DNA of 34,743 nt from Sphaeroforma arctica JP610 (Eukaryota), in NCBI RefSeq assembly GCF_001186125.1, contig NW_014040503.1:17183-51925 (forward strand), given 5' to 3'. The notes beneath the pieces are model-generated. The model worked only from the letters and a program-made list of their open reading frames with translations. It made no database searches and had not been told where the DNA came from. Positions 1-34,743 of this stretch are shown piece by piece (position 1 is the first letter of the stretch; the number at the start of each line of letters is the position of its first letter). The position numbers and the translations under genes were made by a program.

Positions 1-32
1 ACACACGCATACACACACACACACACGCACAC
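1..32. repeat. (CA)n microsatellite, truncated at window start
   Basis: Imperfect AC dinucleotide run seen directly. Confidence 0.9.
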
Positions 33-416
33 CTGTACCTATTTGCTGTCGTTAGGCACTCACTAAATTCGGCAGGCGTTCTTCTCATATCGTGTGTCTC
101 ATTACTGTAGCAAATGTACAAAGTAAAAAAAGGACCATCAATTAAAGCACGGAACATGAAGTAAAAAGGCGCAGCATGGATCGTATACGAACTGTAATAT
201 ATAGTGCTGAAGCTATGTGCATTTCTTGTACTTTTACATGCACAGGTATCTTTATTATTATTCTGTTTTTATCCACACAAGACATTGTAGATGTGTGAGT
301 CGGTTGTCAGTTGTCACACACACCCCGGCATTTTGAATCTGACAAAAATAGGAAAATCACTTTATTTATTTATTTTGCGTCGAACCCAGGTGTCATCAGA
401 AAAATTACAGCGCTGG

Positions 417-534
417 AAAGTCACTAAATGTACATAAAAGAGTCTAAATGTACTTTTTAAATTTCTAAAGAAAATTAAAAAATTGGGCAATTAGAAAACG
501 TACCCGTAAATATGTATGTACATTTAGTGACTTT
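417..534. repeat. Perfect 20-bp inverted repeat around an AT-rich spacer (MITE-like remnant)
   Basis: AAAGTCACTAAATGTACATA (417-436) is the exact reverse complement of TATGTACATTTAGTGACTTT (515-534). No clear TSD. Confidence 0.6.
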
Positions 535-2173
535 TATAGTATTTCGAGACATATGAACTCGCCAGGGGAGACGCGGCGCAGGGCATCCTCTCCAAATATT
601 TTCCAGAAAGACTTGTTGCTAGATAGATCTTACGATGGTCGCCGATTGCTTATTGTCGAATTGCTCTGTGTGTTTAGCACATAATGTTTTTAAAGTTGCC
701 GTTCCTACATTCTGCGAATCCGTGAAATGTCAAATAGTGGTAAGTGGAACGTACGTAATTTTGACATGTTGCGCTATTATAGATTATGTCGGGTTTAGAA
801 TCTCGTCTTTCCTATCTCAATTTAACTCCCGTAGAGTGGCCAGGTGTTCCTTAGCAATGTCCGTACAGAACATGTCACAGAAAGTTATCTCGGCGCTGAC
901 TTCATGCTTAAGAAAGTAAGCAAATATCATGCCGCAATTGTTGACACCGACGAGTTTCATGTTGATGACAATGAGAGGCCCGCTTCGAGATCAACGTGGA
1001 ATGTCTTGCCAGGGGCGGATTAGGTATCCGAATCTTTGGCGGCATCGGAGACAGGACGTCGACACATTTTATCTTTGACATAAGCAGGACAGGAGGATGT
1101 GAATATGCTGAGACACCAGTCTGAGATGAAGAAATTTTTTAATGGGGGGTACCGTGTGCTTATTGTTACCCATTAGTGCTCTACAGAAATCTCTTCCGAG
1201 TCATTGCCGGAAAAGGTTTCTTTGTATTATCTACATGTGAGTGGAGTTGTTTTAGTGTCTGTATGAAGCCTTTACACATTCTTGCCGTTTAGGTTCGCGA
1301 GGGTCGCACACCATGTTTTCTTGGTGAAATGGTATACTCTCATTGATGTAGAGCTGTGGCTGGTGACTAGATTGATAGAGGGGTGTACGGTCCTCCAAAT
1401 TGCAGTATATTATGACCTGAGCATTTTTAGAACTTGTAACAAAACTATATTGAATGGACCGGACGGTTCTATGTCGTGTTTTATAAATTAGTCCGAATGT
1501 AGCTTTCAATTGTCAGTATTTTCACTGTCGATGACATAAAAAGCCCCATTTTTTTTTTTGCCAGCCGTAAGCTCAATTCGGTTACACGCGTCCTTGTATT
1601 TTAGGCAATACCTCGCAGATAAGCCAGGCTGTTCGGGAAGGGGGCGAGGGGTGAGGTACCATACACTCCAGCAAGAGTTGACAGTGGGTGACTGAACTGG
1701 GTAAAAATATCGATATAACCTGACTGTATCTTGTAGCTTAAAACGAAATCGACCTCATACTGTAGTGCGTCATCGACCTCATCGACTAGTTATCGTCCGG
1801 CTTGTTAGAGTTACACGCGAGCGGTGGCAAGGCGAATATATGTTCTACCCTTTTGTCATGTAGTTGCTTATGTTCAACAGAAAACATTATGTTGTTTATA
1901 TGTTTCAATTAGGGTTTACATTGACATTGCTAAACTGATCGGCTTGTCATTGCGTGACGTGTGCGATATTCCGACGAAACTCACGAATCGAGTTCGAGAA
2001 TGTGCTGGAAATGGCGATGTGTCTTTTCGATATCACAGTATCTAAGAACAATACCAATTGTGTAGGCCCATGTAGAGGACGTCCTCGAGTGATAAAAAAA
2101 ATCAAGCAAGCGATCATTACTTCGACGAGAGGCATGATGCGACTTATCTGATGTCATTTATTAAAGATCATAC

Positions 2174-2299
2174 TGCAAAACTATGGCACCGTCGATATTG
2201 TACGAAAGTGCGGCCGCTGAGTATGGCAAGACTATAGTATTGTTGAGATCACTTTTATGATAAGCGGTAACTATAAAGGGATAGTCGGATAGCACATAT
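2174..2299 (+). ncRNA. Candidate box H/ACA snoRNA
   Basis: 5' hairpin (TGC/GCA, ACT/AGT, GCAC/GTGC, TCG/CGA), H box AGACTA at 2229-2234 (ATAGTA overlaps at 2234-2239), 3' hairpin (CTTTTAT/ATAAAGG, TTGTT/GATAG with G-U pairs), ACA at 2294-2296 plus 3 nt. About 126 nt. Folded by eye only. Confidence 0.5.
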
Positions 2300-2398
2300 C
2301 TAAACATTTATGAGGAAACTATATTTGCCCATCTGCTAAAGGTAATAGATCATCATTTCCGCATATACATATGCATGTATTTTTTTGTGGTGGGTTTT

Positions 2399-2543
2399 GT
2401 GCCATTGAACTATTTGGCATTTGGCAGTGCTATAGTACGTACTGTAAATTAATGCATTATGCATATAGTTGCGTCCATTTGAAATTTTTATCTGGTTCTA
2501 GTAGGGATATCCGACAGGTTTATCACTTTTGACACTAACAATT
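2399..2543 (+). ncRNA. Candidate structured ncRNA (H/ACA-like), copy 1 of a tandem pair
   Basis: Diverged duplicate of 2573-2716. Stem GCAGTGC/GTACTGT (G-U pairs) corresponds to ACAGTGC/GCACTGT in copy 2. Ends with ACA at 2538-2540. The hinge ATAGTT is a non-canonical H box. Confidence 0.45.
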
Positions 2544-2572
2544 CTTTTGTATCGTATTGTTATGGTAGTTTT

Positions 2573-2716
2573 GTGCCAGTGAACTATTTGGCACTTGACA
2601 GTGCTTTAGTAGGCACTGTAAATTGATGCATTATGCATATAGTTGCAGCCATTTGAGATTTTAACTTATTCTAGCAGGGATAATCGACAGGTTGTTGCTT
2701 TTGACACTCTACAATA
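2573..2716 (+). ncRNA. Candidate structured ncRNA (H/ACA-like), copy 2 of a tandem pair
   Basis: Paralog of 2399-2543 at a period of about 174 bp; ACA at 2711-2713. Confidence 0.45.
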
Positions 2717-3214
2717 CAGTTGTATCGTACTAGTTTTAACTGAATATCCGCTTTGCCCTAGCAACCTTTGTGCTAAACCCTAATTTAGCGAATGGAGTTA
2801 TTTGATCTGAAGGGGCCTTTTGTTCCAGCAAATTTGGATATGTTCTGATTCAAAAGTCAAAGCTTACTCATGGGAGTACACGATTCATATATGGTCTAAA
2901 CTTCTCGATTTAAGTCGAACGGGATATAGTATCTTAAATACGATCAAGGATGAGCTCGACGTCAAGCCAATGAGGCCGCCGCGCTTCTTTCTCCGGTGGA
3001 GATCGATGTGTCGAAAGATGATACTTTTGTGCCGCAGCCTGATTACATTGAGATATCGACACAGCAGTTTGGACCCTTAAAGCGAGCCAGCACGCCATTG
3101 AGTACATCCTTTAATAATATCCAGCTACCGGCACCGTGTCTCAGGTACGTATGACTTTGTCTACAAAGTTTATGAACAGAAATAGATTCTTACAAAAAGC
3201 CATAATCTAGCTAG

Positions 3215-3616
3215 CCTACGGGCATTTTTACTTATCTTTTGAAGGATTGCGATAGAGAGATTGTAAAAACAATTGTTTGTCAATTTTAGTTTGAATGACT
3301 TGAAAGACTGGAATGATCGTTACTATATGTGTTTACTTTTTTTGCTGTTGTCGTGATCGTTGCATTACCGTTTAAAATCTCACATCGTCACTTAAATCAG
3401 CCACTTACTACTCCTCACCTGCGGTGGTTGACTTTTTGATGGGAGGAGTGTATCCTACGGGCAAATCCATGAAATGCGATAGAGAAGATTGCACAAACTA
3501 TTTTTAGTTAGTATAACTTGATTCATTAATGTATGTTTCTATTTTGTTGCAAGCATCGTGATCGTTGCATGGCGGTTTAAAATCCCAAATCGTCACTTAA
3601 ATCAGCTACTTACCAC
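3215..3616. repeat. Diverged tandem duplication (about 3215-3410 and 3454-3616)
   Basis: Both copies start CCTACGGGCA, share GCGATAGAG and end with the near-identical block TCGTGATCGTTGCAT...GTTTAAAATC...ATCGTCACTTAAATCAGC.ACTTAC. Confidence 0.8.
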
Positions 3617-4034
3617 TTGATGGCCATGTGACAGTAGAATGTGACGTGAACCAAGCCTATATCTAAATATCAGAACGGTTCCCAAGTGAACACCTCAGAC
3701 TACATTAACATAGATAAAACTACCGGTCTGGACAGTTTGAATGCTTTCCACTTATACGTGATAGACCAGCTAGCTCCTTGACGGTCGTAATGTGAGCAAA
3801 TATAGGCTGTATGAATCTTGAAGATAGACAAGTGACGACCTTAACAATGGGCTATCCAAAACTGTTGATGGCCAATACTTGTCTATTTGTTAGTAGGGCT
3901 TAGATTGATACAACAGACTCGCTTTACCGGGTATATCAAGATTTGGCTATTGCCCTGATCTCGGCCCTTTCTTTCGAGAATGAAGCACTCATTCGTTAAA
4001 ATGACATTAAAAAAAAGTGCTTTCGGCGTCTATA

Positions 4035-4390
4035 TATTATGTGCTTATTTATTTTTATGACTGCATGTTTAGAGTGCATTAAAATTCGCCGTGGGATTAA
4101 TGTTGATCATATGGACTAGAGTGTCATAGAGCATATTTCCATTGGAGAGCTGTAAATAAGTGAGATTTCTTGAAACTGGCCAAATTTTCGATAAAAATTA
4201 TAAAGCAACGAATGGTACTTGGAAGATTATATTATGTTTATTCATTTTTATGATTGCATGTTTAGAGTGCATTTAAATTCGCCGTGGGAATAATGTTGCC
4301 CATGTGAACTAGAGTGTCATATAGTATAATTCCGTTAGAGGGTCACAAATATATGTAATTTCTTGCAGAATGTCCGTTACTCCGGGATAC
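4035..4390 (+). ncRNA. Diverged tandem pair of candidate H/ACA-like RNAs (about 4035-4172 and 4230-4390)
   Basis: Shared core TGCATGTTTAGAGTGCATT.AAATTCGCCGTGGGA.TAATGTTG. The basal stem ATGAY...GTGTCAT is followed directly by ANANNA in both copies (AGAGCA 4128-4133, ATAGTA 4321-4326). The ACA box is not clean. Confidence 0.4.
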
Positions 4391-6415
4391 TGGCAATATC
4401 CTCGGCCATAGTTATCAGCATCAAATGTTTTTTTTTTGGACGGCACATGCCACCCTAAAACTTGCGACAGCCTTTTTTCACCGCCATGACAGAGCGAATA
4501 GATTTGTATTGTTTTTTTTTAAGAGTCATGACACGAATGATCCCAGCACCACGTGAGTCGGGCAGTTGTGCTTTTACGAGTCTTGAGATGTGGTATACCA
4601 ATGTACTGCTATTTAACAGGCACAATGGCAGAACTGCAAAGTAAATGTCAATCAAAATAGGGTATCTGAGCAAAGATAAAGTCCCTATGTGAGGTATCAC
4701 ATTGTCGGTTTTGTCTCGATACAAACAGTGAATAAATAATTTCAATCCATAGGCACATGCCACCAATCTGGTAGCAGCAGGAATATCAGTGATGTCTTAT
4801 GCACGCAAGCGTAGGAACAATGAAATATCCACCTCTGACCTTAGCTTAAACTACAACAGGTATATATCATACAAAAAGAAGCAGTCTCAAAGTAAAAAAT
4901 ACTGTTATGTCATTACAAGTTTGCTATCATTTTGTACCCCTTGTCAACTATCGCTAGGCAGATAATTGCCACGACCTAAACATATCTGAGTAGCACCGAT
5001 GACATTAACTGGCATTCAAAACCCTAAACTTACCCTGTATTCAATTTGTCGATTATAATTTTAACAATCAATATGCACACTAAACTTGCAGGGCTGAAAG
5101 TAGAAAAAATATCGGACTTCCGGACATGCATATCGTTGTAACAAAATCTATTATCTGATGGAGACGCGCCGAGAAATTCATTTCATTGCCATTCAAATAT
5201 GGGCAAACACTTTCCTAAAGTTCACGTGAGATTTGTGAAACCCATTCTCAATTGTTCTTATCATCGGATGTGTCAGTTTTGAGTAAATAAAAGTTATTTG
5301 ATTTCCCTACATCGCGTACCATATTTCAAAGTGTATAAATCAATTGGAAATACTGTCATCGTCATGAATATTTTCGACGCATATAACCGGTGATCTGGCA
5401 GGTTTCTGGCCATTCGCGCGGGATATAAGGGAATGTCCAAAGCTGATGTACTCTGTGTTCGTTAGAATATATTTCAAACTTATATCATCATACACTATGC
5501 GAGACCTAGCAAGTTTAATGCGATAGGTATTATGGACTTGAGCTTTGAATACAAAAATGTTGTTGCAAGCCAATTATTACCTGCTAGTTGAGTTACCTTA
5601 TTTTAGCTTCCATTCCGGGAACAAGATCAGTTGTAGTTTAAGTATCAATCGTCTAATTTTATCAAACGATAATATGTGATCCATATTCGTATAGCACTTT
5701 TATTCTATACGAATGTATCCTTCGTGTTTGTATTTTGCCTGTGAGTCCGTCACACTCTAGCCCGATAAAATAAATAAATATCGCAAGTTGTACGCAAGTT
5801 GTACATTTAAAATTCTAAACATTCTAGCATTTATACTTTTCCTAAAGCGCAACGAAATTAATTTCCAAATTTCCAGTCTGTAAGTGTCTTCATTCGTAGT
5901 CAACCAATTACATCACATTTGCACACTTTGGCTCATGCGTCCTGCGCATACACGTGAATGAATGCGAGCTTAAAAACAGTAATACTGTGCCAAATACTCT
6001 TGTGGGCCAATCAACAATATCATAACAATTTTGGGTTGTATTTCCGTATGCATTTGTATTCACAAGACAATAAAAGATAGCTGCCACGTGGGTGTTGGAT
6101 GCAGGGGATACTAATCCGAAGTGGCATGGCAAGTGATTTACTTCTTTAAGTAGAAGAGTGTCGTGCCAACCAATTCTCAATTTCGCACTGAATATTTAAA
6201 TGTGCTTTACCGCAGTCACACCCAAAGCTTTCAAGTGGCCTTCAAAGAATGTGGTATATGCTGGCCGTGCTCACCATGAAGGTGTTTGCTCCGAAGTTTA
6301 TTTTTTTATTCGCCGCAAGTTCAGTGTTGGGGACTCGTTACATCGTGGCAAACAACACTATCCATACCCGTGTCACCAACAGGGCTCATCGGGAACAAGC
6401 CAGATAACCAACAAT

Positions 6416-9400
6416 TTAAACTTTGTCTTGGCGAGTTTGCATTTGCGATACTTGGGCCTGGTTTGCATTTTTCTGGCGTGTATGATACGTGCGTGGTAAA
6501 GGCGATGGCTGCGATGATGGAGGTGATTCTGTTGGCTGTAGTGTCGATGTCGATTGCGACTTGGGCAAAAGCTGCGATGGTTGTGTCGACAGTTGATGCT
6601 GCGCATATTGTTGCAAAGGGGTTTGCTGCGACATCTTTATAGGTCCAACGTACCCCTTATGAGCTACCAGTGTTGACGAGCTCTCTGAGTGTGGCTCGCA
6701 GCCTGATTGCTGTGCACATACTCCCAATGCAGATGAGGTGCTCGCCATCTGTTGTTGTGAAATTGGTGTCCCGTCACCTTGCTGTGGGTGTATAGTCAGA
6801 GTGGGTGATGCGCCCTCGAGTTGCAATTGTGACTGCTCGGGTAGCTGTTGTACTTGTGACTCCTGCGCCTTGTCCGGAGGCTGATTCGGGTGCCCTTGCT
6901 GTGGAGGCTTTGCCAATAGCGGAGCGCTATCCAAATTCACTGACGACGACCTTGATACAGGCGGCGGATTCGTAGATTTTGCTTCAACGACGGGTGCTTG
7001 CTCCGTATTTGATTGACTGGTGCGCAAGTGCGAGTCGCTTGCAATGGGCTGTATATGTGTTGTGCTAGGCATCGACTGACAGCTTATATGTGGTGAATCG
7101 CTGGCAGATGCTTGTGGTAGTTCAGAGGACAGCTGGGGCTGATTACTGGACGATGACAATTGTGTGGTCGGCAGTTTGCTTTGATCGGTGGGCGCCAGAG
7201 ACGATGTGGCGGCTAGTTGTAGCTGGCTAGACGACTGCGAATGACCGGGCATTGGCTGTGATTGGCCGGTGGATAGCTGTGCTCCACCGACTGAAGGCTG
7301 TGAAGTATCGGCAGACCATTGCGCCTGAGTAGCAGACGGCTGTGACTGACCTGCTAATGGCCTGGATTGGCCAGCAGGCAGTTGAGATTGACTAGCAGAC
7401 TGGGTTAGGATTTGACGTTGATGTTGAGCGCTGTACTGGGTGCTATTCAATCGACTGCTTTGTTGGGTCTGGTCGTTATTTACCTGACTAATTTGCTGTG
7501 TGCCAGAGTGTGAAATCTGAGGAGAGCTGAGTTTCGTATGCATTAGTCCGTTGGAATGTGCAGTAGACATTTGTGCAGCCCATGTATTTGCTCCTGGTGT
7601 GTTTCGATTACCTGGAGATGCATCTGCGACGCTAGCCCTCACACCCGCCCCATCACCACCTAGAGCGGGTGATGTGGTCAAGGTAGCCGATTTCATGTCA
7701 CGGGCGACCATAGGCTGCACGGCACCTACAGTGCCAGATGTACTAGTCGCTGTGCCATAATTATAGCCAACAGTGGCTGCGGCGGTCTCGCACCCGATTG
7801 CACGCGTGTCTGTCTGTGGTAAATTGGCGTTGGCATTGGTATTATTTGTACCAAGTGTTTGGATATCGGGCGATGTAGACGTAGTTGTAGTGGAATTGTT
7901 GGATGATGTGTACGTTGCATGCATTGAGTGTGCAACAAACTTTGTTTTCGGTACATTTGTAGGCTGTACATTGGAAGTAGTGGATGAAGCGATTGATGTG
8001 TTATAGGTTGCGTGGGGCTGCTGTGGTGGACCTGACTGTGTATATAAGGTTGCTGCTGACATTGAAGCCGTATTTGTTGGAGGTAAATTCGCTGAATGTG
8101 AGCTGATGGCGTGTGCATTTTTGCCTGATGGTATACGTGTATGTTGCGCTGACTGCACTTGTGGCCGTGACAGCTGCTGCACCGACGATGTAACTTCATG
8201 ATTGGTTGATTGTTGTGACAGCTGTGCGCCCGTCACGGGTACCTGGGACACGCCGATGCCAGTATTTGAAAGTGCGCCAATATTTTTATCACTGTACCTA
8301 GCACTACCAGCAATTCCATAACCGTTATTGGGAGTCATGACAGCGGTGCTAACAGTATCAGTACTTTGAGTGTTAGTCTGCTTCGCTTGCTGTGACGCGG
8401 GTTGGTTGACGCGTTGATTTGCGTGCTGCTGATACACAGATGCGCCCGACTGTTTGGACAGGTAGGACGTAGCTGTCGGGGACGCTGTGGATGATGCGCT
8501 CGATCGGCGACTGACGGATACTGATGCACGCCTAGCATCCGTGGTTGTACTCGAAGCTGTGCCTGGAGTATTGGGTACAACACTAGATCCTACACTGCCA
8601 TTGACTCCGGCTCCATTGCCACTCGTCGACTGAAAGCCATTCGAGTATGAAGTTGTCACCCTATTCAGCATGCTGCCACTACTGGCACTGTTTAACGCAG
8701 CACCTGGCGTAGTCGTTACAGGAGTACTGTAATGTGTTTGATAGTTGGCCTGGAACGATGTTCGCTTCCCCACTAACTGTTGACTAACATTCGTAGCTTG
8801 TGTACTGCTCACCACCGTAGGCCTAGTACCGTTTAAAGATTGCCTAGTATTATTTACGGATTGCTTGCTTGTTTTTGTTGACATACTGTTGGCATTCATT
8901 GGCAACACCTGTCCCCCGGTCTGCTTAGGCGTGTTGATGGTCGCGGCGTGATTGACGGAAGCATTGTTGGTGGTGTTGGCAGCGTACTGTTTCCCACCAC
9001 TGGCTGCATATTTGCTTGTAAATTGCTTTGAAGAGCTGGTCGCCGATTTGTTTTCATATGTGGGGTTGGCGTATTTTGTCGCCGGATAGTTGGTCTGCAA
9101 TCCATTCGAATTTGGTATATAAGAATTATTCCTTGTGGAAGCGTATGTATTGGACGTGGGCGTCGGTGCATATCCTGTATTGTACGATGATGCGGCACCT
9201 TCAGTTTGGGGCTGTACAGTAGATGGGGCATACGTCTGCTGCGGAATGGCGGTGGTAGTGGTAGGCTGATACACTGCTGATGCAAGGAGTGGGCGTGTAC
9301 CCCCAGCTGTACCCATTGATGCACCTGTGAACTTATTTATGGCCGGAACAGCCCCACCTACGCCTGATGTGGTCTGATGTGATGTCGTAGCATTCACGGT

Positions 9401-12400
9401 TGTGGTGGCAACTGAGGGCGTGCTCATGGCAACAGAGCCGGTAGACGACGTGCGGCGTTCAATCTTGAACTGCTGCTGCATTTGGCGTTGGTTGGGTTTG
9501 GTATGCGGTTTGGTAGCGGCACGCGCAGTATTAGAGTGTTGTGGATATGCTGCTGGTGAAGATGTGGTGGTAGTCGTTACAGTGTTGTATGTCGGATTTT
9601 GCTGCACTGCACTGACTCGTTGCTGATTCTGATGTTGAGTTAAAGGTGCAGTGTTCAGTTGCATGTTACTCTGCACGTAATTTTTGTGTGCCTGTGATTT
9701 ACTGCCCGACATAGCCATACCGCCGAGTTTCTGACTGTTTTGATACGCATTGTGTGACTGGGTTGGTTTCGGTATATTGTTGGTTGTATACGCGGGTAGA
9801 TTCGTGGACGGCAAGGCTGCAGATCCTTGCAATGGTTTGCTGCCGACATCAGACGTTTCAGAAGAGCTAAATTGTGTGTCTGCTGGTACGGGGGTTTTAC
9901 TGATGATTGTACGTGGAGGGTAAAAGGTCTCGTCCTTGGTGCAGACATTGCCTTCTAGTTTGTATAGCTTCTTGAAGTCCATCACGTAATGATCAGCGCA
10001 AGAGTAATCACCCAGCACAAACTGTTTCATTGTTGGCTCCGCACTGCGCGGTAATTTTACGATGCGCAAAATGCCTTCATATACACTGTTCCGATTAAGT
10101 ACGATGTCCAGTCCAGTTGAACCTGTGCATTGCATGCAAAGAATGACACACAAGTCAATGAATGCAGCGACATAATAAATCTATAGTCGAAGTCCTATTA
10201 AATATATATGCACTGGCAAACACACTCGGACGGTACACACATGAGGCTAAATTGTGAAATTTCAGTTAATAATACTTATAGACGAGAGGAAGCGAGGGAG
10301 AAGGCGGGAGGGGGGAGGCAAACAAAGTCTTGCCACACTCAAAGTGTATCGAGAGTTGTTGGCATACGATCGCATAGGTAGCCACATATATCCACTACTA
10401 ACCGTGCAACCTTGTATGATACACCATGCGAACTCGCATTGTCAACTATACTTATCGCAATATACGCTCGAGCATACAAACTTACCAGCTTTGCCCTGAA
10501 AAACAACTGTTCTGCAATGGATAGCTCCAGTACTGAGTCGCGTTGGTATTTCGGGCCGTGTCGTCGGTAATTTCACTGCCACTCTGCTTGTAACTGGTGT
10601 CTTTGCAGCGCTCGCTGCCCCCACAGCGTTCAACGCATACGGGTCTCGCACTCGAGAACGATTGCATACCGTCACATCCAAGCTCGAATCTGTATATAGT
10701 GACGTATGTATTGCGAAAGTAGGATAAATAGCGAGTTGACTGATTTCAATTTCTGATCTCGAATAAATTCTAATACACCGTCGGCGTGTCTCGTGTCCGG
10801 TGCAAATCAGCAGTTTCGGAAGAGAAGTCGTGCCTCACGGGCACCATATTGATCTCTCTCTGCCCTCATCGCTTTCCTCGCTCAGTAATGTAGTTAAAGT
10901 CATATTATTCAGAGCAAACGAAGCGAGGCTGTAGCAGACATACACAGGGGTCTCAGTACTATCTAACACAATAATGATGCAACAATGGAATAACTTACGA
11001 AGTGGAGACATGTTCGCATCTGTACTCCCTCTGAGGCGTCCCAAGAAATTGAGAACTGCAAATTGGGACTGGGAACGGCCGCTGATACGCTCAGTCCATG
11101 AATTTTGCACTTGGTTTGCGCTCACTGCCTTGTCTTCAGTCGAGACTACAATGCGTGTGGTCACTATGCGTGTGGTCACTGCCTCTGATTTGTAACGCTT
11201 ACTCATAGCAGACTGTAAAAGCAGGAGCACGCGTACAATGGTTGATATATTAAGTTTATCTTGAATTCTTTTTTTATAGTGAAAGTCAATAAATAGGAAT
11301 TTTCATACCATGCAACAGCTACTGAGATTAGAAAAACGTTGAGTTTTCAGACATAAAGACACCACTAAACGTCAATTCCATGCTTTGCAAGTGTGAGGAG
11401 TGACACTATCGAACATCGAACCTATTCCCAAGCAAAACGTGCACATATGACATATATCTAAGGTGCTTCATTCCCAAATTCAGCAGGTAGAAACAAGCAG
11501 GGATAGGCATTAATCAAGATGACAAGAGTCAACCTTTAGGTTTACCGAGTCATTATGAACAGACTTTAGTCGATAATACGCACATGCTATCTACAAACTA
11601 AAGATACAATGTTGATCTATGATGCACAAACTGCTCACATATTGTATATATATACTACGATAAATGGATATGCAGATACGCACAGTCGACACGAGTATAA
11701 ACACCTGCACAGGTATACTCGCTGATCTCTTGAAAGGCTTTTCAACCAATCCCACTTCTGAACCAGAGACATCTTCGCCATCACTTAAACTCATTTCGGT
11801 AATCTCCATTCCTTGATCGAACAAATTTGCAGCGAAGTCCCAATGTACTTCGGCGGATTGCCTTGCAGATGCTTTCTGCTTTGCGCTCTTGCACCTAAAT
11901 CATCAAAATACATCAAAAAACATAATTTTTAAATCGGGACTTCCCAACTTTCGTAGCACAGCAACCACTCACTGCTCATACCTTTGAAGATATGCTCAGC
12001 ATAGTGTTCTGCGGACACTGCGTTTTCAGCGGTGTTAATTTTCTTTGCTCACCTGTTGTAGCTTCCGCGCCAGCGTTGTGGCCCAGGCACCCCTCAGAAA
12101 AATGAAATGACTGATAGACTACACGCCAACAACACATTTTCAACACTCGTAAAACAAAATAATATACATCCACAGCTAATAAATATTTGAGAGTGGACGC
12201 ACGATCAAGCAGTATGATACATATACATACTTTCTGTTGTGCAGCACAGCATGTAGCTTGTGTCTGTTGTAATGTGAACTGATATTTACATAGTGCACAA
12301 AGGGACTCGGATCCAAACACAAGGCTTGCGTGCTGGTGGCCGCGATGACTTTTGCTTCTATCTGCAATAACTCTCTTTCTCCCCACTCCTTCTGCGCAGC

Positions 12401-15400
12401 CTTTAGCGCGATTTCGTGCGCATAGCTGACCACATGCTGAAAAAGAAAATTGTGGTTGTTGATAAGCGCAGCACTTATGCGGGCCTAGTTCTACCTAAGA
12501 AGTAAAGCAAAGGAATAAACCGTGACGGACAATGCGTGCGGACACGTATGGAAGGTATTCTTGCATATAATTACAGGGCAGCAAACATATACGAGTGGTT
12601 CTCCGAACTTTAAAAGGATTGCATCTGTTTTTTTTCTCCACAAAATGAACTTACAAATATTCATAATCAAATGCATTTTACACTGTTGTGTTGGAAAATC
12701 TGGAAGCTTAGTGTACATCGTTATCCTTTTAGGCCTTCGTTATCACTTGAGGTAAAGCATTATTATCCCCAATCAAAGGTAAACCCACACTTTCGGTAGC
12801 TAAAATACTGAGCGCTGAGGCATGCGAAATTATACATTACCTAACATACCGGGCCTTGAATAAGCCAATAACACGAGGAGAAATGCTTAACAACGGTATA
12901 ATGGAAGGTGCTCGCTTGTGCTTCTACATCACACTGATCAATCAATGTTTTTCACTTTCCCGCAAATCTACTTCGACAAAATAAATACCAACATCGCTAT
13001 GAAACCCATACCAATGGTGTTGGCCTCAAGAATACACGCGAGACGGTGGGGGCAGGTAGATCCAATGCGCTCGGTTCGCGATGATCTCGAACTTCTACGA
13101 AAATACCGCCATTAACTCGCTGCAGTACGAGAGTGCATGTCAAATTTTTAATACGCCATATTGTACAATTACCAGTCGCCGTCAGCGCAAGAAGCAAAAG
13201 TTGCTAGAATGTACCCTTCGTGTCTTGATCAAAACTCTCTCCGTACAAAAGTGAGACGTGTGACTCAAGCTTGAGTCACACACTATAGCCTAGTACAACA
13301 TTGAAAATACCAAGATGATATCAAACTAACGATAGCGAAGATGTTCAACAATTTCGACATAGAAGCGTAAGGTTCAAACAGGCACATATCAAAACCGATA
13401 GAAGGCTGACACAGAAATGTAGAACGACAACTTTATGCGACAGAGGTGGCGCTAGTGAAGTTAAGAAGAAGTGATTCACTTCATGTCTCACGCTAATTAG
13501 GGAAACTTCTCCAAAATAGACCTGACCAAAAAGGCAAGTAGCGGCGTCGAGCGCTGTAGTATCGAGATATGGTATGTCATGCCTAAGACTGTACCGAAAT
13601 GTGAATACAACTCAAATCCGTCACAATGTCACAGCAAAAGATCAAATACGACAGTTTTTATGAAAAAAATGGCGTCTTTTGAAAACTGGGGGTACATTAC
13701 ACCAAGCATAATGAAAGTAAAAATAGAAATGTACCTTGACGCCGGGCAAGACGTCGATAAGTGATACGAGCTCCAAAGGGAGAGTACGATTGTCAATCGC
13801 ATCCAATAGTTCGTGGCTGCCGCGGTCGTATGGGAACACGACCCCGTCGGCTTTTTCGCCCAGACTATATCCCGAATAATACAGGTTGATGACACACGAG
13901 GTCTGCACCTATGTGTTGAAAATCAACAATGATTGTTCCTAATTGAGAATTGATGTTGAAAACTATATACATATCAATATGTACCTTCAATTATATTCTA
14001 TTTTCATACCGCTCTTGTGTAGGGAGTTTGATGAAAGGTAGCGGTCAAGAATGATTCAGATCATTAGAAACGCAAGCGATCAGATCTAAAATTTTCAATA
14101 GTCATGCTTTACAAAACTCATAGAAAAAACTGGATGATAGCGGTGTGTAAAGTTGAGAAATGTAATCCCGCTAGGTACTAGTATGGCGGACAACGATATG
14201 TGCGATATATCTATCATTTACCATGTATGAATCCGTGAACAACCTTACCTCCTTTACATTGCCGATGGCATCATATAAACCGGGACCAGGGGTAGTGAAT
14301 TTGAATTTTTCGGCAGAAACACCATTGATGGTCACTCCACCCTCTAGTGCGGCACCCCCTGCAGACCCCACAGCCGCTCGCGGTCCCGGAACACATGCGC
14401 TTTTCATCGCAGGACCTGCCCTATTTGCCGTGTCTGCGGTCGAACTGTCAGAACCACCGCCGTTCTTGTTGACTGTACCATATGAATTGACACTGCAACT
14501 TTCTCGCTCAGGTTGTTTAGATGACGCGATTGATGCACTTGTAGGGGCGGAAGAGGGCATGGAATTAGATTGGCCGTTGTGTGGCAGTGTGTGGGGATTT
14601 GTTTGGGCGGGGCTGAATGCTTGAGGTGGTGTGGTAGTGGGGGTGACACCGGATGTGGCTGTCAGCGTGTTTGCGCCGGGTTGCACTACTTTGGCTTGTG
14701 CGTATACAATTCCATCGGTAGTTTTCCCAGTTGGTGTCGCGTTACTCACGGCCCTGGCTTTGTCGGTGTTGAGTGGTATGGGGTTCATTGCTCCACTCAC
14801 AATTGCAGGATTATTCCCGCTGGTTACACGATTAGCATTGGAAGCCACCATGTTATTGGCACTACTACTAAGAATAGTATTAGCAGCATTACTGGTTGCA
14901 GGCTGTGTGGTGTATGCTGGATGGGTACTTTGAGTCTGACTGTGCGTATTTGATAATCCCGCACCGGTTTGCTTCTGCGTGCCCGAAACCTGTTCAGGGA
15001 ATGAATGCAGGATAGTTAGATTTGGTGATTTCAGAATATTTTGAATAGTTCACGCTATTCAGAAGTGCAGAAACAACATCGTTCAAATTTCGCTGGCATT
15101 CTTGAGCAGTATCCATCAAAGGGACTCTCGGCGAAAAGAATTATGAAAGAAGCATAAATTTGCAACAACCTCGACAATCATTTAGCGATAGTTCCACAAA
15201 CAGGTCCGATGATTTACCATCATAATCTTAAGGCTACTTCAGTAGAGGTAGATAATCACGAACTTACCTGGTACAAATTGCTGCCGACACCGGACACAGT
15301 CGAATCGATTGGCATATACACCCCAGCGAATGGACTGGCACCTCCTAGTACAGAACCTACGAGACCAGCGCTTAGGCTTTTATCACTAGGGCTAAAATTA

Positions 15401-18400
15401 TGTCCGGAATTGGTAGATTCGCAATCGCCGGCTTGTTGCTCGTGATCGTCTTGGACTAATGCAAGTGCATTGATGTGTTGTTGCAGATACTGAGCCTCTA
15501 ACAAGTCATACACATTGTCCTCCTCTATGACTTCGGTGCCAGCACTGGACATCATCGGCATAGTGGCCGTCCGATGCACCGTGCTCTCTGTGACTGTAAA
15601 CGAGTTTGTTTCAAAATCGACGCGATCTGCAATAAGTTTTAATTGATAGTTATTGTGTCACGATCGTAAATACTTCAACTCGTTTTGGTGCAAGAACGAG
15701 AAGAGCACCGCATCAATTCACTACAGACTAAGGCAATGCTTCTCAATGAGAACGAAGGACTCCGAGACAATTTGAAAAATACTATCCAGCCATACATCCA
15801 AATGTATACAATACTCAAAAGCACACAGCAAAGGCCTTCAGTGTGTTGATGCACAGCACAGGCACTCGCCGGTGCGATGTCAACACGAAAATGTGCAATC
15901 ACTTGGTCGCTTAACGCAGCAAACAGAGCGAGGCGCCTATCACCTGAAAATACACACACCATTACCCGCCAACTTTTTCGTATTGGCTTTTGAGACGACC
16001 GAAGAGGGGGCACAGCTGTCGACAGTACCCGCAGTTCTAGTGTGAGACTTGGTGGCTGCCCCACTAAAATCTGCATTGGCAATCTTCCGCAACGCATTTT
16101 TCCTTTGTATCCTTTCCAGGCCTATGGTTTGCACACGAGGAGACATTCACAAACCATCAGATAGTGTGAGGAGTTGATGGGATGATACTATTCACGTTTT
16201 ATATGTAGTACGTGTTGGCAGCTGTGTAGGTGATTGCGACACCAGATGGTAGCCATCAGTACATTGTATCTCGTACCCAGTGATGGATTTATGCATAGAA
16301 AAAAAAGGTCAATTCAAGTTCAGATGCGAGGCCATTCTTACACAATTGTAGAGTGATGTGATGTACTCCGCACCTAGGAAGGGCAATGGGTGCCAAGCCA
16401 GGCAAGCAGCATATGGGTAAACGATTTCCAGATCAAAGGTACAAGCAGCCAACTAAATTGCTACGTGATTTGTGACGTGGTATAAAAGTATCCTAAGCTA
16501 TTAGCTGTATGTGATGAAACGAGTTGCGGGATGCATTCTGTATGATCCATAAAAGTGATGGAAACTACGGATCCAAAAGATATACACGACGTACGCCTAA
16601 AAATGAATAGAGATACACTTCATTACCACACACGCGGTTCAAAATGAGTGGAAAAAGTAACAAATTTAAATCGACATTCGAGTATATAAATATATACACA
16701 TTTTTCATCAAATCCCTTCAGCGCCTCATCGACACAGTGAACTACGACCCCTAGGCCTAAAATACTCGAATACAACTTTTCATGCTTTTGTATATGGCAA
16801 ACGTCACCTTCTCGGACTTAGACAATAATTTCAACTGAATGGTGTAGTTATAAAAATGTTTGAATCAAACAACATTCATGCCAGTCGATATCTAACTAGG
16901 CTATAGATATCTTACGCACCAAACACATACCTCTCTCCATATTCGAATACACAAAACATATAGAACAAACACAAAAAAACTGTAATGCCAATTGAAGGGG
17001 AAAGTGACGCACCATCTTCTCTGAGCAAGCGGAAGTACGAGCGCATGTGCCAATCAGATGGAGGAGCGCTCATGCGCGTTTGATCCCTCAGCGGCTTTGT
17101 AAAATGCCTCAACCATTGCTGGCGATTGAACCGAAAAGGTGAAGATGCTTCGGCGAGGGATATACTATCGATGCTGAAGTCAGGGCGTTCTACCACCTGT
17201 TAGGGTGCGTGTGTAGAAGAACAATTACAATTAGCTCAGCACGGTGAAAATGCATGTAAGTATCGAGAAAAAAAAATCACCTGGCCATCGCGTCAGTGTG
17301 AAGGGACCCTACTAAATAATGGCAAAAACATACTCAATCCGGCTATGGTCATATACAGTTACAAGCTGGTGACAGACGACAAATTAATCAAATACTTTTA
17401 GTGGTCTATTGAGTGTTCTACTGACTCGGTCACCAAATGGTACTCAGGAAGTTGAGAAAGTTACGGAACTACCTCGAGTCAGCAGACGATTTAGGCTACA
17501 TACAATCCGGCCCAACATATATACCACGCTCAAGGTGTTGCCTATACTTATTTGCTGTATATACGAGAATCGAACAATGCGAGTAAGATTTACCTGAGAT
17601 ATCCTTGCAACACTGCCACCAGTCTGTATATTTTGAGTCAGGGGTGTTTTCTTACTGATCACCGAAGCAGGCGCCCTGCATTCTTTGCGTGCTGTTTGTA
17701 TTGTAAATCGTGCGGATGAGAGTCAAAGACGCGCAATGATGGAATCATGCCAGACAGAGGTACATGTGTGACTTGAGGATGCGGGGGATCGCAATCTGTG
17801 CCAAGAAAATGCGATGTGTTTAGATTCACATCGCGCATCAACTACAATTTTGATTATGGACCATTGAATGCCCATAAATCAGTCAAGCATCTAGCTGTAG
17901 ATATGGAGACGTTCATGAGCCACGTGCCAATTTGCGACCGTATACACATGATATCAAACAGACCTACACACAAGTACCGTGCAGCAGCGTACGTTACATT
18001 GATACGCATGAATATAAAGCTTTTGGAATACGTACAGAGCTAGCGATACGAGGCCTTCATGACTGATGGATTATTTAATATCTTTGATTCTCTACCAAAT
18101 TCGCTTTCAATTCAACCGAAAAATGAAACATTATACTTGCTATTAGATTCACATATGCGAGCCCATGGCGTCAAGACGAGAGTTGTATACAAATCATAGA
18201 CTGCTTGCCTTTCAGATAACATAAATTGTAAGTCCGTGTCCACAAAATATGTGTTGTCGCATTAGATAGCTAAATAGCGTTTTCAAATTCTCAATTCAGA
18301 CGAATGCATTCAGTTCAGACTGGAGCGTGTAGCGTCAAATCCGTAAATTTCATAATGTGTAACGGTAAACAATAGATACATGCATATGCTGCGCAGGCTT

Positions 18401-19341
18401 CGCACTAGTTTAACAGAAATTCTTGACACTGTAGCGGTAGATTCACTACGGTTTATACAGTGGCCAACATGAAAACGTAAAGATGAAGCCAATATTTCTT
18501 TGGGATATCATAGTCACAACTAAAATCATCGACGGCAAATCTGTAATCCCGAACGTATTCGACGTACTCAGTTTGTGATCGTATACGGCTACTATACTGT
18601 GTGTTCTTTCAGACAATGTTTGATTTTTTATGTAAATATCATTGTATTGTGGTCTGAGCCTACGTCACTCGCCACGTAGACAAATAACTAGTGAATGTGA
18701 AAGTAAATGTAGATAGGCATCAACAGGTTATATTTCGAACAACTACTATAAGGAAAAACTACATGTAAACGAACACAATAGAAAAAAAAATGCGACGTCG
18801 CAATATAACATAGTATAGACAACTCACCCTTCGCTCCGATGGAGGAGAATATAGTTTTCGATCTAATTTTGTTCGACTGCTTCCAGCGGAAATTGATAGT
18901 AATCTGTGGCCGTGTACGGACTTCTACCGGATCTTGTTTGACACCTATACCACCCGATTGCGATATACTTGGGCTGCTTTGTGACACACTTGAGCTAGGC
19001 TGCAATACACTTGGGCTAGGCTGCGATACACTCGAGTTGGGTAGTGATATACTTGTATTGATTGAGATTGGTCGAGATAAACTTGAGTTGGAACGTGGAA
19101 CACTTGAGTTGGCCTGTGATACGTTTGTATTGGTTGATTTGGACTGTGAAATGCTTGAGCTGAGTGGTTCAGTGGTCTCGGGTGAAACGCAAACCGGCAG
19201 CCAACTATGTGTTGCCTTGTGCTTCACTAGACCAGCTTTTGGTGTGTCTGTTTTAAAAATATTTTCACTTGTGTTGATCTGCGCTGCAGAAGCAGTCTCG
19301 GATGGTTGAGTACTCTCCATACTATTCTTGTGAGCGATCAT
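6416..19341 (-). CDS. SPT20: Multi-exon gene for an Spt20/SUPT20H (FAM48A/p38IP)-family SAGA complex subunit with long low-complexity N- and C-terminal regions
   Basis: Spliced exons 13908-13735, 13119-13012 and 12436-12231 encode SCVINLYYSGYSL...FPYDRGSHELLDAIDNRTLPLELVSL...GGIFVEVRDHR...SRVFLRPTP...WGERELLQIEAKVIAATSTQALCLDPS. This matches the Spt20 core motifs (LVVNLY, LLEYLD.E.LP, GCVIAEIRDYR, ILLRPT, LESQLI.AT.PLCLDP). The last exon 10122-6416 starts with the second conserved block (FVLGDYSCADHYVMDFKKLYKLEG). Other phase-compatible exons: 19341-18828, ~17691-17594, ~17196-17012, ~16120-15960, ~15627-15268, ~14989-14248, ~11890-11704, ~11212-11000, ~10690-10486. The start codon and the junctions near 18.8-17.7 kb and 12.1-11.9 kb are uncertain. 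Confidence 0.8.
13258..13281. repeat. Perfect 24-bp palindrome in an Spt20 intron
   Basis: GTGTGACTCAAGCTTGAGTCACAC is self-complementary. Confidence 0.85.
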
Positions 19342-19635
19342 AACATACTGTACTTGCTGATTAGTATAGAATTGCAGTAGACATAAACTCGTTCAATCTC
19401 CTCATCGCACAAACAAATATCAATCGATCAATACACAGATCAAGTATGTGTAGACATAGTGCTGTATTTAACAAAAAAATATTTGTTCAGGTTGTTTGGG
19501 GAACATGCCTGCCCGCCAAAAAAAAGAGAGGAAGCATTGTTGTATTTTTTGAACAAAAATATTAAATAATCGCAAAATCGTTAAGCTAAAAAGCCCAGTG
19601 CGTGTGTACTCGGTCAAACATACTCGTCTACGTGT

Positions 19636-19757
19636 CACTCACACACACACACACGCGCACGCTCCCACATATGCATATGTATACATATTATATAAATGCG
19701 ATGCACATATATATCTATATCTATATCTATATCTATATTTTTATTTATCTTTATCTT

Positions 19758-19827
<70 letters not shown>

Positions 19828-20035
19828 CGTATATGTATATGTATATGTATATGTATACGTATATGTCTATGTACATGTATATGTGCAAGTAAAAATATAA
19901 GTATAGGAATATGTACATGTATATATATATGATGCGGGTATATATATATATATATTTATATTTATATTTCATCATTATTTTTAGATTTATTTAAATTTTT
20001 CTATTTATATATATATATATGTATAAGGCTATGTA

Positions 20036-20090
<55 letters not shown>

Positions 20091-20101
20091 GCATACATAC
20101 A
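19636..20101. repeat. Compound microsatellite (CA)n/(TATATC)n/(TATATG)n/(TA)n
   Basis: Seen directly; it produces the spurious YV/MY/IC repeat ORFs. Confidence 0.95.
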
Positions 20102-21258
20102 TGACCAAGGCTTGCACGAAATCTTGAATATTAACCAGGGGTTGTCGAAAGTAACATCAAAAACCTGAATATGTAGACCAAGGCTCAGTATATGGTGAGA
20201 TATACCGTGTTGGCTAGCAAATGTATAAAAATTCGTAAGCTTGTGAATATGTTTTGATACATGTTACAAATCCCCAAAATATTGTGTATATATATCGTAG
20301 CTGTATATTCTCTTGGATATTCTCATATGAAATACTGAATACGAATTTAAAGAAGTACAATTGCCAAGGCAATGGGAAGAGAGCAAGAAATTAAAACAGG
20401 CACTTTGTAGGTAGGTATACATTTGGGTTTCCTCGAAGGAATAACCACACTAAGATGCGTATTTTTATATGTTTTTGTTGAATATCGTATTCGAGAATCC
20501 TACGATAGAGTGGCAAGAAGAGATCTACATATTAAAATCAAGTTATGCTAAGAGAACAATTATCTTTTATCTTCCCAATTGATTGTAGTTGGAAGGACTG
20601 ATAATTTTTCTGTATATGTATATACGTGCACAAGGCGGTGCAACGATTGTCATAATATACCTCACCCACATCACAGCACTTATACCGCTGGGGGAAAAAT
20701 AGGAAAATTGAGGGATACTTATTTACACATATTCGAATATTTACAAATGTACATACGTATGAACCAAAAAAAATTAAAAAAATAGTGAAGGTTCCCAATA
20801 TGTGAAAAAAAAGCTGATCAAACCCGATTTCTCGTCACACGTGTTGTGAGAACAATAATATATTTTTTTTTAAATAAGTTATAAGAAAATAAATCTTGAC
20901 CCTATAACCCTCTATTTTTGTTTTATTTTAGGAGGCTGTGCCTAAAAAGGCAAATACATAGGCTCCAAAAATAAGAAAGCAAGAAAACGGACGAGTCCGT
21001 ACTCCGTACGACAATCCATTGAAGAGTATTTTGGCTATGAGTAACCTCTTTTTTATATATAAAAAATAATTCCATAAACATACGACAGTTGTATTTACGA
21101 AAATTTAAAAAAAAAATGCCTACTTTTACTAAAATATATGAACAAAAAATCTTCGTTTTCGTCGTGGAGACGAGGACTCTTATGAGTCTCCTCTCGGTGG
21201 TATATTTACTGACGAGAGGTAGTGCACAAAATACATTCGCAAGAAGTAGACAACTATC

Positions 21259-21735
21259 ATGATAGATACTGCAGTTCTGCTAGCAGCAGTTGTGCTGCCG
21301 ATTGTACTTGGTCATGAGAACGTTATCATAGATGACGACGATGAGCCCCTCACTGCGAGCACTCATGAGAATTTTGCAAGCGAAAAGGTTGAGCAATCAT
21401 TTTTTGGTCAGATGCGAACTGAGATGGGAAAGGCTATAAGTGAACTGGACTTCTGGACTGTTTTCGGTTACACCTTTATGGGCTCGGTATTTTTCATGTG
21501 CTATGCATACTACACAGAATACGTTCAGACTGGTAAAAGTATTACTGATGATGTTAGAGAGCTTATGAAGGAGAACGCCGCGAAGGGAAAAACACCACTA
21601 GACCTGTTGACTGGTAGAACTAGTAACGCGAATACAACTTCAAGCGAATCAGGGTCTAGGAAGAAGAAAATATCAGCCAGGTCGAAAATTGCAAAAATGT
21701 CAGATGAAGAGAAGAAGAAGTTTCGTGGAGATTAA
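21259..21735 (+). CDS. Uncharacterised 158-aa single-pass membrane protein (signal peptide, acidic luminal part, TM helix, Lys-rich tail)
   Basis: Intact intronless ORF. Hydrophobic N-terminus MIDTAVLLAAVVLPIVLG, TM-like WTVFGYTFMGSVFFMCYAYY, basic C-terminus ending EKKKFRGD. Confidence 0.75.
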   Translation: MIDTAVLLAAVVLPIVLGHENVIIDDDDEPLTASTHENFASEKVEQSFFGQMRTEMGKAISELDFWTVFGYTFMGSVFFMCYAYYTEYVQTGKSITDDVRELMKENAAKGKTPLDLLTGRTSNANTTSSESGSRKKKISARSKIAKMSDEEKKKFRGD

Positions 21736-22977
21736 GACGGGGCAGAGTACACCTCCATGATTGATTATGGCGCCAACTTTCTGCGAGATACACTTGATTT
21801 TGGAGACACTGGTGCTATATGCTTATACCGAGGGTATGCTGATCATATTATTTGGCCAAGGACGAAAATCGTTGACCAATTAGTGCACGCTAAGAACAGT
21901 TCACAGGATGGCGCTGGGTGATTGATGTCCAGTGACACTAGCGTGCGTTTTGCAACTTCTATTGACACCCGTCAAAAGGCCGTCCACTATATGGATAATT
22001 ATCTCCTGTACACTTGTGGGTATTTCAAGCCTTCCAGGGCTAACTCGATAGGACGTCGTAGTCGACGAAGAATTTGAAATTTCGACCACGTTTGCTGACT
22101 AACTGTGGGCTCGAGTTAGCAGAAAATTTCGGAGGTTCTTTTATCATCACAAGGAGCCGAGGAAACAAGTTTACCAGACGCGTAAATAAAGCGATCCAGG
22201 CATATGTAATACCGAGTTTGGTAGCGTGCGGATAATAAATATTAGCGCTGTTTGAAAGCTACTCAATTTAACTGTGGCACAGCTATATCAAGTTTCCAAT
22301 CAGCAGGCTATACGTAGACCTTTATCTGCGCATCGTAGGGAAAAGCTATTAATATATGCGTTTGAACGTCCGATTGCAATACATAGTGGGCTAGCATGTT
22401 TCACGTTTTTAACCAAGAAAAAAAGGCTTGTTGGGAGTATTTTATGGCTGTTTGTGGACATAGGTTGTTATTATCTACGAATACTCGACTCAAGGATATG
22501 AAATACTCCATATGTATACACAAACCTGAGAAGCCTAAATACACTTTACATCTGCAATCTGCACTGATGTGCTAGCATTTAGACATGATTTCAGGGTGCT
22601 GCATTATGCAAGTAGCTTCAAAAAATAATAATAGAGATTGTATCTAGCTACACACCTAGACTATTTAGGGGTCTCTCTCGCGCACAGTCGCTCTCTCAAG
22701 TTTTGTTGGAGTCTAACAGTCTCACTAGTTAAAATGAAGCCAAGAGTTTTTCGCGGGAGTTGCACTGTGAACAGTCCTGACTCCTGAGTCGAGTGAGTCC
22801 CCGCGGTCACTCCAGACTCCAGAGTCTGACTGTCTCTCTAGTCTCTAGTCTCCACTAGAAAGTGTTACAGCCCACACATTTTGGATATTTTATAGCCCGC
22901 AATAGATACAAATTTGTATATACACTGTCGTAAAAATACGATATATTCGGATTTTAAAACTTTGGACCTAATCACTA

Positions 22978-23840
22978 ATGCCGTGGATTGTAACCATGAT
23001 GGACGGAAAGAATGAGGAGGCCGTTGCCCATCAGGCTCATCTAGACAAATTAACTCGTCTTCTAGACAAAGAGGAACTGGGAGAAGATGACGAGATCGAG
23101 AATGAAATGAGTGAAACAGAGGTAGAAACCAACTCACCAGAGGAAGCGGGGGAATGCCCTCCCGGTATGTGCATCGAATGTACCGACCAACCCGCATCCC
23201 GGTCTTGTGTGGAATGTCAAGATGATTTCTGCGAGGTGTGTGTGGACTCAATACACCGGTCAGGTACGCGTAAACGACACAAAATCAATGCCATAATGGG
23301 TGTTGAAGTTGGGCAACCGCAGCTCTGTGACAATGGAAATAAAGCCGATACTAATAATCCAGTAGAATTGGATTCGGTAGAGCTTGAACTTGAGAATGGT
23401 AATAAAGTTTTGGGAGGCATTGAAGAGGCCAAGGTACATCGTACCGAGGCACACCAAGGGCTGGGAGAATGGTTCGTAGAACGATCCAAATCGATTCCGT
23501 TGAGATTAACTTTCGAAGAACGAAAATATCTGAGGTTAGTTGAGGCGGCTCTGAATGTATCAGAATACACTGAAAAGGTATGCACACTCGAGGAGCACCA
23601 AATAATGTTGGTAGCATGTATAGCTATGATGTATTGAGATGTTCAATTTGTACTGCCCACACTGCATACCTAGGAAGATTTGACTGTCTAAGAGTCAAAC
23701 GTATTTTGTTCTTGCTCACAACACTTCATAAGATCTGACTCGTAAGAGGCATTTGAAACAGCTACCTATTATTTTACCGGCACATTTGATAGCAGAATTT
23801 GATAGTGAACATGTGCAAACTATACTATACTATATATATA

Positions 23841-23882
<42 letters not shown>

Positions 23883-23915
23883 CATGCACATGTATATATA
23901 CATATACATACACAT

Positions 23916-23974
<59 letters not shown>

Positions 23975-24129
23975 ATATATAGTATGTATTACACACACAC
24001 GTATATATTATACACAAATATATATACNNNNNNNNNNNNNNNNNNNNTACGTGTACGTGTGTATGTATATTGTATATATGTATGTGTATATGAGGATATG
24101 TGTATATGTGTGCTTATGTTGATATATAC

Positions 24130-24161
<32 letters not shown>

Positions 24162-27100
24162 GTATATTTGTGTATGTATGTATGTGTTTGTATATATATA
24201 TATATATACATGTATGTGTATGATCTGTAATCTATGTATGTATATGTAGTATATATATATATATATATACATATCCTCATATACTCATATACATATATAC
24301 AAATATACCTATATATGTATACGTATAAATATACATATACAAATATGCATATACACGTATACGTATAATTATATATATTCATATTTATATTCATATACTT
24401 ATACATGAACGATACATATACATTTACATCTACCTAAAAATACACAATTGTTTTGTGAATACGCGAACTGAACTAGCTAATCGCAGAATAAACGATTGTA
24501 GATGGTATATACTTGTTTGAATTGACCTAGTAATTTTGGTACGCTGACAACGATGTTATAGGTGGACATATGCTACTTCCGGTCGAGAGCCAAGCGAATA
24601 GTAGAGCAAGTTCGAGACATCTGTGCCATTCTGTCAGGGCTACTGGTTTCTTGCGACTATAAGGCAGGTCAGACCCTAGTGAAGGATCGGGAATTTAGTG
24701 AGAATGCCGACTTCTTTCAAACCGTCTTCGAGATCGGCCGCAGATATAAAGTTTTAAATCCAGGTATCTGTTGCTGAGCTTTGTTTAAAACCACTTTTTT
24801 TATTCACTCGTATTACGATGGGGACAATTTTGATTTATGTGCAATTGATTGTGAGCACATTATATATGTACATATTTAATAAACTATGTCGCAGGGTATC
24901 CAAGAATTATACATGGATTGATTTCTTGCTCATAGTCACACTTAGCACGTGTCTTTTCGAGATGGTAGATCGGACTATTCCGTTTCTATCGAATGTCTGT
25001 GAAATCATAAATGTGTTTTTGCACAAGCTCGTTATTTCATTCGCCACTTGTGAGTTCTAAGCCTCAAAATACCTCATCAAACACACGTTTCATCTGTATG
25101 GTTGAACTTGTATACGTTTGCAATGACATCTATACTCAGTCGACCCTCGGAGTACGTGGTAAAGTTATAGGCTGCAGATGTGTTTGTAGTGATCACTAAG
25201 GCACCGATTGGTCACACAAGTACGGAGTAAGCGTAATTAGTCTCGATTTACCCGAACTCAAAAACTTGTTATATTCCGATTCTACGTCCCAGAGCGCATG
25301 CGATCGTCCTACGGAAAGCTACTGTATTTTCTGCAAGACACGCAAATACCTGAAATCAAGGAGTTACTAGAGTTTTCGTGCGTCAAACCGATGAAGACGG
25401 TCTATGGATATCTGGAAGCGAATGGACTATTGAATTTGCTGCACGATGACTTGTTAGAGACGGCTACACATGAAATACCTGCGCATGGACAATCGCGTAG
25501 AGATGTGCAGAGAATGATAAAGGAGAAAAATATGGCGGTGAAGCGAATAATACGAAGGTGTGTCAGCTCTCTCTAATTCGTACAATTGCAGTCACACGCT
25601 GCAGCGTTACAGCGTGTAACGAATAATGTGAAGGCGGCAGACACTGTGTGTTGGATTAATATAAGGGTACATAACTCTCTAATGTCGACACACCGTGTAA
25701 CGAATAATGTGAAGGCGGTAGACACTGTGTGTTGGATTAATATAAGGGTACATAACTCTCTAATGTTGACACACCGTACACGTACTGATTCTCTAGAAAT
25801 AATGAAAGACCACATCACACCGTAAACAGGCCACATAGCACACCACAAACTCACCCACATAGCTCACAACAACACACCAGACCAGACCATTCATTGCTAC
25901 ACACCACCGCCGCACACTCACGCCACACCATACCACACCACACCACACCAAAAACTCACCCACATGACCCACAATAACACACCACCGCCGCACACTCACG
26001 CCACACCATACCACACCACACCGAAAACTCACCCACATGATCCACAATAACACACCACCGCCGCACACTCACGCCACACCATACCACACCACACCACACC
26101 GAAAGCTCACCCACATGACCCACAATAACACACCACCTCACCAGACTATACTATTCATTGCTACACACCACCACCGCACACTCACGCCTCACCACACCAC
26201 ACCACACCAAAAACTCACTTCCTGAGTAAACGGTTGCATCAACTCATCACATATATTTTTCCTCTCGCTGCGTCGCAACACTATCAGGTATGCCGATCCT
26301 GCAAATGGAATCAAAGAAGATGATATCGAGCGATGCTTGGTGTCTATTGGGGACAACAATTCGTTTCTAAGCTACAATAGAGATCCATGTGATGAGTTGA
26401 TCGGTTATCTCCGGCACTATTTCTCACGCTCCTCCATCGATCCTGCATTCTCACTAGCTATCGCTTCTGGTATGTATTTCGTTTTACAATATTGTCTCTG
26501 TACCACGCACAGGTGACGATCACCAAGACCTCATGTCAAGATTTACACACCCAAACGTGCGGCTCAAGAACCTATTTGAAAGTTACTTTATCTATAGCAT
26601 ATCCGCGTGTGTGTCGGCGTAGTGTGTCATTTTAAAATAAAAGTAACTTGGCAATGAAAAATCAGCGCTGCTATGTATATTTATTGCGATTACGTACGCA
26701 TCCGCTTCACTGCCATCAAAACTCGTCCTTCATCGCTGACGCCTTTTATCCTTTGTCTTCCACGTCTGCAGGTAAACAAGGAGCACGTTTAACACACTCA
26801 CATACTCGACAGTACGACTACGTACTACAATCACTTTCACTGTGGCGTGAAATTTTGCACGATTTCTTTAATTTATGGCGATTAGCGGAGGCCGATCTCT
26901 TGAGGGAAAACAACGGTTATAGATTAGTAGACACTGGACAAGGATTGAATCGTATACAGAGTTGTAATAACACGTCAAGGCTCATGCATGCGATTTTGAA
27001 CAAGGTGAGTCCTGATGTACGCATGATAATACCTATTAGTTGCAGTATGTTTTATCCACACTGTAGATATAAATTGAAGAAGGTAGCCCTCGAATATACA

Positions 27101-28835
27101 GTTAGTTGTTGTTGCTGGGGTTCGATGCTCTTGTTGTTGCTGTTCTGCGTTGTCAACAAATCGTTTGCATGCTTCGATAGAATTTTCCTCTGACAAAAAA
27201 ATTTCTTGAGCGCCCATTTCTGTTTTTCCAACTAAGGAACTTTTCTGAGCGTGTATTCGCCGTAGTGTTTGGATAATCCACACATCATCTACAGTATAAC
27301 TGTTTGTGGCGACAAACCCACCACTTGTGCGTACATTTGGATATATACTTGAGCACACTAGAGAGAAGACTCATGGAGACATGCGCGCACTGCATGCTCG
27401 TATATTACACAAAGTACTGTCCGCCTCATTGATGGAGTCTGTACGCTTTTGAACGTTGGGTGATCATTCGAGAAACATCATATGTCCCAATATTAACCAA
27501 ATGTGTTTCTGGATTTGCACACATTAACACGGGTCACACTCTGCCAATATTGAATATTGCTAGGCACAAAGGAAGGTGGATTCTTGGGTAGGATCGTCCG
27601 TGATCCATATGGGAGATCACAATGTTCCAAATGCCTTCATGTTCATCGACAAGGTACTTTTATGTTTAGTATTACCCTTGTAGATGTAGACCTAGCTGAG
27701 ATATAGTATTTCACAACTTCTGCAACTCCACTGTTTTTGAATTCTAATTTTGGTCAGGATTACTAGACTTTCCAGCTTTAACGGCTACCACGCACATGCC
27801 AATTTATAGACCTGTTTTCGGCGAGTATTCATAGCGGTGTGCAGGATAGGATGGTCGCGATATATGTACCGTATATGCTGAAATTTCCAACAAACTCTTC
27901 TCCAACCGCAGTATACACAAGTGGCTCGCATTCTGAATCCAATCGTGATCTGTCTGAGGAAGCTAGACAGCCTCGAAAATGATCCAGGTGTGTGAAAAAA
28001 ACGGGGTCAGGTGTGCTTAGGTGAAAGTGCAGGTGAAAGATAGGTGCTTCATGTAGCATCATATTCAATTCTGCTTAAGTTACATCGGTTTTATAGCGTC
28101 TATTATGACATTCGATTTTCGAATCATCCCGCATATGTTTTCTGTAGCATGAACATCTTAAATTGTATTTAGTAGATTCCCTCTTGCGTAAAGCGATGAT
28201 TTAACATAATGCGAGTCTTTGTGCATTTTTACCTTTTATGCAAAGAAATGAGCAAGATGGTCGTTTGTCACATATTACAAAACGCTATTTCTCGAGAGAC
28301 GTAGTTTCAGTTCAATAGGGGTATCCTTTCTGGAATTGAATGGATAGCTTTGTGATTTTAGGAGGTGTACAGTCTATGTGAAGCCGCGACGTGCTTCGTC
28401 GTACTGTATTGAAATTTTGTTTCAATTCAATTACACTAATAATCTCACAAATGCTTGTCGCTGTTATCTCCAGGTCTTGCCGAGTATATTAAAACAACGT
28501 TCACGAGTGTCGATAATTGCAAACGTGTGATATTGAATGATTTCTTCAAGTTCGCCTTCGATGGTAGTGGTGCAGGTGCGTATATATATCCGCGGTTTCG
28601 CTAATTGTTTGTTACGTGCCTGCATATCGTCTTGCTAGTCAGCTTTTGCTGTTGCTACAGTGTCTAACTCCTTCGATATCGCTTCTCCACATCAACAGAT
28701 AATTTTTTCGATGCCGGTTCTTGTATCGATGGACGTCTGACTTCCGCCTGGAATTGGTGTTCACGATTGGAAAAGAAGCGATATTACCCCGTGTTTTTGC
28801 TTACGGGCTTCGTAGGATTCGACGGAGAGTTTTAG
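22978..28835 (+). CDS. B-box-type zinc finger + DUF2009 (UPF0652 family) protein, 9 exons
   Basis: All introns are GT-AG and phase-consistent. Exons: 22978-23577, 24562-24763, 25293-25557, 26288-26469, 26772-27004, 27564-27653, 27912-27987, 28474-28575, 28699-28835. N-terminal CIEC...[12 protein letters not shown]...H...RKRH. Family motifs [96 protein letters not shown], and C-terminal GFVGFDGEF*. Confidence 0.92.
23821..24430. repeat. TA/TG-rich compound microsatellite in intron 1, containing a 20-N assembly gap (24028-24047)
   Basis: Seen directly. Confidence 0.95.
25613..25777. repeat. 81-bp tandem duplication (2 near-identical copies) in intron 3
   Basis: CGTGTAACGAATAATGTGAAGGCGG... 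begins at both 25613 and 25694. Confidence 0.9.
25838..26220. repeat. CA-rich minisatellite (about 75-bp unit AAACTCACCCACATGACCCACAATAACACACCACCGCCGCACACTCACGCCACACCATACCACACCACAC) in intron 3
   Basis: About 4-5 imperfect units seen directly. Confidence 0.9.
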
Positions 28836-29024
28836 CACCCACTTATTGATTCAGATGTTCGCCAACTGAGAGACTTTTAAAGTATACAATACTGACTCAT
28901 ATCGAAAAGTAGAAATACTACGTCGTCGATCGAGGGCGGGATGTTCTGTGTTGAAATCAAGTTCCCGTAGCAACACCAGCTGGTGTGCTAGTAGAGTATG
29001 CTTTGTAAGAGCTATTTGTTCACA

Positions 29025-29267
29025 TGTAAGTTGTTTCAGAGCAGTCTAAGTTTATTGTCTCATGTTCGGTCGCTTTGGTTTACTGTACGAAAGTGAACAC
29101 AGGCAACGGACGTGGACAGTATTTTTACTCATAGTCAGTGATGAATCGTTTTCTCGTTGGTCGACACGAAAGTGGCGTTAGAAATTTCGTAACGGAACTT
29201 GGTTTATACATACAGGTTTGGAGTAATAAGTCAAAGGGGTTTAGTGTTGACAGCACATGGTTTTACA
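29025..29267 (-). repeat. Putative 3' LTR (about 243 bp)
   Basis: Minus strand reads GGATGGGGGGT (PPT-like, 29278-29268), then TGTAAAA from 29267, TATAAA at 29208-29203, AATAAA at 29056-29051, and ends TTACA at 29025 (TGTAA/TTACA inverted termini). Alternative end at 29004. The 5' LTR is not in the window for comparison. Confidence 0.6.
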
Positions 29268-29569
29268 ACCCCCCATCCGATTTGCAATTGTGCAAAATTG
29301 GATACAAACAAGTGGCGTCAAGGTAGACCGTGCACGGGTAAAGTATTGAGTCAGTATATAGAAGTATGTAGTCAGTATATAGGGGACATTAGAACGTCGA
29401 AAAGTGACTGGGACCACTGAGGGAGAGTAGCCTGGTATTTGTTGCGCCAGTCGAGGATTTGAGAAGCCCGATATATACGGGATCAGTAGCGAGTGCATAT
29501 GCACACTTAATGGCAAATTTCAAGTTCACCAAGCGATGAGGTTAGGTATGCTGAGTAAGTAATTCAATA

Positions 29570-30900
29570 TCAATATATGAAAGGATGCATTATCCCTTGT
29601 ATGACGATGTTAGTCAGAAAGCGCAATAAAAATGCGCATCGCAGAGTAGATTTGTATCGAAAAAGGATAGCTGCAGACCATTGCTTGAAGGCCTTGTCAA
29701 TCTGGGCCTTTTCATGCTCAGGAGCATCGCGAAATGGACTTTGACAATAAAGCCAGCTTGTATACACATAATTTCTACGAGTACCAGAGATGGCAGATTT
29801 AGGGATTCCAACAGGTTCCCGAAAAGCCTTTAGCTTAGAACGGTGAACACGATATGTGTTCTTTGTATTACAATCTTGGATTGTCTGCATGGTCGGAGGG
29901 TCAAGGGAAGTGACTGTAGTGGGGCCACCCCGCAAAGTACGATCAGAAAAAAATATGGATTTGAGCTTTTAAAATACCGAGCGGCCAACAGCAATAAGCG
30001 GAGCATCGTAGCCGTAGCGGTTAGCTTAAGTAGCTTGAGTGGTTCGTGCACGAGTGTTTTGTTCCCAGACAGCACGGTCAGCGTCAGTACGTTGTGGGAT
30101 AAGGGTAAGAGGAGATTCGCCAGGAGATAAATCCTCGATAATAATGGCCTCCAGGGCACGATTATTAGAATGGTGGTACTGACGACCAGTTACCAGAGTA
30201 TATGATGTAACATTAGTAACAGTGTTCACACTGGAATTATGATCACATGCAAATTTTCAAGAATGAAGGTCCCAAATTGTTTGGTAGTGATTTCGTTCAA
30301 TCCAGACGAGGTGGTATCAATGAATTTCTCAACTAGACCATTGTTACAATGATCCACAACAGAAACAACATGGCAAAGAGTGCCTTGGAATGTAGACTAA
30401 TCTTTGAACAGGCGAGAATTAAAGGAACTTACATCATCATCAACGTATTCGGCAGTATATGCCCATTGTTCAGTTTGTTGTTGTAACTGCAAGACAACTT
30501 CAGAAGCAGTCTTGCAGTATGACGCATTGAAGCTATATGGACCAAACGGGTATGTTCGTCTATACAAAGGAATTGATATTTATAATCCCCAGGGATGATC
30601 GGCATAACCTTGAAGTCCAAATGACGCACAGCTCCTGAATATTTGCCACGATCAGGTTGGATTAAGAGACCCATAATCGGGCCTGGAGCATCTCATTCGA
30701 GGATGTAGCCCAGGCACGTGTTGAGAATGCGTAGAATGAAGTCATGTTTGAGAGTCCAAGCAAACAAATCAAGCATCAAGCGCAATAAACGGGAAGGGCG
30801 GAGGCGATCCCGGTCTATGCAGACTGACCAAATGGGACAAAGGACACGCTCCGGCGTAATCGTGCGGTTGTGCAACATATAAGATGTCTGGGAGAAGGCA
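29570..30900 (-). pseudogene. Retroviral-type DDE integrase remnant (HHCC region, rve core, GPY/F module)
   Basis: RLLRLMLDLFAWTLKHDFILRILNTCLG (zinc-binding region), VRHLDFKVMP...YKYQFLCIDEHTRLVH (first catalytic Asp region), and GPTTVTSL...TIQDCNTKNTYRVHRSKLKAF (GPY/F-like). Broken by frameshifts. Confidence 0.8.
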
Positions 30901-31638
30901 AGGATTGCCTGGGGTAAGGTAATACCCTCATTGCCCGCAGTTGGAGGTTGAGGGACAACAGTATATTTAGTTTGGAGCATCGCAGTGCACTCATCATCCG
31001 CAAGATTATGAGAAACGGGATATGGACGTGCAGCCGGAGGTGGAGGGAGCATATACTCCAACGGTGGAGTGGGAGGTTTTTAAGGCGCCATACATTCCAT
31101 CGGTAGAGCCTCCAAGGGTGGCAATTGTAAGCCAGGATCGTCTACTGAATCATTGTTCAGCACGCGTTCCCCATCTGGATCAGAGTCCCATTGAAGTGGT
31201 GGCACATACGAAACTAAATCAAGGCAAGTCACCGGTATGGGAGGCGGTGGGGAAATCTGCGTGTCTTGGTGAGGGGACCGAGAAATCTCGGACCCACGGA
31301 GAGTAGGGGTCACAGGTGGAGTGACACTAGTAGGAATCAAAGAGCACGTTCTGGGCATCAATTGGTCAGGTGAATTATGTGCCTTCGTTGGGCGGGGCGA
31401 CGATGGTGGGTTAGACCAACGCCACTGCCGAGATTCAGCAAAGGACTGGCGGAGGGCATTACCCATACATGATTCTTGTTCTGGGTCGAAAGTAGAGGCA
31501 GATGGTCGCTTCTTAGTCAAGGCCAAACTAGAAGTAGGAGACAGGAGGACTGCATTGAGGATCACTGGAGGAGAACCTGTAGTACCCACTAGATGCCAAA
31601 AGAACAGTTTAGAGATAGGCAGTGGGGAAGAAGGCTTG

Positions 31639-32029
31639 TCACTGGAAAGAGGGCCAGCGTGACCAGGGAGGACAACCAAGCAGGGTGCTTTCATCCTTGA
31701 AAAACATATCATGGGTATGTGTGAGGACAAGGGAAGCTTCAATAAGATGGTCGAAGAATCGGCGCAAATAAGAGGAATTTGTCCAATATGGCATGATGGC
31801 CAAAGCTTTACAGCTGGTGGGGGCTTGATAACGCCGGAAGAAACTGTTGTAACAAGACCAAGGAGGATGAACAAGGACAAGTATATTGTCAAGGTTAATA
31901 GAATCAGCAGTTTGTCCCATAATACCCCTAAAGCTTAAGATGATGACAACTTCGACTGGCAAAGAGATCAAAGTGGGGACCCCTCTATTTCCGAACCAGT
32001 AGCTGAAACCAGGCTGGGTGTAGCTTCAA
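31639..32029 (-). pseudogene. DNA N6-adenine methyltransferase-like (DIRS1/phage Dam-type) domain remnant inside pol
   Basis: The frame from 32029 reads LKLHPAWFQLLVRK*RGPHFDLFASRSCHHL (DLFAS at 31969-31955). After a frameshift it continues QTADSINLDNILVLVHPPWSCYNSFFRRYQAPTSCKALAIMPYWTNSSY...LGCPPW (HPPW at 31869-31858). Confidence 0.75.
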
Positions 32030-32139
32030 TAGTATGCCACAAGATGAGAAGAAAGAGAAGCCACTATAAGAGGTCTGGGGGCTTGGACAGGAGTAGCACG
32101 GGAAATACGGCGAGATACAAAGAGCATCAAAGGATCAAG

Positions 32140-32600
32140 GGTAGCAGGTCCCCGAGAAAGCATATCAGCTATAAAGTTCCAGTCACCAAGAATGTGACGT
32201 ATGTTAATGTCATAACGTCGAACTATCTCCACAAGACGCGAAAGACAATCACCTCGAGTTGAAGGAGGAAATGTCAATTATCATATAGTGGTGAGAGAAA
32301 GAGATAATGGACATGTGGTCCGTTCAAACACTTAGTGAACGATGGTTTGGGGTCAGAATCATCTCATCTATGTCAACTTTATAAGCAATAGCCATAGTTT
32401 CTAAGTCAAAGATATGATAACGGGGTTGTGCCGCGTTGAGTTTAGTTGATCGGTTTGAAACCAGGCGAAGGCAGTCAATGCCATTTACACAAAAGCCGTC
32501 CTTTTTAAGATCAACGAGGGGTTGAGGAACCGGTATGTAACTGGGTAGGGTAGGAAAGAAGTACAGCTTTCCGAAGAAACATCCATTTCCGTTTTGCTAG
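32140..32600 (-). pseudogene. Ty3/Gypsy RNase H remnant
   Basis: STKLNAAQPRYHIFDLETMAIAY (about 32450-32380) and SRLVEIVRRYDINIRHILGDWNFIADMLSR match the Ty3 RH motifs Y...ELE.LAI and I.HI.G..N..AD.LSR. Confidence 0.85.
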
Positions 32601-32961
32601 AAACTCCTTCTAAGTTCGGCGAGGCTTCTTGTTGAGCGGAAACTGAAGGGACCATTCTACAGAATGCTGTAGATGTCGCTCAGGAAAGAAGCTCGAACAA
32701 GGTGGTTCAGGAGGAGGGAGGGTACGTTTATGGGAAGTTTGATACTTGAAATTGTCACGAAGGGCCTCATCAGCAGCTTCCGCTTATTTAGCACGAAGCG
32801 GTTACGTCCAGTCACGAGATAAGGGGGTGGAAGAGAAATCAGGTGGGGAAATCCGCACAAAACGACCAGAACCAAGCCCCACAGGGTACGCTTCAACAAA
32901 AAAGATAGAGGTGATGAGCTGGGCAGGAGTGACCAATACAATGTCACCTTAGATGGCATTG

Positions 32962-33720
32962 TCAATAAGAGGCTTTCAGCCGATCCTGGCTGATAGTTGT
33001 ATAACTATGGAGGGTTTCTCGACCATAATAAGCTTTGGTGGAGGCACACATAAGGGCTAAATGGGTTTTAGACGCACGCAGGCGAATACCAGCAACATAG
33101 TAGATTTGGGCATATTGAAGAAGATCAGTTAAATGGCGGAGCAAAAAGTCAGAACCCCAGTGAGCCATAGACCCATCATCAACGAAGTGTTAAAAATATC
33201 AGGGAGTTTCTGAAACGTCTGGTCAAAAACTGATTGCAACTGAAAAGTCATCATTTTAACGCCAAAAACACCAGCAATTGGGCGCCAAACTTCACCTTTA
33301 GAGGTAATCCAGATAAGGCTGTCACGGGAAAACAGTGTACGAATTTTGAGCTGGTTAAATGAGCAGGCCATGTCCATAGTAGAGATAGTATCGCCACGGC
33401 GGATATGATCAAGATATTCTTGTTCTGTGGGCATGAGTTAGAGATCAACCCTGCAATTGTCATTGTTTACTTTATAGTTTGACAATACCACACGTCGTTA
33501 ATAGACGTGGGCTTAACACGTCGATCCTTTCGTGCGAGTACAGCACTGGACATCCATGGACTGAAAAAATTTAGACTCCCAGCAAATCAAGTCTTGATTC
33601 TTTGGTTTATATATGATTTGGCGTGGGACTGGTTTGTCTATGAATCTCCATTTCAACTTTTCAAGTCCATGAATAGTTATGGTGGTCTGTGTCGTAGACA
33701 ATTTGATTGAAAGCATCTTT
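32962..33720 (-). pseudogene. Reverse transcriptase remnant
   Basis: MPTEQEYLDHIRRGDTISTMDMACSFNQL (motif A), GVFGVK (motif B), then after a frameshift HFVDDG (YxDD equivalent; FVDD at 33186-33175) and AGIRLRASKT. Confidence 0.85.
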
Positions 33721-34743
33721 TATTTCTGTAATATATACAGGTAATTCGTGTAGAAGGAAAGTCAAGTCATTTCTGCCGGTCCAGTTATATTGTTCGACCT
33801 CACTCGGTGTTTCACGATATTTACGATGAAACTCAAGAACAGCGGCTTCATCGAATTTTGCCATAATTAGACGTATATGTGACAGATAGGACTAAGTTTT
33901 TGGTCTCGTAAAGGGTGAGATGATTGTTTTCATCATATATTGTTTTAGAAGTGTATCAGTCACTTGTTACGTGGGAGAAATGAGAGAGCGTCCTCCAAAG
34001 ACGTTCATTTCAACGGAGTCAATCGAAATGGGCTCAAGAAATTTTGTTTCAACGAGGGACTTATTGATAAGACCTGGGATGTGTAGAAATACGGCCTCCG
34101 GTCAGTCTAAAATATCAAGATCAATTGAGATAATACATTGGTTTTTATTTGTATTTTAAATAATTTAATACAAGCTCTTTTTCCAATATTTCCAAAGTGT
34201 TCTAAATTCACTTCGATGGCTCCAATAGCCTGAGTATTTGGTATGATTCATCTACTTGGACCTATTTGAGACATTAGTAGATGTAGGATATTATAAACTA
34301 AATTTTATAATCTCCGAACTACTACTTATAGATTTTGGTCCTCCCGCCAATCTCCAAAATCCAATAAGTCTTTTTCTTTTTTTAACTTTTCTTCAGATGG
34401 AACTTTATTTATATCAGCTAATGTATTAACGTAACGCGACTTACGTTATTATGTCTATCTACAAATTAGGCATGTGGTCATGAACACCTAGTACTTCTAG
34501 TGAAAATTATTCAATAAAGAACAGCTAGAGGTACGCCCTGTGTGATCGAGGATATTTAGGCTCTTAACAAGAGGCAGTCCCGATCATTCTTACACAAGCT
34601 ACCACTGCTAAATCCTGACTGACTAAATTGTATTTTAGTTTAATATAGTTTGAAACCTAGTAATTTCCATCGAAGTTTACATGGATGCCCAGGAGATCTT
34701 GAAAGTTAAGATTGGTGACTGGAATCGAGATGGTATTTCAAAA

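What the first reader, a model, noticed from the sequence alone, without database searches (positions are those of the whole stretch)
31639..32029. Ty3/Gypsy-type LTR retrotransposon carrying a DNA adenine methyltransferase domain between RNase H and a DDE integrase
Seen in sequence: directly after the RNase H end motif (ADMLSR) the minus strand encodes, across two frameshifts and a TAG at a probable Trp, L.P.WF..L..(W).GP..DLFAS..HHL, then TADSINLD...VLVHPPW, then ALAIMPYW and GCPPW. The ORF track hides the DLFAS half. Established knowledge: this motif series (SAM-binding DLFA, catalytic [NDSH]PP[YFW], hydrophobic strand + P.W) characterises the phage Dam-like N6-adenine MTase found after RH in DIRS1 elements, which use a tyrosine recombinase. 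Here the downstream enzyme is an rve/DDE integrase with a GPY/F module, a PPT and a TG...CA LTR. Inference: this is an integrase-type LTR lineage that captured an amino-methyltransferase and could methylate its own cDNA, for example to mimic host 6mA-marked active chromatin or to evade defence. This copy is dead. I cannot establish novelty without a search.
Basis: partly seen in the sequence, partly recalled or inferred. Interest (0 to 1): 0.9.

Follow-up and report, generated by a model that had tools for sequence, protein, structure and literature searches.

The report
Dead retrotransposon carrying captured adenine methyltransferase
This broken jumping gene carries, between its RNase H and integrase, a remnant related to the adenine-methyltransferase domain of DIRS elements; its active ancestor likely used it to methylate its own copies, but such elements were described in a 2026 preprint.

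Summary
On the minus strand a decayed LTR retrotransposon reads RT - RNase H - methyltransferase (MT) - Pro/Ser linker - integrase - PPT - LTR. The catalytic half of the MT has one real relative among 1.84 billion proteins: the MT of an intact DIRS-like Pol (E 1.3e-4; Pfam Dam E 6e-5). That Pol's RT and RNase H do not match the window; Ty3/caulimovirus ones do. So the MT is DIRS-derived in a Ty3-type backbone. The design is already described as 'DAM-LTR' (bioRxiv 10.64898/2026.05.21.726589, main text read), with the same 6mA-mimicry idea, and this scan met it before on other DNA. No second family copy was found, so a nested DIRS fragment is unlikely but not excluded. Activity is unproven: the preprint's E. 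coli assay was negative, and the relative's predicted fold is nearest PCIF1, an RNA cap methyltransferase (Z 12.7; E. coli Dam 9.3), which the preprint's main text never mentions. This copy is dead. Its 3' end appears to have become a host gene's 3' UTR.

The parts
34682..34743 (-). probable protease remnant, cut by the window end
   Evidence: inference from position and the LLGIH motif at 34695; no Pfam hit
34082..34681 (.). unrelated 600-bp TGTA...TACA repeat nested in the protease region
   Evidence: termini; loose ends at 34081/2 and 34681/2 and summed contig depth about 2,000-4,000 times the flank
33172..33506 (-). reverse transcriptase remnant (FVDD motif at 33189-33172 in another frame)
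   Evidence: profile of 3 Ty3 + 1 caulimovirus Pol hits 33494-33195, E 1.6e-4; no Pfam RVT_1 hit
32143..32467 (-). RNase H remnant in two frames, ending ADMLSR
   Evidence: Pfam RT_RNaseH E 7.5e-5; profile hits 32467-32294 and 32241-32143
32036..32151 (-). linker of about 40 codons between RNase H and MT
   Evidence: sequence
31931..32035 (-). MT, SAM-binding half (LHP..F..L....G.P..DLFAS), frame 2, in-frame stop at 31987
   Evidence: best of 69,320 six-frame positions for the matching stretch of P0008, though its score alone is not significant (99 of 300 shuffles as high); DLFAS is a published DIRS1 motif (PMC2685390, passages)
31639..31930 (-). MT, catalytic half (HPPW, IMPYW, GCPPW), frame 0
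   Evidence: phmmer E 1.3e-4 to P0007; tblastn of P0008 E 4e-8, 28% over 81 aa at 31893-31660; two-DIRS profile E 1.7e-7
30921..31638 (-). Pro/Ser-rich linker, nearly open in frame 1
   Evidence: 1 stop against 18 and 10 in the other frames over 721 nt
29816..30920 (-). DDE integrase remnant in three frames (HLDF 30623, YVDDD 30447, NNGLVE 30345, C-terminal GP/VHRSKLK motifs)
   Evidence: Atlas: 'Maverick integrase (Fragment)' 0.92, rve 14% cluster 0.89; Ty3 integrase profile E 0.011 at 30337-30176; no Pfam rve hit
29269..29278 (-). polypurine tract
   Evidence: sequence
29004..29267 (-). 3' LTR; start clear, end at 29004 is a candidate (5-bp inverted termini)
   Evidence: no second LTR in the window

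Best explanation
This is a dead Ty3/Gypsy-type LTR retrotransposon remnant with a DIRS-related Dam-like methyltransferase domain between RNase H and integrase, likely captured once into the Pol polyprotein, where in the active ancestor it would have put N6-methyladenine on the element's own new DNA. Shown: domain order, homology of the MT to DIRS Pol, the different ancestry of MT and RT/RNase H, and the decay. Inferred: (1) MT, linker and integrase were one reading frame with RT-RH; (2) the domain travelled in the virus-like particle and met the cDNA or RNA-DNA hybrid in cis; (3) the 6mA was then kept by the host enzyme AMT1 and held new insertions in active chromatin. Steps 2-3 are the preprint's model, not tested here. 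Identity as a DAM-LTR-type element: about 0.85. The DNA-6mA mechanism given that identity: about 0.55.
For: Single true hit among 1,835,955,588 proteins is a DIRS-like MT. Its MT matches the window (E 4e-8) while its RT/RH does not; a second DIRS Pol's RT/RH also misses the RT and RH places. Ty3/caulimovirus RT-RH profile puts its top three places on the window's RT and RH. The MT lies on the same strand, 41 codons after RNase H, spans just the DIRS domain, and is followed by a nearly open 721-nt frame leading into the integrase. No tyrosine recombinase hit in six frames of 27500-34743. The preprint reports five DAM-LTR lineages, more 6mA and more expression on DAM-LTR copies in two ichthyosporeans, and AMT1 in 9 of 13 DAM-LTR species.
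Against: No Pfam, PHROG, PDB-sequence or phage hit for the window's own MT, even read through with X; an intact DIRS MT itself reaches only E 0.021 to Pfam Dam. No second family copy at 80% or more in the host's runs or in protein searches. The preprint's DAMs gave no 6mA in dam-minus E. coli. Iyer et al. (PMC4738411, passages) place the DIRS MT in the PCIF1 clade and call it likely inactive. The catalytic motif here is HPPW; the nearest relative has NPPW. Both trees have very long window branches. The YR blank is weak because Pfam also misses this copy's RT and integrase.
Confidence: 0.47

Rival explanations
1. Same captured domain, but catalytically inactive: a PCIF1-like fold that binds the element's RNA or host factors.
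For: Iyer et al. state this for DIRS MTs. Negative E. coli assay. HPPW here and FPPF in the L085 DIRS Pol. Earlier scan notes report degenerate motifs in other DAM-LTRs (unchecked).
Against: The nearest relative keeps DAFA and NPPW and the window keeps DLFAS and PPW. The preprint finds Asn-Pro-Pro in almost all DAMs it sampled and 6mA enrichment on DAM-LTRs.
Confidence: 0.23
2. The domain was an active RNA N6-adenine methyltransferase that modified the element's own RNA (cap-adjacent or internal A) for stability, translation or escape from silencing.
For: Model of the relative's MT (pLDDT 81.8) matches PCIF1/CAPAM best by both methods: Foldseek E 3.5e-6; VIA Z 12.7, rmsd 2.8, 141 aligned, against E. 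coli Dam Z 9.3 and T4 Dam 8.8. Next come the rRNA enzymes DIMT1/KsgA/Erm. PCIF1 is a cap m6Am writer with an NPPF motif (PMC6318281, passages). This would explain the negative DNA assay.
Against: A fold shows no substrate, and the model is of a relative (28% identical over 81 aa), not of this protein. It covers only residues 493-661 of zebrafish PCIF1; cap recognition also needs PCIF1's helical domain (recalled). Sequence ties the domain to phage PF05869 proteins. The 6mA enrichment on DAM-LTR DNA would need another cause.
Confidence: 0.2
3. A one-off fragment of a DIRS element inserted or recombined into an ordinary Ty3 copy; no lineage carried it.
For: Only one copy is known; the element already holds one unrelated nested repeat; the MT is frame-broken at both ends.
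Against: The segment is exactly the MT domain, on the coding strand, at the place DAM-LTRs are reported to carry it; no DIRS RT/RH or YR remains around it. The related copy in run X20 also has part of it (31648-31804), but that copy looks orthologous, so it is not independent.
Confidence: 0.1

Closest known systems
DAM-LTR retrotransposons (Fernandez-Moreno et al., bioRxiv 10.64898/2026.05.21.726589; whole main text read, figures and supplements not seen), esp. the Ichthyosporean lineage
   Same: Ty3/Gypsy-like backbone with a DIRS-derived DAM domain; no chromodomain found; proposed 6mA mimicry of active chromatin. The text gives DAM between RT and integrase for the Chloro-Ochrophyta clade.
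   Different: This copy is dead, single-copy and too diverged for Pfam Dam (the preprint's screen used HMM E 1e-5), so it may have been missed. It has HPPW rather than NPP. The text does not state where the DAM lies in the ichthyosporean lineage, and the host here is not established.
DIRS1-like retrotransposons (PMC2685390, PMC3783388, passages)
   Same: MT domain right after RNase H with DLFAS and PP-aromatic motifs; nearest sequence relative is such a Pol (P0008).
   Different: DIRS lack protease, DDE integrase and LTRs and use a tyrosine recombinase; their MT ends the Pol ORF. Here a linker, integrase, PPT and LTR follow, and RT/RH are Ty3-like.
PCIF1/CAPAM cap-specific adenosine N6-methyltransferase
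   Same: Closest solved fold to the relative's MT model; same clade according to Iyer et al..
   Different: PCIF1 is a single-copy host enzyme of about 480+ resolved residues with a WW domain; the element holds only the core of about 140 aa.
Phage Dam-like family Pfam PF05869
   Same: Relatives P0007/P0008 hit it at E 6-7e-5; collinear DLFA-x-N and NPP motifs.
   Different: The window's piece itself does not hit it; in a small tree it sides with DIRS MTs (92/96, long branches). T4/E. coli Dam are a more distant fold match with an inserted recognition domain.

Membership tests
DAM-LTR retrotransposon | DAM-like domain detected by HMM at E <= 1e-5 | tested here: inconclusive
   No Pfam Dam hit; profile of two DIRS MTs gives E 1.7e-7 in the window, but one of them was found with this query
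DAM-LTR retrotransposon | DAM domain related to DIRS DAMs | tested here: met
DAM-LTR retrotransposon | RT of Ty3/Gypsy type, not DIRS type | tested here: met
   Ty3/caulimovirus profile E 1.6e-4 and Pfam RT_RNaseH; two DIRS RT-RH miss; tree agrees but branch length 7.3; only 6 references
DAM-LTR retrotransposon | DDE/rve integrase | tested here: met
   Atlas 0.92/0.89, profile E 0.011, D-D-E motifs in order; each is weak alone, no Pfam rve hit
DAM-LTR retrotransposon | Two LTRs with target-site duplication | not testable with these tools
   5' end lies beyond the window; no genome held; PPT and TG start seen
DAM-LTR retrotransposon | DAM present across copies of the family | tested here: inconclusive
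   No other copy at >= 80% in runs X10, X2; only a probably orthologous piece in X20
Ichthyosporean DAM-LTR lineage | Ichthyosporean host and DAM grouping with that clade | not testable with these tools
Host guess is recalled, untested
Ichthyosporean DAM-LTR lineage | No chromodomain | tested here: inconclusive
   None in Pfam scans, but the copy is too decayed for a blank to count
DIRS1-like retrotransposon | No protease, integrase or LTR; tyrosine recombinase present | tested here: not met
   Integrase remnant, PPT and LTR start present; no YR hit
Active N6-adenine DNA methyltransferase | Intact frame with SAM-binding and [NDSH]PP[YFW] motifs | tested here: not met
   Motifs present but split by frame changes and a stop
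Active N6-adenine DNA methyltransferase | Methyl transfer to DNA adenine | not testable with these tools
   Preprint's E. coli assay negative for other members

The most novel reading that the evidence does not exclude
The 'DAM' of DIRS and DAM-LTR elements is a stripped-down PCIF1-type RNA methyltransferase that marks the element's own RNA, not a DNA enzyme; this highly diverged HPPW copy is a further independent capture that Pfam-based screens miss.
Probability: 0.15. Interest if true: 0.65.

Novelty: new member of a known kind. Interest (0 to 1): 0.27.

Why it matters
It is one more, very diverged example that integrase-type retrotransposons take up the DIRS methyltransferase, and it shows that Pfam-threshold screens undercount them. 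The open question is what the domain methylates. The fold evidence points to RNA substrates that the only published assay (genomic DNA in E. coli) did not test. This dead copy cannot answer that.

Tried and rejected
Blank searches: longer relatives of the MT half, 0 of 31 candidates; of the RT piece, 0 of 53; near-length relatives of the read-through MT, 0 of 1; Pfam, PHROGs, PDB sequences, phages; RT and integrase pieces against PDB sequences; exact look-ups, 0 of 9 and 1 of 8. P0006, the top hit, was dropped: five weak repeats of a bacterial secretion-signal protein summed. One viral locus and 11 metagenome loci matched only 9-32 residues of the Trp-rich tail and were judged chance by eye, not followed. 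Of 170 viral loci from four motif patterns, 13 had both motifs in one open frame; 5 looked like MTs (1 DIRS Pol, 4 phage Dam) and 8 were dropped by eye. The L085 DIRS MT alone did not match significantly, nor did a DIRS+phage profile (top rank, E 0.29). The single-sequence model of the MT half had pLDDT 39.7 and gave no fold match. No RNA holder listed on record. Codon positions of differences to run X20 show no third-position excess (integrase 3 of 12, linker 8 of 28; 40 of 64 differences were listed, none of those in the MT), which is too little to judge selection. A tandem-element reading of a PBS-like TGG at 28978 was rejected: the DNA beyond is the host gene's last exon on the other strand. 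Kuafuorterviruses (PMC11673190, parts 1-2 of 3 read) carry no MT in the text read. Paper searches for earlier descriptions found only the preprint for MT inside LTR elements.

Full report
Observation. RNase H ends with ADMLSR at 32169-32152; frame 0 runs on for 41 codons to a stop at 32028. The SAM-binding half (LHPAWF 32023, DLFAS 31969) is in frame 2, with a stop at 31987. The catalytic half (TADSINLD 31911, VLVHPPW 31878, ALAIMPYW 31806, GCPPW 31677) is back in frame 0. The motif series occurs once in the window and in 0 of 400 simulations (pattern written after the fact). DLFAS is a published DIRS1 pol motif (PMC2685390, passages).

Is it a methyltransferase? Direct library scans were blank. 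That says little: an intact DIRS Pol (P0005, locus L085) reaches only E 0.021 against Pfam Dam. phmmer of the 97-aa catalytic half (P0001) over 1,835,955,588 proteins gave 2 hits at E <= 0.001. One is a repeat artefact. The other, P0007 (E 1.3e-4, 23 of 81 identical), hits Pfam Dam at E 7.4e-5. Its cluster mate P0008 is a 635-aa DIRS-like RT-RH-MT protein (DIRS-like because it matches P0005 at E 8e-51 against E 2e-16 or weaker for Ty3 Pols). The SAM-binding half was not in the query, yet the matching stretch of P0008 scores best on the frame-2 piece at 32035 out of 69,320 positions. That score is not significant alone (99 of 300 shuffles) and the same stretch of P0005 does not pick it; its weight is its position. 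The Atlas gave leads only: a cluster with 14% Dam at 0.89 and one with 49% PCIF1_WW at 0.86. A model of P0008's MT built on a 14-row alignment (pLDDT 81.8) is a Rossmann amino-methyltransferase. Its best match is PCIF1/CAPAM (E 3.5e-6; Z 12.7, rmsd 2.8, 141 aligned), then DIMT1/KsgA/Erm (Z 9.2-10.3), E. coli Dam (9.3) and T4 Dam (8.8).

Is the backbone an integrase-type LTR element? A profile of three Ty3 and one caulimovirus Pol puts its best places at 33494-33195 (E 1.6e-4), 32467-32294 and 32241-32143; Pfam RT_RNaseH hits at E 7.5e-5. The RT-RH of neither DIRS Pol matches these places, while P0008's MT matches at E 4e-8. Small trees agree (RT with Ty3/caulimovirus, MT with DIRS) but the window's branches are very long. 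After the MT comes a Pro/Ser-rich frame with 1 stop in 721 nt, then integrase motifs in order. Support for the integrase is modest but convergent: Atlas 'Maverick integrase (Fragment)' 0.92 and rve 14% at 0.89, profile E 0.011, no Pfam rve hit. A PPT and a TG start follow. No tyrosine recombinase or chromodomain shows in six frames of 27500-34743, a weak blank for so decayed a copy.

State of the copy. Every domain is broken. In DNA runs X10 and X2 the internal part lies at flank depth, with no second copy at 80% or more. A 600-bp TGTA...TACA repeat with thousands-fold depth sits at 34082-34681. Run X20 (organism C) holds pieces 92-96% alike, one in the MT (31648-31804), and differs by one-base indels near two places where the window's integrase frame breaks. 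Its longest piece joins the element's 3' end to the same host exon, so the insertion is probably orthologous and older than the split of the two organisms (inference). Capture by a lineage is therefore inferred from the anatomy, not from several copies.

Host. A eukaryote with spliced genes (B-box + DUF2009); one host ORF is held by NCBI, UniRef and EukProt. No genome was held. An ichthyosporean such as Sphaeroforma is my guess from recalled genome features and is untested.

Mechanism. See Best explanation. I commit to cis N6-adenine methylation of the element's new DNA by the Pol-borne domain (overall 0.47), against an inactive binding module (0.23), an RNA methyltransferase (0.2) and a nested fragment (0.1). 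Whether His at the catalytic place is ancestral or decay cannot be told from one copy.

What is known. Fernandez-Moreno et al. (bioRxiv 10.64898/2026.05.21.726589; whole main text; figures and supplements not seen, and they may list this element and show the domain order) describe DAM-LTRs as first reported there: at least four transfers from DIRS, an ichthyosporean lineage without chromodomain, more 6mA and expression on such copies, AMT1 in 9 of 13 host species, and a negative E. coli assay. Their main text has 0 mentions of PCIF1, CAPAM or m6Am, whereas Iyer et al. (PMC4738411, passages) place the DIRS MT in the PCIF1 clade and think it inactive. DIRS MTs are covered in PMC3783388 and PMC5890265 (passages). 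The scan's index lists 23 earlier findings with these words in at least 3 genomes, 8 shown, two with the same RH-MT-INT order (unchecked notes, seen after I had found the preprint); none on this genome or by sequence.

Verdict. Real feature, known kind, dead copy. Interest 0.27; the only open value is the substrate question and the hint that screens miss diverged members.

Noticed in passing
window 28698-29755 (+): The host B-box/DUF2009 gene ends 170 nt from the LTR (last exon after an AG at 28696-28697, stop 28833-28835). A contig of run X20 joins this exon boundary to sequence up to 29718, a contig of X17 ends at 29755, and AATAAA lies at 29625 and 29746. The dead element's LTR and 3' end seem to form the gene's 3' UTR in antisense. 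The runs are RNA by guess only.
   Followed up: partly
window 34082-34681: 600-bp repeat with TGTA...TACA ends and near-matching 5-6 bp flanks, summed depth about 2,000-4,000 times the flank in runs X10 and X2: a very abundant solo LTR or MITE.
   Followed up: partly
window 31934-31080 (-): Frame 1 is open for 284 codons and overlaps the whole catalytic half of the MT in frame 0. It may be chance in this pyrimidine-rich stretch; overlapping ORFs are typical of DIRS.
   Followed up: no
window 33266-33172 (-): The RT is unusually diverged: VFGVKMMT in place of the usual PFGLxNAP (recalled; seen) and FVDD; Pfam RVT_1 misses it.
   Followed up: partly
window 6416-10180 and 14171-15049 (-): Long Gln/Ser/Thr-rich host ORFs (1254 and 292 aa) with no clear Pfam family.
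   Followed up: no
L085:4770-6938 (-): An intact DIRS1-like RT-RH-MT ORF with an overlapping upstream ORF inside a viral contig; its catalytic motif is FPPF.
   Followed up: partly
window 19640-20130, 23800-24450, 25830-26210: Long (AT)n/(AC)n and CACCA-type tandem repeats, the latter two within the span of the DUF2009 gene.
   Followed up: no
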